In this document: positions 1-64,000 of the stretch, piece by piece | How positions within the stretch are numbered: position 1 is the stretch's first letter | Layout of the letters: every line of letters begins with the position of its first letter | Virus record (IMG/VR): IMGVR_UViG_3300027917_000024 | Location: 32,001-96,000 of that record | Length of the DNA stretch: 64,000 nucleotides | Direction: 5' to 3' (one strand) | Origin: a virus | Notes under the pieces: generated by a model | Databases searched by the model: none | The model's input: the letters and a program-made list of their open reading frames with translations, nothing else | Told to the model about the DNA's origin: nothing | Program-made: the position numbers and the translations under genes

Positions 1-2184
1 AATATGCTGAATCATGCAGAACCTGGACTATTAAATACAAGTAACCTATACAAAAATAACTCATACTCATATGCAAATGTGACCTGTCTTTCTGGTGATA
101 CATTAATTTCTACTACAGATGGGCTTGTACCTATAAAAAATCTTGTAGGAAAAACTATAAATTTAGTTACTGATTTGAGGACTATTAATTCGCAAGGTAC
201 ATTTATAGAGCGTGGTAGAGGAGTGTATTCTGGAAAACAACTATTATTTGAGGTAAAACTGTCCAATAAACAAATTCTTAAGGTGACACACGACCATGAA
301 GTAAGAACGATGAGAGGTTGGAAAAAGGTAAAAGATCTAAAAATAAACAAAGACTATTTACTGGTGCAAAATTCTATTTCTCAAAATTTTATTAGTAAAG
401 AAATAAATGAAGCTGAATATGATGATGGATTTATGGTAGGTTATTTAGTTGGGGATGGTTGGATAACATACCATAAAAACAATAAGAGTACTCAATACGG
501 ATTTGTATGTCATGAAGACGAAAAGAACATTATTGATTTTATTTATGAAAAAATCAATAGTATGACAAAGCGAGAAACTAATTGGAGAAGATCTTCTAAT
601 GGAGGAAAATCTTTTGAGTTAGTAACAACAGATAGTGTCATAAGACAATATTTCTCTAAATGGGGTTATGTAGACATTACAAATAAATATGGGTACACAT
701 CAGGGACCAAAAAAAGTAGTAAGTTTATATCAGATGAGGTGTTAACTTCTTCTCCATCTTTTAAACGAGGTTTTATATCTGGCCTATTTTCCGCAGATGG
801 ACATATTTGCACTTACAAAAAAAGTAAGTGTTCTAGGATTCAATTGACTACCGCAAAAAGGGATACAGCACAAAGACTCCAAATAATGTTAAATGAGTTT
901 GGCATCCCAACGAGTATAGGCTCTGGGATAACTAAACTGAATGGAAAATTACATACATGTTATAATGTAACAACATCAGGATTTTTGGCAACTATGGCTT
1001 TTAAAAGTCATATTGGTTTGAAATATAGTATAAAACAAAAAGAATTGAATTTAGTTACACCGGAAACATGTACAGATTGGACTACCAAATTTTATGGTGC
1101 TTATCTTGTAAAAAGCGTTAAAGAATTAGAAGTAGAAGATGTTTATGATATTCAAGCTGATGTTACCCACTCACTTATTGCAAACGGAATAGTTGTCCAT
1201 AATTGCACCAACCCATGCGGAGAATTGCCCCTCGAACCTTACTCGGCTTGCTGCTTAGGTTCCCTTATTCTTCCTAAATATATTAGCGAAGGAGGGAAAG
1301 TTCATTGGAAAAAGTTAGAAGACACCATCAAACTGGCTATAAGATTCCTAGATAATGTGATTGACGTGACAAGATATGAATTAAAACAAGTTGATATAGC
1401 TGCACACAGGTCAAGAAGAGTCGGTTTAGGAGGCGCAGGACTAGCCGAATTCCTTTTCGCTAAGAAAGTAAGATACGGAACAGAAGAATCTATATCAGAA
1501 ATAGAACGCCTCGTTAAGTTTATCAGAAACGTTGCTTATCAGACCCTAGTTGAACTCTCTGTCGAAAAGGGCTCTTTCCCAGCATTTGATCCTATAGCAT
1601 ATGGTAAGGCATCTTTTGTTAGAAAACTCCCTGCATCACTACGGAGTGATATTAAAAAACATGGATCAAGGTGCGTTACTTCTTTATCATGGGCTCCGAC
1701 AGGAACTATCTCCTTATTACCAGAAGTCTCTAGTGGATGCGAGCCTCTCTTCGCCAGGGCTTATAAGAGGAAGGACAGAGTTGGCACTCGTATTTATATA
1801 CATCCAGTATATAGAAAATTAATAGAGGAGGGCAACCTTATCAAACAAAAGGAGCTCCCAGATTGGTTTGTAGATGCTTATGATTTAACGCCTCAAGATC
1901 ATCTAGAAGTCCAAAGCATCATTACTAAATACATTGATAGTGCAGTGAGCAAGACCATTAACCTACCAAAAGAAACTACCTCAGATCAATTAAGTTCACT
2001 CCTATTAGAGTATATCTACGACTTAAAAGGTGTAACAGTATACAGAGACGGATCCAGAGAAGGTCAAGTATTAAACAGAATTCCCCACGAAGAAACACTA
2101 AAAGCAGTCAAAGACGGTAAAATAATTGATGACGAAATTCCAGAAGAAGCAACAAAATGTGCATCGGGGAAATGTGATATCTAG
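1..2184 (+). CDS. nrdJ: Class II (adenosylcobalamin-dependent) ribonucleotide reductase, 5'-truncated by the window, intein-containing
   Basis: EPG, TNPCGELPL (thiyl Cys), CCLGS, RRVGLG, APTGTIS, SKTINLP and KGVTVYRDGS motifs. C-terminal CASGKC redox pair; no class I YY pair. The frame is open at the window start. Confidence 0.93.
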   Translation, partial: NMLNHAEPGLLNTSNLYKNNSYSYANVTCLSGDTLISTTDGLVPIKNLVGKTINLVTDLRTINSQGTFIERGRGVYSGKQLLFEVKLSNKQILKVTHDHEVRTMRGWKKVKDLKINKDYLLVQNSISQNFISKEINEAEYDDGFMVGYLVGDGWITYHKNNKSTQYGFVCHEDEKNIIDFIYEKINSMTKRETNWRRSSNGGKSFELVTTDSVIRQYFSKWGYVDITNKYGYTSGTKKSSKFISDEVLTSSPSFKRGFISGLFSADGHICTYKKSKCSRIQLTTAKRDTAQRLQIMLNEFGIPTSIGSGITKLNGKLHTCYNVTTSGFLATMAFKSHIGLKYSIKQKELNLVTPETCTDWTTKFYGAYLVKSVKELEVEDVYDIQADVTHSLIANGIVVHNCTNPCGELPLEPYSACCLGSLILPKYISEGGKVHWKKLEDTIKLAIRFLDNVIDVTRYELKQVDIAAHRSRRVGLGGAGLAEFLFAKKVRYGTEESISEIERLVKFIRNVAYQTLVELSVEKGSFPAFDPIAYGKASFVRKLPASLRSDIKKHGSRCVTSLSWAPTGTISLLPEVSSGCEPLFARAYKRKDRVGTRIYIHPVYRKLIEEGNLIKQKELPDWFVDAYDLTPQDHLEVQSIITKYIDSAVSKTINLPKETTSDQLSSLLLEYIYDLKGVTVYRDGSREGQVLNRIPHEETLKAVKDGKIIDDEIPEEATKCASGKCDI
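85..1203 (+). mobile_element. Intein (373 aa) with LAGLIDADG homing endonuclease in RNR
   Basis: Starts CLSGDT; block B THDH; ends VYDIQ...GIVVHN followed by Cys+1. DOD motifs GYLVGDG and GLFSADG. Removal gives NVT-CTNPCGE. Confidence 0.95.
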
Positions 2185-2186
2185 AC

Positions 2187-4643
2187 ATGATACAGATTGT
2201 AAAAACTAATACATATTCAAAGCTTGAGTTTATTCAAGAAAACCCACTTGATTTAGAGACTCACAAGAAGTGCGTAGCTGAGCTCCATCGTAGACTAGCC
2301 ATATTTGATCCTAATGCAAAATTCTCTGAAAAGTATAATTCGTTTAAGTCTAACGGCGAGCGTATTTGGGATGGCTATATTCGTTTCTTCAATACCAAGA
2401 ACTTCTCATTCCTTACAGGCCACCTCCCTTACGTTGAGAAAGTCCTTGATGGCCAAGAAGTTGAGTACGGAATCATTGATAAATGCTACCGGCCCAATGT
2501 TGATATAAGTCCTGTCTATGAACTAAAGGGAATTACATTAAGAGATTACCAGAAAAAGGGTGTCTATATCTGCACCAACAGAACTAATCGAGGAGTATTT
2601 TATCAAGCAACAAATTCTGGTAAAGGACATAGTTTAGATACACCTATACTTACTCCTACTGGGTGGCAAGAGATACAAAATTTAAAAGTAGGAGATTATA
2701 TTGTTGCTGCTGATGGATGCCCTACAAGAATTACTGGTTTATTTCCTAGAGGTAAACAGCAAACTTATACAATTACATTTAATGATCATACTTCTATTAT
2801 TTGTGATGCTGATCATTTATGGACAGTACAGACACCATACAGCAAAAAGAAACTATGGAATACCTTATCTACGAAAGAAATAATAAAGCGAAATAATAAA
2901 TTAGGTAAGAGAGCTTCACGCCTTAAAATACCTAATTGTTATCCTATCCAGTTTAACAGAAAAAAATTACTTTTGAAACCCTATGTTTTAGGAGTATTAT
3001 TAGGTAATGGAAGTCTTTGTTATACCACACCAAAATTAACTACTACAGATAAAGAAATAGTCAATGCAATATCAAGATATTACAAAGTGAATCCGATCAG
3101 TTCGAAAAACAGATGCCAAGGATATTCTATATTAGACATACACGATATTATCAAACAATTAGGACTAAACGATGTAAGGTCATGGACAAAATTTATACCA
3201 AAAGAGTATTTACTATCCGATATTGATGATAGATTGGCTATTCTTCAAGGACTAATGGATACAGATGGAACAGTATGTAAAAGTGGAAGGACAGTTAGTT
3301 TTAGTAGTACTTCAAAACAGTTAGTATGTGATGTTATGTATTTAGTTAGATCTTTAGGAGGAAAAGCTGTCTTAGGTAAACCGAGGCGTACAATTTATAC
3401 AATTAACGGCATAAAAAAACAAGGACGAGAAAGCTATCGAGTATATATTAAATTAATTTATGATAATCTTATACCTTTTAGGTTGGCTAGGAAAAAAGTT
3501 CGATACTATAACCATACGCATAAAAAACATAGCTATAAAACTATTGTAGGTATAAAGGATGCAGGAATACAAGAAACTATTTGTATTTCAATCAATCACC
3601 CATCTGGCTTATATGTAGCTAAAGATTTTATAGTGACACACAATACAATCCAGGCAATTGCTACTTGCGAATCCATCCCTGTGAACACTCTTTTTCTAGT
3701 GGATCGAGTAGAGCTTCTAGACCAGGCGTATAAAAAGTTCAAGAAGCATGGGTCCAGAGAAGTTGGAGTCATTACACCACAGGAATTTGAGCCTAGGGAA
3801 GTAACCATCGGACTGCAACGAACCATCTGGAGTAGGCTTAGAAATCAATATACTAGGGATGAATATACAAATTATTTGAAATCGGTAGAAATGCTGTTCG
3901 TCGATGAAGTACATAAGTCAACTTCTTCTACCTGGAAATATGTACTTAGGCATATGCATCACGCTTACTATCGGTACGGCCTATCTGGTACTCCTCTGTT
4001 AGAAGATGCCATTCGAAATATGCTCCTTGTTGGTTTTATTGGTAGGATTGTACAGAAAATTAGCAATCAATATCTAATTGAAAATGGATATTCTGCAAAG
4101 CCTTTAATTAACATTGTAAAACGTGAGGCGGAGAGGATTTCCAGTACTCTTGATTACATTGAGGTATACAGAATAGGGATAACAGAGAATGCTACAAGAA
4201 ACGCTCAAATTATAGATCTAATCAAAAAGCATAGTGGGGAAACCATTCTTGTAATAGTAAAACATTTAGAGCACGGTAGGATCATAAAAAGTTCCATAGA
4301 AAAAGAGAAAGGGTATTTTGTATCGGGACAGGATAGGAAGGCAGAACGTATTTCGATATATAATAAATTTAAAGATAAAAAGATCCCAATCGTAATTGCA
4401 ACCATGATCTACAAAGAAGGAATAGACATCAGTGCTATTGATGTTCTTATATATGCAGCTGGCGAGAAGGCACCTGTTACAATATTACAGGTTCTTGGAA
4501 GGGGACTAAGAGCAAGGGAGGATAAGAAGTTTTTAAAATATTATGACTTTGAAGATAAAGGGCATCGCCATTTGAGCAGCCATACAAGAAAAAGGATCAA
4601 GATCTACAAGAGAGAGAATTTCTTAATTGAATACATAAGATAG
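2187..4643 (+). CDS. Superfamily 2 (UvsW/Res-like) DNA helicase, intein-containing
   Basis: LRDYQ Q-motif, spliced Walker A TNSGK/T, DEVH, SGT, EGID and QVLGRGLR motifs. Confidence 0.92.
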   Translation: MIQIVKTNTYSKLEFIQENPLDLETHKKCVAELHRRLAIFDPNAKFSEKYNSFKSNGERIWDGYIRFFNTKNFSFLTGHLPYVEKVLDGQEVEYGIIDKCYRPNVDISPVYELKGITLRDYQKKGVYICTNRTNRGVFYQATNSGKGHSLDTPILTPTGWQEIQNLKVGDYIVAADGCPTRITGLFPRGKQQTYTITFNDHTSIICDADHLWTVQTPYSKKKLWNTLSTKEIIKRNNKLGKRASRLKIPNCYPIQFNRKKLLLKPYVLGVLLGNGSLCYTTPKLTTTDKEIVNAISRYYKVNPISSKNRCQGYSILDIHDIIKQLGLNDVRSWTKFIPKEYLLSDIDDRLAILQGLMDTDGTVCKSGRTVSFSSTSKQLVCDVMYLVRSLGGKAVLGKPRRTIYTINGIKKQGRESYRVYIKLIYDNLIPFRLARKKVRYYNHTHKKHSYKTIVGIKDAGIQETICISINHPSGLYVAKDFIVTHNTIQAIATCESIPVNTLFLVDRVELLDQAYKKFKKHGSREVGVITPQEFEPREVTIGLQRTIWSRLRNQYTRDEYTNYLKSVEMLFVDEVHKSTSSTWKYVLRHMHHAYYRYGLSGTPLLEDAIRNMLLVGFIGRIVQKISNQYLIENGYSAKPLINIVKREAERISSTLDYIEVYRIGITENATRNAQIIDLIKKHSGETILVIVKHLEHGRIIKSSIEKEKGYFVSGQDRKAERISIYNKFKDKKIPIVIATMIYKEGIDISAIDVLIYAAGEKAPVTILQVLGRGLRAREDKKFLKYYDFEDKGHRHLSSHTRKRIKIYKRENFLIEYIR
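2625..3644 (+). mobile_element. Class 3 (WCT) intein, 340 aa, starting with Gly, with LAGLIDADG domain
   Basis: Inserted at Walker A GK|T. Starts GHSLDTPILTPTGW; block B DADHLW (W), block F TICISI (C), block G VTHN (T). DOD motifs GVLLGNG and GLMDTDG. Confidence 0.9.
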
Positions 4644-4659
4644 AATACTGAGAGGTATC

Positions 4660-5514
4660 ATGACAGAGATACCTGATTTTGTTAGAATGGAAGATTATGT
4701 AGAAAGGGCTAATGGAACTTATACTCGGTATTCCACACCTGAACTAAATCTTCGGATCCGACAGATGATTGAGATGTTAGGCCTTGATCCAAAAGATGGG
4801 GAGATGAAGAAGAAGATATGGAGTGACAGAACACAAGAAAGAATCATAAGCCATTTACTTTCATATGCTATACAAGAAAAAAAAGTAGATTATACTCACA
4901 CATGGTACAAATGGTTAAAGAATAAAATAAACGAATTTCATTACAGATATACAAAACATCAGCTTATACATAAAGATACTATCGATGCGTACAAAAAACT
5001 ATTCAGATTATACCTATTTATTACAACAGAGACAGGCGTATTAAAGGCAGAAGATAAAGGCAAGGAATTAAATTACTATATAGCAGCGCAATATAGTGCC
5101 AGGTACAGTCCAGTGAAAGGCTTATTGACTAAATTTACAGTTGATACATTTTTATTCAATCGTAATATCCTTTACTACAGGGATTTTAAAAAGAACGGGT
5201 TTCCCCCAACACTCATCATACCAGGACCAAAGCTCCTATACCACCCCAAAGAAACCAATGAACACAAACGTAGACTTCGTAACCTACCTGATATAAAATG
5301 TACTCCATTTCTTGACATCACCCTTCCTATCTTAAACCTCAGAATACCAGCACTTACCAGGAAGACAAACGATTGGCTCCATCATTACCTCCGTTCCATC
5401 GAGCTCATGATGATTCGAGAAAGATTGCTTGCTCGACCTTACAATCGCTTTCTTCTATCTGTTGAGCATTTGAGAGTATACAAGGAGATAATGAGTCGTG
5501 CAAGTACAAAGTAA
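4660..5514 (+). CDS. Hypothetical protein (284 aa)
   Basis: Long ORF with GAGG RBS, packed between the helicase and primase genes; no motif recognised. Confidence 0.75.
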   Translation: MTEIPDFVRMEDYVERANGTYTRYSTPELNLRIRQMIEMLGLDPKDGEMKKKIWSDRTQERIISHLLSYAIQEKKVDYTHTWYKWLKNKINEFHYRYTKHQLIHKDTIDAYKKLFRLYLFITTETGVLKAEDKGKELNYYIAAQYSARYSPVKGLLTKFTVDTFLFNRNILYYRDFKKNGFPPTLIIPGPKLLYHPKETNEHKRRLRNLPDIKCTPFLDITLPILNLRIPALTRKTNDWLHHYLRSIELMMIRERLLARPYNRFLLSVEHLRVYKEIMSRASTK

Positions 5515-8500
5515 AAGCCAAACTATTCTCGAAGACATTTATAGTTCTTTAAGATCACGAAGTACTGAATATAAAGTAGATAATGCTAATGAAAATCTTA
5601 TCTTAAAAACATGTCCGATATGTCAAGATACTGGAGATCATTTTTATTTAGGAATTGCGACAAAAAATTTAGGGCTATGGAATTGTTTTAAATGTAGACA
5701 AGGGGGAAGTTGGAATAAACTCAAAAGGCATATAGTAGGGGAAGAGGGTTGTTTTATTGATACTCCCTTTCATGCCAAGCCAAAGATTAATGTAGAACAA
5801 GGAGCATCCAAAACAGTAACGGCACATAACAGATTACTTTCTGATTCTGACACAATGAGTTGGCTATATAACAGGAACATTAAAATAGATTCAATACAAA
5901 AATACAAGCTAGGTGTAAAAACTATAGAGCATCCTAAATCAAAAGAAATAATAAAATACCTTACTATCCCGTTTATCTTCAAAGAGCAACTCGTAGACAT
6001 CAAATACCGTAGCCTACCCCCAGCGAAGAAATCCTTTTATCGAACTCCTGGTGGGATGAGTATACTATATAACTATGATAACATCGATCATTCTCTTAAC
6101 TACATTTATATATGTGAAGGGGAGTTAGATGCAATAAGTTTAGCTCAAGAAGGGGAATCTAATATCGTTTCTATTACAGTGGGAGCGAAATCTTTTATAC
6201 CAGAATGGTTTGACCTATTAAGAGAGTTCAAAATCATATATTTAGTTATGGATAATGATGCGGCGGGGCAGGAAGGCGCAAAGATTATTGCAAACAGATT
6301 AGGTAGGGATAGATGCTACAATATTCTTCTACCAAAAGAAGTAGATCCAAAAACAAAAAAGCCTAAAATAAAAGACCTCAATGATTATTTTAGATACCAC
6401 GACATTAGTGATTTTAAGACTTTAACCTTACGAGCCACCCAATTTACGATTGATACCATATACTCTATTGAAAATGTTATCAGCAATCTTGAATCTCAGT
6501 TCAAGGACAAAGGAGAACTCATTGAAGGGTTAGCTACGCCTTGGGAGAGCCTGAATAGTAAAATGGGACCAATTGCAAGGGGGGATTTGATCTATCTAAG
6601 TGGGAAGCCAAAGACTGGTAAGTGTGTTGAAAAGTCTACAAAGATATGTACTCATAAAGGATTAATAAGTATCGAAGAAATGTTTAGCTATTATGGTATT
6701 TCTCTAGATAATGATGAAAGAGTTGAAGATATCAGTAGTAAAAAAATATTTGTAGATACTAGCAATGGTAGGAGACAAATCACACATTTTACTATTAATG
6801 GGAGGAGAGAATTATTAGAAATCAGAACTAAGTTAGGACTATCAATTAAAGTAACCAAGAACCATCCACTTCGAGTAATGGGAATGACAGGAAAATTAAA
6901 GTGGGTAGCTGCTAAAGATCTCAGGGTCAAAGATAGATTGGTAGTTAGTAGATCTATAAGTGAAGGGGGAGCAGTAGATCTAATTACAAGAGAGGAAGCA
7001 AGATTCATTGGATACCTTATTGCTGACGGATGTTTATCTGTCTCCAATCGAATCCTATTTTCTAACTCAAATCAGGATGTAATAAACGACTACAAAAGCT
7101 GTGTTTATACTATAGATCAAGAATTAGAAGTGGAACATTATCCCCAAAAAAATTCGAATGGTGTTGAACAGCATATAAATTCCAAACGTTTCAGAGAATT
7201 CATTAGGTCTGCCTATACTTTAGATTATGTAAAAGCTGCCGATAAAGTGGTACCACTATTAATACGGACAAGTTCTAATATTATATGGAAGGAATTCTTG
7301 TCTGCGTATTTTGAATGCAAATCATATATTAATATCTCTCGTAATTGTATAGAAGTTACATCTTCCTCCAAGGAATTAATAGATACGATACAACTCATGT
7401 TACTCAGTTTGGGAATCGTGTCTCGACAGCGTATGAAAAAGGTTAAAGGGTATGACCAACCATATTATGAACTAGTACTACCTTTTGATGAAGCCATTAA
7501 ATTTATTCAGAGGATTGGATATATAAGTAAAGAGCAAAAAGATAAAATAGATATATTACTGCGAAATAGTAAAATTAAAAGAAATAAATCTAATGACACA
7601 GTACCATTCCAGAGAGAGCACTTTTTATACATTCAAGATAATTATTCTACTGATGGAGAATGGAACCATCTCGCAAATAAAATAGTTCGTGGAGTCAGAG
7701 ATCCATCACATGCATTATTAGAACGGATTATAAATTATATTGACCGTAGAGAATGGGACATACCAATATGTACATACTGGAAAAGTATTAGGAATATGTA
7801 TTTTGACTCGATAACATCAATCGAAAATATTGGTGAGAAAGAAACCTATGACATTGTGCAGCCAGAAACCAACGAATTTATTGGTAATGGTATAATTAAT
7901 CACAATACTACTCTTGCTCTTAATCTCTGTTATTATTTTTCTTACATTAAAAAAATACCATCCCTGCTATTTTGTTTAGAGATGCCACCAGAAAGATTAA
8001 CAGCAAAACTTATATGTCGCCATAGACTGGCTGCTCATAAGGAAATTGCTCTGGATGATATATATCTAACTCGTGCGGATTTTCTGGATCCCAACAACGG
8101 AGATGTACAGTTATACTTTGGCTATACTGCAGATCCACACTATTTAAATATAGATGCAATGTTTAAAGTGTTCGAAGTAGCAACAAGAAAGTATGGAATA
8201 GAATTTTTAGTATTTGATAACTTACAATTTTTAAGTAGGAATCTTGAACATACCGCTCAAGAAATTGCCATGATTAGTCGGCAATTCAAAATTATGGCAA
8301 TGAATTTCAACATACGAATCATGGTGGTGGTACAACCGAAAAGAATAAGCGAAGATGAGATTATGACTTCTGTTCATATGAAAGATTCTAGTGCTATGGA
8401 GGCGGATGCTGATTGTGTATTAATATGTCACAGAAAAAGTTTTGCAAAGGATATCTACACAGAGAAGGCAGATGATGAAACACTACTCAGTCCTATTATA

Positions 8501-8623
8501 ACACTTACAGTAGACAGAACCAGGTACGCACAAGGAGGATTTACAAGAATGTTTTTAGAGGGAGCAAAGAGCTACATAAGAGAAGCCACAGACAATGAGC
8601 TGGTACTAAATGGGAGCAGATAG
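5498..8623 (+). CDS. T7 gp4/Twinkle-like primase-helicase (Zn finger, TOPRIM, DnaB-like), intein-containing
   Basis: CPIC...CFKC Zn finger, EGELDA and DND TOPRIM motifs, spliced Walker A GKPKTGK/T, FDNLQ, EADAD. Confidence 0.93.
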   Translation: MQVQSKSQTILEDIYSSLRSRSTEYKVDNANENLILKTCPICQDTGDHFYLGIATKNLGLWNCFKCRQGGSWNKLKRHIVGEEGCFIDTPFHAKPKINVEQGASKTVTAHNRLLSDSDTMSWLYNRNIKIDSIQKYKLGVKTIEHPKSKEIIKYLTIPFIFKEQLVDIKYRSLPPAKKSFYRTPGGMSILYNYDNIDHSLNYIYICEGELDAISLAQEGESNIVSITVGAKSFIPEWFDLLREFKIIYLVMDNDAAGQEGAKIIANRLGRDRCYNILLPKEVDPKTKKPKIKDLNDYFRYHDISDFKTLTLRATQFTIDTIYSIENVISNLESQFKDKGELIEGLATPWESLNSKMGPIARGDLIYLSGKPKTGKCVEKSTKICTHKGLISIEEMFSYYGISLDNDERVEDISSKKIFVDTSNGRRQITHFTINGRRELLEIRTKLGLSIKVTKNHPLRVMGMTGKLKWVAAKDLRVKDRLVVSRSISEGGAVDLITREEARFIGYLIADGCLSVSNRILFSNSNQDVINDYKSCVYTIDQELEVEHYPQKNSNGVEQHINSKRFREFIRSAYTLDYVKAADKVVPLLIRTSSNIIWKEFLSAYFECKSYINISRNCIEVTSSSKELIDTIQLMLLSLGIVSRQRMKKVKGYDQPYYELVLPFDEAIKFIQRIGYISKEQKDKIDILLRNSKIKRNKSNDTVPFQREHFLYIQDNYSTDGEWNHLANKIVRGVRDPSHALLERIINYIDRREWDIPICTYWKSIRNMYFDSITSIENIGEKETYDIVQPETNEFIGNGIINHNTTLALNLCYYFSYIKKIPSLLFCLEMPPERLTAKLICRHRLAAHKEIALDDIYLTRADFLDPNNGDVQLYFGYTADPHYLNIDAMFKVFEVATRKYGIEFLVFDNLQFLSRNLEHTAQEIAMISRQFKIMAMNFNIRIMVVVQPKRISEDEIMTSVHMKDSSAMEADADCVLICHRKSFAKDIYTEKADDETLLSPIITLTVDRTRYAQGGFTRMFLEGAKSYIREATDNELVLNGSR
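6623..7906 (+). mobile_element. Intein (428 aa) in the helicase P-loop, with a probably degenerate LAGLIDADG domain
   Basis: GK|CVEKST...TKNHP...TYDI...IINHN|T. First DOD motif is GYLIADG; the second reads AYFECKS and lacks the DG. Confidence 0.93.
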
Positions 8624-8624
8624 G

Positions 8625-9176
8625 ATGGATCTTCATAGATTAGCACAACTAAATAATGCAATAGATAGTTATTTTACACTAGATGAGCTGAAATACATAA
8701 ACATAATGATACATAGCTACCAGAAACTAATCGATAAGGATCCTGCATATGAAACGGATGATTACATATCAGAACTCTTTCTCCTATTAGTTGAACTTAA
8801 AAGGAAAGGAGTACCTGATGAAGTTAGATCGAGGGCGAGATATTACTTACAATATTTAAAGACCTTGATGTTAGCAAGAGCACGAAGAACAAAAATAAGA
8901 AAAAAGATAGAAGAAGTCCTTCTCCAGTTACATTCTTCGAGTAGTAGTGGTAACAGGCATATAGATAATTTAAACTCTTTTGTTAAATTTCTTCTAAATG
9001 AAGGCGAGGATGAGCTGTTCTATATATTACTTATGACTATATCATCTGTTTTGAACGACAAGGAATCGAAGTTGGACAAATTGAATATATCTCGAATCTC
9101 TGCTGATCTGCCAATGCATTATCTAGAATATAGAAGACATATTGAAAAAATCAGGAGGCTTTATGAGCAAACGTAA
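8625..9176 (+). CDS. Hypothetical helical protein
   Basis: ORF coupled to the primase stop. ATG 8625 chosen over 8610. Confidence 0.7.
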   Translation: MDLHRLAQLNNAIDSYFTLDELKYINIMIHSYQKLIDKDPAYETDDYISELFLLLVELKRKGVPDEVRSRARYYLQYLKTLMLARARRTKIRKKIEEVLLQLHSSSSSGNRHIDNLNSFVKFLLNEGEDELFYILLMTISSVLNDKESKLDKLNISRISADLPMHYLEYRRHIEKIRRLYEQT

Positions 9177-9549
9177 ACTTGAAGATATGTTTGCAGAAAT
9201 TGATGAGCAAGAAGAAATCGAAAACATAGAAGAGCTAGTAAATGAGCTGTGGGATGTATACCACCGGTTCTCGGAATTATCGCACAGAGTCATGAGAGTA
9301 TTCAAAAGGTATATGCCAGGGAAGAATGAGCGTATCGGTTTGAGTAACTATATCCTCACACTCTTTGACAAGCATGAAAAACTGACTCGGCAGGATATCA
9401 TGGAGTATCTCATAATAGGTGATTTTGAATATACAATATCTTCAAAAAGTCTTACGGATAGCCTGTACTTTCTCTTAAAAACTAATAGGCTAATTCGGTA
9501 CAAAGATCCATCAACTGGAGAGCATTGTTATAAAAGGGGGAATGGATAA
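9163..9549 (+). CDS. Putative winged-helix DNA-binding protein
   Basis: AGGAGG at 9153-9158 precedes ATG 9163. The C-terminal LTRQDIMEYL...SLTDSLYFLLKTNRLIRY...YKR pattern is wHTH-like. Confidence 0.6.
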   Translation: MSKRKLEDMFAEIDEQEEIENIEELVNELWDVYHRFSELSHRVMRVFKRYMPGKNERIGLSNYILTLFDKHEKLTRQDIMEYLIIGDFEYTISSKSLTDSLYFLLKTNRLIRYKDPSTGEHCYKRGNG

Positions 9550-12422
9550 TGTCTGGTGTTTGTACTCTGTGTGGGCTATATAAAACTACAACGAATGTGA
9601 AAATCGATAGTGTTGTAGGTGAGATCAAGGCTACTGAGTGCAAAGAACCTATTGAGATAGCATTTATTGCGGAGGCCCCTGGAAAAGTCGAGGAGGAAAA
9701 AGGTATTCCTTTAGTGGGTCCTGCTGGAATGAACTTAGATACTGCTCTTAAATCGGCAGAAATTGATAGGTCTCGTGTGTTCGTTGGTAATATCTGCCGC
9801 TGCAAGCCTCCTAATAATCGAACCCCAAGCAGAACTGAGCAGCAGAAATGCTATCCCTATCTGTTAAAAGAGCTCAAAAAAGTCAAACCTAAAGTAATTG
9901 TGTGTTTAGGACTTGCAGCCACGAAGACTATTCTCAAAGACAGTACAATTAGGATGAAAGATGCACATGGTAGAGCATATAGTGGTAAACCTCTTTTAGG
10001 CTTTGACTGTATCATTGTCCCTACTTGGCATCCCAGTCCTACAACTTTCATAAATAACGAAGATCGGCGATTCCAGATGATGGCTGACATTCGTATAGCT
10101 AAAAGCCATTTAGAGGGTGAATCATTAAAGGATAAAAAGGACTGGCTTTCAATCACTGTTGCAAATTATGAGACTTGGCTCTTGGTTCTTCCAATACTCA
10201 AGAAGGCAACCCATTTTACCATCGACGTGGAAACAACTGGACTGAATGTTTTTGCTAAAAATGCGGAAATCACAAATTTTGGAATAACATCCCATGGTAA
10301 TTATGGTATTTCTGTTATTTGTAGAGAAGGAGATTGGATTAGAACAAACAAAGATGGAACTATCCACGACTATTTCAATGATTTTCTTACTGATCTCGAA
10401 GAGTTAATGGATACAATACCTACTGTTGCTCATAATATGTGCTTTGATGCCAAATACATGAAGAAAAAGTGGAACATCTGGCCAAAAAAATGGCTCTGGG
10501 ATACGATGCTGGGCCACTCAATTATTAGCCCAGGAGGTTCTGCCAAACTAAAGGACATAAGTTGGCAATATACTCCTAAGATGGGAGGGTATGAACATGA
10601 ATTGTTACAGGCTGGTGGGTTGGAGAAAGCAAATGCGTATGAGAGAGTAGATTACAATGTTGGTGATATCGTTTGTACGGATCGGATATATAATAGGCAA
10701 CTTGAGATCTTAGAAAAAGAGAAGAAGTTATTTCTTATGCAGAAGATTCTTATGCCAGCCGCTGAAATCTTCGCAGAGATGGAGTATATAGGAGTTGCTA
10801 TTGATGAATATGTTCTTAGAAACCTAGAGAAAGACTATGGAAAACGACTGTTAGATGAAAAAACAAAAATATATATGCACGGTACTATAATGCAATATAA
10901 CAGAACACACGGTGGCTTCAATCCCAGTTCAACAGATCAAGTTGGACAAGTGTTATTTGATAAGAAGTATTGTGGATTTACAGTCATAGACGTATCTGAC
11001 AAAACCGGAAAACCATCCTGCTCCAAAAAAGTTCTTGTTGAGTTACAGAGGAAATATAACAGTAAACTTGTAAGTATGATTCTAGACTACCGTGCGCTGT
11101 TAAAGCTTCATAGTACCTATCTCAAGGGAATGAAATCACAGCTAATCAATGGTCGGATACACACAAACTATCACCTAAACGTTGCGAGGTCAGGGCGTAC
11201 AAGCTCGTGTGTTGCGGAGGGAACTTTGGTAGATGTTGTACGAGATTTATCTAGGTATCCTAATGGTATTCCAATCGAAGATATACGCCCAGGAGATTAT
11301 GTATACTGTTATGATAATAAATGTAACCTAACAATCAGGAAAGTAAAATGGGCAGGAAGGACTGGAAGAGAGAAAGTATTAAAACTAAAATGGATTGGTG
11401 CTGGTAGAAAGTTTTCGGGAGAATTGAAAGTAACTCCTGAGCATAAAATCCGCCATTCTGATGGACATTATATAGAAGCAATAGATTGTAAAGGAATAAA
11501 TACTCTAGCACTTAGTAGAAGTTTGCGTAAATCTGGTAAAAGTAGGCTATTAATTTTAGATGTGTTAGATGAAGGAGAGATGGTCGATGTTTATAATCTT
11601 GAAGTAGAAGAGTTTCACAACTTTATTGCTAATGGTATCTGTATAAAAAATAGTGGACCCAACCTTCAAAATATACCCGAAGATAGTGATATAAAATCTA
11701 TGTTTATTCCAGATGTGGGATTTAGATTTATTGATTTGGATTATCGGCAGATGGAATTGGTTGTCTCTGCCTATTATACTGGTGATGAGGTTATGAAAAA
11801 GGCCATACTTTCTGGTGATGCTCATACATATATTGCAAAATTAATTTTTGGTATGGCAGAGGTAAGTGAAGATAATAGAAGGTTTGTAAAGACACTTAAT
11901 TTTGGGGTTCTCTATGGAATGGGAGCTGGGAAGTTAGCAGAATCACTTGGTATAGAGGAAGACGATGCAAGAAGGCACATAAAAGAATATTTTAATATTT
12001 TGAAGGCTACAAAAACTTGGATAGATAGAAGGCGGTGGCATGCTGAACATAAGGGATTTGTTACATCTAAATTTGGACGTATCAGGAAGTATAAAGCAAG
12101 GGAGGAAATTCTTCCAGGCGAGAAGGTTGAATATAACTCCGCTGTCAACCACCCTATACAATCACTAGCATCTGATCTTATGCTCTACGCTATGGTACAA
12201 TGGAAAAAGTATTTAGTAAAACGTGGTTTGTATCCACATGATGCTTACATGGCATTACAGGTACACGACTCTATTGTTAGTTGTGTCAAAGAGCAACTAG
12301 TTGAAGAACTCCTTCTGGCTAAAAAGAACGTATTTGAGTCAATCAAGTTCGAATTTATGACATTACCGTTATCAGTAGAACTAAAAACAGGCCATGATTG
12401 GGGTAACTTATCGAAAACATAG
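9549..12422 (+). CDS. polA: Family A DNA polymerase with N-terminal family-4 uracil-DNA glycosylase domain (SPO1-like architecture), 3'-5' exonuclease and mini-intein
   Basis: UDG4: CxxC, EAPG, GPAG, CRCKPPNNR, HPS. Exonuclease: DVETTG, HNMCFD. Polymerase: GRTSS/SGPNLQNIP, DYRQME, KTLNFGVLYG (Phe at the E. coli 762-equivalent), VHDS. Confidence 0.95.
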   Translation: MSGVCTLCGLYKTTTNVKIDSVVGEIKATECKEPIEIAFIAEAPGKVEEEKGIPLVGPAGMNLDTALKSAEIDRSRVFVGNICRCKPPNNRTPSRTEQQKCYPYLLKELKKVKPKVIVCLGLAATKTILKDSTIRMKDAHGRAYSGKPLLGFDCIIVPTWHPSPTTFINNEDRRFQMMADIRIAKSHLEGESLKDKKDWLSITVANYETWLLVLPILKKATHFTIDVETTGLNVFAKNAEITNFGITSHGNYGISVICREGDWIRTNKDGTIHDYFNDFLTDLEELMDTIPTVAHNMCFDAKYMKKKWNIWPKKWLWDTMLGHSIISPGGSAKLKDISWQYTPKMGGYEHELLQAGGLEKANAYERVDYNVGDIVCTDRIYNRQLEILEKEKKLFLMQKILMPAAEIFAEMEYIGVAIDEYVLRNLEKDYGKRLLDEKTKIYMHGTIMQYNRTHGGFNPSSTDQVGQVLFDKKYCGFTVIDVSDKTGKPSCSKKVLVELQRKYNSKLVSMILDYRALLKLHSTYLKGMKSQLINGRIHTNYHLNVARSGRTSSCVAEGTLVDVVRDLSRYPNGIPIEDIRPGDYVYCYDNKCNLTIRKVKWAGRTGREKVLKLKWIGAGRKFSGELKVTPEHKIRHSDGHYIEAIDCKGINTLALSRSLRKSGKSRLLILDVLDEGEMVDVYNLEVEEFHNFIANGICIKNSGPNLQNIPEDSDIKSMFIPDVGFRFIDLDYRQMELVVSAYYTGDEVMKKAILSGDAHTYIAKLIFGMAEVSEDNRRFVKTLNFGVLYGMGAGKLAESLGIEEDDARRHIKEYFNILKATKTWIDRRRWHAEHKGFVTSKFGRIRKYKAREEILPGEKVEYNSAVNHPIQSLASDLMLYAMVQWKKYLVKRGLYPHDAYMALQVHDSIVSCVKEQLVEELLLAKKNVFESIKFEFMTLPLSVELKTGHDWGNLSKT
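11208..11651 (+). mobile_element. Mini-intein (148 aa, no endonuclease) in PolA
   Basis: GRTSS|CVAEGT...VTPEH...VYNLEVEEFHNFIANGICIKN|SGPNLQ. The penultimate residue is Lys instead of His. Confidence 0.92.
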
Positions 12423-12495
12423 GATAAAAAATTTCAACTTTTTTTGATAAAAACACCATTCTCATGCATCTTTAATAATAGAGGAGGAAAAAGAC

Positions 12496-12684
12496 ATGGC
12501 ACAAAAAGTGGAAGACATTACTGGTACAAGTATTTCATTCAGAATTACTTATGAGCAAAAACAAAAATTACTGAAGATTGCAGAGGAAGTGGAAAAGGGA
12601 TGTGGAACTCCAGCAACTCTTACAGACATTATCAAGACTGCAGTGAAACAGACCTGGGGAATCGATTTATATAAGGAGAAATAA
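12496..12684 (+). CDS. Small ribbon-helix-helix-like regulator
   Basis: GAGGAGG RBS. Alternating strand TSISFRIT followed by two helices (KQKLLKIAE, LTDIIKTAV). Confidence 0.6.
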   Translation: MAQKVEDITGTSISFRITYEQKQKLLKIAEEVEKGCGTPATLTDIIKTAVKQTWGIDLYKEK

Positions 12685-12685
12685 G

Positions 12686-13078
12686 ATGGGAGATCTAGAA
12701 CTTGATCTTTCGATTGCGGCGAACAATACCCCACTACTTCTTGAGCAACTACAAAAGTCTCCTCATATTTATTGGCAGTTTGCAATGAAATATGAAGAAG
12801 CGAAGCGAGCAGTGGCCAATCAAAAGCTGGAGATAAAGGTACGGGAAGCAACACTTTCAAGGAATCTAAGAGACGAAAAAGGAAAAGCACTATCTGATGC
12901 AAAGATAGAGAGAATGCTTTTTACTTTTGATGAGTATTGTTCGTTACATGAGGAACTGAACAAGAGAAAGGAGATTGAAGGGAAGTGTAGTGCTATTGTA
13001 AGGGCTCTTGAGCAGAGACACCACATTATGACAACCGTGGCCTCACTCATTAAACACGAACTCAGACAAAGTATTTAG
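12686..13078 (+). CDS. UvsY-like recombination mediator (coiled coil)
   Basis: 130-aa helical protein with an SDAKIE..L...EY pattern, directly upstream of SSB and near RecA. Confidence 0.55.
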   Translation: MGDLELDLSIAANNTPLLLEQLQKSPHIYWQFAMKYEEAKRAVANQKLEIKVREATLSRNLRDEKGKALSDAKIERMLFTFDEYCSLHEELNKRKEIEGKCSAIVRALEQRHHIMTTVASLIKHELRQSI

Positions 13079-13171
13079 AAAGGAGGATTCTACGCAAAAT
13101 TAATTCAAAACCAATAAAAATTCAAAACAAGCAACAAGCAAGTACCGCAAAAAGCAAAAAGGAGATTAAAA

Positions 13172-14155
13172 ATGGACAAATTCGATGTCAACTTAGATGC
13201 TAATGTAAGAAAGAGACTATTCTTCGGCAAGGTATGTGAAGCTCAAAAGGGTGGAGATTGCCAAGAGTGTGCTAAGGCAAGTGATCTATTTCGTCAATCA
13301 AGAGCACAATCAGATCAAGGAAAAAAGAAAGAACTAGAAGATCAAGCCAGAGGTCTCTATGCCAAGAGCCGCATCTTTATCAATGCCATTAATGTGAGGG
13401 ACGAGGACAAAACATATCCTGTTCGTATCTATGCAATACCTCCTCTTGTCTATGATGAGGTAATCAGTGTAATCAGAGGTGCGAGGCAACTTGATCCGCA
13501 AAAGAATGTTTTTCATCCATTAACTGGCCATAATATACTCATCACAAAAAGAGGAAGTGGAATCCTCACACGATATTCCACACAGCTAGACCAAAATCCA
13601 AGTAAGATTCCAAACGAGGAATTACTTGCACAACTTCAGGGGGGAGATCGTAGTGGTCTACACAATCTTAATATGGTTGAGGAGTTTATCAATGACAATT
13701 ATTTACACATCACCACCCTCAATAATGACCAGAATCTGATAAGGCTTCTTCCTCCGTTTGAAGATCAGACCATTTACAAAGAGATTAAATTCCATAGATT
13801 CACTATAGGTTCTTACAGGAGCATTAGTGATGGAAATAGTGGAAGTAGAGTTCCTGATCCAAAAGAATCAGGTCATAGTTTAGATGGTCCTAGTTTTGAT
13901 GACCAAGGTATGCAGGACGAATTTGATCCATCTGCTCTCGAAGATATTCAAGAATTTACTCCTGATACCAATCCAGCACAAGCAGAACCCGTCCCTGTTA
14001 AAACTGAAGCACTACCACAAACCTCTAATGATTCAGTAGTTAATGCTTTAAAGGAGGAAATTAAGAAAATCGAGGCGGGTGCTGGGAAGGAGGAAACAGA
14101 GAGGATTTTGGAACGGCTCAAAGAGATTAAGAGTGAAGCTATAGGAAGTACCTAG
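13172..14155 (+). CDS. gp32-like single-stranded DNA-binding protein, apparently circularly permuted
   Basis: C-x7-CxxC, K.R.F.NAI, G.NILITK.G.G..TRY and IRLLP...H.F segments; acidic tail; AGGAG RBS. Confidence 0.8.
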   Translation: MDKFDVNLDANVRKRLFFGKVCEAQKGGDCQECAKASDLFRQSRAQSDQGKKKELEDQARGLYAKSRIFINAINVRDEDKTYPVRIYAIPPLVYDEVISVIRGARQLDPQKNVFHPLTGHNILITKRGSGILTRYSTQLDQNPSKIPNEELLAQLQGGDRSGLHNLNMVEEFINDNYLHITTLNNDQNLIRLLPPFEDQTIYKEIKFHRFTIGSYRSISDGNSGSRVPDPKESGHSLDGPSFDDQGMQDEFDPSALEDIQEFTPDTNPAQAEPVPVKTEALPQTSNDSVVNALKEEIKKIEAGAGKEETERILERLKEIKSEAIGST

Positions 14156-14156
14156 T

Positions 14157-14540
14157 ATGGATCTGCTTGGGCGAGATAAATTATATGCTACGGAATGGGT
14201 TGAGCGAACATTTGAATATGTTCGCTCAGCCAGGACCGTATTGAGAGAGACAGGAGAACTTTCATTCATCTTAACATTTCAGCCGAGAGATTTTGAGCCT
14301 AGAAAGGACCTCGATGATATTATTGCTATTTCTGAATCAGTGATGATTTATGATATTAACTTGTATATTGACTCATACTATTTCATTTACCAAGTTGGAG
14401 AAGAGACAACACATAAAGTTGGTCATATCTACACAGAGGATCTTTTAGCATATAATCGGAAGCTAATAACTTTTGAGCAAGTAATGGAGAAATTAGAATA
14501 CACCAGCCTACTTGAAACCGATGATAAAGATAGATCCTAA
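14157..14540 (+). CDS. Hypothetical protein
   Basis: Operon-packed ORF. Confidence 0.65.
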   Translation: MDLLGRDKLYATEWVERTFEYVRSARTVLRETGELSFILTFQPRDFEPRKDLDDIIAISESVMIYDINLYIDSYYFIYQVGEETTHKVGHIYTEDLLAYNRKLITFEQVMEKLEYTSLLETDDKDRS

Positions 14541-14853
14541 TCTTGAGTCAGCTTGGGAGTTGATGATAGAAAATCAAGATGTTTTTAGTGAGAAGGATTT
14601 AATAGTACTTCTTGAAGGACATCTTAATTATGATGTGGCAATAGGACTACGAGGTATAGATGCAATCCCGCCGTGCTATCAGTATGCTCCGTGTATAGAT
14701 TGTGTATATGTAAATTTTTGTAGGAATCAAGAACGACGGCTTCAAGGAGGATTAAGTGATGCAAGTAGACGAATCGATGAAGACAGTTACCGCAAACAAC
14801 TGCTTAAAGATCTCGGTAGAATTCTCTCTGACAGTGAATCTTGGGAATTTTAA
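14521..14853 (+). CDS. Hypothetical Cys-motif protein
   Basis: PPCY...CIDCVYVNFC putative metal site. Overlaps the next gene by about 95 nt. Confidence 0.55.
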   Translation: MIKIDPNLESAWELMIENQDVFSEKDLIVLLEGHLNYDVAIGLRGIDAIPPCYQYAPCIDCVYVNFCRNQERRLQGGLSDASRRIDEDSYRKQLLKDLGRILSDSESWEF

Positions 14854-15022
14854 TAGTGCCAAACTGGGATGCTCGATGGAAGATATTATTGAGAATGAGG
14901 ACGAATTCGAGATCAAGTTCGATCATATATACAAAAAGTTAAGGCGTAAAGTTGTAAATGAACTTGCTGATATTAATAAAGAATATATTGCTGGGAAAAA
15001 GGATCGGGGGATTGCTGGATGA
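14759..15022 (+). CDS. Conserved-looking small phage protein
   Basis: AGGAGG at 14745-14750; TVNLGNFNSAKL motif resembles one common in phage replication regions. Confidence 0.65.
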   Translation: MQVDESMKTVTANNCLKISVEFSLTVNLGNFNSAKLGCSMEDIIENEDEFEIKFDHIYKKLRRKVVNELADINKEYIAGKKDRGIAG

Positions 15023-15519
15023 ATAAGAATCAAAAGCTGAGAAATATTATTGAATATGGTGGTGATGATGTAGAAGTTACTAGAATAACAAATACTCTCT
15101 ACAGGGTTGGATACTGTAGCCGATGTGGGAGCTGTTGTAAGAATATCGATATAAGTAGCCGAGTGAGTGAATATGTTATTGAATGGTTAAAGGGATATGG
15201 TGTTGGTGTGCAGGTAAAGGATAATATTTTTGAGAGTCCAGATGAGCGGTCCAAATATGAGTATTCCGCAACCCTTAGTTTTCCTATTACGTGCAAACAC
15301 CTAGACGAGGTACGGGCAGAAGTCGACAAAAAAGCGACCTGTCTATGTACATGTAAAAGATATAAGGATCGACCAGCAGTATGTAAATTATATCCAAGAA
15401 AAACGTCTAAATGGCCAACGTGTACATATGTATTTCTAGATGATGACAACATGAAATGGTTCGTAAGCGAGTGGGAGAAAAAACATGGCAAAGAGAAAAA
15501 AATCAAGTTCGTCTCTTGA
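15019..15519 (+). CDS. YkgJ-family (CxxCxxCC) cysteine-cluster protein
   Basis: CSRCGSCC...CKHL...C..Y..RPAVCKLYP. Confidence 0.8.
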   Translation: MNKNQKLRNIIEYGGDDVEVTRITNTLYRVGYCSRCGSCCKNIDISSRVSEYVIEWLKGYGVGVQVKDNIFESPDERSKYEYSATLSFPITCKHLDEVRAEVDKKATCLCTCKRYKDRPAVCKLYPRKTSKWPTCTYVFLDDDNMKWFVSEWEKKHGKEKKIKFVS

Positions 15520-16627
15520 TTCTAACACACTTGAACAGAACGCCGATAATATCATAAGCCAACTTACAAAAGAATTTGGGGAAGGTACAGCTTTTCGAAG
15601 TGAATCTAATTTTGAGTTTTCTAATAAAGGTGTTATCTCAACTGGCATCCTTAGTCTAGATCGAGCTCTCGGAGTTGGAGGGCTACCAATTGGAAGGATT
15701 ATAGAAGTATTCGGTACGGAGATGTCAGGCAAGAGCAGCTTAGCATTCAAGGCAGCTGGTGAGGCGCAGCGTAAGGGTATTGTTGCTGTATATATCGATC
15801 TGGAACATTCTCTTGATATGGAACTGGCAAGAAATAGTGGTATGGATATTGTGGAGAACTGTGTAATTTCCCAACCGGCATTTGGCGAAGAAGCTATGAA
15901 AACTATTGAGATGATTATCCGTGGGGGCTATAAGGTTTTCGTAGTGGTTGACTCTGTCGCCGCATTATTACCAAAAGTAGAACTTGATACTGGATTTACA
16001 GAGCCTACCCAACTTGGACGGCAAGCCGCACTTATGACAGAGGCACTACGAAAACTTGCTGGTCTTATTTCAAAATCAGATTGTACAGTATTATTTGTAA
16101 ATCAAACCCGCCAGAAGATTGGTAGTTACTTCCCAGGAGCAAAGAGTACTCCTGGTGGTAATGCCTTGAAATTCTACTCATCAATCCGTCTCCAGGTTAG
16201 TAATGTAGGAAAGCTGACACAAGGAACAGATATTGTAGGTCATACTGCCAAAATAAAAGTTGAGAAGAACAAACTAGCAGCACCATTCAAGGAAGTTAAT
16301 GTCGATTTATTTTATGGGAGCGGTTTTTGCGGGATTGCTGATATTCTAAAAATTGCTGAAGCTCATGATATTGTAACTCGCTCTGGTTCCTGGTATGCAT
16401 ACGGCGAAGAAAAATTGGGGCAAGGACTTTTTAGTAGTTTAAAAACTTTGATTACAAATCCAGAATGGTATTTCGAGATACGAGATCAAGTTGCTAATCT
16501 GTTAGGGACCACTTTAACCCATAGGGAAATGTATTATGATAAAACCATAAAAATTGGAGACGAAGTGTGGCAACCAGAAACAATCGATAACAAGGATATT
16601 CCCGATTCTACAGTAAAGGCAGAGTAA
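15485..16627 (+). CDS. recA: RecA recombinase
   Basis: STGILSLDRALGVGGLP, GTEMSGKS, VDSVAAL, NQTR, PGGNALKFYSS and KNKLAAPF motifs. Confidence 0.97.
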   Translation: MAKRKKSSSSLDSNTLEQNADNIISQLTKEFGEGTAFRSESNFEFSNKGVISTGILSLDRALGVGGLPIGRIIEVFGTEMSGKSSLAFKAAGEAQRKGIVAVYIDLEHSLDMELARNSGMDIVENCVISQPAFGEEAMKTIEMIIRGGYKVFVVVDSVAALLPKVELDTGFTEPTQLGRQAALMTEALRKLAGLISKSDCTVLFVNQTRQKIGSYFPGAKSTPGGNALKFYSSIRLQVSNVGKLTQGTDIVGHTAKIKVEKNKLAAPFKEVNVDLFYGSGFCGIADILKIAEAHDIVTRSGSWYAYGEEKLGQGLFSSLKTLITNPEWYFEIRDQVANLLGTTLTHREMYYDKTIKIGDEVWQPETIDNKDIPDSTVKAE

Positions 16628-16628
16628 T

Positions 16629-17810
16629 ATGCGAACAGAACATATAGATCTCGGTGACACAAATCAGATCATTCTTTTCTCTGATATACATTTCCACGAG
16701 TACAAACCATTCTCTAAACCTACGACAGATGGGATTGGTTCTAGGTTTCAATGGATCTTACATGCAATGGATCTTATTTTCGAGTATGCCGTAGCAGAGA
16801 AGATAAAACATTTATTCTTTCTCGGCGATCTCTACCATCAGCGTACCCTCATATATAGTGTCGTATTTGACAGGGTAGCAGCTTGTATCGAGAGGGCCAA
16901 AGAATCTGGATTGGAAATACATGCTATATTAGGGAACCATGACTATGTATATAATAATGACAATTCTCCTTCTATCGTAAAGAGAATTCGAGGGTTGGAT
17001 GTTATAGATTCTCCTACTTTGTATCTTTTAAGAGATAGGGACGAGAAGATAGGATGTATGCCCTTCCGATTCAAACTTCCACAACTAAGAGAGGATCTGA
17101 AGGAGCTGCGTGAAGCTATAGAGGATTTGCCACCACACCAAATTGATGCTGACCATTTACTTTTAGGGCATTTTGAGATAGATGGTGCCGCAGTGAATGA
17201 TGAATATGTTCTGAGTGAAGTAATTGATAAAAGCGAATTTGAAGGAACTCACTTTAAGTTTATATTGTCTGGTCATATACACAAACGTCAGGCTCTCGCT
17301 ACTAATAATGGTCAAGTGATTGAATATATTGGTACTCCTTTACAGCACACTTTTACAAATGAAGGATCCCCATACGGTTTTGTTGTTTATGATTTTGAAG
17401 GAGAAGCCAAGTCAAAACACATCGAACTGAGTGATATGGCCGATTTTCCAGAGTTTGTTACCTTGGAATTTCGTTCACAAGACGATGTAAAGGCAGCTAT
17501 TCGTGATAAGAAAAATAGGTTTAACATTGACTATTACAGACTAAGAACTTATGCAGATGATCTCAAATTAGAGAGTATATTCAAAAGGCTTCCTAACTAT
17601 ACTTTTGAACCAATGGGGGTGGAGACTAGCCAGAACACCGAATCTGAGGAGGATGAAGGTGCGCTTAAATTCAACTTAAATATTGGTCATTATTTAAGAT
17701 TATTTGCAGAGCAGGAAGCGGGTACACAAACATTGGATTGGCTTGATATTAATCTGCTTGTGGAATATCTAATGAAAGTAGCAACAAAAGGAAATATATG
17801 TCTAGAGTAA
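16629..17810 (+). CDS. SbcD/Mre11/gp47-like metallophosphoesterase nuclease subunit
   Basis: SDIH, GDLYH, GNHD, GH and SGHIH motifs; adjacent to an SMC-type ATPase. Confidence 0.9.
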   Translation: MRTEHIDLGDTNQIILFSDIHFHEYKPFSKPTTDGIGSRFQWILHAMDLIFEYAVAEKIKHLFFLGDLYHQRTLIYSVVFDRVAACIERAKESGLEIHAILGNHDYVYNNDNSPSIVKRIRGLDVIDSPTLYLLRDRDEKIGCMPFRFKLPQLREDLKELREAIEDLPPHQIDADHLLLGHFEIDGAAVNDEYVLSEVIDKSEFEGTHFKFILSGHIHKRQALATNNGQVIEYIGTPLQHTFTNEGSPYGFVVYDFEGEAKSKHIELSDMADFPEFVTLEFRSQDDVKAAIRDKKNRFNIDYYRLRTYADDLKLESIFKRLPNYTFEPMGVETSQNTESEEDEGALKFNLNIGHYLRLFAEQEAGTQTLDWLDINLLVEYLMKVATKGNICLE

Positions 17811-19813
17811 ATTTCAAGTTACTGACAATAAGTGGATTTTCATGTATTGAAAAAGAAGCTAGTATTCCACTCGACGGGGTTGGTCTCTGCTGCATTGAAG
17901 GCCGAGTATTAGATAAGGGATTTATAGATGCCTTCGAAACGGATCAAGTATTTAGAAGTAATGGTGCTGGGAAGAGCTCAATTGTGGAGGCATTTTACTT
18001 CACACTTACTGGAGAGTTTTTCGATTCTGACACTACACTCGCTTCTGTTATTAATCGTTTCTCAAAAGCACCGACCAAACTGTCTATTGAAGGAGATGTG
18101 GATGGTAAGAAATTTAAAGTTTTCCGGTCACTGGATAGTAAATCAAGGCGTCCTGGCAGTAAAGTAGCCCACCGTCTATTCTTTACTTTTGATGGTGAGA
18201 ATATCCACGAGCAAACAAATTCCCTCCCACAAACACAGGAACGTATCAATGAACTTCTCGGCATAACACCACTCTTACTACTCAATAGTAAGATCTTTGG
18301 CCAAGGCGATATAAGCAGTTTCACCAATGTCAATGACCGGCAGAAAAAAGTAATCATAGATAATCTTGTTGGAATAGGTACCTGCGATAAGTTCTGCAAA
18401 GCCTCAAAAGCACTACTATCAGAAGCATCCACAGAAATAGCAACACTAAAGATACAAATCATGAGTAAGAAAGAATCACAGCAACAAGCAGAGGATGAAT
18501 TGATAGAGATACGCTTGAAAGAAACTACTTGGAAGAGAGAAAAGACAGCCAAATTAATAGAAATAGCAAGAAATATAGAAGAGCTTGAAAATGAAATACA
18601 GTTCCTTGAAGATTCAATTAACGAATGTAAGCTATCCAAATCGAAACTTGGTATTCCCGCAGATCAGCAAAATGAGATCAGGAAAAAATTAGAAGAAGTC
18701 AACCTTTTATTGTCTACTACTGAAGGAAGTTTGAAAGAAGAGCAGATAAAATATAACCAGCTAGAGGCAAAATCAAGTTTTCAAATGGGACTCAAAAAGA
18801 GTGTGGAAGACAAGATGATAAAGCTCTCGGATCTCTACCAGAAGGAAGGATCCAAGTGTCCTACCTGTTATCAAGAATTGACAGTCGATGGTTTGAAGAC
18901 TGTGTATAATGAACTAGAGCAAGAACGGAATGATATTAAGAGTGCAGTGGAAGGATTTGCTGTTGAGATCGGGAAATCTACACAGGCCTGTAAGAAATGG
19001 GAAGCAACAAAAGAGGAAATAGATCGAGTAAGAAACAGCTTGAAGGGCCAGATGGGGGCACTAGAACATGTTGTAAAAAAGATAGAGAAAGCTGAATCTG
19101 ATATAGCCCGTTTCGAAGAACTAATCAAAGCAAGTGGAAAGAGAAAAACACTACTTAACAGTAATCTGCGAACTATAGAAAATGAACAATCCCCATATCT
19201 TACATTCCACAAGGGCAAGGAGACAAAGCTTGAAGACATGAAAAAGGAGATTGAAGAGAAAGAAAAGGAGATAGAAAGACTAGAAAAGGATCAACAATAC
19301 TTTAACTTCCTTGTCCGAGCTTTCGATAAGGGAGGTATACCACAACTGATCTCTAATGATGTACTTAAGATTCTAAATAAGATTTTAGAGAAATATAAAA
19401 ACAAGATCTTAGGTCGTAACTTCAATGCTGAATACCAAATGCGAGAAAAAAGAGGTACGGAAGAGATAAGCCTTAACCTTGAAAATCCAACAGGTGGTGA
19501 GGGATATTCAAGGCAATCAAAGGGGGAGAAAAGAAAGATCGATCTGTGTCAAATGTTCACTATATCAGACTTCGCAAAAATGCAGAACAAATGCAACTTA
19601 AATGTTATTTGGTTCGATGAGATATTTTCTGAACTTGATCCTCACAGCTGCGAATCAGTACTAGACATTATCAAAGATTATCCAGCCCAATCTAAATTTA
19701 TCATCACACATAAGGACCTGTTTAAAGACGAATTTAAAAATCGAATCTATGTTGAAAAAAATGGGAACTCATCGACTGTCAGAGTGAATTACGTTACGGG
19801 AGAGGCAGGATGA
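17798..19813 (+). CDS. SbcC/Rad50/gp46-like ATPase
   Basis: NGAGKS Walker A, Q-loop GQG, coiled coil with CPTC Zn hook, QSKGE signature, WFDE Walker B, ITH. Confidence 0.92.
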   Translation: MSRVNFKLLTISGFSCIEKEASIPLDGVGLCCIEGRVLDKGFIDAFETDQVFRSNGAGKSSIVEAFYFTLTGEFFDSDTTLASVINRFSKAPTKLSIEGDVDGKKFKVFRSLDSKSRRPGSKVAHRLFFTFDGENIHEQTNSLPQTQERINELLGITPLLLLNSKIFGQGDISSFTNVNDRQKKVIIDNLVGIGTCDKFCKASKALLSEASTEIATLKIQIMSKKESQQQAEDELIEIRLKETTWKREKTAKLIEIARNIEELENEIQFLEDSINECKLSKSKLGIPADQQNEIRKKLEEVNLLLSTTEGSLKEEQIKYNQLEAKSSFQMGLKKSVEDKMIKLSDLYQKEGSKCPTCYQELTVDGLKTVYNELEQERNDIKSAVEGFAVEIGKSTQACKKWEATKEEIDRVRNSLKGQMGALEHVVKKIEKAESDIARFEELIKASGKRKTLLNSNLRTIENEQSPYLTFHKGKETKLEDMKKEIEEKEKEIERLEKDQQYFNFLVRAFDKGGIPQLISNDVLKILNKILEKYKNKILGRNFNAEYQMREKRGTEEISLNLENPTGGEGYSRQSKGEKRKIDLCQMFTISDFAKMQNKCNLNVIWFDEIFSELDPHSCESVLDIIKDYPAQSKFIITHKDLFKDEFKNRIYVEKNGNSSTVRVNYVTGEAG

Positions 19814-20403
19814 TAAAACAGCTATTGCCAGAAATCGCTTTACCGAACTATAATCTTAACTTTGAATTTGAAAAACGAGAACAGAACGAAAAGGTAAATT
19901 ATGTAAATAGTTTTGGCGAGCTCTCTTTAAAAGACTACCGGATTACCATCATGAAAATGGGAGGAGAGTTCGATAAGTACTTGTATGCAACTTTTGTTTG
20001 TTATTCTATAGCAAATGCCTACGATGTAAATCTCTCCAAGCACAAAGCCTACGCATTAGGATTATTCACTTATCACATTCTAACGTATAACAGCTTCGTA
20101 AAATTATTCAAACAGTTTACAAAAAGGAGTGTATTTACTCCATTTAAAGTGGCAGTTCCATCTTTTAATTTAGAAGTTGAGCCTCATACAGAAGATGACG
20201 CACCACTAGGAATAATCAACGTCCCAAAGCAGCGTATACAAATTTATTCTGAGTGTGTACCAAAGCTCAAGAACGTAATACTTATACATGAATTATTTGA
20301 ATGGGCAAACACGATGTATAACCTAAGTCTGAAACATATTGAAATACAAAGCTTATCTGAAGGACTGGTCTACGTCTTAAACAATAATAATTTTACAACA
20401 TGA
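19810..20403 (+). CDS. Tandem degenerate zincin-like phage domain protein
   Basis: C-terminal half LG....QRIQI...ILIHELFE...LSEGL; the N-terminal half repeats the pattern without the HExxH residues. Confidence 0.5.
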   Translation: MIKQLLPEIALPNYNLNFEFEKREQNEKVNYVNSFGELSLKDYRITIMKMGGEFDKYLYATFVCYSIANAYDVNLSKHKAYALGLFTYHILTYNSFVKLFKQFTKRSVFTPFKVAVPSFNLEVEPHTEDDAPLGIINVPKQRIQIYSECVPKLKNVILIHELFEWANTMYNLSLKHIEIQSLSEGLVYVLNNNNFTT

Positions 20404-20404
20404 T

Positions 20405-20977
20405 ATGAAAATTGGATTCGACTTAGATGGATGTGTAATACAACTAATGCCAACAATGTTGGGCATACTGAAGAAAAAGTACGGCCTGTCTTACACAGAA
20501 CAAGATGTTACATGTTGGAAGCTTGAGGACTGTTTAGGTATTACAGAACAGATGACAAGATCCATTGTTAACGAATCACTTGGTGCATGGAAAAGTTGGA
20601 AGCCATATGAGGGAGCTATCGAATTTATCAATGAATATCATAGGAGGTCAGGAGGAATAGTAACATTCATTACTGGGCGACAGCCCGAATTTCGAATAGC
20701 CACATATGAATGGTTGGATTGGTGGCTCCCTCATATCCCTTATGAACTAATTCTGACAGGTAAAGCTAACAAAGGAGAATTAGCGAGACAACTTCGTATT
20801 CATATGTTTATAGAAGATTATTTCGACGGTGTCCTAGATCTTGCCAATAATGGAATATTTGTACTTATGCCAGCCAGACCTTGGAACAGAGACGTAAATC
20901 TTTTCAATGTAATTACTTTTAATGAGTGGAAAGATATCATGTGTGTTCTAGATTTCTATGGGGGAAATAATGAGTAG
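20405..20977 (+). CDS. HAD-family 5'(3')-deoxyribonucleotidase
   Basis: FDLDG, ITGR, K, FIED and PWN motifs. Confidence 0.88.
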   Translation: MKIGFDLDGCVIQLMPTMLGILKKKYGLSYTEQDVTCWKLEDCLGITEQMTRSIVNESLGAWKSWKPYEGAIEFINEYHRRSGGIVTFITGRQPEFRIATYEWLDWWLPHIPYELILTGKANKGELARQLRIHMFIEDYFDGVLDLANNGIFVLMPARPWNRDVNLFNVITFNEWKDIMCVLDFYGGNNE

Positions 20978-21461
20978 AAAACCTTTCTCCTCCTACGACC
21001 ATAAAACAAATGATCCAATAACAAAAAGGATAGCGGTTAGATTCTTAGAGCAAGGTGGGGAATTTGAACTCCAATGTCCATTAGATGATCAACCAGAACG
21101 ATTTGGAGACTGGGACTTCTTTATCTTTTCTCAGGCATTAAATAGAAATATGTTTGTAGAAGTTCAACGAAAACACGGATGGAAGGATTATGGTAAATGG
21201 CAGCACAACTTTCGGACTGTACATGTAGAAGAAAGAAAACATAAGAGTCGTGCAGAATTATTTATAATGTTTAACTATCACTGTAACACTCTTCTTATAG
21301 GAAGTATGAAAAAAATTATAGAAGCTAAAGTCATAAAAAAAGATTGCAGACTTTCAGATGGGAGTATACTTGAAGATGATCACTTCTACGAACTGCCTCC
21401 AGAAAGTTTTGATTTCTATAAGTTGGATGGTTACGGAGTATGGAGGACTACAAAACCGTGA
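20970..21461 (+). CDS. Putative PD-(D/E)XK-fold nuclease
   Basis: WDFF...FVEVQRK spacing. Confidence 0.5.
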   Translation: MSRKPFSSYDHKTNDPITKRIAVRFLEQGGEFELQCPLDDQPERFGDWDFFIFSQALNRNMFVEVQRKHGWKDYGKWQHNFRTVHVEERKHKSRAELFIMFNYHCNTLLIGSMKKIIEAKVIKKDCRLSDGSILEDDHFYELPPESFDFYKLDGYGVWRTTKP

Positions 21462-21952
21462 GTGGACTTTATTATATAGGTGTAGATCCAGGTATGAGGG
21501 AAGCAGGAGTTGGTGTAATTGACTATGAAGGTAGATTTGTGAAGGGCGAAAGGCTTTCTAACTGGGCTCCTTATCAATTCAAGGAGCTTATTCTTCGTAT
21601 AGTAGATGATAATACCAAGCTTATACATCTTGTTGCAATAGAAAAAGTAGGTGCAATGCCAAAACAAGGAATAGCTAGCACGTCTAAATTCATGAAAGCT
21701 ACAGGTATTATGATCGGGGTACTGGTAGGATTAGAAATTCCATTTGTCGAGGTAGCTCCGCAAACATGGAGGAAGATATCACCAGTACTAGCATCGAAAA
21801 AGGGAGAAACACCAACTGAGAAGAAAAGAAAATCACTTGAGTATATACAAAATAGATACCCTGAAGCCAGACTAATCAAGCAGGTAGAACATAATGTAGC
21901 CGATGCATTATGTATAGCTGAGTGGCTTTACATCAATAGAGGCAAAGTATGA
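21440..21952 (+). CDS. RuvC-like Holliday junction resolvase
   Basis: IGVDPG, IEKV, VAPQTWRK and ADALCIA motifs. GTG 21458 is an alternative start. Confidence 0.88.
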   Translation: MEDYKTVSGLYYIGVDPGMREAGVGVIDYEGRFVKGERLSNWAPYQFKELILRIVDDNTKLIHLVAIEKVGAMPKQGIASTSKFMKATGIMIGVLVGLEIPFVEVAPQTWRKISPVLASKKGETPTEKKRKSLEYIQNRYPEARLIKQVEHNVADALCIAEWLYINRGKV

Positions 21953-22131
21953 CACCTGATAAAGTAGAAAATGCTTTAGACCCAATCAAGAAAGAATGGG
22001 AAAAATTTGTACTTTCAGGCCAGAGTATAACCATTGGGTCTGGACAGAACTGTATATGTATTCCTGCATGGGCTATTCAATTTCTAGCACAGGTGATGGA
22101 GTGGAAACCCTTCGATGACAGAGATTCCTAA
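21949..22131 (+). CDS. Small hypothetical protein
   Basis: ATGA-coupled to the upstream gene and overlaps the next start. Confidence 0.55.
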   Translation: MTPDKVENALDPIKKEWEKFVLSGQSITIGSGQNCICIPAWAIQFLAQVMEWKPFDDRDS

Positions 22132-22819
22132 GTCCGAGCTCCCTTCTCACATTACCGACCAGCACTTCTCCGACAAACAGGCCGCTACAGATGAGGAGTT
22201 CTGGGATAATCAAGCTACACTTCCTGGGTATCAGCCGGTAGTGGTAGATGATGATAACCATACCAGTACAAGAATGCTTTATAACTATCTTTCAACCCAG
22301 ATAAACTTTAGGGACAAGATCATTTTAGATGTGGGCTGTGGTGTAGGAAGAATACTGCCTATCTATATTGAGTTTGGTGCAAGAGAAATTCATGGTATTG
22401 ACATCTCACATAGCATGTTAAAGATTGCCAGATTCAAGCATCCGCATCCTCATGTAATGTTATATAAGATGAACAGTAACAATATGTATGGATTCTCAGA
22501 TAACTTCTTTGATCTTACTATGTGTATAACCACTTTAGCACATATAGGAAACGATGATGACTTAAGCCAGACAGTGCATGAAATAGTACGGGTGACCAAA
22601 CCAGATGGATATATAGTAGTAATCGAGCCCATGTCCTTCAATTTAGTTATGAACTACCCGCACTCTAGGATGACTATGCGCCCAAGTCAGGGTTATCTAC
22701 ACTTATTCAAAGACGGAACAACAAATGTACATAGCAGCCGTGAATGTTTTGGTAGCCCTGATCACCAAGATGCGTGGCGAAATGTGATGATATTCAGAAA
22801 GAACACAGATGCTGCATGA
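22115..22819 (+). CDS. Class I SAM-dependent methyltransferase (small molecule/glycan type)
   Basis: ILDVGCGVG, GIDIS..ML, FDL, L.HI and RVTKPDG motifs; no DPPY or PC DNA-methylase motif. Confidence 0.9.
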   Translation: MTEIPKSELPSHITDQHFSDKQAATDEEFWDNQATLPGYQPVVVDDDNHTSTRMLYNYLSTQINFRDKIILDVGCGVGRILPIYIEFGAREIHGIDISHSMLKIARFKHPHPHVMLYKMNSNNMYGFSDNFFDLTMCITTLAHIGNDDDLSQTVHEIVRVTKPDGYIVVIEPMSFNLVMNYPHSRMTMRPSQGYLHLFKDGTTNVHSSRECFGSPDHQDAWRNVMIFRKNTDAA

Positions 22820-23390
22820 ACCTAGGGGGCAACTAGGAAAGAAAGCGTTACAAAAAAAAAGAGATAAGATACTAGTACGACAGAGAAAGTACAGAGAAGA
22901 AAATAAAGATAAGATACTAGTACGACAGAGAAAGTACTATGAAGAAAATAAAGATGAGATACTAGTACGACAGAGGAAGCGCTATGAAAGGAAGTATAAA
23001 ACTAGCCCAGCATATAGACTCAATTGTAGTATGCGAAGTAATATGTACCAGTCTCTAAAAAAGGGAGGAGGTAAAAGAAACAACCACTGGGAAGATCTCG
23101 TGCCTTATACGCTTGAAGAATTACAACGACACCTAGAATCTAAATTTGATTCCTATATGACTTGGGAAAATTATGGGAGTTACTGGCATGTGGATCATAT
23201 AATTCCATTAGCTAGTTTTACTTTCGAATCTGCTGATGATCCTCAATTTCAATTAGCTTGGGCACTTTCTAATCTACAACCCCTAGAAAGTTCTGAAAAT
23301 ATAGGTAAGGGTGATAGATTTGATCATCCATCTAATAAAAAATTTAAACCTATTCCGAAGGTACTAATTAACAATGATCTACGAACCTAG
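22809..23390 (+). CDS. Free-standing HNH endonuclease with 3 N-terminal 15-aa repeats
   Basis: MTWENYG..WHVDHIIP...NLQPL...N..K HNH core. Confidence 0.88.
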   Translation: MLHEPRGQLGKKALQKKRDKILVRQRKYREENKDKILVRQRKYYEENKDEILVRQRKRYERKYKTSPAYRLNCSMRSNMYQSLKKGGGKRNNHWEDLVPYTLEELQRHLESKFDSYMTWENYGSYWHVDHIIPLASFTFESADDPQFQLAWALSNLQPLESSENIGKGDRFDHPSNKKFKPIPKVLINNDLRT

Positions 23391-23395
23391 GGGGC
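22818..23395 (+). repeat. 13-bp direct repeat GAACCTAGGGGGC flanking HNH-1 (22818-22830 and 23383-23395)
   Basis: Exact match; encodes EPRG at the start of both HNH-1 and GT9. Confidence 0.85.
22862..22979 (+). repeat. 45-bp tandem repeat (about 2.6 units) within HNH-1
   Basis: AGATAAGATACTAGTACGACAGAG recurs at 22862, 22907 and 22952 (one mismatch in the third unit). Confidence 0.9.
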
Positions 23396-24408
23396 TGCAT
23401 GGCAAAGACAAGAAGGTTATTATCCTCATGCTCGAAGGTGGTATTGGAGATCATCTTCTAGCTACACCTCTTCTTCGTGGCCTCAGAAAAAAGTATCCCA
23501 CCGATCAATGGTATCTCATAATGATTGCGATGTACCATGAAGTCTTTGGTTACGAGGATCCCAAAACTAAAGACGGCAATACTTTGATATGCATGAATCC
23601 GTATATCGATAAGCTCTATTCCATGCGACTACCCTCTCGCTTCTATATGGAATGGGCTCGAAATGCAGATGTAATATATCGGTTAAATCCATATATACTA
23701 TCTCCGCAAAGACTAGGCTCTAACCACTTTGCTGAAACATGGTGTACTATTCATGAAGTTAAAATGGACGCTCTTGTATTGGACTATTATATTACTGAGC
23801 ATGAAGACTTAATGGCAAGAAGACTCTATGAAATGCTCGTAAATCCAGTTATTGTAATCCAACCTTTCGGTGCATATGACCCTATCGACCACATCAAAGC
23901 CACCGAGAATAAAGACTGGTGCGATGACAGGTGGGAGTTTATTATTCAACTTCTCTTGAACAGGGGCTACGATATTATTCAGGTGGGAAAGATAGGAGAG
24001 CGAGTATTTAATGGTGTTCTTTCTTTTGTAGGCCATGCAAACATAAGGGAGACGGCAGCTATTATGAAGTATGCCGAGTACTTCATCAGCATTGATTCTT
24101 TTGTAATGCATATGGCCAAAGCACTAAATAAAATTGGTATTGTATTGTGGGGAAGAACTAATCCCTTCAGAGTTGGTTATATGGAGAACTATAATATTTT
24201 CAAGCTGCATTCGTGTCCTGAGATCTTCTGTGGCCGACCAGAAGGAGCGCTCTTCGATATGGCCTTCGATCAGCCCTACTTTACCCCGTGGCAGTGTCCT
24301 CATAGAGACTGCATGAAGGCAATTACAGTAGCAGATGTAGCTAAAGGGATAGGCTTTATGGAACAAAGACTACAGCTGGATCCTGTTACATATGAGAGGA
24401 AGATGTAA
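23374..24408 (+). CDS. Glycosyltransferase family 9 (heptosyltransferase-like, GT-B)
   Basis: GGIGD..LATP.LR.L, KDW, IDSFVMHMA.A and LWG.T motifs; C-terminal C..C...CP..C. Confidence 0.88.
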   Translation: MIYEPRGLHGKDKKVIILMLEGGIGDHLLATPLLRGLRKKYPTDQWYLIMIAMYHEVFGYEDPKTKDGNTLICMNPYIDKLYSMRLPSRFYMEWARNADVIYRLNPYILSPQRLGSNHFAETWCTIHEVKMDALVLDYYITEHEDLMARRLYEMLVNPVIVIQPFGAYDPIDHIKATENKDWCDDRWEFIIQLLLNRGYDIIQVGKIGERVFNGVLSFVGHANIRETAAIMKYAEYFISIDSFVMHMAKALNKIGIVLWGRTNPFRVGYMENYNIFKLHSCPEIFCGRPEGALFDMAFDQPYFTPWQCPHRDCMKAITVADVAKGIGFMEQRLQLDPVTYERKM

Positions 24409-25649
24409 TGGCAGTTCCTAAGAAATACAAAGGGAGGGAAAAAGAATACTATAGAAAGTATTATAAGGAGAACAGGAATAGAATATTAGAACTACAGAGA
24501 AAGAATAGAGAAAAAAATAGGGATAAGATTAGAGATAGACAAAGGAAATACTACAAAAAAAATAAAGATAAGGTGCTCGAAACAAATAAAAGATCTAGGG
24601 AGAAAAGTATAGATAAAAGACTTGAATATGAAAAGAAGTATAGGGAGGAAAACAAAGATAGAATACAAGAATATAAAAAGGAATATGCCAAGAAAAATAA
24701 AGACAGACTGCAAGAATATAAAAAGGAATACTATAAGAAGAACAAAGATACGATAGCAGCCAAGAAGAAAAAGCACAGAGAAAAAAATAAGGATAAGATA
24801 GCAGAAAGTAGTAAGAGATACAGGGAAGAAAATAGGGACGAGATATTAAAGAGGCAAAAACAGTGTAGAGAGAAAAATAGGGATAAAATACTAAAGAGAC
24901 AAAAGGAATATACCGAGAAAAATAAGGACAAAATAAAGGAGTCTCAAAAGAAGTATAGACACCAAAATAAAGCAAAAATAGTAGCTCGACAAAAACAATA
25001 TAGAGAAGAGAACCGGGAGAAAATAAAAGCCGGACGAAAGAGATACTACGAAAAAGAAGAGAACCAGGAGAAAATAAAAGCCGGACGAAAGAGATATTAC
25101 GAAGAGAATAAAGAAAAAATGGCGACTCAACATAAACAGTACTATGAAGAGAACAAAGGCACAATAGCAAAAAAGGCAAAGAAATTTAGAGAAGAAAACA
25201 AGGAGAAAATATCAGAAGGGCAAAGGAAATATTATAAAAAGAATCAGAATGACCCAATGTTTAAGTTGAATGGGGCAATGCGACAAGGAATATATCAGGC
25301 ACTAAAAAGAAATGGAGGAAGTAAAAACGGACGACATTGGGAAGATCTTGTGCCTTATACTCTTGAAGAATTACAACAGCACCTAGAATCTAAATTTGAT
25401 GAAAATATGACTTGGGAAAATTATGGGAGTTATTGGCATCTAGATCATATAATTCCACTAGCCAGTTTTACTTTTCAATCTGCAGACGACCCACAATTTA
25501 AATTAGCTTGGACACTTTCTAATCTACAACCTCTAGAAAGTTCTGAAAATATAGGTAAGGGAAATAGATTTGATCACCCATCCAATAAAAAATTTAAACC
25601 TATTCCAAAAGCTGAAGTGAGCCCCAAAAATTTAGATTGCCTCATCTGA
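24408..25649 (+). CDS. Free-standing HNH endonuclease with about 17-18 N-terminal 15-aa repeats
   Basis: C-terminal HNH core nearly identical to that of 22809-23390; repeat consensus [KR][DE]KIxxxxKxY[YR]ExN. Confidence 0.88.
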   Translation: MAVPKKYKGREKEYYRKYYKENRNRILELQRKNREKNRDKIRDRQRKYYKKNKDKVLETNKRSREKSIDKRLEYEKKYREENKDRIQEYKKEYAKKNKDRLQEYKKEYYKKNKDTIAAKKKKHREKNKDKIAESSKRYREENRDEILKRQKQCREKNRDKILKRQKEYTEKNKDKIKESQKKYRHQNKAKIVARQKQYREENREKIKAGRKRYYEKEENQEKIKAGRKRYYEENKEKMATQHKQYYEENKGTIAKKAKKFREENKEKISEGQRKYYKKNQNDPMFKLNGAMRQGIYQALKRNGGSKNGRHWEDLVPYTLEELQQHLESKFDENMTWENYGSYWHLDHIIPLASFTFQSADDPQFKLAWTLSNLQPLESSENIGKGNRFDHPSNKKFKPIPKAEVSPKNLDCLI

Positions 25650-26153
25650 TAGTCTACGCCAAGAAGTGCCATAATCTGAGGTACAAGTTAAGAAGTAGAT
25701 TTAGTGGTAGGTTTAGGCCTGTACACTCCGGTTATGTATGGCTTTAGTCGCTTTAGTGGCAGTACTTCTGTTCCAAATCCCATACCATGAATAACCCGCC
25801 CATCTCCTATGTACATCCCAAAATGATAGGCTGTTTTCAAAGTAAAGTTAGATATCATTACTATATCTCCATACTGAATATTTTCTATCTTAACTTGATT
25901 AGCTAATTCGGATTTGTCATATTCAAGAATTGCATCGGCTATTTCCTTCTCGCTCTTTAAATCATACTCTGGATCAGGAAAATCATAGTCATGTACTCTT
26001 TTTATTAGATCTATCATCAGTCCCCAACAATCAAACCCTTCTTCTCTTGATCTTCCTCTTTTTGTATAAGGCAATCCAATATAAGTTTCTATATCATCAA
26101 CTTTTCTTGCCATTAAATTGCCTCATCTGATAGTCTACGCCAAGAAGTACCAT
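25632..26153. repeat. 41-bp direct repeat (32-bp exact core at 25636-25667 and 26117-26148) flanking the NlpC/P60 paralog
   Basis: ATTGCCTCATCTGATAGTCTACGCCAAGAAGT occurs twice; it equals the 3' end of gene 26113-26595. Confidence 0.95.
25688..26113 (-). CDS. NlpC/P60 peptidase (lambda K-like), paralog 2
   Basis: GFDCWGL, HFGMY and VIH give the Cys-His-His triad. Confidence 0.9.
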   Translation of the reverse strand: MARKVDDIETYIGLPYTKRGRSREEGFDCWGLMIDLIKRVHDYDFPDPEYDLKSEKEIADAILEYDKSELANQVKIENIQYGDIVMISNFTLKTAYHFGMYIGDGRVIHGMGFGTEVLPLKRLKPYITGVYRPKPTTKSTS

Positions 26154-26595
26154 TATAAAAGTAAAAGGCATTTCCTACAGAATCATAGTAGAGTTTCCCT
26201 TCTTCAGCTGCAGGAGTGCCTAATGGTTCAAATGTAGCAGACCGGATTACACTTCCAGCTGGGGTTTGATTTAAGTGGCTGTCTATTCTGTTTAATGCCT
26301 CAGCCAGTATTGTTGGCCATCCCACATCTCCTTTATCAACTGTAGGCCATTGATAGTGAAAAGTATAGTCTTTTACAATAGCGTAGTTGACATTGATCCT
26401 GTTGGCATCCCCAGCATAAACAGGACTGATCGTAAGTTCTGTGTCGCTGTTAACGCTCTGGATCTCATAAAAATCAGTGTCGCCTACAACAATAAAAATA
26501 TTACTTATACTGGCATTGACTAGCCATCTCGTTCCAGTCCCAGTAACGGTGGCACTTCCTATGTCTATGGATATTGTTCCTGTTCTGTACTGCAT
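26113..26595 (-). CDS. Short tail fibre/adaptor protein (QYRTGT N-terminal family)
   Basis: Start reassigned to ATG 26595 (AGGAGG at 26601-26606). N-terminus MQYRTGTISI..GS.TVTGTGT.W is shared with two neighbouring genes. Confidence 0.75.
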   Translation of the reverse strand: MQYRTGTISIDIGSATVTGTGTRWLVNASISNIFIVVGDTDFYEIQSVNSDTELTISPVYAGDANRINVNYAIVKDYTFHYQWPTVDKGDVGWPTILAEALNRIDSHLNQTPAGSVIRSATFEPLGTPAAEEGKLYYDSVGNAFYFYNGTSWRRLSDEAI

Positions 26596-26605
26596 TCTAA
26601 CCTCC

Positions 26606-27193
26606 TTAAGAATGTAATAGCTTTCTCCATTGTGGGTACCAAACAGCAGCACTTACTCCTGTACCTTCATGTACTGTTACACCACTTGCCATGGTTCCAT
26701 TGTAATAGAGAAATGTTTTGTAACCTATATCATAGAATAGTTTTCCTACTCTTGGTTTTATAAGAGGGTTTACCTGATAGTGAGAAGCCCCAGAAGTTGT
26801 AACCATAGTTCCAGATGGTATGGTTTCGAAGGTCATAGAACCGATATATCGCTCTAGAAATCGGCGGTCAATCTCTTGTAACGCTCTTCTTAATATTCTT
26901 GGCCAATCAACGTCGCCTACTGTAATATACGGCCAACCATAATTCGTGGTATAGTCTTGTACGATTGTATACTCTTCACCCCAAATGTCTTCTGCGTCCT
27001 CATTTAAATAGGCATAAGTAAGTGTAAGCTCTGTTGTACTCGAAACACTACTGATCCAATAGATATTCTGCTCACCTCTTACCTTGAATATGCACCCATT
27101 CCAACTCCCGTCTGTAACCCATGTCGTATTTTTACCAATTACAGTTGTAGAGTTGTGATCAATACTTACAGTTCCTGTTCTATATTGTCCCAT
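26606..27193 (-). CDS. Short tail fibre/adaptor protein (QYRTGT N-terminal family)
   Basis: MGQYRTGTVSID...GD.DWP.I...AL..ID; GKLFYD motif. Confidence 0.75.
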   Translation of the reverse strand: MGQYRTGTVSIDHNSTTVIGKNTTWVTDGSWNGCIFKVRGEQNIYWISSVSSTTELTLTYAYLNEDAEDIWGEEYTIVQDYTTNYGWPYITVGDVDWPRILRRALQEIDRRFLERYIGSMTFETIPSGTMVTTSGASHYQVNPLIKPRVGKLFYDIGYKTFLYYNGTMASGVTVHEGTGVSAAVWYPQWRKLLHS

Positions 27194-27202
27194 CTCAGCT
27201 CC

Positions 27203-28405
27203 TTACCAGAAAGAAACTATTTTTACTAGATCTGCATATACAGTTTTACAGACGTTGCTTTTACCTACATATGCTAATGTATCTGGATCAAACTCATAGA
27301 ATATAGGAAAGACGTCCCCAGCAACACAATCTACACCTGCTCCAAAAAGTCTATTTGAGTCTCCCCCTAAGCACCAAATCCTATAAAACCCAGAAGGAGC
27401 TTGGTCAGAATAGGGATTCCATACCCATTGAGCAGTATCATAGTAAGTCTGTGTAAGATTTAGTGAGGTGGCCACTGCAAATTTCTGAGAAACGGATGCA
27501 TATCGTTTTTCTAAAAAGCACTCTTCTACATTATTATCATATCTAAGAGAGTATAGATATCCATTTACACCGTCTCCTCCAATTTTATATATTGTACTAT
27601 CAAAGACCTCATCAGCCATTTGTATCACATCTGTTGCATCCCAGGCCGCAACATCAAAAACTACCATCTTGAAATACTGTGGTGGATACGCCCAAGCTTC
27701 CATAGTATACAATATATAGAGTGTAGTGGCATTACCTGCTAGTGATACCGGCCTTCCTCCAGTAAGTCCATATTCTGTTGTAAAATCATACGCAAAAATA
27801 TTCTTCTCGTTAATAATCTCATAGGTCTCTGGGTTGATTTGAAAAAGATGTTCCCCAAAGGGTTCTTTCATAAGCACAAATGTCCCACCAGTATCAACCA
27901 CAATATCAGTTAAGGTCCAAGGTTTAGACAGCCTATCAATCCAGTGCGAAGGTTTTATAGGGGTTGCACTACCATACGCTTCTATGGTATTTTCTGATTC
28001 TCCACTAGGCCATTCTCTTACTTCAAATCGATATTCGGTGGTTGGACACCTAGCTGTATGGTAAGGTAGATTCTCAGAGGTAGGTGAACCTGGTCCTATC
28101 ACACCCTCGTAATTCATCGGTGAATGACAATAAAGCCCACAACCGTTATCGCACTCGGGACACCACTCATTCCAATTTAACCAAGTATCAGTAGGGCATC
28201 TACAGTGCTCTGCATAGTCGTGTCTCAATACGATACTAATGTTATCCCCTTTAGCTCCAATTCCTACAGGCATACATCCACTATTAGCTTCTATAATAAG
28301 GTTTTCTCCCAGTTCTGCCGGTGGAGACCATATTGCCGGTCTATATGTTGGTGGTAAATATGGATATGCAGGTGCTTGTGGCTTCCAGTACCAATCCCAA
28401 CTCAC
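27203..28405 (-). CDS. Putative tail-associated protein, beta-rich (propeller-like) with Cys-rich N-terminal region
   Basis: GTG start with GAGGAGG; aromatic and beta-rich composition; lies in the fibre cluster. Confidence 0.55.
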   Translation of the reverse strand: MSWDWYWKPQAPAYPYLPPTYRPAIWSPPAELGENLIIEANSGCMPVGIGAKGDNISIVLRHDYAEHCRCPTDTWLNWNEWCPECDNGCGLYCHSPMNYEGVIGPGSPTSENLPYHTARCPTTEYRFEVREWPSGESENTIEAYGSATPIKPSHWIDRLSKPWTLTDIVVDTGGTFVLMKEPFGEHLFQINPETYEIINEKNIFAYDFTTEYGLTGGRPVSLAGNATTLYILYTMEAWAYPPQYFKMVVFDVAAWDATDVIQMADEVFDSTIYKIGGDGVNGYLYSLRYDNNVEECFLEKRYASVSQKFAVATSLNLTQTYYDTAQWVWNPYSDQAPSGFYRIWCLGGDSNRLFGAGVDCVAGDVFPIFYEFDPDTLAYVGKSNVCKTVYADLVKIVSFW

Positions 28406-28419
28406 TGTATCTTCCTCCT

Positions 28420-30084
28420 CTAAGGTACGTCTAAGGCGTCTTGTATCTCAGAACCATCAAATTCTGTATTAGTAGTTTGTAGTAGACTAGCTCTTGTCGG
28501 TTTCAATGTGGTTCCATCAATTTCAATTAATGCTAGATACGTATCATCTCCATTTAGCCATATTAATGTTCCTATGGTAAAGAGGGCATTTGGGTAATTT
28601 CCACAGACAAGATATGGGCCACCGCCTTCGAACCAATTGTCTCCATAATAGATATCCCTTTGCCAATCACATAATTCACCTAAATGATATTCCGCACGTA
28701 GGGCAGATACAGCCACCTCATCTAGGTTTTTATCATAACTAGCCAAATCAGTATACATCTCATGTGGCTGGTCATCCCAATACCAACCATTCTTTTCTCT
28801 TGAAACTGCCATCCCATCTGTACCTGCTGTTACTGCATAGGCCTCGCATACATTCAGATTCTTCGACCGTAAGAGAGTCTCGAACTGTTTTGTACTACTA
28901 TTATAACTGTCTCTCTCGTATACATAGGTTTTTGCATAGACGTTGAAACCTGATTTAACAGTAAAATTATCGGCTCTCCATGTTACATTCTGAGATGCGT
29001 TTGAATTATCTACACGAAGTGAAATGTTGATTATTCTGTATGCATAGGAGTTCCTAAACTCATCGTGCTCTGCGATCAATGTCCAATCACTTCCATTCCA
29101 ATAATACCCCCTTAATTCGGTATATCCTGTAATCATACCCTCTGACCGCCGCATTCTGGCTACTATCCTTAATTTACCACTTGTATCTGGAGAACTACCT
29201 ATCATAGAATCAATTGTATGCCACGAACTATCGTAGTAGCCAAGTTGATATCCATATTGTCCTCCCCAATAACCAAATCGTACATAAGCAACATCGGTTT
29301 TTGTTTTATAATAGTTAAGTACTAGATCAATTCCCCAACTCTCCACCGCACCATAATTTATTAACTCAAAATCCACAGCGATATCAACTTGTGGCAGATC
29401 ATAATCCCCCCCAATCATATAGGTAGTTGTTACATGATCCGCTGTTCCTAATCCAATCTGAGTGAGTTCTAGTTTGTTATTTTGAATATCTGGAGACCCT
29501 GAAGTAATATTCCACTTTTTAGAATTTGGTGCGCTGCCATCCAATCCTGTAAAATCATCACCAAGGTAACTACTCTCAACCATCTCGCTTCCTGCTGTTA
29601 TGTAGACCTCATCATCAACGACATCAATGAACTTTATATTCGTTTCAGAAGTATAATCAAAATAATCTATTAACCGCAGAAATTTCCATCCAGATGCTTC
29701 AGGAATGGAGCTCGAACTAGACTCTTCGGTTTCTATATGACTAGAACCAATTTCTGCAATATAGCGAACATGAGGATCGGATGTGTCTCTAAAAGTAGCA
29801 AAAACGGAGCCATAATCGCTACTACCTATTAACAATAACTGGTTATAGGCTCCCGCACCATAATCTACTGTTATTGATGGGTTTGCCGCCTCAATAATAT
29901 CAATTAAATTTTGAACCGTTGTAGAACTTATATAGGTAGGTTTTGAATCTGCTACTGGCCATTTTAGTTTAGCAACTCTATGGCCTTCTACTGCAGCCGA
30001 ATCGTTGTATTGCATATAAATAATTCGGCTCCCAGTTTTCCCTCCTACAAGGGCATGTCTTGCAATATTACTCATACCAATCAT
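28420..30084 (-). CDS. Putative tail-associated protein with a lectin/ConA-like beta-sandwich
   Basis: DDFTG...KW...DFEL...KLRI...YYWNGSDWT...DNF pattern typical of virion beta-sandwich domains. Confidence 0.55.
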   Translation of the reverse strand: MIGMSNIARHALVGGKTGSRIIYMQYNDSAAVEGHRVAKLKWPVADSKPTYISSTTVQNLIDIIEAANPSITVDYGAGAYNQLLLIGSSDYGSVFATFRDTSDPHVRYIAEIGSSHIETEESSSSSIPEASGWKFLRLIDYFDYTSETNIKFIDVVDDEVYITAGSEMVESSYLGDDFTGLDGSAPNSKKWNITSGSPDIQNNKLELTQIGLGTADHVTTTYMIGGDYDLPQVDIAVDFELINYGAVESWGIDLVLNYYKTKTDVAYVRFGYWGGQYGYQLGYYDSSWHTIDSMIGSSPDTSGKLRIVARMRRSEGMITGYTELRGYYWNGSDWTLIAEHDEFRNSYAYRIINISLRVDNSNASQNVTWRADNFTVKSGFNVYAKTYVYERDSYNSSTKQFETLLRSKNLNVCEAYAVTAGTDGMAVSREKNGWYWDDQPHEMYTDLASYDKNLDEVAVSALRAEYHLGELCDWQRDIYYGDNWFEGGGPYLVCGNYPNALFTIGTLIWLNGDDTYLALIEIDGTTLKPTRASLLQTTNTEFDGSEIQDALDVP

Positions 30085-30099
30085 TTGCTTCCCCTCCGT

Positions 30100-33078
30100 T
30101 TAGTAAGGCCCATCTGATGGTGTTCTATTCCCACAACCGTCTGTTACGTAGAGATACCATAATTGTGGAGATCCAGTACCTTCTCCTAGACCCATCATAT
30201 TTGCTCCGAACCTTATTTCTGAATCTGTCCAGTAAGTAATCTCTTGCTGATGTAAGATTGTACATAAAGCATAAAGAGCATTATTTCCAATCTCTACTTT
30301 GGCACTTCCACAATATACCCCAAACCCACTTCCTTGGACCGTGCCATAAATGGTTTCTCCATGCACTCCTATTTCTTTCGTAAAGCTACTTATGGAAGGT
30401 GTATCCGCTTTTTCCGAGCAGTAGCTAGCATCACAAGCTGACATGACATATGTATCTGATGTTCCGAAGTATACAATTATTCTTAGATCGCCTCCACCAA
30501 CAGTGGTCGTTCCTCCCTGGTCTATATCAATATTAATATCGTCATACTGTGCTATATTTTGGTATGTAAGAGTTATCGTATTTGATGAATACTCACCCTC
30601 TTTAATTTCTAATTGCTCCCCCCCAAGGCCAAAGATACTGGAAGAATTACAATTGATATCAACAAGTAAACTAGCTCCACTAGGAGGTACATCTACAGCC
30701 ATTCTTGCCTTTGTAATATATCCTGAAAATGGTGCCAGGAAAGAGACTATGTTTTGTGTCTGTCCCCATTGTCCTTTTATAAGAATATTGTTGCCCCTAT
30801 CACCTCCAAGTGTAAATGGCATATTAGCGCCGCTCGCAATAGCAAACGGCAACCAACCATTTACTGCGTCCGAGTAGTAATAACATCTGGCATCGAGAGC
30901 TTGATATACTATTGTACCACCTACTGGTTTGAGTACTTGTCCTAAGGTCATGGTAGAGGCGGTAATACCATACTGTGACCTGATAGCTGGGCCGTCTGAT
31001 CTTTCTCCAATTACAGCATAATCGGTAGAAGTCCGAACATGCATTCCTTTCTTCATACCGTACATTTGTATTCCTGTTGTATTAGCACTGCTCATATATA
31101 CCATTGTACCACTAGGGGCCGTACTCTCAAGTCTCAGTGCGTTTCCTGTGTAACCTGACGTTCCAATTTTTATTCCTGCTCCTGTACCGCATGCTAAACT
31201 AATAGCGTACCCATCACCAGTTGCTACTCCTCCGCTGGATTGAAAATCTATCAATTTTCCTGTCGCTGACCTTGCCTTTATAAGATTTAGATTGGCACTT
31301 TCCAGGCTAAGTGTTGCATAGGCTACATCAGGTCCGGTAGTCGTTGTAACTTCTAGCCCACCACCTGCTCCGCATTGTAAGCTCGCAGCATATGAAGTTC
31401 CTGTGCCATTTGCAGTACCCTTGATTAATTGCCCAAGTTGTGTACTAACTTTTAAACCAATACCTTTCACAGCATTGGCCTGTATTGCTCCATACTGCGT
31501 AGTTGTTACGTCGCTTGATGCAGATATTGCCCACGCCCTCTTCGAATAAAAATATGAGGCGTCTCGTGGCAGAGATGTATTCAAATTTTTTACTTGAAAT
31601 GCGAGGTTGTTATAGCTCAGGATATCAACAGGGTAAAGTCCTTCTGTTGCTATAGCTATATAACTTCCTTCGTCATAAGCGTCCTGCAGTGACACACCAC
31701 CAGCAGCACCGCCTGTTATGGATTGCCACGCCCCATCATAATAACGCAGTCCACTTGCAGCATTCGAATAGACAACAGTTCCTATTTGTGGGCTTGTAAT
31801 TGCGGCATGATTATCAGAATAAATTGTAATTCCATTTTTAGAGTCAATAGCTGGATAAGTAGTTGAAGATGCTCTCAATGCCCATGATGATGTCCCAGTA
31901 ACTTCCAGGCCTACCCTATTTGATCTTATTACAGCAGCAGGATACCCGACAGCTCCCCCAGAGACTTCCAGCGCTGTCTGTGATGCTTCTAGAATGGCTT
32001 TTCCTATAGACCTGAGAGTTATACCACTTGTCGAGACTTTAATACCGGGATACTCCGTTGTAGTTGCGCTATTGGAAGTTACATTCAATCCTCCTTTCCG
32101 TGCATCAAGTTGGATAGCAAATTGATTACTGGCAGTTGCATATGCTGCACTTGATACATGCAGAGGACGATAGGAATCTATTGTAATACCAATATTACCT
32201 GGAGCCTTGACATACATTCCAGGCGCACCGGAAGGCTGTGAAATGTAAGCGGCATAGTTATTATTAGATGAAGCGACTAGTCCATACCCTTTTTGAGAAT
32301 ACGCCCAGATACCTACATCTGTTGAACTGCTAGCGCCGTAAGTACTATGGTAGTCAATTGACATACCAGCAATACCCACGTTCCTTAGCCATGGATAACT
32401 ACTTTGAAACTGGGTTGGGTCATCTGCATTTGCAACACCAAATATTGCAGCATTGGCATAGGAACTTGGGGAACCGGCATCGCCCCTATCTGCATAGTTT
32501 GTTACAGCTACAAGAGGCGTTCTGTGCCTGGAATATACATACTCTAGAGCACCTTCAAATGGAGATAACGAACTTGAAACTCCTATAGTATTTTGATCTG
32601 AGATATGTAATGCTGGGGCTCGATCTGCTCCACCATATGTACCTGAACGATATATAATTACCGGAGCATTATCTGCAAAAATAGTATTATCTATATCATA
32701 AGCACCATCTAGACCTGTACCTGATCCAGAGGGTGATATGCTTCCACCTCCTAAAGCCGTCTGAATTCGTAGCATTGCCTCATTGAAAATAGACGGCCAG
32801 TTAGCATCGCCTCTATGCATGAGTGGAATATGCTGAGGATCCAAATAATCTCTAATAATGACATAGGTTTCATCAGAGGCAGTAGAACCTGTGTATGGAG
32901 CAGTCAGTGTGAGTGATGTATTACTTTGAACGTTTGCAACATAATACCAACCATCTGTTCCTTGCAAGTTAAAAAGGTATCCAGAAGTGATTCCAGTGGA
33001 TTGCCATAATGTACTTGCTCCTGATACATATATGGATCCATTGTCTATACTAACTGTACCTACCCGATATTGCGCCAT
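30100..33078 (-). CDS. Long tail fibre/receptor-binding protein with C-terminal IPT/TIG-like Ig domain
   Basis: QYRVGT N-terminal domain, G/A/S-rich beta repeats in two modules, then PSISS...GSGFG...ITYWTDSEI. Confidence 0.8.
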   Translation of the reverse strand: MAQYRVGTVSIDNGSIYVSGASTLWQSTGITSGYLFNLQGTDGWYYVANVQSNTSLTLTAPYTGSTASDETYVIIRDYLDPQHIPLMHRGDANWPSIFNEAMLRIQTALGGGSISPSGSGTGLDGAYDIDNTIFADNAPVIIYRSGTYGGADRAPALHISDQNTIGVSSSLSPFEGALEYVYSRHRTPLVAVTNYADRGDAGSPSSYANAAIFGVANADDPTQFQSSYPWLRNVGIAGMSIDYHSTYGASSSTDVGIWAYSQKGYGLVASSNNNYAAYISQPSGAPGMYVKAPGNIGITIDSYRPLHVSSAAYATASNQFAIQLDARKGGLNVTSNSATTTEYPGIKVSTSGITLRSIGKAILEASQTALEVSGGAVGYPAAVIRSNRVGLEVTGTSSWALRASSTTYPAIDSKNGITIYSDNHAAITSPQIGTVVYSNAASGLRYYDGAWQSITGGAAGGVSLQDAYDEGSYIAIATEGLYPVDILSYNNLAFQVKNLNTSLPRDASYFYSKRAWAISASSDVTTTQYGAIQANAVKGIGLKVSTQLGQLIKGTANGTGTSYAASLQCGAGGGLEVTTTTGPDVAYATLSLESANLNLIKARSATGKLIDFQSSGGVATGDGYAISLACGTGAGIKIGTSGYTGNALRLESTAPSGTMVYMSSANTTGIQMYGMKKGMHVRTSTDYAVIGERSDGPAIRSQYGITASTMTLGQVLKPVGGTIVYQALDARCYYYSDAVNGWLPFAIASGANMPFTLGGDRGNNILIKGQWGQTQNIVSFLAPFSGYITKARMAVDVPPSGASLLVDINCNSSSIFGLGGEQLEIKEGEYSSNTITLTYQNIAQYDDINIDIDQGGTTTVGGGDLRIIVYFGTSDTYVMSACDASYCSEKADTPSISSFTKEIGVHGETIYGTVQGSGFGVYCGSAKVEIGNNALYALCTILHQQEITYWTDSEIRFGANMMGLGEGTGSPQLWYLYVTDGCGNRTPSDGPY

Positions 33079-33297
33079 TTACTTATCTTCCGATTTTTGC
33101 CTTTCCTCGGCAAGAATAATGGAGAACTCTAGAGATTGAATGACTCCTTTTTCGAAAGCCAACTTATCCTTCGTGTCGGCCTGATATGTTTGGAGCCCTC
33201 TGATTGTCTGCTCAACTTCATAGAGTTCGGACTGAAACTCAAGTAACTTAGTTTGATGTTTTTGTAACTCCTTCTTCATAGCTTCGATTGCATCCAT
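33079..33297 (-). CDS. Small coiled-coil protein
   Basis: AGGAG RBS; heptad pattern; resembles 33771-34040 in G[VI]IQ[ST]L.F.I. Confidence 0.7.
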   Translation of the reverse strand: MDAIEAMKKELQKHQTKLLEFQSELYEVEQTIRGLQTYQADTKDKLAFEKGVIQSLEFSIILAEERQKSEDK

Positions 33298-33308
33298 AAT
33301 CTCTCTCC

Positions 33309-33758
33309 TTAACTGGTACTTGAATAAGATACTCCACTTGATAAACTGAAACTACTACTACTACTACTACTACTACTAGATGAGCTAAGACTGAAACTAC
33401 TACTACTAGATGAGCTAAGACTGAAACTACTACTGGAACTAGACCCTAATACTAAAAACCAATCAATTGAATCTCTTTCCTCCCGTAATCTTTTAATTAC
33501 GTTATCTTTATAGGATAAGTTAGGATCCATGTGATGACTAGAGTCTAAATCTCTAGCAATTTCAGCAATTACCTTAAAGATGACATCTTCAATATTTGCA
33601 TTTTCTAGCATGGTCATCGTCTGATCCACTTTATTTCTTCTATTGTTAAGCCAATCTATATTATAGACCTGTGATCTATTCCATACTTGTATGTCATCTC
33701 CCTTCTGGATAATCTTGTATCTGTCTTTCACTTGAGGCACTATAATTCTTCGTGGCAT
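33309..33758 (-). CDS. Protein with a C-terminal poly-serine tail of about 44 aa
   Basis: AGGAG RBS; ends in SSSSSSFSL repeats. Confidence 0.75.
   Translation of the reverse strand: MPRRIIVPQVKDRYKIIQKGDDIQVWNRSQVYNIDWLNNRRNKVDQTMTMLENANIEDVIFKVIAEIARDLDSSHHMDPNLSYKDNVIKRLREERDSIDWFLVLGSSSSSSFSLSSSSSSSFSLSSSSSSSSSSSSFSLSSGVSYSSTS
33340..33440 (-). repeat. AGT microsatellite plus 30-bp tandem repeat encoding poly-Ser
   Basis: CTACTACTACTAGATGAGCTAAGACTGAAA at 33367 and 33397 (+ strand). Confidence 0.9.
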
Positions 33759-33770
33759 GGCAATCTCCTA

Positions 33771-34040
33771 CTAGTCATCCCCTTGTTTAATATGATCTGA
33801 TAGCTTGAACGGCTTCCCTTGCGGTGGGCTAGCAAGTTCTACATTTGAAAAACCGTCAGTTTGAATCATAAACTGTAGTGTCTGTATTATACCATTCAAC
33901 TCTTTTATTTGTGGTTCGAGCTCTGCAAGTTGCTTTTTACCCTGTTCCACCATTTTCAGTGCTTGGTCTTTTTTGGTATAGAGGTCGAGAACTTTTAAAG
34001 TCTGCCCATTCAACTCTTTTACAATCGCATCTTTGTCCAT
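33771..34040 (-). CDS. Small coiled-coil protein
   Basis: AGGAG RBS; heptad pattern. Confidence 0.7.
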   Translation of the reverse strand: MDKDAIVKELNGQTLKVLDLYTKKDQALKMVEQGKKQLAELEPQIKELNGIIQTLQFMIQTDGFSNVELASPPQGKPFKLSDHIKQGDD

Positions 34041-34054
34041 TACTTGTCTCCTTT

Positions 34055-37000
34055 CTAGTCACCGAAAGCGATACATCTCCATCGTCCATTTGGATATGTA
34101 CCAGTATCAGTTTGGTGCTGTTTATAAAATAGTCGATACTTACTTGCCAGAAGATCTCCTCTTTTTCCCATAGAATCCGGCGGTCGTGAACCTGAGTAAC
34201 TATAATCAGGTAGATTATTATAGGAACCAGAATGATCTCCAAAGTGTATATGAGCACATTGTTCCTGTGGCATAACATGAGTGTCTAACCATATATCAAC
34301 ACCTATTGTCGTACTAGTACTATCTGTTGCCGTTACACCTAGCCCTTGATACCTAGAAGCAGTAAAGACGCCTCCTTTAAGGGTATTATCGGCATCATCT
34401 GAACCCGCTGACCCCATTACTCCTGTAGCAGTAGGAATTGTACCAGCACCATTAGTATAAACCGACGCAAAGAAGTTTCCCCCAACGGAAATACCGTGAT
34501 CACCGGCAGCAGCCCACCCTTCTACTCCAACAAGAATATTATTACTACCAAGATTTGTTACACCTGCTTGCATTCCGTGCATGAACTTAGATACACTTTC
34601 CTGCTCTACTTGTATTACTAGTCCTCGGTAAAAGTTGCCTTTTATTACCATTCCATAGGAAGGTGTATCAGGCCAAACAGCGGTTACATCACAAGGAGAT
34701 CTAATAAGAATTCCTGCACTATGGTCCTTAGCGGTATCTTTCATTGGGACTACAAGTAACGATGCATATCCCCAATCTGTCCACGAATCAACAGGAACTT
34801 GACCATCATGATCAATAGTTACAGTGAAGTTTCTATCTGCAGAATCAGTATTGAAATAATGTGCAGAATTAGACGTCTCGATAACTGTTATTGGAGTTTC
34901 GCCTCCAATCTGTGCTAATAGTTCCGGCGAATCTTCTGTTACTTGGTACAGCCCTTCTGTATCATACACATGAATTCCTGGCGAGTCTTCCCTAACCCAA
35001 GCATATGGAGGATCCTCTTCTTGTGTATAGGCCTGACCAACAAGAACTTCTCTAAAGTTCTGTATGTCCTTAACACGCAACTTACCACCAACCTCTAAGT
35101 GGCCAATCCACTCATCTAATGTTTTATCATACGCCCTGAAGAACCACAGATACCCCTGATCTGCTAGTTCTTCACCCTCTAGTCTGGCACTTTTGATAAG
35201 CGGGTCTGTAGGAATATCTGGTAGCTGTGATTCAAGGCCTTCAATCCACGGCCTTCCTATCAAGAATTTTGTATCTGCTCCATATAAGCTCGGCCAGGTA
35301 GTTGTATACTCCCACCACTCTCTACCAAAATTGTCTCCGTGGGCTTCCATCATACTTCTTTCATACACACTGCTTGGGCCGTCAATTACAATACGTGAGT
35401 GGCCTTTGTAATTATCACTTGCATTGTAACCAGTGTAGAGCCGCATATCAAAGTATGATGTCCAATACGGATTATGAATGACACCAGTAGTAATGTCATT
35501 ATTTTTGATATAGGTTCCAGGTGAGGCAGCGACCATTCTGATTTCTACCTTGAACTGCCCAACATCACTCTGAATAATATCTAAAGGATCAACAAGGTTC
35601 CTACCATCGATAGCCTGTTCGCCTCCTCCTGTATGCATATTTCTTACGATAGTTACTGAAAATAGAGGTATATTTCCTCTTCGTCTCAAATCTGAGAATG
35701 TGCCGTCATAATTGAAGTCTGCTACTGTTTCTGTTAAATCATACTGCTCAAACAATACCGATTCATGACTTCCAGCATTGATATACTCTACGTAGCCGAC
35801 ATGTATACTCCTCTTGACTGTCGTACCATCTGGAACTTCATTTGCAGCTTCGGTGAATAAATACTCACCAGCTGTAATATAAAACCCACTATCATTTGCA
35901 AATTCTATTCGACCATTAATCATTGGGTCGACACCATCATGAACGCCTTGGTACTCTCCAGATTTATGCCACTTGATTCTTACATATTCATCCGGTTCTA
36001 TACTATCATCAAATAGGCGAGTTACCTGGAGATCTACAGTGTATGGAAGAGCTCCGATCTGAATTGATCTGGCTCGAATGGAGTTAGTTAGAATCATTCC
36101 TCCATTGATATACGTATATTCTTTGTTATGGGAAGGATCTTGGCCGTAGATAGCAAAAATACGTGAGATAGCAAATTCTGATATAGTATATGCACATCCA
36201 CCAGGAGCTGTAGCTACTCCTATAGGGCAATTGCCTGTTTTGTAATATCCTATTGGAGGCTCCTCGTCTTCCGTCCAACCGTGATATTTACAGTAGCTCC
36301 CACAATCCCACACACAATGATCTTTGAACGGTTGCCACGGATACGCACCAGCATAATCTCCAATCCATACTTTCTCAGCTGAAAGATGCTTGACCTTTGC
36401 ATTATTGATCATAGCATCGCCAATTTTAGCTGTAGTAATAGCTGCGTCTGCGATGTGCATACGATCAATCAATTCAAAGTCAGCAGCTTTCCATATAAGA
36501 TTCCCAAGTTCATCTACATACCAGAGCCTTCTTCCCTGTGTCGTTCGAACAGCCAGAGTAACAAAATACCGATTATAATTTATTCCCTCTTTAGTCCTGT
36601 CACTATCTGCTGCAGCATCTGGTGTATAGTATGAATTCACATAACAGCAGCTCAAGGTTGGATCGGCTGGACCATACGGGCAATTCCCTGTATTTATATC
36701 ATTGTTTGGAGAGGCGTGGCATCCCATAGCACAACTGTCATAGGTCGTACCGGACGGATGCGTAACAACGGAGAAGTGTGTGCAGATACCTCCTTCATTG
36801 GATACACCCGCATTTGTCCAATGGAATATGGGTCCCTCTGTTGAGCCTAGGAAAAAGTATGAATCACCAAGATCATCTACGTTTACAAGTCTCAAGTGCC
36901 CATCAACTGTACGTTCGAATTCGCCGTAGCTTTTGACATTGCTATCCCCAGAAGTTTTCAGAGCCATAAATTCAGTTACTGGATTGGCTTCCCATGTACT

Positions 37001-40000
37001 GGTAGTGAAATTCCATTGTCGTAAGCAAGCATATACTTCATAGGATTTTATTCGCTCATCTTGCCAGTACTCATCCCAGTTATCGATTACAACTTGTATT
37101 TGACTTCCATTGGCAAGAGATGCGACGCTCCAGTTTACTTCGATCTGATCTGCTAAATATTCGGCTGTCTCTTTGATAACTTGAACATCATTGCAGTAAA
37201 GCCCCGTACCAACATCTCCTACGTCTGACCATAGTTTTAGAGATACGTCTATTTCCTTTTCTGGAACAATACCCATAATATCTGTAGTATAATACCCACC
37301 CAGTACTTTTGTATCATCTACGGGTTCGTTATATTCTCTTGTAAGAAGCCCATCCGCTCTAAAGATTTTAAATTCATAATGGGAGAGGCGATTTACCTGA
37401 GCAGAGGCAGGATCGGGATGTTGCCATTTTGCATGGGCTACAGTAGAGAGCCCACTGTCCCATATTCCACCTATATTTGTATAAGCTAACTCTGCCCAAA
37501 TATTTATGGTACACATCTGACCGACCTGAGGAACACCGTCTGCTGCCTCATACCCATAATTTGCAAGTTCTGCTGGGCTTGGAATGCCTACTCGAATACA
37601 CCATCTTGACAACGCAGTACTGTAATAAATAGCTGTTACGTCATTGTTGGAGTTAAGGCTGCTTCCTGTCACATAGCAGTATCCATCTAGATCTTCATCT
37701 GTATTATAATAGAAAAGGTCATTGTGATAGTTCATTGCAAGATAGGCGGCTTCAGGATCTCCAGGGTCTTCTACTTTCTCGAACCCAAAATCATTCTCCA
37801 AATCAGCTGTCACCCGTACTTCATAATATCCAGCTTGTACATCGACTGAATCAATGGTCATACTGCCAGTCATACCTTGCGGGACTGGTGGTGGATAGGG
37901 TACTTGTGTGACGCCTTGTACTGTGACCGAGATTGTTGTACTCTTGTATGAGCTCCGAGGCGTTCCTACTCCAAAACAATCATAAGGAATAATATAAACA
38001 ATATAAGTACCTGCCGTCAGACCTGTAATTTTATACTTTGCTTCTGTTTCTCCTTCAGTAAATGGAACATCAATACTTGTCATGTCCCCTATACTTTCTC
38101 CATACCATATCTCAAAACCTAGAATATCGGTGGAAAATAATACGGGGTCATTTACATATTGCGACCAATCTACAAGTATACTTCCTGATGTGGGACTTGT
38201 GATGGTAGGTATATATCCACTCATAGAAGGAGCGAGATTTTCTAATGGAAGCTCCGATGGTTCACATGAGATATTTCCGTCAGCGTCTACTTGATAAACC
38301 CTGAACAACAGATCTCTTTGGCCCTTCCCTACTCTAGCAAAGACATTATACTGATCTTCCTTATTCATATCATGGGTGTATTCAAATTCTGTATCTTTTG
38401 TACCAACCTCCCTTATAAATTGTGGCATGTCTCCTGCGTTATCAAAGATCCAAACCTGATAGCCTGTGATATTGTAGCTCTCACTTACTCCCGCTCGTTC
38501 TACTCCAGCTTCAACTTCAATTCCTTGCCCTGCTCCTTCGAATGTTGCTGATTGTGTCCAAGATACGCATACATCACATCCAACAAAATTGAGGACCCCA
38601 TCTCCTTGCCCACAGATAGAAAGGTGACTAGGAGAAGGAATACACTCTTCAATACCCATTTTGAATTCAATGGTAGGTGGATTGAGTCCTTTAGTACCTG
38701 TAGTTGCAACACTCTCTGCCCTAATGTAATAAGTTTGCATAGGGCTCAATGACCTAATTATAAATCCCTTCCCTTTAGAATAATCGTTTCCTTGATGTGT
38801 GAAATTCCTTTGATCCGTACTAAGATAAACTTCGACATGGTTGATTTGCAGATATGTACCTGATCTTTTTTGTATAATGAAATCGTCAGTAGCGGGAGCA
38901 CCAATAAATGTTTCCCTTTCTACGTAAGTAAATGTGTTCTCTGCTTTATTCAAAACATTTATTATCAACTGCCCTTTATAATTCCCTGTCGTACCATCAT
39001 AGACAAATATATTTCTAGTACTTACCAATTGAGAATCACTAGCTTCTACGTAAACAATAGTGTCCCCCCCTGAGACCGACAGAATTTTAGACGAAAACAG
39101 AGGAGTTTCACTAGTAGGTACGGTATATGTTATGGTTGCGTCATATGTCCCGAAGATTTGAGTCGCCGCCAGGTCTGTAACATCAGCTGGAGCGTGAATT
39201 GTATCAACAGGTTTTATTGGAGGAAGTTGCGGTGTAATTCTGACACTATAGTCTGCATAAATATCTTCGTCGTAAGGCTCACATTGCACGACGATGTCTT
39301 CTTTATTAACATCTCTAGCTATTCTTATAATTCTGCGCTTCTTGATATATGTCTCAGCAGCTACTCCTGTAACTGTAAGCATCCAAGTATCATGAACTGC
39401 ATAATTAGGAGAAATTGTTTCTGCAATCGTAATCTCATCAACCTCGTCAGAAGCACCAGCAGTAAATTGATATTCATCAGGATCACTAGGAAGTCCTGCA
39501 TCTGCTCCCGTTCTCCTTGCAATTTTGAATATGTACGTTTGACCAGATGTAAGAGGAACTGTTGTATCAAGATAAAAGGTTGTACTTCCTCCACCCGTAG
39601 ATGATTCTAACCTGAAAAACCCGCCATAAACGTATGTAACTGTAGAATGTTGGATACCTACAACATCACCAGGAACAGATGCTAAAGCTGCCATTGTAGA
39701 TTTAAATTCAATTACTTTATTGGAAACTGATGCATAATTTAACAGATAACTTGCTGCTCGTAGTGCTTGACTTTGTTTTGATACACCAACTAGACTAACA
39801 GACTGCTTCTTGATCTGTCCTAGATGATGTTCTGCATCTTTTAAGCTAACCTGTAAATTTTTCTGTTTTCCTCTTTCGCCGTAGCCTTGATCATAATAAC
39901 TAACTTCTAGGGTATTTGGAATTTTGGAATCAGGAAGATAAGTTTCTTTGTATGTATTAGGTATTATATCTGCATCAGTAAAAATCTGCGTCATGTTTTC

Positions 40001-42391
40001 AGGTTTCATTACCTTAAGGCGTAATTTACTTCCAATCCAATACAACCTACCACGCATCAACGCAACTAACTGATTAAGTATCTGAGAAGCATCAGTAGTA
40101 GTATCTATAACAATATCTGCTTGGAATCTTCGTTCCTGTGAAATACTGTGAACGTCCGTACCTATTAACTCCCAGCATATTTCCGCAGCTTCAATAAAGT
40201 CAGACCAAACCAAATCGGATTCTTCTATATTGGGGTAAAGGTCTTGAGTAGTAAGAAGATCATAAATAATAAAAGGAATACAATTTGTATACTCAAGGAG
40301 CGTATTAGTTGTATCAATGGTTAGTGCTGCGTCTCCTACTTGATATTTCCAATCGTATGATTCCGTACCTCCATTCCATTCGGTGTATGAAGATTGGAAC
40401 GGGACAATATTACCGGAAGTGTCACGTAAGATAGGTACCTTTACATATCTTCCTTTAACTGGAATGTTAAAATTAGGTATGCTACCAGATAACTTCTCCG
40501 AAGGAAGGATACGTAATGCTATTGTTGATGTGTTAGGATGGAGAGTTCTAGAGAAAGAAAATTCTTGGATGCGTATGACTTTAGATTCTGACCACCCATC
40601 CCTAATACTAGTTATTACTTTATTCTTTCTAATTACTTGTATTCGATACTTTGCAGGAACTAGTGTTTCCCCCCCAAAACCGGCAGAAACAGTAATTTTA
40701 AATTCGCCAACTGTAGATTGTCTGACTCTCAAAAATGGGTCATCTCTATTCTTCTCTTTATCTGTCTCACCATGTATATACTCCCACCTACTCGTGTCAG
40801 GAGTATCCCCATCAAAGGGACAATAACGAATCCAGAAATCAGCATTTCTACCTCCCTGATTTCCCTCGTCTACCTGATATAGTCCTCCAGGGAATTGAAG
40901 AATAATATTAAACCCTTCAACAGATGGACTTACAGTGTCAAACTCAAATTCGTTTTCTAATGGCTCTATACTAGATTTAGTTTCAGTCCGATCCAGCATA
41001 AAATCAAACTCACTTATATGTATGAGCTTGGTACCAAATAAATCAATGACACCAGATCCACCAGGAGTTTCAAGGAGGGGTACATTATAACCATGCGTAG
41101 CTTGAACATGGACAGTTTTAGCTAATCCCCGGTCGAACTCTACTTGCCCATCGTACACTGTTGTATCAAACGCATCTAATCTAAGGTCATCAATGTAAAC
41201 ACTCTCAAGCTCAATGTCATTTATAATCCCGTCAGATAGTCCTAGTACAACTTGTAATGCTTCTTCTTCCTGATACATCTCACTTTCATTGATAATTGCA
41301 GTTATTGGACCTTTTCCAAGAAATTGTAGATCAACGAGGTTAGGCCTACACCATTTCTCGGCATGAAAACCGCCGTACTCTCCTTCGGAGTAATAGACAC
41401 GCATCCCGCAGTAGAATTCATAATAAATCTTGCCAGCGTCGTTAGTCAAATCACATGCTACTTCACAATAACTGTACTTACTATAGACCATATCAAAGTC
41501 ATCTCCCTCTGGACCTCTACCAAAATAAGTAGTGTCTTGATGTGCCCATTCAGGTAGTGGGTCTACAGGGTTACCGGCAGTATTTACAGTTCTTGCGTAA
41601 ACGTAACTACTTATCTGCCACGATCTACCAGGCCAGCTATCTAGATTAGCTTTGCGGTCAAAATAGAATCTAATCCTCTCATATCTATACTCAGGACGTA
41701 AACTAAATGTGATTCCAGGTGGGTTACCGACACTAGGCGCAGAATTCTCACAAGTATCCCAATCATATCCAGTAGGAATACCAAAATCCGAGAGGTGTGG
41801 GAAAGACCACCAATCTTCCTCACCATAGGCAATCCCAAGTCCAACAATTTGAGCGCTTAAAATGTCTCCAGCCGTCCATGCCTTGCCATATATAAGAGGA
41901 ATCGGTCTGCCAATAGCGTATGTAGTCTGCGGCCCGTCCCAAGTATACGTTTCAGATTTTTCTATGTCTCCACCAGACACAAAAGGATCTGTAGTAGGCA
42001 TTAGCATATAGGATAAATAACCTATACCTGCCATGATAATAATATTGGCAGCAGCTGCTAACGTAAAACCAACAATTTTACCAAGGAGCATTGACCCTAA
42101 AATTCCTGCTGGAAAAGCGATGGCGGGGATTTTTGGAAAGAATACTAAATTAATCTCATCTCCATTATCGACTATAGTATCACGGAAGTTTTCATTTGGA
42201 ATTAGGTGGAGATTCAGCATTACCCTAAGATTACTATGGCGAGCTAGTACACCAATATCTACTTGCCTAAGTCGGAGATATTCCAACATATCATTAATGT
42301 ATTGATCAAGAGTTTTATCTCTCACATATCCTGATTGTAGACAGGCAAAATTTTCTTCGAAGGCATTTATTTTGGCAGTAATTTTAATCAT
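34055..42391 (-). CDS. Central tail fibre/tip attachment protein, lambda I-J-like fusion (2778 aa)
   Basis: N-terminal I-like region (GRPIPLIYG), J-like core (VKGR, IIYDLL, RRFQAD, PGDVV), FN3-like repeats, and an IADAAITTAKI shaft motif. Confidence 0.88.
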   Translation of the reverse strand: MIKITAKINAFEENFACLQSGYVRDKTLDQYINDMLEYLRLRQVDIGVLARHSNLRVMLNLHLIPNENFRDTIVDNGDEINLVFFPKIPAIAFPAGILGSMLLGKIVGFTLAAAANIIIMAGIGYLSYMLMPTTDPFVSGGDIEKSETYTWDGPQTTYAIGRPIPLIYGKAWTAGDILSAQIVGLGIAYGEEDWWSFPHLSDFGIPTGYDWDTCENSAPSVGNPPGITFSLRPEYRYERIRFYFDRKANLDSWPGRSWQISSYVYARTVNTAGNPVDPLPEWAHQDTTYFGRGPEGDDFDMVYSKYSYCEVACDLTNDAGKIYYEFYCGMRVYYSEGEYGGFHAEKWCRPNLVDLQFLGKGPITAIINESEMYQEEEALQVVLGLSDGIINDIELESVYIDDLRLDAFDTTVYDGQVEFDRGLAKTVHVQATHGYNVPLLETPGGSGVIDLFGTKLIHISEFDFMLDRTETKSSIEPLENEFEFDTVSPSVEGFNIILQFPGGLYQVDEGNQGGRNADFWIRYCPFDGDTPDTSRWEYIHGETDKEKNRDDPFLRVRQSTVGEFKITVSAGFGGETLVPAKYRIQVIRKNKVITSIRDGWSESKVIRIQEFSFSRTLHPNTSTIALRILPSEKLSGSIPNFNIPVKGRYVKVPILRDTSGNIVPFQSSYTEWNGGTESYDWKYQVGDAALTIDTTNTLLEYTNCIPFIIYDLLTTQDLYPNIEESDLVWSDFIEAAEICWELIGTDVHSISQERRFQADIVIDTTTDASQILNQLVALMRGRLYWIGSKLRLKVMKPENMTQIFTDADIIPNTYKETYLPDSKIPNTLEVSYYDQGYGERGKQKNLQVSLKDAEHHLGQIKKQSVSLVGVSKQSQALRAASYLLNYASVSNKVIEFKSTMAALASVPGDVVGIQHSTVTYVYGGFFRLESSTGGGSTTFYLDTTVPLTSGQTYIFKIARRTGADAGLPSDPDEYQFTAGASDEVDEITIAETISPNYAVHDTWMLTVTGVAAETYIKKRRIIRIARDVNKEDIVVQCEPYDEDIYADYSVRITPQLPPIKPVDTIHAPADVTDLAATQIFGTYDATITYTVPTSETPLFSSKILSVSGGDTIVYVEASDSQLVSTRNIFVYDGTTGNYKGQLIINVLNKAENTFTYVERETFIGAPATDDFIIQKRSGTYLQINHVEVYLSTDQRNFTHQGNDYSKGKGFIIRSLSPMQTYYIRAESVATTGTKGLNPPTIEFKMGIEECIPSPSHLSICGQGDGVLNFVGCDVCVSWTQSATFEGAGQGIEVEAGVERAGVSESYNITGYQVWIFDNAGDMPQFIREVGTKDTEFEYTHDMNKEDQYNVFARVGKGQRDLLFRVYQVDADGNISCEPSELPLENLAPSMSGYIPTITSPTSGSILVDWSQYVNDPVLFSTDILGFEIWYGESIGDMTSIDVPFTEGETEAKYKITGLTAGTYIVYIIPYDCFGVGTPRSSYKSTTISVTVQGVTQVPYPPPVPQGMTGSMTIDSVDVQAGYYEVRVTADLENDFGFEKVEDPGDPEAAYLAMNYHNDLFYYNTDEDLDGYCYVTGSSLNSNNDVTAIYYSTALSRWCIRVGIPSPAELANYGYEAADGVPQVGQMCTINIWAELAYTNIGGIWDSGLSTVAHAKWQHPDPASAQVNRLSHYEFKIFRADGLLTREYNEPVDDTKVLGGYYTTDIMGIVPEKEIDVSLKLWSDVGDVGTGLYCNDVQVIKETAEYLADQIEVNWSVASLANGSQIQVVIDNWDEYWQDERIKSYEVYACLRQWNFTTSTWEANPVTEFMALKTSGDSNVKSYGEFERTVDGHLRLVNVDDLGDSYFFLGSTEGPIFHWTNAGVSNEGGICTHFSVVTHPSGTTYDSCAMGCHASPNNDINTGNCPYGPADPTLSCCYVNSYYTPDAAADSDRTKEGINYNRYFVTLAVRTTQGRRLWYVDELGNLIWKAADFELIDRMHIADAAITTAKIGDAMINNAKVKHLSAEKVWIGDYAGAYPWQPFKDHCVWDCGSYCKYHGWTEDEEPPIGYYKTGNCPIGVATAPGGCAYTISEFAISRIFAIYGQDPSHNKEYTYINGGMILTNSIRARSIQIGALPYTVDLQVTRLFDDSIEPDEYVRIKWHKSGEYQGVHDGVDPMINGRIEFANDSGFYITAGEYLFTEAANEVPDGTTVKRSIHVGYVEYINAGSHESVLFEQYDLTETVADFNYDGTFSDLRRRGNIPLFSVTIVRNMHTGGGEQAIDGRNLVDPLDIIQSDVGQFKVEIRMVAASPGTYIKNNDITTGVIHNPYWTSYFDMRLYTGYNASDNYKGHSRIVIDGPSSVYERSMMEAHGDNFGREWWEYTTTWPSLYGADTKFLIGRPWIEGLESQLPDIPTDPLIKSARLEGEELADQGYLWFFRAYDKTLDEWIGHLEVGGKLRVKDIQNFREVLVGQAYTQEEDPPYAWVREDSPGIHVYDTEGLYQVTEDSPELLAQIGGETPITVIETSNSAHYFNTDSADRNFTVTIDHDGQVPVDSWTDWGYASLLVVPMKDTAKDHSAGILIRSPCDVTAVWPDTPSYGMVIKGNFYRGLVIQVEQESVSKFMHGMQAGVTNLGSNNILVGVEGWAAAGDHGISVGGNFFASVYTNGAGTIPTATGVMGSAGSDDADNTLKGGVFTASRYQGLGVTATDSTSTTIGVDIWLDTHVMPQEQCAHIHFGDHSGSYNNLPDYSYSGSRPPDSMGKRGDLLASKYRLFYKQHQTDTGTYPNGRWRCIAFGD

Positions 42392-42806
42392 TTTTAGGCC
42401 TATATACCCCAGTAATGTAGGATTTTAGAATCTCTAACCTCTGTATAACTGTTCCACATGCCATAGTATGTATAATTTGTCTTTTCCCTACATACATTCC
42501 GATATGATAAGGCATTTTTGCCAGTGCAAAACTCCGCATTGTAACTAAGTCTCCATATTGAATATCCTCTAGTGCCACTTTATTTACCCATTTATACATA
42601 TCATATGCAGCAAAGAGTGCCCTAGCATCATCTTCCGTCTTTAACTCATACTCAGGGTCAGGGAGTTGGTAGTCATGAACTTCTTTTGTTAGATCTAAAA
42701 TCAATCCCCAACAGTCGTATCCTTCGTCTTTTGATCTTCCTCCATCTTTATATGGCGTAAGTAAATAGCTTTCTAAATCTTTAATTTTTTTCATTATACA
42801 AACCAA
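42384..42806 (-). CDS. NlpC/P60 tail-tip protein (lambda K-like), paralog 1
   Basis: GYDCWGL, HIGMY and IIH motifs; canonical position between L and I/J. Confidence 0.9.
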   Translation of the reverse strand: MVCIMKKIKDLESYLLTPYKDGGRSKDEGYDCWGLILDLTKEVHDYQLPDPEYELKTEDDARALFAAYDMYKWVNKVALEDIQYGDLVTMRSFALAKMPYHIGMYVGKRQIIHTMACGTVIQRLEILKSYITGVYRPKND

Positions 42807-44575
42807 AGTCTTGTTGTTGGAATTCCTGTGAACACCCCAGCATGTTCATAAGGAATGTATTTAAATAACCCAATTCGGTATATTTTACATGCATATCGTA
42901 CATTATCGAGCAAAGACGACTCTATTTGTAAATATACATCTGAGGCCACATAAGGAGAAGAACCTCCAGACCAATTTGTGTATACCATAGCAGAGTATTC
43001 ATCTGGTTTGATATGACTTTCAAAATCATCGCTAAAATCCGTTTTGTAGTCTGAAGTTCTCAATAATATATCGTTGGCTTGGGAAGCTTTAACAGTAGAC
43101 CAAGTTTGGTTATCAAAATTGTACCATCTATATGAACCGCCATAATTAAACCCAACATGTATAGTTATAAGGCCAGTAGATGGACTGCCAGATATAGTGT
43201 ATCCGTAATATTGCATATAAAACTGATACGTTTGGCTTCTTTCAGGGGAGTCATGTGAATAAGTATAATTACCTGCTTGTACTAAGCTTCCTGATTGTAA
43301 AGCGGTAGTTTTTTCAAATCTCACCCCTCTTTCAGTCATATCTATAGTCATACCACCGCCAGTAGTTTTACTCCATGCTGCTGTATATCCTCTACTAAAT
43401 CCCCCATCAACAATAAGATTTCCCTTTTCTACCTCAACTCGTGGTGTCGAATCCTCCTCGCTTACTAACCACTGTGGGGCTTGCCTTCGTCCTGTATCTG
43501 TATGCCCTAAACAGCTTTCCTTATCAATAATAGACAACACAACATAACCACCAGAGGCATATTGAGATAAAGTCCTTAACATCGAACCACTAGAGGTTGT
43601 AAATTGTGTATCTGTATTTGTTGTAATCTCCCATATATAGTCGTTGCTCAGTGTATCAAATGTGCCTATGTCTTCGACTATAACTTTACACCCAACTAGT
43701 GCATCGGATCCAGGTAAGGTAACATCTGATGGTACCTCGAACACCTCTCCCCCCAAATGAGAACACTTTTGCCTAGCTATAATTGTTGAACTATATAACT
43801 TATTACACGCAGTAATCGGACCAGCATATTTACATTTCGGTCCTTTATATACATAATCACAGGTAGTCTTTGAATAGTGCCGTGCAGGAATTTTCTTATC
43901 AGAAAGATTCCCTGTACTTTGCATTTCAAGGACTACCTGTGACTCTGTAATTGTTGAACTATTAATAATAAATTTATCTACAATTGTAGCATCTGTGTCT
44001 GCGTATATTGTTCCAGAAGTGTCAACAAACACTGTAGTGATATAAACAACAGACCCTCTCATCCCGTTATACTTTTCGAATGTTCTATAAAGATCTATTA
44101 TTTGAGTACCTGGGTTATAAAGATTTAAGGAAACCTGTGGAAAACTTCCTAGCTCATGATCTTCAAAGGCTCCATGATTTATTGGATAAGGCAAATACTC
44201 TTTTGAGTTATACGTAATTCGTGTATAACTTCCAACATATTCTGCTGGCATTGATGCTAAATACAACCATTTTGATAGAACGAAATCCCCGTCTTCTGGA
44301 GTACCAGACAAATTAGTTAAAGTATCTCCTGCTGCGTGTGCCCCTATGGTGAATGTATTTCCTAGCTCATCTGTTAATACAGCATCATTTACTCCCACTG
44401 CTGTTTGCCATTCATTAGTATCATATGCTTTTTCCGTACAAGTAAATTGATTAGCTGCTGGAGAAGTTCCGGCACCTTTATCCATAATTTGGATATCATA
44501 AAGTAATACAGGCCAAGATTGGACTGCCAGTAGCTCTTCTAATAGCGTTTGATTTGTTGTCCGTCTTGTAGGCAT
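42794..44575 (-). CDS. Lambda L-like minor tail protein with inserted domains
   Basis: YLPYPI, IPARHY...C.Y.YKG..C.Y.G...C.K...C Cys set and a terminal GVFTGIP. Confidence 0.78.
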   Translation of the reverse strand: MPTRRTTNQTLLEELLAVQSWPVLLYDIQIMDKGAGTSPAANQFTCTEKAYDTNEWQTAVGVNDAVLTDELGNTFTIGAHAAGDTLTNLSGTPEDGDFVLSKWLYLASMPAEYVGSYTRITYNSKEYLPYPINHGAFEDHELGSFPQVSLNLYNPGTQIIDLYRTFEKYNGMRGSVVYITTVFVDTSGTIYADTDATIVDKFIINSSTITESQVVLEMQSTGNLSDKKIPARHYSKTTCDYVYKGPKCKYAGPITACNKLYSSTIIARQKCSHLGGEVFEVPSDVTLPGSDALVGCKVIVEDIGTFDTLSNDYIWEITTNTDTQFTTSSGSMLRTLSQYASGGYVVLSIIDKESCLGHTDTGRRQAPQWLVSEEDSTPRVEVEKGNLIVDGGFSRGYTAAWSKTTGGGMTIDMTERGVRFEKTTALQSGSLVQAGNYTYSHDSPERSQTYQFYMQYYGYTISGSPSTGLITIHVGFNYGGSYRWYNFDNQTWSTVKASQANDILLRTSDYKTDFSDDFESHIKPDEYSAMVYTNWSGGSSPYVASDVYLQIESSLLDNVRYACKIYRIGLFKYIPYEHAGVFTGIPTTRLWFV

Positions 44576-44578
44576 CCT

Positions 44579-45271
44579 TTACTCCTGGTTCACTCCTAAT
44601 TGTAAAAATGGTATGTCAATACTATAAGTTGCTCCTATTATATATTGATTGCCGTAACCTGGAAAATAAGGACGAGTTTTTTCTATACAGGAATCTCCCA
44701 TATTTGGAGAAAGGGAATCAGTCTCGAAAATAACAGGTACTAATACATAGATATAACTAGCTGGGATATCTAAATGAGTTCGTCCACTTTGATTTTTGGT
44801 TGCTGAAATAGTTGTACTGGCAATGCTATCGATGGTTACTATGTTTTTGTCTGCTGTTCCTTTTTGGACATCAAATCTAGGATTATAAAGAAGTAGTGTA
44901 TTACCTACATACCCAGCACTATCTGTCAGGCCTGTTACTGTATTTAGAGTATAATCGCAAGTGGTTGCTAGTACATTTGCTACGCTTATAATATTGTACT
45001 GTTTTGACCAATCTACTATATAAAAATCCTCATACTGCCCCTTTTTCCGATTGAAGAAAGCTAGTATTAAATCATATTCCCAGGTCATTATTCCCTTATA
45101 TTGGTATTGAAATCTTGCATGAGCTTTTCCAAATCTGCGCCTGTAAACAATTCGAGCCTCTGATTCACCTACAATACCTGGATATGTAGGATACTTTACG
45201 CATTTATCAGGCTCTAGAATCCTAAATGTTTCACTGGGGCACGGGAATATATCATTGATTGTAAGCGCCAT
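44579..45271 (-). CDS. Distal tail protein (Dit/lambda M-like)
   Basis: Immediately after the TMP; LAFFNRKKGQYEDFY..DW motif. Confidence 0.75.
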   Translation of the reverse strand: MALTINDIFPCPSETFRILEPDKCVKYPTYPGIVGESEARIVYRRRFGKAHARFQYQYKGIMTWEYDLILAFFNRKKGQYEDFYIVDWSKQYNIISVANVLATTCDYTLNTVTGLTDSAGYVGNTLLLYNPRFDVQKGTADKNIVTIDSIASTTISATKNQSGRTHLDIPASYIYVLVPVIFETDSLSPNMGDSCIEKTRPYFPGYGNQYIIGATYSIDIPFLQLGVNQE

Positions 45272-45274
45272 TTT

Positions 45275-48200
45275 TTACCTCTTTATAGACCTGATAATCT
45301 GGTAAATCGGTCCACGAGATGCGATATCCTCATTGATTACATTTATTATGGCCTCTGGATGTTGTAGCATAATAGAAGGTATCATCTTTGGATCCATTAG
45401 ATTAATAACCTTTATGTCCTGTGTTCGTCCTCCTTCTCCAGTAAATGTAACGGGTATGCTTCTGTTATCAGGAAGTGGAACAACAGCTTCAGACTGTCCA
45501 CCTTCTCCAATGACACCAAGAGTAGGTCCACCAGCAATTCCCCCTGACTGGAAGAATGTGGCTTTTAATGTTTGCAAGAGTGTTGTCTGCTCCTTCGTAA
45601 AAGGTCTAATACCACCTTCAATAATTCCACCTTTGGCAACCCGAACTGGCTCAAGTTGTAGCCATCGAGTTCCTATTGGACCGCCCTTAGCAGGTTGTTT
45701 ACCAAATAGTCCTCCTAGACTACTTAGGATATTTACTATGATTAGCCGTGCAATAATATCTGCAAGAGCATCCAATAGAGTCTGAGCAAATTTCTTAAAC
45801 GCTTCTCCTACCCGCCTTGATGTACTCTCTAGTTTGTCTAATTCGCCCCGTGCTTTTGCTATCTCCTTTTGAACCTCTTTCCACTGCTGTGTAAGTTCTA
45901 AGTGCTCTGCGGCCTCTTCTGGCAGTACAAGTCCAACTTCAATTAGATCCATCTCCCTTTTAATCCTAGCTGCTTCTTCTTCTAGCTCTCTCAACTCTCC
46001 TGACATATTTTCAATTTCTTGCTTCGGTGGTCTAAAGATTGCATTCCAGGTATCTACAATTGCTGTGTTGAGTCCTTCCAGTACTGTATTAGCCAGTCCT
46101 TTCCATACCTCGAAGAAATCTGTTGCTTGTCGCTGAAAATCCCACAGAGCATCGACCATTCCTAGTAGTGCTCTGTCCCACGCACTCCCCGTATATTTTG
46201 CTAGTTCGGCTAAAGACTGCCCTGATCTAAGAGCCATATCAATAGCTTGTGCCCAATTTTGATAGTTAATTCTTTGATTTAGAGCAGCCTCATCCGCAGC
46301 CTGTATCAGTATACCCTGGTCTTTTAGTGCATTCAGTACATCTTTTCGTGCTTTTCCCTCACCTATGATTTGATTAATTATTTTATCTTGCTTTATTAGC
46401 TGTTCGTCAAGAGCTTCTGCCTCGCCTTCTTTGTATGTTACTGATTTATCTTCAAGTTTAGCTTTTCGTTCGACTAATAATTCGTATTCTCTTGCCGCCG
46501 CAACTAATTCATCGTACTTATCTTTTTCTTTTATGCGATCAATTATTCCTTTCTTCCCATCCTCAACAGCCTTTTTTGTCTTTTCTACCTTCTCTCTAAG
46601 AGGTACCATTTCCGCTTCTGCTTCTAGTCGTACCTGCCTTTGAAGTTCTATCATATCTTTCAATCTTTCCTTCTGGTCTTCGGCTTTTCCTACGAGCTGA
46701 TCTTGCCACTGGAATATATTACTTACTTCAACTCCTGCTGCTTTAAGAGCTGGAATATCAATATCCATTCGAAGTACCGGTGCAGTCGCTTCAATTTCTT
46801 GCAGAGAAGTTTCTAACATTTCTCGTATTGCGTCCCTGGCTTGAGTCTTTGTGCGCTCAATAGTTTCAAGATAGCTTTTCCGCATAAGATCTTCAAATAT
46901 TATTCGGTAGGTTGCGTATTTTGCCCTAACGTCTCCGGTTCCTTCCCTCAATGCCTTATCTAGTTTTTCTACAAATTCTTCTTTGACATTATAGCTAAAC
47001 TCGTTAATTGATTCGAGTATGTCACTTTCCCATTCTTTAATAGAACCAAGATCAACATCACCTACTAAAAACTGAGCTTCGACTTTAACTTTGGCACGTT
47101 CTAGTTGCTCCTGTGCTATTTGCTGTACCCTTTGGATACTCTTGATGGCAAAATCTGCAAGTTCCCGTGGTTCTATTAACAAGAGTTCAGCATGTTTTCC
47201 TGCGAGATCCCTTATTGTTGCTTCATATTGAACTTTTAGTTGTTCAGTATAATTCTGAAACTGCCGAAGGGAAGCTGTATTTCTAAGCTTGGCCCCCTTG
47301 TCTATCTCTGCTAGAGCCTGTTGAAGTTCCGTTTCTTCCTCCTTTAGTACATCTACATTTCCCTGTATAGCCGCTTTCTGAAGTTCATACCTCTTCTCAA
47401 AATACTTTTGAGCCCAAGGAACTCCCTTCGCTCCTGCTATTTTCTCATCAATCTCCTTCATTTTATTTGCGTAGTTTTCCTTCTCGGCTAGAATTTGTGT
47501 CTGTCTCGCTTTCATATTAGCAATTGCCTCTTCTTCAGCTTTTGTATAAGGAGGTTCGTATGATTCAATTCTTTTAATTGCCTCGTTTGTTTCGGTAATC
47601 TGTTTAACTAGGCCACTTTTTAAACGCTTGTAATTTTCTATCGTTTCCTGTATACGGTTTCTTTGATCTACATTGAATTTTTCTTGTATTTTAAGGCGCT
47701 CCTGCATCAGATTTAGGTATTGTTGTGGAGACATTACTGAGTCAAATGTAGCCACAAATTTATCTAATTCTTCTAATTCTCTTTTTCTTAGAGCTGCCAT
47801 ATCATTATAGAATTGTTCACTAGCTTCTAATCTTGCATGATTATTCTCAGTTTCTTTCTGGAATAGGATTTGATCTTCTTGAAGTTTTGCAGTTTGATAT
47901 TGAACATTACTATCTAAATCCTCGCCTCTAATTTTGTCCATAATAATTCCAAGTTGCTGATTGTCATGATATCGATTGAGCTGTAAGTCGTATAGCTTAT
48001 CCTGTGTTGATTTCATTGTAGTGAATGTTTTCTGTTCTATGGTTGCTATAGTCTTATCAAAATTAAAGCCTAATTTTTCATAATCTTTAAATAAAGTTTG
48101 AAACCAAAGTAGTGCGACCTCATGTGTCCATCCATAGTGTCTTCGAAGTTCTTCAATAATTTCATTTAAAAACTTTGCCTGATCACTGTCTATATTCTTT

Positions 48201-51200
48201 ATGAGTTTTTTAAAGGCTTCTACCAGAAGTCTTTCATCCTCCGCTAGAAATTCTTGAATATCCCCTATGTTTTGTTTGAATATGGCTTCTAATGTTTCTG
48301 GCTGCTTTCCTATAAGTAAGGTTGAAAAGTCCTCACGCACTTCTTGCAGTACTTCAAGCTTCCGTCCCATTTCTTCAATTACCTGATTTGCCTCATCTAC
48401 TTTCTCATTGAAAAATTCTATCCGTTTTGTCAGTTTATCGAATTCCTGCTGGCTTTCTTCTTGGACGGAAAGTTCTCTTGCAGCTTTGATTTTTGTTTCG
48501 GCAGTAATTAATTGTTCGGCATATTTTAATTCAATATCCCGTTGTTTAGTAAGTAGATCTAGATTTCTTTGTATATGAATTGATCTTTCAGAGCCCATCT
48601 CAGATATAGTTTTGGACAGATATTTACGGCTCTCATCCATTAATTTCTTCTCTGTCTCATAAAAGTCTTTTGATATTAATTTTATCTTGTTGTAATACTC
48701 CTGAAATTTCTGAGCTCTAATTTGTTCTCTTACTCCAGGTGTGGCAATTATACCTAACTCTGCTATTGCTAGATTAATCTCATTTACCGTATTTTTTGCT
48801 TCTCTAACCATTTCGAGCCGTTCTACCACTGTAGCTTGTGCCATCATTTTTCTTGCGTGGGCAGGTAAAGCGGCCATAACTTGCCGGATAACATTTTGGT
48901 TACGTTCTAGATGTTCTCTTACAACATTTGTTCCGTGCGCAGAAATCCGTGAAATTGTTCCGAACATTCGTTCATAGGCAGCTTCTAAATCATTAACATT
49001 ATCTACCATATCTACTATTTGTTTTGCCATGGCTAATCCAGCATCGCCAAGAACTTTTTTCTGCTTCTCCCCAATTTTTTCGAAGTCTTTTATTAGATTT
49101 TTTGCTTCCTTACTCGATACATCCATTCCACCTCTAAGCAATTGTTCAAATTTTTCTATGTTTATTCCTGCTCTTTTTAAATGCTCTCTCGACAAACTTC
49201 CCATTCTACCATAATAAATTCGTAGACGGGCTTCGATAGAGCGTTGTTCTTGTTCACTTGCACCTTGAAGGGATCTCATGAGCTCTATCATTCGTTGCAA
49301 TGTATTGTAATAGTACGCTGCTGAAACGTCACTGAATTTTTTTTGATGCTCATCAAATGCGGCTGTATAAGATGAAAGCTCCGCTCTTAGTTTGTCTATG
49401 TCACTGGCACCTTCTGACAGTAGTTTTTTTCTAGCTACTAGATTGCGCTGTTGTATTTCACGGAGATCTGCATCCATTTCTACTAGAGTTGCTTTTAGTG
49501 TTGCTGGTGTTTCCTTTTCAAATTTATCTACAAATGTTGAAGCTTCTGCTATAGCGTCAGTAAGAGCCTTTTTAGTAGCATCCGGCGCAAGAGCCGCAAA
49601 AGGAGAAAGCAAAGGTCGTTGGAGCCTTGTGCGAAGAGCGGCATATTCAGTTTCTATATCAGCAAATGCCGTTTCTTTCTCTATTTCTTTTTCTATATCT
49701 TTTACCATTTTCCTAACATCTTCTCGCCCTATTTCAACACCAATTTTTATATTATAATCTTTGAATATATCCTGAATCTCTGGAGGAAGATCACGAATAA
49801 CCCTAAGTAGCTCACTGTTGGCAACTTGACCTGCGTCACCTACTCCTAATAGTAATTCTTTCAATCTTTGTAGCGTAAATACTGGCTCTTCAAGTCTTTT
49901 GAATTGTAACCAAATAAGGTTAACATCTTTAGGGAGTTCTTTGCCCTGTATTATCAGTTCAGTAAATCCTTTAGCAAGATCCACTACATTTTTTCGAAAT
50001 TTCTCAAGCCCAGTTGTGGATTCAAGCTCCCTGCCAAGAGCATTAGCTCCATCATATAAACCATACATTTTTCTCGTAACAGAGGAAAGTCGTATTTCCA
50101 GCTCTCTTAATTGCTTAGCTTCTTTTTCTTCTAACTTTTCCAATCGTTCTAATAGTTCTATTCTTTTCTGGGTAAGTTCTGTCCATTTTGCAATAGATTT
50201 TTCTATTTCTCCTGTTGTTGCAAGCTCTGCATCTAAATAAGCTAATATACCAGGATACTGTAGTTTTAACCTTTCTCGTACCCTTAACCATTTTTCGGTA
50301 TAAGGAATTGTAGTACGATATTCTTCTGCTAATTCACGTAACGCTTGTTGTTCTGCTTCAATAGCGTCAAGTGTTTCTAAGTATGCTTCTCTTGCCTTTT
50401 CCAGTTCTGTGTTTGCAGTTCTCAGTGCTTCCTCTTGTTTTTTATACGCCTTATATAGCAGATACCCTGCAAATACTACAGCAGCAATCGCCAATCCTAT
50501 CTTATTTAGACCCATCCAGAAGCCAGTAAGGGCGGCTTTAAGTGCAGTAAGTGACGTGACAGTAGCCCATATACTTTTTGTAGTTTTGGCCATTGCTGCT
50601 GGAACGAGTATGGTAAAAGTTTGCTTAAAATCAAAAGCTACACCCTGAACCGCCTTTTCAGTAAGATCCATTTGTCCAGTAAGAGATCTGAAATATAATA
50701 TAAGAGCAGTGACAGGTTTTGACAGTGCTTCAAGAGCCTTACTACTAGTAGCAATTCTTTTCATTAAAAGTAGTTTACCCATTCCTCTTAATATTCCATA
50801 CACGACTGCTATTTGTACTGCCAATCGTTTTAAAGTATCAGGAAGCCAAGATAATGTGTCTCCTGCCGCATTCAAAACCCATACAAGACCTTTAAGCAAG
50901 CTAACTACTGGTTCGATAGCATCTTTACCTAACAATTTGAATCTAGCTACAAGTATTTTGACTTGTTGAGCAAAAGTTTCAATCTTGAGTTTTGCCATGG
51001 ATTCTGCCAGATTGTCAAATTTACCAGTTTGCAGGGCGGCAACTGTTTTATTTAGTTCATCTAAATTTGTAATAAGTCCTACCGCAGCTCTTTTCCCAAC
51101 CTGTCCGAATATATCTTGAAGTTTATCGAATTGTATGGTCGTAAGCTGTCCTTGATACATACCTCTTTCTAGTGCTGCATTTAATTTGGTAAGAACATCA

Positions 51201-54200
51201 ACTAGATCTAAGGGTTTTGTAAAATCAATATCAATGCTGAACGCTTTTGCCAGTTCCTTGGCATTAGATGTAAGTTGTGTTAGAACTCTTGATGCTGACC
51301 TACCAGCTTTGGATCCTAAAAGTAATCTGTTGTTTAGCACAGACAAAACACCTAAAACCTGTTCAAATGATAATCCAGCCGCATCTGCCTCGTTGATCAT
51401 ATAACCTAGACCAGCAATTAACCCGTTCATATCAACCTGGGATTGATTAAGTGTTGCAGCTAAACGGTCATTGATATATCTGAATTTATCTGATGCATCC
51501 CCTGCTTTTGCTACTTGATCTCCAAAAACTCTAAACAATCCAGCTGTAATTCTAGTTGCTTCGCCAATCTCCAATTCTGCTGCTAGTGCTAGATTGGTGA
51601 CATGACTAACACCTGCCATTGCTTCTTTCATTGAAAGGCCAGCAGAGATCAATTCCCACATGATAGTGGCTAGATCTTCTACAGCTGATCCAGTCCGTAT
51701 CATCTCACTTCTTAATCTACTCATAATTTCAACGGATTTGGCTGATACATTATACTCTGCAGCGATTGCGGTTGTAACACGAGCTACCTGTGTTTCTAGT
51801 TCTGCATAAAATTTTACAAGATCTCTTACACCACGAGTAAACCTAAAAATGATATTCTGGGTTGCGTACCATCTGATCTGAACAAGTATTAGACTTTTTA
51901 TGTCGGAGATAAGAGTGTTGACCATCTGGGTAACACCTTTATATCGTCCCTGTAATTTATTTACTTGGGTCGATAAATTTTGTGCTTCTTTTGCTAATTC
52001 TTCGTAGGCTTTTGCTTGTTCTCTTGTACCGTCCTTACTCTTATCCATTATAGTATTGTATAACTGTTGAAGCTTAACATTCCTACCCGTTTCTGAAGCT
52101 AGTTTGAAAAGTAACCCTGGATGTCCCCTTCTTAATTGTAATTCCTCTTGCAATTTTTGTATGTATTGTCCCTCTACAACTATTTGATCTTGTAGAAATC
52201 GTGCTGCTTCTTCTCGTGGTGCTTTCTCTAGTTTCATGGCTTTAATTACGGCCTCAATTCTTTTCTGTCGGGCCTCAGCAATATTTTCACCCTTTTTTTC
52301 TTGTTCGCCGTATAGTTCAAGCTGTTCTCTTGCTTCTCTTAATTCTTGTGATTTTTTTGCATCCAGTCCTTCTATTTTCATTTTTGGTTCAAACTCTTCG
52401 AATTTCTCTCCCGTTTCTGTCATAAGCCTTTCTACTTCCCTAACGGCATTTTCTCTTAAGCTTACAATTACCTTTTCTACTTCTTCTAGTTTTTTTGTTT
52501 TTAGTTCTAGAGGTACTCCGCTTAATTTTTCCATCTCTTGCCTCAACAAACGAACAAGATCCCTCGCTTCAACAAATTGTTTCTTGTCTTTGAGTTCTTT
52601 GACACGTTCAAGCATAGTTCTGGCTTTATCAAGAGCCTGAATCTCTGTTATATATTTATTCATGCCATCTATATTGGTTGATAAGATTTGTGCGAATTGT
52701 CGTTCGGCATTTCCAAGATTCTGTGTACGTCCGGTTACTGCTCCAACAGTATCACCAAGATCGGATATCACCTTCTTAAATCCACTTACTCGATTTGTAA
52801 CTGCTTCGTACCCTCTACCTATAGCAACTAATCCGGCTTGTCCTTTGGTTATTCCTTTCTGTATTTGTACAATATCAATGAATTGCTGTTTTAGTACCTC
52901 TATAGTTTGACCAAGAGAAATCATCCGTGCTCTTTCTTCTTCAAGTATTACTCCTTGTTTCATAAGATCTTGGTATATTTTATATTGTGCTGATAAATTC
53001 TGTAGAGATGCTCCACCACGATCCTGAGCTCCAATGAGTATTTCTAATCTCTCTCTCATCACTTCGATATCTCTTCCCGTTTTTTCAACTTCCACTCCGA
53101 TTGCCAATTTTTTCTGCCCTTCTGCAGATAATTGCTGTAACTTCTCCCGAACAATATCAATTCTAGAACCTACTTTTCCCAATGCGTCTTCAAGTATCTT
53201 TATTACAGTTTTGAGATCTAAGCCTTCAAGCTTACTTGTATCAATCTCTATATCAGTGAACAGTTTTATGGCTGCAGCTAATCCCTCAATCTGTGCTTTT
53301 GTTTGAGTCAGTTCTTTATCGCCCAGTCCAATTTTCTTGTCTTGAACTGACCGTAACTGATGGAGTACACTGCCTAGAGATTCATACAAGAATTTTAATT
53401 GCTCTACCCTTCGAATCCTCAAATTAATGTTTTCTACCATTATCTTTTCTTTTGCTTCTTCTTCGGTGGCCTGTTGTGCTGTCGCACCGGTCATGATAGC
53501 TAATGATTGGATAAGGCCATCCATATGTTGTTTGAATACTTTCAACTTCGCATTAATAATTTCATATTTCTCTCCTACAGTTCCTAATTTTGCTGCTGAT
53601 TGGGCAATATCTAACTCAGCCACGTTCTTGGACTGCTGAGATAAAGTTTTCATTGCGGCCTGGACATCTTTCAAATGCTTAACCTGAGCCGCTGATGCTA
53701 CTCCTTGGACTTGTAATTGTTGAAGAAGACTCATCTCCTTCTTCAATGAACTTGCCGTCACTCCTGTAACCATCATTTCTCTTTGTAGTTTTTCTAACTC
53801 TTTTTGTAGCTTAGGAATGCTATCAGCAGCCTTTTCGATTCCATCATCTAAATTTATTTCTTTCTCCATTTCCGTAAATAGTTTATGAACTGCTTCAAGT
53901 GCCGGATCAACCCCTTCCTTAACTAATCTACCTAATTCTTCAACCAATGCTTTGAGGACTTTGGGTTCCCGTAACTGTTCAACATAAGTAAAACTTTTAA
54001 TCATATCCCGAGTGTTTGAATTTAGGGCTGAAAGGGCTTTATCTAGTGCTTTAAAGCTATCTTCACTTATTCCCACCTTACTTTTCATTTGTCCAAGAAC
54101 GATATTAGCACTATTAATTGCTGCTCTCATCCTATGTATATCAGGAGGTATACCAGCCACAATCTCATCCATCTTCGAGAATGTATCAACCATTTTCTGG

Positions 54201-57085
54201 CCGGTTGCATCTACTCCTATACCGAGATTTCCAATAATTCCTGCGACACTTTTAGTTTTTTCTTCCAACAATCTCATCCTTGCTGTTGCTTCACTGAATT
54301 GCTCGCCAAACACCTTCTTTTTACCGGAAATTTCGGCTAATTTATTCATAATTGTTTCAAGTGCATCAAGTCGGACAGATGTTTTTCCAGCGGCTAATCC
54401 TAACCGTATAATTTCTTCCACCTGTTGCCCAAATATAGGAACAGATCTCTCTACTATTTCTCCTAGTACCGTCAATTGATTTGTATAAGCCTTCTTTGTT
54501 TGAATACCTAATGTTTCTTGGGCGTTCAGTTCTTCTAGTTTTATCTTGAGGTTCCCTACTGCCATCGCATTTTTATCTAATGCATCTGCCTGGAATTCTG
54601 TTACTTCAAGTCCTGTTTGTACTGGTGCAAATTTCATTTCCTTTGTCATTTGCCTACCAGCTCTAATTGCTAATTCTCCGTATATATCTTCAATTTGCTG
54701 TACATGCTCCTTGAACATATTGAGCTCTTCGTTGAGTGTATTTTTAAGTAATGTCATCCATTCTCGGAGCTCATTGATTCGTGCGTAGTATGCTTTCTCC
54801 GCTCCTTCTTGTGTGCTAACCCGTTTTATTTCTTGTCCAAGTGCCGTATACTTTTCCTTGTTATCTATAGCCAGCCCCCTCATTACTATCAGATCTTTTA
54901 TATGCTGTTTTGCCCACGCTGTAGGACTTCTTTGACTAATACCAATAAGTTCCTCGTTCAAATCATGCCAAGCTTGTGCATTTGTTTCTACCGATGCCGA
55001 TAATTTATTCAGATCGTTATCAAGTTTGACAAACTCTTCAAATCCTGGGAGTCCTATGCCTGAGATTTCTCCTGTTACTTTCCTAAATATATCCACTTTT
55101 TCGATTACTTTCTCTGTTGCCGCTCTGACTACCTCTTTCATTGATGTCCAACTATTTTCAATCCCAACACTGGCACTCCTAAAAGTAGTTAATAATTCCC
55201 TGAGACTACTAATACTTCCTTGAAAGTTGACATCTAGTTTCATTGTTTTCAATGACATCAACCTCTGCATTTCCATAGTTTGTTTTGCCAGCAGCCCCAT
55301 ATTATCTGTGAATAGTTGGATTTGGCTTATTACAGCAGTCCCCAATCCTTTGGTTCCAAAATCAATTGCGGTATCCCTTGCGGCCTGGAATGTCCTTCTT
55401 GTATTTCCCATTTTATTTGCAAGCATATCTAGAAAGCCGATATAGGAATCAATCATTTTCATATCCTCTTGCTTTATAACACCCCTCAATTCTTCTCGCA
55501 TGGAAGCAAATCGTGTTCTTAGCCGCATGAGTGTATCTTCTACAGTTCGCAAAGGGATTTCCAAAGCTTGTCCAAGAATTTTGGGATCTGGTACAAAATC
55601 CTTAATATCTAGTCTAGCACCCTTAAATCCTGTTATAGACTCTCTGAATACCTGTTGTATACTATTCCTTGCTTCTTTACCACCCTTTTTAGCGGTGTCG
55701 TCAATGCTATCCCAAGTAGCTCTCCACTTTTGTACTATCTGTTCTTCTCCTTCAGTAAGTTCTGCTCTTCCTTCTGGATCCAAACCTAATAACTTCAGGA
55801 TACTTTCTGTTGGTTGACCGCTAGTAAGTACTGCAAGTATGGCTTCAAATGCTCCAGACAGCTTTAATGCTTTCGTAACACTCCTTTCTAATGAAAGACG
55901 TATAGTGTCTACACTATCCCGTACCTTATCAGATGTTACTGCAGCACGTTTTAGATCAACATCAACGGAAAGTTGGTCTAGTTTGGCTGTTTCAGTGAAA
56001 AGTTTTGACGTTTGTTCTGATAGTGACCTTAAAGATGCAATCTGTTTCTCTACCTCCTCCCTTTGTTCACCTGTAATACCTTTTGTTCTTCTTAATCTTT
56101 CAAGTCGTGCAATTACCTGATCTATTTGGTTATCTAATGCTTGGAATATCTTTCTTGCAGGAGGTCCAAATTTAGTATCTATAGCTTCTCCAGCATCTTT
56201 TAGCCCACCTTTGACATTTTTTGCTTTTGCGACAAACTCGTCTACAAGATTATTTGCATCTTTAATAGTTTTTATGTCTAGGGGTTGCCATTCTCCTGTC
56301 CTCGTTACCCGCAATACTGAGCTCATATCTAAAAGATGTTCTTTTGTTGATATAAATAGTTTTTCTTGGTCTCTTGTTCTAGCATTCATTATCTGTAGGT
56401 CGATTATCATATCGTGTAATTTATCAGAACCTGGATCTATTTTTTGCCAAGATAAAAGTTGATTTTTTATATGACCTACTTGTGGGGCTATGGAGCTACC
56501 TAATAACTTTGCAAATTTCTCAAGAGATGGCATTAAAACTCCAGCCTCTGGTAACTTTAATGCCTCTGCTATTCCTGCAGTTCTGATCATTTGGTCAAAA
56601 CGTTTCAGAGTTTGTAATAGATCTATTGCCTCAGTTTTTATTCTACCAATAGCTTGCTGCTTTTGTGCCGATGCCCTTGCAAATTTTGGGTCTGCCTGTA
56701 CTTGATTTATAGTGTTAATTAATGTTTCTACTGCCCGTAATGTATTACTGGATCTCGATCCAAAATCTTCTATAGTTTTTGTAGATTTTATTGTACTTTC
56801 TGCTACTGCAGTGAGGCTTTCTTTAAGAGATCTTCCAGAATGTTGCAACTGGTCGAAAAAATTTTCAGTTACCTTCGTCAAGTCTTGTATCATCTTTATT
56901 ATATTCTGTGTCTCTGTCCCTAGTTCCTCAAAGCCCTCCGTATCTGGAGTCATTTTTACTGTTTCAAGGGCTTTATTTATCTTGCCAGCCAAATTCACTA
57001 TGGCACTTACTGCTTGCTGAAGAGTGGTAATATCAGCACCAATATCTACATAAATGCCGCCTATTTTTTGTCCACCGTTAGCCAT
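45275..57085 (-). CDS. Tape measure protein (3936 aa)
   Basis: IGGIYVDIGAD N-terminus, long helical body, TP901-like core (L.SAGLS...KAGRS) and C-terminal GG...GE.G.EAVVPL; follows the G/GT chaperones. Confidence 0.95.
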   Translation of the reverse strand: MANGGQKIGGIYVDIGADITTLQQAVSAIVNLAGKINKALETVKMTPDTEGFEELGTETQNIIKMIQDLTKVTENFFDQLQHSGRSLKESLTAVAESTIKSTKTIEDFGSRSSNTLRAVETLINTINQVQADPKFARASAQKQQAIGRIKTEAIDLLQTLKRFDQMIRTAGIAEALKLPEAGVLMPSLEKFAKLLGSSIAPQVGHIKNQLLSWQKIDPGSDKLHDMIIDLQIMNARTRDQEKLFISTKEHLLDMSSVLRVTRTGEWQPLDIKTIKDANNLVDEFVAKAKNVKGGLKDAGEAIDTKFGPPARKIFQALDNQIDQVIARLERLRRTKGITGEQREEVEKQIASLRSLSEQTSKLFTETAKLDQLSVDVDLKRAAVTSDKVRDSVDTIRLSLERSVTKALKLSGAFEAILAVLTSGQPTESILKLLGLDPEGRAELTEGEEQIVQKWRATWDSIDDTAKKGGKEARNSIQQVFRESITGFKGARLDIKDFVPDPKILGQALEIPLRTVEDTLMRLRTRFASMREELRGVIKQEDMKMIDSYIGFLDMLANKMGNTRRTFQAARDTAIDFGTKGLGTAVISQIQLFTDNMGLLAKQTMEMQRLMSLKTMKLDVNFQGSISSLRELLTTFRSASVGIENSWTSMKEVVRAATEKVIEKVDIFRKVTGEISGIGLPGFEEFVKLDNDLNKLSASVETNAQAWHDLNEELIGISQRSPTAWAKQHIKDLIVMRGLAIDNKEKYTALGQEIKRVSTQEGAEKAYYARINELREWMTLLKNTLNEELNMFKEHVQQIEDIYGELAIRAGRQMTKEMKFAPVQTGLEVTEFQADALDKNAMAVGNLKIKLEELNAQETLGIQTKKAYTNQLTVLGEIVERSVPIFGQQVEEIIRLGLAAGKTSVRLDALETIMNKLAEISGKKKVFGEQFSEATARMRLLEEKTKSVAGIIGNLGIGVDATGQKMVDTFSKMDEIVAGIPPDIHRMRAAINSANIVLGQMKSKVGISEDSFKALDKALSALNSNTRDMIKSFTYVEQLREPKVLKALVEELGRLVKEGVDPALEAVHKLFTEMEKEINLDDGIEKAADSIPKLQKELEKLQREMMVTGVTASSLKKEMSLLQQLQVQGVASAAQVKHLKDVQAAMKTLSQQSKNVAELDIAQSAAKLGTVGEKYEIINAKLKVFKQHMDGLIQSLAIMTGATAQQATEEEAKEKIMVENINLRIRRVEQLKFLYESLGSVLHQLRSVQDKKIGLGDKELTQTKAQIEGLAAAIKLFTDIEIDTSKLEGLDLKTVIKILEDALGKVGSRIDIVREKLQQLSAEGQKKLAIGVEVEKTGRDIEVMRERLEILIGAQDRGGASLQNLSAQYKIYQDLMKQGVILEEERARMISLGQTIEVLKQQFIDIVQIQKGITKGQAGLVAIGRGYEAVTNRVSGFKKVISDLGDTVGAVTGRTQNLGNAERQFAQILSTNIDGMNKYITEIQALDKARTMLERVKELKDKKQFVEARDLVRLLRQEMEKLSGVPLELKTKKLEEVEKVIVSLRENAVREVERLMTETGEKFEEFEPKMKIEGLDAKKSQELREAREQLELYGEQEKKGENIAEARQKRIEAVIKAMKLEKAPREEAARFLQDQIVVEGQYIQKLQEELQLRRGHPGLLFKLASETGRNVKLQQLYNTIMDKSKDGTREQAKAYEELAKEAQNLSTQVNKLQGRYKGVTQMVNTLISDIKSLILVQIRWYATQNIIFRFTRGVRDLVKFYAELETQVARVTTAIAAEYNVSAKSVEIMSRLRSEMIRTGSAVEDLATIMWELISAGLSMKEAMAGVSHVTNLALAAELEIGEATRITAGLFRVFGDQVAKAGDASDKFRYINDRLAATLNQSQVDMNGLIAGLGYMINEADAAGLSFEQVLGVLSVLNNRLLLGSKAGRSASRVLTQLTSNAKELAKAFSIDIDFTKPLDLVDVLTKLNAALERGMYQGQLTTIQFDKLQDIFGQVGKRAAVGLITNLDELNKTVAALQTGKFDNLAESMAKLKIETFAQQVKILVARFKLLGKDAIEPVVSLLKGLVWVLNAAGDTLSWLPDTLKRLAVQIAVVYGILRGMGKLLLMKRIATSSKALEALSKPVTALILYFRSLTGQMDLTEKAVQGVAFDFKQTFTILVPAAMAKTTKSIWATVTSLTALKAALTGFWMGLNKIGLAIAAVVFAGYLLYKAYKKQEEALRTANTELEKAREAYLETLDAIEAEQQALRELAEEYRTTIPYTEKWLRVRERLKLQYPGILAYLDAELATTGEIEKSIAKWTELTQKRIELLERLEKLEEKEAKQLRELEIRLSSVTRKMYGLYDGANALGRELESTTGLEKFRKNVVDLAKGFTELIIQGKELPKDVNLIWLQFKRLEEPVFTLQRLKELLLGVGDAGQVANSELLRVIRDLPPEIQDIFKDYNIKIGVEIGREDVRKMVKDIEKEIEKETAFADIETEYAALRTRLQRPLLSPFAALAPDATKKALTDAIAEASTFVDKFEKETPATLKATLVEMDADLREIQQRNLVARKKLLSEGASDIDKLRAELSSYTAAFDEHQKKFSDVSAAYYYNTLQRMIELMRSLQGASEQEQRSIEARLRIYYGRMGSLSREHLKRAGINIEKFEQLLRGGMDVSSKEAKNLIKDFEKIGEKQKKVLGDAGLAMAKQIVDMVDNVNDLEAAYERMFGTISRISAHGTNVVREHLERNQNVIRQVMAALPAHARKMMAQATVVERLEMVREAKNTVNEINLAIAELGIIATPGVREQIRAQKFQEYYNKIKLISKDFYETEKKLMDESRKYLSKTISEMGSERSIHIQRNLDLLTKQRDIELKYAEQLITAETKIKAARELSVQEESQQEFDKLTKRIEFFNEKVDEANQVIEEMGRKLEVLQEVREDFSTLLIGKQPETLEAIFKQNIGDIQEFLAEDERLLVEAFKKLIKNIDSDQAKFLNEIIEELRRHYGWTHEVALLWFQTLFKDYEKLGFNFDKTIATIEQKTFTTMKSTQDKLYDLQLNRYHDNQQLGIIMDKIRGEDLDSNVQYQTAKLQEDQILFQKETENNHARLEASEQFYNDMAALRKRELEELDKFVATFDSVMSPQQYLNLMQERLKIQEKFNVDQRNRIQETIENYKRLKSGLVKQITETNEAIKRIESYEPPYTKAEEEAIANMKARQTQILAEKENYANKMKEIDEKIAGAKGVPWAQKYFEKRYELQKAAIQGNVDVLKEEETELQQALAEIDKGAKLRNTASLRQFQNYTEQLKVQYEATIRDLAGKHAELLLIEPRELADFAIKSIQRVQQIAQEQLERAKVKVEAQFLVGDVDLGSIKEWESDILESINEFSYNVKEEFVEKLDKALREGTGDVRAKYATYRIIFEDLMRKSYLETIERTKTQARDAIREMLETSLQEIEATAPVLRMDIDIPALKAAGVEVSNIFQWQDQLVGKAEDQKERLKDMIELQRQVRLEAEAEMVPLREKVEKTKKAVEDGKKGIIDRIKEKDKYDELVAAAREYELLVERKAKLEDKSVTYKEGEAEALDEQLIKQDKIINQIIGEGKARKDVLNALKDQGILIQAADEAALNQRINYQNWAQAIDMALRSGQSLAELAKYTGSAWDRALLGMVDALWDFQRQATDFFEVWKGLANTVLEGLNTAIVDTWNAIFRPPKQEIENMSGELRELEEEAARIKREMDLIEVGLVLPEEAAEHLELTQQWKEVQKEIAKARGELDKLESTSRRVGEAFKKFAQTLLDALADIIARLIIVNILSSLGGLFGKQPAKGGPIGTRWLQLEPVRVAKGGIIEGGIRPFTKEQTTLLQTLKATFFQSGGIAGGPTLGVIGEGGQSEAVVPLPDNRSIPVTFTGEGGRTQDIKVINLMDPKMIPSIMLQHPEAIINVINEDIASRGPIYQIIRSIKR

Positions 57086-57493
57086 TTATTTTTTATCCTT
57101 CTTTGGCTTTTTAGCAGGTTGCATTGGTATACCTAGTTTCTGGAAGGCGAGGTCGGGACGGGCTTCTCTAATTTGCTGTTTCCGTTCCGCTTTGTAGAGC
57201 GATTTTCGGAATTTTTTAGGTAGGAGTGAATTTACAAATTTCTGAAAGGCGTTTGCTGCATCCTTTCCACCAAATACAAGAGGCATACAGCTTGCTACTA
57301 ACATCGCATTTTCATGTTGCTCTTTTCTTCTTATTATAACAGATTTCCTATAATAAAACCAGAGTTGGTCTAATGTATAATTCTCGTAAATATCATTAAC
57401 AGCATGATTGTGTTCTATTAGATATTCAATGACCTCCCCCAACGAGATAATGTCTATCCGCTCGTCATCTGAAGGAGGCTTGATACGTTTTTT
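57086..57493 (-). CDS. Tail assembly chaperone GT C-terminal part, reached by -1 frameshift
   Basis: The -1 frame is open from the slippery site (KKRIKPPSDDERIDIISLGEVIEY...). The ORF-track TTG start lacks a clear RBS. Confidence 0.85.
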   Translation of the reverse strand, partial: KKRIKPPSDDERIDIISLGEVIEYLIEHNHAVNDIYENYTLDQLWFYYRKSVIIRRKEQHENAMLVASCMPLVFGGKDAANAFQKFVNSLLPKKFRKSLYKAERKQQIREARPDLAFQKLGIPMQPAKKPKKDKK

Positions 57494-57930
57494 ATTGAAT
57501 CCTCATTTTGCTTATAGACAAGGAATATTAGGCGGATAGCTTGCGGGATCGGAATATCTTCTAATTTTTCTTCTTCTACATCAAGGGAGATTGAAAGAAT
57601 AGTAATAATTTCATCTATTGCAGCAATGTAAAGATCCCAAAGATTGTTTTCAATGTTATCCAGTGTTAGTTTTATGCCTTTATTCTCAAGTTTCCCTAGT
57701 ATACGTTCGAGACATGGATTTACTCTCTTGAGCTTTCCAAGTGTCCATGGACGTATCTTAAACCCATCTATTTCAATCTCTGGAAAAAGAATTTCTTCTT
57801 CAGATTTTCCTTTGAACTCATCTTCCTCTTCATCTTGTTCTTCTACTTTTTTTTCTATTACCTCCCCCTTCGCCTGGGCTTCCGCCTCTTCTGCCTCCTT
57901 TTTTATTTTTCTTAGTTCGTCAGGTGTCAT
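57454..57930 (-). CDS. Tail assembly chaperone G
   Basis: Between tail tube and TMP; AGGAG RBS; slippery site near its end. Confidence 0.88.
   Translation of the reverse strand: MTPDELRKIKKEAEEAEAQAKGEVIEKKVEEQDEEEDEFKGKSEEEILFPEIEIDGFKIRPWTLGKLKRVNPCLERILGKLENKGIKLTLDNIENNLWDLYIAAIDEIITILSISLDVEEEKLEDIPIPQAIRLIFLVYKQNEDSIKNVSSLLQMTSG
57487..57493 (-). other. Programmed -1 ribosomal frameshift site A AAA AAC
   Basis: X XXY YYZ heptamer in the correct phase; the -1 frame joins ORF 57086-57442. Confidence 0.88.
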
Positions 57931-57950
57931 AGCAGTACATCTCCTTCACA

Positions 57951-57989
57951 AGAAAAGGTTGGGTGGAGGGAGCCGAAACCCCCTCCACC
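57951..57989 (-). terminator. Hairpin/intrinsic terminator after the tail tube gene
   Basis: GGUGGAGGGGGU-UUCG-GCUCCCUCCACC stem followed by CAACCUUUUCUU. The U-tract is imperfect, so it is probably leaky. Confidence 0.75.
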
Positions 57990-58011
57990 GTTCCAAATAG
58001 AGAGTGGAATA

Positions 58012-58587
58012 TTAGCTGTAGTTCTCGTAGATGTTGGCGTCGTCAAATACAATCTTGCCAAATGGCTTGTTAATATCACCAGCATCGTCGACCAAACATT
58101 CAATAATTCCCTTAGCGTTCATCCAGTCTTCGGCGTTGTAGTCCATCGTCCCATCTGGCTTTAGTGAGGCACAAGGAATGTACCATGTGTAGTCCCTACC
58201 AAACTCTGAGTTAAACTCAAGTTTGGCGCAGCCTTTAATCTCACCCCTAGCCATCGGGTATATTTCGAAATTCAGCCCAGAAATTGCAGCAGGATCACTA
58301 CTACTCTGAGCACTTGCAAGTAGCCATTCCTTCATCGCCCCACCCGTCATCTCATCAAATGTAAAGTTGATAGCAAGGGCTTTGTTAGTAATCAAGGAAC
58401 GGTCTTTCTTACGTGTACCATTGACAGTAGTGTAGTGATCGAGAAATGTAACTTCAGGGGCCATAGATGCAACTACGATGTTGCCGATTGTCCATGTTGC
58501 GTTGCTGGACCAGTCAACGTTGGGACTGGTATCTTCGTAAAATGTCAGCTCTGCCATCCCTAAGGTGTAATTGAGTGGTTGAGCCAT
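58012..58587 (-). CDS. Major tail tube protein (siphovirus)
   Basis: 191 aa, beta-rich, GGAGG RBS, between tail terminator and chaperones, followed by a hairpin. No sheath gene is present. Confidence 0.85.
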   Translation of the reverse strand: MAQPLNYTLGMAELTFYEDTSPNVDWSSNATWTIGNIVVASMAPEVTFLDHYTTVNGTRKKDRSLITNKALAINFTFDEMTGGAMKEWLLASAQSSSDPAAISGLNFEIYPMARGEIKGCAKLEFNSEFGRDYTWYIPCASLKPDGTMDYNAEDWMNAKGIIECLVDDAGDINKPFGKIVFDDANIYENYS

Positions 58588-58628
58588 CCTGTTATACCTC
58601 CTATCCAGCTGGTCAAAATATTAGTTCA

Positions 58629-59045
58629 TTACGTACTTGAGCTGCTCGAACTGCTGGACGTATTTGGGTTATGCGAAAGATACCATACAAAATTCTGTGT
58701 AAAAATAAATTCACCATTCTTTCCTTTTCCCATGAACATTGGTGAGCTCTGCATCGCAAAACATCGCCCACGGAATGTACTTAGGAAATCCCTTTGGCGG
58801 TGCAACACGCCATAGATTGCCTCGGCCTTGTTATACCCGCCAGGATATGTTCCATTTCTAACTCGGACCTGCATGGTTGGGAACTCTTTCCCACCTACTG
58901 CTTGTGGAGGCTCTCCTCCGGTAGGATATAGTGTTACAGTATTTGCAGGTGTATCAGGTTCGAAACCAATAAACAGGTCTGTTCCGAAAGTGCCCAGTCC
59001 TTGTGAAACTAAATACGATACGACCTCATCCAGTAGGGTTGCCAT
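58629..59045 (-). CDS. Tail terminator/completion protein with poly-Ser C-terminus
   Basis: G.FG.DLFIG..PD.P...YPTGG...P..QVRVR pattern; ends TSSSSSSST. Confidence 0.8.
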   Translation of the reverse strand: MATLLDEVVSYLVSQGLGTFGTDLFIGFEPDTPANTVTLYPTGGEPPQAVGGKEFPTMQVRVRNGTYPGGYNKAEAIYGVLHRQRDFLSTFRGRCFAMQSSPMFMGKGKNGEFIFTQNFVWYLSHNPNTSSSSSSSST

Positions 59046-59071
59046 AGTGTAACACCTATAAACCTAACATG

Positions 59072-59100
59072 ATTATAGTTGATAGAAAATAAAAAGTCAA
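59072..59100 (-). promoter_or_regulatory. Near-consensus sigma70/sigmaA promoter TTGACT-N17-TATAAT
   Basis: -35 at 59100-59095 and -10 at 59077-59072, in the 60-bp gap upstream of the tail terminator gene. Confidence 0.8.
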
Positions 59101-59105
59101 ACTTA

Positions 59106-59723
59106 TTATTTCATAGTTTTAAGAGTTGCTCGTATCTCTTTGGTTATCGGAGCCAAGAGTCGTCTTTTTGCTTCCTGTAGAGGACGTTCGATAAACTTCC
59201 CTCCCCTAGGTGGACTTCCTTTCCTAGCTTGACTCGGTCCAGTTCCTCTTGGTTGTAACTCTTCGTGTAACCTAAGAGCTAAATCATTACCATTATCATC
59301 TGTTCGCCAAAATGAGATACCTACATTTAGAGTTCCTCCAGCCAATGCGTTCACATCTTCTTTAGTAGGAAGTAGTGATCTGTCTGGAGATTTTACAATG
59401 CTAACTCCTGTACTATCACCATCCGATTCACCTTTTGCGTATATCACATTATTTACTGTAAGCCTACCACTACGAGCTAATTTGCCAGTATCAAGAGGAA
59501 CTAAATCCATTGCCTTTTCAAATGCCTCAAGACCAGCTTCTAGGAGTCCACGTTTTGCTGCTTTTATCAGAAGTACAGGCTGATTTCTTATATGTTTCTG
59601 TAACACAAGAACTCCTCTGGCTCCCATCGCTTTTCTGCCAGCGGAGATTGTGTACACTTCTGTTTTCTTGTTGTATTTTTTCAGATTAGCAATTCCAGAT
59701 TTTATTTTGGATTCTAGAGACAA
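59106..59723 (-). CDS. HK97 gp10-like neck/tail completion protein
   Basis: VPLDTGKLARSG, A.RLHE and GKFIERP motifs. Confidence 0.8.
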   Translation of the reverse strand: MSLESKIKSGIANLKKYNKKTEVYTISAGRKAMGARGVLVLQKHIRNQPVLLIKAAKRGLLEAGLEAFEKAMDLVPLDTGKLARSGRLTVNNVIYAKGESDGDSTGVSIVKSPDRSLLPTKEDVNALAGGTLNVGISFWRTDDNGNDLALRLHEELQPRGTGPSQARKGSPPRGGKFIERPLQEAKRRLLAPITKEIRATLKTMK

Positions 59724-59726
59724 TTT

Positions 59727-60422
<696 letters not shown>

Positions 60423-60429
60423 TCACTCC

Positions 60430-60753
60430 TTAACTTAGAAATGCTTTTACAAATTCCCGAACGCCTCTAATGTTATACTTATTACTGTAAGTTATAACAG
60501 TATATTCTGTACCTCCAAATAAGAATATATAGTCAGTATTAATTATCGTTGCTGACCCCTCTATTTCTGTAGGTAACCAGCATTCAATTTGAGCCATTAC
60601 TTCATTGCCCTCTTTATTTAGCACCATCTGAAATTCTTCGTTCCACCGACAAGGAACATTACTGTATACGGTTGTTTTTGTAACTGTTCCGTAGCCATCC
60701 CTAGATACAGAATAGATGGTTGTAATTGTTTGTCTAAGAAGATCAGATATCAT
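60430..60753 (-). CDS. Head-closure/head-tail adaptor protein
   Basis: 107 aa; D.YG...VPCR...G.EY.V pattern; precedes the gp10-like gene. Confidence 0.75.
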   Translation of the reverse strand: MISDLLRQTITTIYSVSRDGYGTVTKTTVYSNVPCRWNEEFQMVLNKEGNEVMAQIECWLPTEIEGSATIINTDYIFLFGGTEYTVITYSNKYNIRGVREFVKAFLS

Positions 60754-61540
60754 GTTTGCCTCTTATGTAATCTGAATATTTAAATGTATCTTGGATGGCT
60801 GATAATGTTTCATTTCGATAAAGTTCCTTAGGTCTCTTGGTACTTCTCAATCCCGCCTTGACCCACAGACCTTTGTCGAGATGGACAACGTATGTATTTT
60901 TTAGCAGTAGTGTTCTTCCACCGCTATTATTATTTCGCTGTTCCCACTCTTCTTCATTATAATCCCATTCTACTTCTGGGTCAAAGTAATTTTTTGAATC
61001 GAACATATTTTCTTTGAGGGCTCGGCGTGATGCCCCCCAACAAAAACCTTGGGCACTGGTTATATGCCATACTAAATCTTGCGACTCATATTCTTCTTCT
61101 GGTACGTGCTGCAGTTCCTGATATGCCGAACTGCTGGCTACCGGTGCTATAAAATCTCTGTTCTGTCTTTTTACCGCTTGAATGAAATATTCCCAGGATC
61201 TTGTAACTAATATATCCTGATTGAGCATTACTACTGCCTCACAATCGAAATCATCAAGTGCAATTCGTATAATTTCATTCCAAGCGTGTGTAAGATCATT
61301 AATATCTGATTGAATAAAAAGCGAATTTACATGCTTGAATCGTTTCCGAAGTGCGATGTTCAATGCACGAAATCGATAATCCAGTGAGTCATTATCTCTT
61401 ATGATGAGGACGTATTCTTCCTTCGTAAACATATCAATTCCAGAAATCAGATCCATCAACAGGGCAAAAGGATCGGTATGTTCTGTTATCTCTTGCTTAT
61501 CAATTACATCATTATGTGTAACAATGCCAATACCAATCAC
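60743..61540 (-). CDS. GT-A fold (family 2-like) glycosyltransferase
   Basis: IGIVTHN, IRDNDS, AWN, MLNQD (DXD-equivalent), GFC and VVH motifs. Confidence 0.75.
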   Translation of the reverse strand: MIGIGIVTHNDVIDKQEITEHTDPFALLMDLISGIDMFTKEEYVLIIRDNDSLDYRFRALNIALRKRFKHVNSLFIQSDINDLTHAWNEIIRIALDDFDCEAVVMLNQDILVTRSWEYFIQAVKRQNRDFIAPVASSSAYQELQHVPEEEYESQDLVWHITSAQGFCWGASRRALKENMFDSKNYFDPEVEWDYNEEEWEQRNNNSGGRTLLLKNTYVVHLDKGLWVKAGLRSTKRPKELYRNETLSAIQDTFKYSDYIRGKHDI

Positions 61541-61542
61541 GG

Positions 61543-62415
61543 TTATTTCCTATGTATAAGATCTACAGCCTTTTTCACATCTGTAAAAACGTCTTCATCT
61601 GTCGTTTCGATGTACCAATCTGTGTTCCTTGTTGGATCAATGGTTTTTCCCTTCAAGAAGTGCATATCAAACGGATAAATAATAAAAGCAGGAACGTGGG
61701 CTGTATATGCTAAAAATCCCAATCCGTATGGTCCAGAGAGTAAAAGATCTGAGTTTAGAAGTACCGCCATCTGTTCGGTCAGTGTCTTACCGGCATAGTT
61801 ATGTAATGTGAAGTTGAATGGTTCCAATGCCTCAGTTATGGATCTTTCTATCATTCCTGCTTTTGTCGAATGTACTACTGCTACCATATAAATATGAATT
61901 GGTTTGTTTACCTGTGCTTCTATTTTATCCAGGCAGTAAATCAGATCATATTGCAAGGAAAATTCTGCATCATAATTCGTATCAAAAGCGTTAATGGCAA
62001 TATTGATGGCATTTTTATCAATGAGTTTCTGTACGTCCTCAAACATTTCCTTGTTCACATTGATTTTATGCATATAATTTGTCGGTTGCCTGGGAAAAAT
62101 CTTCTCTAAATGATGGTTCTTAAGATGCTCTATAATATCAATGTTAATAGTATTATTTACATATCGGTTCAAATCAATGTCATGTGGAAAATTAGCTACT
62201 GAGACGTATTCCTCATAAATAGGAGTAGGACCCAGATAAGCAATTCCATTGAATGAACTTATAATATCTTGTGAAAGAACGAATTTTTTTGCTTTTTTAT
62301 CGTAAGCTGTATTTATTCCGATCAAGTCGAAATTACTCATGACTAATTTCCGATACAGCAAAATAAAGTTAGTAAAATCATCTCGTACCAGGCAGGTAAG
62401 CAGCCTCTTTTCCAT
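61543..62415 (-). CDS. Divergent GT9-like (GT-B) protein
   Basis: NYAGKTLTEQMAVLLNSDLLLS...LA....VP matches the GT9 C-terminal pattern, but DSGxxH is replaced by PYGLGF. Confidence 0.55.
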   Translation of the reverse strand: MEKRLLTCLVRDDFTNFILLYRKLVMSNFDLIGINTAYDKKAKKFVLSQDIISSFNGIAYLGPTPIYEEYVSVANFPHDIDLNRYVNNTINIDIIEHLKNHHLEKIFPRQPTNYMHKINVNKEMFEDVQKLIDKNAINIAINAFDTNYDAEFSLQYDLIYCLDKIEAQVNKPIHIYMVAVVHSTKAGMIERSITEALEPFNFTLHNYAGKTLTEQMAVLLNSDLLLSGPYGLGFLAYTAHVPAFIIYPFDMHFLKGKTIDPTRNTDWYIETTDEDVFTDVKKAVDLIHRK

Positions 62416-62424
62416 GGTTCCTCC

Positions 62425-63795
62425 TTACTCTACAAAATATACCTTCTTGTATAGTTCTGTCATACTGTCACTCTCAATATTATAATTTTTAAGAACGAAC
62501 TTTTTTCCCTCTTCTGCATATTCTGTTACTTTATCTATATTATTTATACAGAAATCTATCGCATCCATCCAATCATCAAGTTTTCCAGCCTGTTCCGTCT
62601 GTGTAGGAACTAGCATGCACGAGTTTTCCATTTCTTTTTTGATATTTGAGTACGGGTCGATATCGGAGCAGACAGGAAAAGCTGTTGTATAAAGATATTC
62701 CAAAAGTTTGATGGGGCTTTTTGATCGATTGAAGTCACATTCCACAAGAGGAGCAAGTCCAATATGCATCTGAAAGCTACTCAAAATCTGATGGTAATAG
62801 ATGGGTTCAACAAATGGAAGGGAAATGATTCTATTAAAATAAGGAGATAGGTCCTTTGGTGGAGACTCGCCCATAAAAAGCATGCCTATATTTTCATACT
62901 TATCAAACAATTTTGGAATAAGCCCTCCAAAAACCTCTGTATCCTTCTGATGAAATGATGATCCAATCCAAGCAATAATAATATCAGAGTCGTATTGTAA
63001 TTTTTTTGGAAGATCAATATATTTATGATCAAATACACAGTTAGGGACGACCATTACATCATCATTATGCTTTCTCAACACATCAGCAAGAGGTTCGGTT
63101 GTTGTTACTGCCCTATCACATTTCTTCAATATATTTGTTGTCACTCCAGTCCTCATTGGTGTCCAAAAGGGATATGCATGGTTCCAGTCCGGTAGATTCC
63201 ATATATCATCATCAAGCTCAAACACCACTTTCTTACCACTAGCTTGTGCCTCTTCTACAACACCCTCAAGACTAGGATCTGCTGGACGTTGAATGACCAG
63301 AGTATCAGCTAGATTATATAAATGGATTCGATCTGTAGTGATGAGATGTGCGGGAATTCCCTTCCTGCATAAAGCAACACTCGGTAAAAACATTCTGTAA
63401 TAACCGCATCCCCATTTTCGATGGTACGTCTAACCGTTGGATTTCTCCGCTCTCTAGACTCTCATAGTTTCCTATGAGCTCGGACCATATCATCATCCTA
63501 AAACATATAATAGGATGTCTCGCTTTTCGAACTCACTTGAGTTCTACACTTTACGTTGGTCTCTGAACCTGCCCCATATATAATCTGTACATGAAGGGGA
63601 TTGGCTGCTGATCGTCCAATCTTTTGGTTTTTTAGCTGTCACGTTTAACATTTCTGTTTCCGTTGTAGCACCAAAAGCTCTATAGGAGTTTCCAGCAATT
63701 AACGAGATTTGCATCTAGGTATTACTACCTAGAGGGACAAATGGTTTATCCGCCGCCATAAACGATACGGTTTTTACTTCTGGTTCTTGCTGCAT
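62425..63795 (-). CDS. GT-B fold (family 4-like) glycosyltransferase split by a group I intron: exon 1 63795-63748, in-frame exon 2 63417-62425
   Basis: AGGAGAGG RBS. Joined exons read MQQEPEVKTVSFMAAD-KWGCGYYRMFLP, restoring the AD..GCG.YR motif. Also IQR, ELDD, VPN, WIGS..H..D and FN.SKS.IK.LEY. Confidence 0.85.
63418..63747 (-). ncRNA. Group I self-splicing intron (about 330 nt, IA-like, no ORF)
   Basis: P1 GGAU|AAA-CCA-UUUGUCC with U.G at the 5' splice site; P2 with GUAA loop; P=AAUUGCUGGAAA; Q=AUCAGCAG; R=UCAGAGACCA; S=GAUAUGGUCC; P3 UCUCGU/GCGAGA; P7.x hairpin 63529-63544; P8 63494-63517; P9 GAAA hairpin 63461-63478; P10 CCAUUU/AAAUGG. Confidence 0.93.
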
Positions 63796-63858
63796 ACTTC
63801 CTCTCCTTTTTCTTTTTTGTTTGTCTTTTGCTTCTTTTGGCCATCCAATTTTCTCCGA

Positions 63859-63999
63859 TTACCTCCTTTTTCGCCGCCTCGTTCTCTTCCTCCTTTTTTT
63901 AGTAGCTTTATTGGCTGGAATTGCTTGCTGGTACGTGTTGAACGGCCCTGCAATCCGTCTTCGCCTTCCAAATACAGATGGTTGGCTATAGACATAATA
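63859..63999 (-). CDS. C-terminal fragment of an Arg/Lys-rich protein (begins outside the window)
   Basis: Open frame YYVYSQPSVFGRRRRIAGPFNTYQQAIPANKATKKRRKRTRRRKRR-stop, ending before the GT RBS. Confidence 0.45.
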   Translation of the reverse strand, partial: YYVYSQPSVFGRRRRIAGPFNTYQQAIPANKATKKRRKRTRRRKRR

Positions 64000-64000
64000 G

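Follow-up and report, generated by a model that had tools for sequence, protein, structure and literature searches.

An unannotated group I intron in a phage glycosyltransferase gene, with an A where the reading frame places its 3' end

Subgroup IA is the usual type of group I intron in phages, and a final G is a near-universal rule for group I introns. In the Tetrahymena intron, a change of this final G to A crippled exon ligation. Natural introns that end in A exist. The 23S rRNA intron Cbu.L1917 of Coxiella burnetii, bacterial and self-splicing, is said in the 2007 work of Raghavan et al. to be one that 'lacks the canonical omegaG', and it reportedly ends in A; unlike the intron described here, it lies in an rRNA gene and not in a protein-coding one. 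The hexacoral mitochondrial intron ND5-717 also has A as its last base, and RNA reads show that its exons are joined exactly (PMC8146996). It shares the final A with the in-frame reading of our intron but differs in being mitochondrial and vertically inherited, in belonging to a different subgroup and in having genes inserted in P8, and PMC8146996 describes no sister intron at its site that ends in G.

The introns in T4 td, nrdB and sunY and in phages of Staphylococcus, Lactococcus and Bacillus (IA, IA2-type) have the catalytic core in common with the intron reported here. They also resemble it in that the frame of the first exon stops shortly inside the intron, and in having P7.1/P7.2 inserted between the P7 5' strand and the P3 3' strand, the extra helices that mark subgroup IA (Michel and Westhof 1990). 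The present intron stands apart from them in its glycosyltransferase host, in the absence of a homing endonuclease ORF and in an in-frame 3' end that is A. When the region was used as a blastn query, matching stretches were returned from 111 phage records (60–80% identity over ~110–145 nt of the query). These are known as sequence matches only, and lie under RNA polymerase beta subunit and tail tape measure genes, among others.

The window analyzed here, 64,000 nucleotides in length, comprises bases 32001–96000 of a 105,150-base viral contig. A covariance-model search with RF00028 (Intron_gpI) gave a strong match at 63757..63461 on the minus strand, scoring 101.6 bits (E 3.5e-25) against a gathering score of 50 bits and spanning the full model (positions 1–253). 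This match is the sole one in the whole contig. The stretch 63418–63747, singled out as an unannotated group I intron in the original prediction, is almost certainly a genuine one (Table 1). Its P7.1/P7.2 helices, located between the P7 5' strand and the P3 3' strand, assign it to subgroup IA. No endonuclease ORF was found inside the intron, as had been predicted; the single internal ORF (56 aa, 63544–63714) shares bases with the ribozyme core and matches no PHROG or Pfam family. With the 3' bond left aside, identity and general mechanism very probably are those of an ORF-less group I intron of subgroup IA, its splicing being predicted from the sequence. The intron is of a kind that is ordinary for phages, except that the 3' end that restores the frame is an A, one base beyond the usual final G.

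Table 1. Coordinates of the intron, its helices, the flanking exons and the two sister introns. Positions refer to the window unless another contig is named.
Feature	Position	Strand	Details
RBS GGAG	63803–63806	-	7 nt before exon 1 ATG; read from sequence
Exon 1	63748–63795	-	16 codons, MQQEPEVKTVSFMAAD; ends GAU, U63748 being the 5' splice-site U
Group I intron	63418–63747	-	330 nt by reading frame; 329 nt if the end is G63419; boundaries from homologs
P1	63735–63751	-	GGAUAAA (63751–63745) : UUUGUCC (63741–63735), loop CCA; U63748.G63738 at the cut
Internal guide, 5' part CCAUUU	63739–63744	-	Forms P10 with bases 1–6 of exon 2
P2 hairpin	63716–63731	-	UAGGU, loop AGUAAU, ACCUA
P3	63707–63701 : 63524–63518	-	Read from sequence
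P5 with ~60-nt extension	63612–63688	-	Insertion in the model alignment; sister introns without it
P7 5' strand, G(A)GACCA	63557–63563	-	G63561–C63483 is the guanosine-pocket pair
P7.1/P7.2 region	63529–63556	-	Between P7 5' strand and P3 3' strand; 6-bp hairpin 63544–63529
P7 3' strand, UGGUCC	63482–63487	-	Three-intron alignment
P9 hairpin	63461–63478	-	7 bp, GAAA loop
P9.1	63428–63459	-	GUCUA:UAGAC around a GGA-GAAA-UCC hairpin
3' tail, GUACCAUCGA	63418–63427	-	P9.0-capable U63421 and C63420, then G63419 and extra A63418
Exon 2	62425–63417	-	330 codons + stop, KWGCGYYRMFLPS...; predicted GT-B type glycosyltransferase body
Sister intron L086	Ga0307377_10014067, L086:2741–3000		260 nt
Sister intron L087	Ga0307379_10009766, L087:2504–2764		261 nt

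In unspliced RNA, translation from the exon 1 start would end 10 codons inside the intron. The gene body lies in a frame that opens at 63429 and, starting with 63417, reads KWGCGYYRMFLPS... for 330 codons. Removal of the intron gives ...VKTVSFMAAD|KWGCGYYRMFLPS, and the exons joined in this way (63748|63417) exactly match the N-terminus of the intron-less protein P0002, MEQDTGVKTVSFMAADKWGCGYYRMFLPS, which is the closest homolog (88% identical). The original prediction that a 16-codon exon joins the glycosyltransferase body and restores AD-KW-GCGYYR is borne out by this match; the exon has a good ribosome-binding site. The insertion point follows codon 16 (GAU, Asp) and precedes codon 17 (AAA, Lys), just ahead of an invariant GCGxYR motif.

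The host protein matches the PHROG family phrog_7162, 'glycosyltransferase' (E 1.5e-30), and its more distant homologs carry PF00534, PF13692 and PF13439. In a Pfam search, the host protein itself stayed below threshold (PF13439, 14.2 bits against a cut-off of 28.5); a PDB sequence search with the family profile gave no match, and genome contigs scanned with the protein profile yielded no relative. A tblastn search of deposited phages returned only homologs of 22–29% identity, mostly annotated as glycosyltransferase. By sequence, the host gene is a predicted GT-B / GT4-like glycosyltransferase. Genes for a head-tail connector, a major tail protein and a tail chaperone lie downstream of the transferase, and the intron interrupts what is probably the first gene of a sugar-transferase cluster; the phage is an uncultured tailed one from marine sediment, and the cluster falls within its head-tail module. 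We found no group I intron in a phage glycosyltransferase in the literature, as judged from titles and abstracts. Since none of the titles or abstracts returned by the search combines more than one of group I intron, glycosyltransferase and phage, this host gene, which the original prediction had called unusual, looks unreported; the novelty is modest.

Homologous loci (106 in total) were taken from viral and metagenome contigs. In all but a handful (~100 loci), the N-terminus is uninterrupted and has a start codon, and 12 close homologs of 345–364 aa have 15–30 extra N-terminal residues that end x-D-x-x-GCGxYR. Intron-less alleles with an N-terminus like that encoded by exon 1 are thus present in both sets. 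At three loci (L085, L086, and L087), the frame is lost 17 codons before the motif. RF00028 matches this site in L086 (85.7 bits) and L087 (95 bits), and L085 is identical to L086 in sequence but is truncated where its contig ends. The two sister introns have no ORF and occupy the same GAU|AAA site in the same gene family as the window intron, with which they share P1 and the guide (UUUGUCC), P2, the P7.2 hairpin, P9, and P9.1. Over aligned columns, the introns are 79–80% identical to that of the window, compared with 63% for exon 2 DNA. The sisters differ from the window intron in having a canonical final G directly before AAA, in lacking the 60-nt extension of P5, and in a P10 of three pairs plus one G.U, with CG or AG in the P1 loop where the window has CCA. 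Their removal gives FFPAD|KFGCGYYR and FFPSD|KWGCGFYR, which match the intron-less protein P0013. A 5' cut of the window intron after A63749, which would produce Glu-Lys-Trp, was considered and rejected: in each of the three copies the site is set by the U.G pair, and none of the 12 close homologs and hardly any of the ~100 loci has lost the Asp.

Maximum-likelihood phylogeny places the window gene as sister to the intron-less P0002 and P0003, and joins L086 and L087 to the intron-less P0013 as their sister. The intron therefore occurs in two separate clades, each sister to intron-less genes, and its state must have changed at least twice. What the tree describes is a small intron lineage at one codon boundary in two branches of the gene family, apparently gained or lost at least twice. 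Its distribution among close alleles is patchy, as expected of a mobile intron; the endonuclease ORF that is also expected of one is absent. Exon 1 ends CGGAU in all three intron-bearing alleles (window 63748–63752; L086:2736–2740; L087:2499–2503), and in six intron-less alleles, the equivalent of exon 1 ends in AGAU or UGAU, with a different codon before the Asp. The guide requires CGGAU for P1, and its presence in the intron-bearing alleles is consistent with selection for that pairing or with co-conversion of the exon flank during homing.

A search of viral contigs for the P1–P2 motif returned nothing. Two 16-nt matches to the P9.1 motif in viral contigs (L108 and L109) were discarded as chance matches; neither has an RF00028 match. 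Three further proteins in the family (P0010, P0014, and P0015) are calls of 305–311 aa with an internal start (MGIPAH... or MTTDRIH...), like the truncated calls of L086 and L087. They may represent further intron-bearing alleles.

The catalytic core could be followed helix by helix. All of the elements listed in the original prediction (P1 with its U.G pair, P2, P3, P7 GACCA:UGGUC, a P7.x hairpin, P8, P9 with a GNRA loop, and P10) were located in the sequence, and P4, P5, P6, and P8 are all readable in the window. The conserved core from P3 to P8, including the P3/P7 pseudoknot, is therefore present. All seven pairs of P1 are kept in the three introns, with GGAU : GUCC containing the U.G wobble at the 5' splice site. 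P7 consists of GACCA:UGGUC plus G63563–C63482 across a bulged A, and its guanosine-pocket pair is G-C in all three copies. The P5 extension folds with a predicted energy of −16.3 kcal/mol, with a 7-bp stem (CUUUUGG:CCAAAAG). The P7.1/P7.2 region appears as a 30-nt insertion in the model alignment; its hairpin covaries, as does the inner hairpin of P9.1, in which an A-U pair is replaced by U-A in L087. G63481–C63420 and A63480–U63421 could form P9.0. When the hand-drawn P1–P9.1 fold was imposed on the three introns, 97% of cells paired, as against 34–47% with the partners slid. Compensatory pairs, in which both sides have changed, number eight and fall in P3, P5, P7, P7.2, P8, P9, and P9.1; the covariation is drawn from only three copies of the intron lineage and hence from few sequences.

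The 3' splice site presents a conflict between the reading frame and the final-G rule. The sister introns end ...ACACAUUG, with AAA directly after, and comply with the rule, whereas the window reads ...CCAUCG-A-AAAUGG. G63419 is the homologue of the omega-G of the sisters, and A63418 is an extra base, so that the in-frame boundary of the window intron lies one base beyond the G. A cut after G63419 leaves four A's and a +1 frameshift (Asp-Lys-Met-Gly-Met-Arg...), and the peptide would end at 50 residues; the homolog sequence at the Asp|Lys boundary results only from cutting after A63418. The boundaries 63418–63747 given in the original prediction stand insofar as they restore both frame and homolog sequence, but that account did not mention that the last base would then be A63418, one past the omega-G homologue. 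An alternative start codon or frame of exon 1 compatible with a G63419 cut was considered and rejected, because that frame has a TAA at 63776–63774 and no later start codon.

The extra A is not an error of assembly or of homopolymer reading. Two Logan contigs (X1 and X2, from two runs of the probable source sample) show 0 differences over 63200–63911, and a contig from another study (X4) covers 63215–63437 with 223 letters on 223 places and no gap. Two studies and three independent sets of contigs thus agree on the extra base. X4 and X3, short contigs from two studies other than that of the source sample, are at least 99% identical to the exons and intron ends and stop inside the intron, at 63437 and 63670; these stops may mark intron variants in those samples, or merely low depth.

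The extra base is accompanied by a change in P10. All six pairs of CCAUUU:AAAUGG are Watson-Crick when exon 2 starts at 63417, and in the G63419 register, three pairs form. The additional pairs stem from the CCA of the P1 loop, which neither sister has and which can pair with the UGG of exon 2. Exon 2 conforms to the family alignment at all 78 invariant columns. Amino-acid changes on its branch number 15, compared with 13 for the intron-less sister P0002, and departures at conserved columns number two and one, respectively. By these counts, relaxed constraint is not seen in exon 2, which counts in favor of a working gene. A possible source of the extra base is suggested by the intron-less locus L098 (L098:1603–1650), which reads GAU AAA AUG GGA (Lys-Met-Gly), where most others read GAU AAA UGG GGA (Lys-Trp-Gly). 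The window sequence AAAAUGGGG (63404–63419) has the four A's of the L098 form and the four G's of the common form. It looks like a misaligned hybrid of the two allele forms, and such an exchange could have made the extra base.

The odd 3' end is the only feature that favors a decayed ribozyme relic, or an assembly chimera of two gene fragments, over a functional intron. The RF00028 score exceeds those of both sister introns, the core helices are all intact, independent contigs carry the identical sequence, and both exons are intact and co-linear with the homologs, which makes a relic or chimera scarcely credible. If the intron does splice, a cut after A63418 would make it an omega-A intron in which the long P10 picks the 3' site and the full-length transferase is produced. 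No other cut gives ...AAD|KWGCGYYR, identical to P0002, and in this register P10 has six Watson-Crick pairs, against three in the G63419 register, with the CCA of the P1 loop complementary to UGG. The persistence of the extra A in X1, X2, and X4, the absence of an excess of amino-acid changes, and the existence of A-ending introns elsewhere are also in keeping with a working gene cut at this position. Other features of the ribozyme argue the other way. The P7 guanosine-pocket pair is unchanged, P9.0 would put G63419 at the omega position, and a genuine G one base upstream should compete for the reaction; the crippled ligation of the Tetrahymena mutant points in the same direction. We regard the cut after A63418, with its full-length product, as close to an even call. 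That the intron is spliced correctly after its terminal A despite the adjacent G and the unchanged pocket, with the lengthened P10 overriding the final-G rule, is proposed more tentatively, and we lean somewhat against it.

Several features of the ribozyme favor a canonical cut after G63419. In both sisters a G is the last base ahead of AAA, P9.0 and the G-C pocket agree with such an end, and the P10 that remains (AAA:UUU) is as long as in the sisters. Translation would then shift frame after Asp-Lys and end after 50 codons, and the transferase would be recently dead in this lineage, with the hybrid at AAAAUGGGG, formed at the end of a co-conversion tract during homing, as a plausible origin. 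However, a random gain of one base exactly on the splice junction is unlikely, and the lengthened P10 would be a coincidence. Exon 2 is intact over 330 codons with every invariant residue and no excess in rate, exon 1 keeps its start codon and ribosome-binding site, and the same allele occurs in samples of two studies. A dead gene cut at G63419 is accordingly a possibility that we take seriously and yet rather doubt. The same cut could be reconciled with a working product by a +1 slip of tRNA-Lys on A-AAA, with Asp-Lys-Trp made in a fraction of translations; the tRNA can re-pair perfectly one base downstream, where the next codon is UGG and the homolog sequence resumes exactly. Such slips are rare on runs of four A, though, and this one would have neither a stimulator nor a clear Shine-Dalgarno-like element upstream; AUG, the codon read next in frame, is not a stop and is not rare. 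Rescue by slippage is improbable. G63412 is the sole in-frame site after a G and would allow a P10 of five pairs, two of them G.U. The product of a cut there (Asp|Gly-Cys-Gly) would lack the Lys-Trp, two residues separate Asp from GCG in every homolog examined, the sister introns define the boundary as Asp|Lys, and P9.0 could not form; we consider this site very improbable.

From sequence and fold, we infer that the window intron is self-splicing. The guide UUUGUCC would pair with the GGAU at the end of exon 1 to form P1, placing the U.G wobble at the cut. A free guanosine held at the P7 pair G63561–C63483 would then cut after U63748. The 5' part of the guide would subsequently hold exon 2 through P10, and the exons would be joined.

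Gene callers miss the first 16 codons and report a truncated transferase, with calls of 303–322 aa in the window, L086, and L087; once the intron is recognized, the invariant N-terminal motif is recovered. A predicted sugar-transferase, probably for virion glycosylation, also joins the range of phage genes in which group I introns occur. If the exons are joined in frame, the intron would be another natural exception to the final-G rule, with its G-ending sisters as built-in controls and the 6-bp P10 as a candidate compensating change. Splicing after A, if true, would set the intron beside naturally occurring G-ending counterparts at the same site, a comparison suited to asking how group I ribozymes choose their 3' splice site. 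If the exons are not joined in frame, the locus would instead hold a frameshift at an intron junction, which may have arisen during homing.

Other genes on the minus strand were also noted. The product of 59727–60419 is 230 aa long and matches HNH endonuclease families over its last 70 residues (phrog_826, E 5.6e-6); the middle of the protein has an acidic repeat and a sub-threshold Pfam PARP-like match. This HNH-like gene is free-standing and belongs to the same operon as the intron, which lies ~3 kb upstream of it, and its product could be a packaging-type enzyme or a nuclease acting in trans on the target site of the ORF-less intron. The genes for the tail assembly chaperone and the major tail protein are followed closely by a single open frame of 3,936 aa (45275–57085) that may encode a giant tape-measure or fibre protein. 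The two genes that follow the transferase (60743–62415) encode proteins of 290 aa and 265 aa with no Pfam match, the latter weakly matching a PHROG family named 'RNA polymerase sigma factor' (E 4.4e-4).

Follow-up and report, generated by a model that had tools for sequence, protein, structure and literature searches.

A group I intron whose terminal guanosine (omega-G) disagrees with the reading frame of its host gene raises the question of where the intron ends and whether the interrupted gene can still be expressed. Such a disagreement is found in the window analysed here, a stretch of 64,000 nucleotides corresponding to bases 32001-96000 of a 105,150-bp IMG/VR virus record, in which a group I intron on the minus strand (63747-63419) interrupts a gene predicted to encode a GT-B-like glycosyltransferase (GT). 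The original prediction had described a conflict at the 3' splice site, and the conflict is present: ligation after G63419 is computed to give GAU-AAAA-UGG, read as ...AADKMGMRLLQ... with a stop after 50 amino acids, whereas exon 2 starting at 63417 is computed to give a protein of 346 amino acids. With slightly better than even confidence, we see in this locus a real and recent insertion of one nucleotide in an A-run, with canonical splicing giving a frameshifted mRNA and the gene being off or very leaky.

The identity of the interrupted gene is suggested by its homologues. The protein had no Pfam matches at E<=0.01; PF00534, PF13692 and PF13439 are found in homologues that share 28-33% identity with it (E 1e-26 to 1e-18), and close homologues are labelled by JGI as 'glycosyltransferase involved in cell wall biosynthesis'. 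A search of phage GenBank records yielded nothing closely related to the locus. A strong ribosome binding site, AAAGGAGAGG, lies immediately 5' of ATG 63795, and the exon 1 peptide agrees with the N-terminus of the intronless homologue P0001, MEQDTGVKTVSFMAAD. Intronless homologues of the exon 2 frame are 345-353 amino acids long and up to 88% identical; P0001 is the closest of them (346 amino acids, 88% identity) and begins MEQDTGVKTVSFMAADKWGCGYYRMFLPS. The intron is inserted between Asp16 (GAU) and Lys17 (AAA), and the peptide that would span the junction, MAADKWGCGYYR, occurs in P0001. It was claimed originally that an in-frame product needs exon 2 to start at 63417, and the junction carried by the homologues bears this out. 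The motif D-x-x-GCG-x-YR is present in 12 of 12 full-length homologues, which means that the gene needs GAU followed by AAA UGG.

Two neighbouring reading frames deserve description. A very basic, K/R-rich ORF of 73 amino acids (63774-63995, minus strand) overlaps the start of the GT gene by about 20 nt, and in the relative behind homologue P0037 the equivalent upstream frame continues without a stop into the GT and has been called as a single protein of 402 amino acids. Read-through from the 73-aa ORF, which is in phase with exon 2 after omega-G splicing of the four-A junction, was considered as a route to the enzyme and rejected, as the frame is closed by UAA 63776-63774 and has no later start. 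Elsewhere in the window (59727-60419, minus strand) an ORF of 230 amino acids has two small domains joined by a long (PE)n repeat linker.

The intron itself is, judged from its sequence and predicted fold, an intact group I intron of subgroup-IA-like type. The Rfam model RF00028 matched 63757..63461 on the minus strand over model positions 1-253 of 253 with 101.6 bits (E 4.9e-26; the gathering score in cmscan is 50), and a search of the phage's own genome agreed with the cmscan match. The conserved catalytic core P3-P8 with R/S and P/Q elements was recovered by cmscan, and the elements P1-P9 are all represented, including P2, P3, P4-P6, P8, a P7.1/7.2-type hairpin and a P9.1 hairpin. The minimum free energy fold has a z-score of -4.8. 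Exon 1 terminates in GGAU, of which U63748 is the 5' splice-site U; in P1 this GGAU pairs with GUCC (63738-63735) and the U.G wobble at U63748 uses the only G in the guide. The bulged nucleotide of P7 is A63562, after G63563 and followed by G63561-A-C-C63558; this strand pairs with G63486-G-U-C-C63482, and the guanosine-binding pair read from the sequence, G63561-C63483, is a normal G-C. P9 is formed by CUCAUAG and CUAUGAG around a GAAA loop, and P9.1 by GUCUA...UAGAC. In J7/9, G63481-A63480 are able to pair with U63421-C63420 as P9.0, directly before G63419. Thus, the placement of omega-G at 63419 from P9.0 (GA/UC) and the normal G-C pocket, as first proposed, holds as a structural reading. 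The coordinates are collected in Table 1.

Table 1. Coordinates of the intron, its flanking exons and associated features (window positions unless stated otherwise).
Feature	Position	Strand	Description
Exon 1	63748..63795	minus	16 codons, MQQEPEVKTVSFMAAD; ATG 63795 to GAU 63748
Intron, ORF-less	63419..63747	minus	329 nt if the end is omega-G 63419; tail GUACCAUCG
Internal guide sequence	63735..63744	minus	CCAUUUGUCC; P1 and P10 strands
P7 5' strand	63558..63563	minus	G-A(bulge)-GACC; sequence reading, aligns with the Rfam consensus R element
P7 3' strand and J7/9	63480..63486	minus	GGUCC 63486-63482 and GA 63481-63480; GA is the 5' half of P9.0
P9.0 3' half and omega-G	63419..63421	minus	U63421-C63420 and G63419; sequence reading, aligned to UUG of L083
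A4 run	63415..63418	minus	One A above what the frame and the homologous G/AAA junction allow
Exon 2, glycosyltransferase frame	62425..63417	minus	KWGCGYYRMFLPS... to stop; 330 codons and stop
Out-of-frame reading after omega-G splicing	63314..63418	minus	K-M-G-M-R-L-L-Q...; ends at UAA 63316-63314
C33 tRNA-Lys(UUU) and tRNA-Phe(GAA)	G000:C1 11252-11326 and 14479-14556		Genome coordinates, outside the window

On the minus strand the intron tail ...GUACCAUCG ends at 63419 and is followed by A63418-A63417-A63416-A63415 and then U63414, with UGGGGAUGCGG... after the A's. The guide strand CCAUUU (63744-63739) pairs with AAAUGG (63417-63412) as a P10 of six base pairs that is contiguous with P1 and has a predicted energy of -5.0 kcal/mol, and if exon 2 starts at 63418 the same six pairs need an offset of one nucleotide (-4.0 kcal/mol). 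The register described in the original prediction is therefore correct in that P1 and P10 are contiguous only from 63417. As an argument for splicing after an A it fails, since any A inserted into an ancestral G/AAAUGG would give the same conflict, and P10 adds no independent support for exotic splicing. The intron tail CCAU (63424-63421) can also pair with AUGG of exon 2 (63415-63412), forming a hairpin that places the 3' splice site in the loop CGAAA and mimics or competes with P10; it has no equivalent in the homologous intron described below.

The ancestral state of the junction can be read from a related locus. A metagenome scan gave at least four close loci, with L083 (Ga0307380_10027320) as the sole intron carrier among the matches listed. 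Its GT is 57% identical to that of the window, and its contig starts within a homologous intron, which is inserted at the same codon boundary, ahead of the Lys in D-K-[WF]-GCGYYR. The two introns are identical in the J8/7-P7-J7/9 segment GAUGAUGAUAUGGUCCGA, nearly identical in P9.1, and show one compensatory pair in P9 (CUCAUAG/CUAUGAG in the window, CUUAUAG/CUAUAAG in L083), and both tails end in A-U-Y-G. They differ in that the L083 tail, GUAACACAUUG, is 2 nt longer and that the 5' half of the L083 intron lies off the contig. The main difference is at the end: the L083 intron closes as ...GACGUAACACAUUG with exon 2 starting AAAUUCGGCUGCGGG, that is, with an omega-G and three A's, followed in frame by AAA UUC GGC UGC GGG (K F G C G). 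Ligation after omega-G thus restores the host gene in L083 and leaves it broken in the window. The best alignment of the tails, CACAUUG/AAA against CCAUCG/AAAA, differs at the junction by one added A, and the omega-G with an in-frame AAA in L083 indicates that the state of the family is omega-G followed by three A's and that the window has one extra.

A pattern scan with the S element found five other viral introns in unrelated genes with an identical GAUGAUGAUAUGGUCCGA, and these share the GGUCC-GA of J7/9 and tails of the ...AUUG type. Exact-pattern scans for the P9/P9.1 region of the intron in viral_contigs and genome_contigs found none, and a protein-pattern scan of genome_contigs found no relative. 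Three viral contigs sharing GAUGAUGAUAUGGUCCGA have two group I introns each (L162 9287-9896, L165 11648-12257 and L163 1050-2061). In L162 and L165 the two introns are separated by about 60 nt and enclose very short exons, and in L163 the distance is about 560 nt; the pairs in L162 and L165 resemble the arrangement in Twort orf142.

According to our preferred explanation, the ancestral junction would have been omega-G followed by AAA UGG, as it still is in L083, and this phage lineage would have gained the extra A in the run of A's where the first codon of exon 2 lies. In the second step of group I splicing, omega-G is bound in the P7 pocket and acts as leaving group while the phosphate on its 3' side is attacked by the 5' exon; if omega-G is replaced by A, the exons are not ligated unless the G-C pocket has been altered too. 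The ribozyme would keep G63419 as omega-G, P9.0 and the G-C pocket being unchanged. Since G63419 is framed by the pocket and P9.0 and its aligned counterpart serves as omega-G in the sister intron, the ligated mRNA is expected to carry four A's and to be out of frame. Translation of GAU-AAAA-UGG from the exon 1 start would stop after 50 residues, and the full-length enzyme of 346 residues would be absent or made only in traces by rare +1 slippage or mis-splicing. The downstream frame has no start backed by a ribosome binding site, and a protein from Met 63393 would lack the beta1-loop motif DxxGCGxYR. The coding sequence has 57 homopolymer runs of at least three bases, which makes an indel in this particular run unremarkable. 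We infer from this that splicing takes place at G63419 and that the gene is functionally off. Among the four unranked alternatives offered originally, an inactivating mutation of one nucleotide is thus the one indicated by the L083 junction, while assembly error is disfavoured by the following. The data do not favour omega-A splicing, +1 slippage or an A3/A4 on-off switch.

Whether the fourth A is real was assessed from Logan contigs instead of read pileups, and such contigs drop minority variants. Five public runs, none of them RNA, hold part or all of the stretch, and contigs from X1, X2, X3 and X5 were aligned to 62400-64000, of which X3 misses the junction. In X1 and X2, from the probable source sample (k-mer depth 7.4 and 5.6), there were zero differences across the site. 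In X5, from a different study (2025), a contig of 223 nt covers 63215-63437 with 1 mismatch and 0 gaps and so has four A's; although it extends only 19 nt beyond the A-run, a contig with three A's would have required a gap or further mismatches. The X5 and X1 copies are only about 0.2% divergent. The result named originally as a refutation, three A's in the reads and hence an assembly error, was not seen: every contig crossing the site has four, including that of the independent study. The record keeps unbroken ORFs of 3937, 2790 and 2585 amino acids and tightly packed genes, which suggests that indel errors are rare in the assembly. It is thus very probable that, in two samples or more, most of the phage DNA truly has four A's.

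That the functional phage population nevertheless has three A's, or a mixture of three and four, with the fourth A due to error or a local majority, appears to us a small chance. It would fit the low depth (k-mer 5.6-7.4 in X1, X2 and X5) and the loss of minority variants from contigs, and homopolymers are the usual place of both indel errors and real length polymorphism. However, three contig sets agree on a gapless run of four, one of them from another study and year, no other long ORFs in the record are visibly broken, and a run of four is short for a systematic short-read error (the platform is not on record). It is also unlikely, though less so, that the four-A allele is the working form of the gene, either through P10-directed ligation one nucleotide past omega-G or through efficient +1 slippage on AAAA, possibly aided by a tRNA-Lys with C33. 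In the former case, P10 stacked on P1 would set the point of ligation, A63418 would be the last intron base, in an omega-A-like or 'omega+1' event, and the 346-aa GT would be made. Only with exon 2 from 63417 is P10 perfect and contiguous with P1, the ORF is without decay, the four A's persist across samples and nature offers a precedent in the ND5-717 intron of hexacoral mitochondria, whose last base is A and from which a ligated ND5 mRNA is obtained (PMC8146996, PMC6545197). It is the only natural case we found with A as the last intron base and a ligated mRNA, and serves as a model for such splicing, but it has no adjacent G at the omega position and is obligatory, ancient and probably dependent on host factors, unlike the window intron, in which a proper omega-G precedes the A and whose sister intron uses omega-G. 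The literature searched gave no such precedent from bacteria or phages. The P10 register is, moreover, what an A inserted into the ancestral G/AAAUGG leaves behind, and the G-binding pair is a normal G-C with a proper omega-G and its P9.0 immediately adjacent. Ligation past omega-G also goes against the chemistry of the second step, in which the nucleotide occupying the G site provides its 3'-O as leaving group, and we hold such ligation to be improbable.

Omega-G splicing could instead be combined with +1 slippage of tRNA-Lys on A-AAA-A, which would bring enough ribosomes back into the GT frame to be useful, whether as programmed recoding or to throttle expression; this too we regard as a poor prospect. 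Re-pairing of tRNA-Lys on AAAA would be perfect, with UGG as the next codon, and reading in the shifted frame yields exactly ...DKWGCGYYR; the G-rich GGCGGCGG, 2 nt 5' of the Lys codon, is placed where an SD-like element might act, the phage has a tRNA-Lys(UUU) gene of its own whose product carries an unusual C33, and the ORF is intact. The likeness to prfB-type +1 frameshifting lies in the re-pairing of the P-site tRNA in the +1 frame and in the G-rich stretch a few nucleotides upstream. Against it, the site has no known stimulator, its 0-frame A-site codon is AUG and thus neither a stop nor an evident rare (slow) codon, and GGCGG is a poor match to the anti-SD, leaving the SD-like element weak. 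Transcriptional slippage would need a longer run than four A's. The shift site is not conserved, the junction of L083 being a plain run of three A's and that of the intronless homologues an ordinary in-frame AAA, so recoding is not ancestral. The nucleotide at tRNA position 33 is nearly universally U; the phage has 14 tRNA genes, and both its tRNA-Lys(UUU) (loop CCUUUAA) and its tRNA-Phe(GAA) (loop UCGAAGC) have C33. A role of the C33 tRNA-Lys(UUU) in decoding of AAAA is a lead only. Very improbable, finally, is the use of another canonical G, either G63412 (exon 2 starting GGAUGC...) or omega-G 63419 after an early 5' cleavage behind A63749. Both products are in frame (G63412 gives 344 amino acids without Lys-Trp, and cleavage one base early gives ...AAEKWG...; ligation after G63413 is computed to be out of frame), GGAUG of exon 2 can be read as pairing with CAUUU of the guide in a contiguous register (G.U, G.U, A-U, U-A, G-C), and group I introns are on record as using cryptic sites at both the 5' and the 3' end (PMC10136302 and its references 19-24). 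For G63412, however, P9.0 is impossible (UG against GA) and the pairing is weak by RNAduplex (-2.0 kcal/mol). Against early cleavage, the only U.G wobble in P1 fixes the 5' site. In all homologues the invariant D is separated from GCG by exactly two residues, which speaks against both sites.

The state of the gene does not sit entirely comfortably with its being off. The exon 2 ORF is intact across 330 codons with all family-invariant residues kept, and the five private substitutions of the window protein are all conservative (I>V three times, A>S and A>V). From the sequence, this lack of any sign of decay is equally compatible with a very recent frameshift and with a gene that is still expressed; an undamaged ORF would be expected of a functional gene no less than of a very recent lesion, which counts against the gene being off, as does the persistence of the allele in a sample of another study and year. 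Termination about 890 nt before the next gene could, in addition, be polar on co-oriented downstream genes. The window protein clusters at 90% with four others (P0001, P0037, P0035 and P0036; pairwise identity 86-91%). P0001 and P0037 are intronless, and P0035 and P0036 have been called as ORFs of 322 amino acids starting at the same internal Met as that of the window, so that they are probably interrupted too. With three A's, this intron sequence would keep the GT frame open back to AUG 63496, giving about 356 amino acids, and the 322-aa calls are only a hint of four A's in P0035 and P0036; if present there, the allele would make a dead gene hard to maintain. The 60-aa ORF spanning the junction (63314-63496), used as a protein query for four A's in relatives, gave no match. 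Putatively interrupted and intronless forms interleave by protein identity, with P0036 closest to P0001. This interleaving fits a mobile or optional intron and suggests recent gain or loss despite the absence of a homing endonuclease gene.

The intron is in most respects like the self-splicing subgroup IA introns known from phages (T4 td/nrdB/nrdD, SPO1, Twort orf142, Staphylococcus, Lactococcus and Vibrio ICP1), whose RF00028 core it shares over the whole model. Introns of Staphylococcus, Bacillus, Lactococcus and Vibrio phages share 73-76% identity with its conserved core segments, and the U.G at the 5' site, the G-C pocket, omega-G with P9.0 and the insertion in a conserved motif of a protein gene are common to all. 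It differs from them in that its host gene is a structural-module glycosyltransferase and not a gene of DNA metabolism, in that it has no homing endonuclease ORF and in that canonical splicing leaves the frame broken.

It seems, thus, that the likely reading of this locus is unexceptional, with a mobile group I intron residing in an accessory gene of a phage and a one-base insertion in a homopolymer breaking the frame. The case calls for caution in the annotation of introns by sequence alone, as a conflict in P10 register is the expected footprint of an indel and not a sign of unusual chemistry. The virion-module glycosyltransferase joins the phage genes that host group I introns, and the presence of the intron appears to be polymorphic among relatives of 86-91% identity. 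If the four-A allele is productive, it would provide a natural test of the strictness of omega-G outside organelles or a case of recoding that depends on the splice junction; P10-directed ligation, if true, would make this the first phage or bacterial group I intron with a last base other than G. In case the allele is working, splicing and decoding would jointly set the level of the enzyme.
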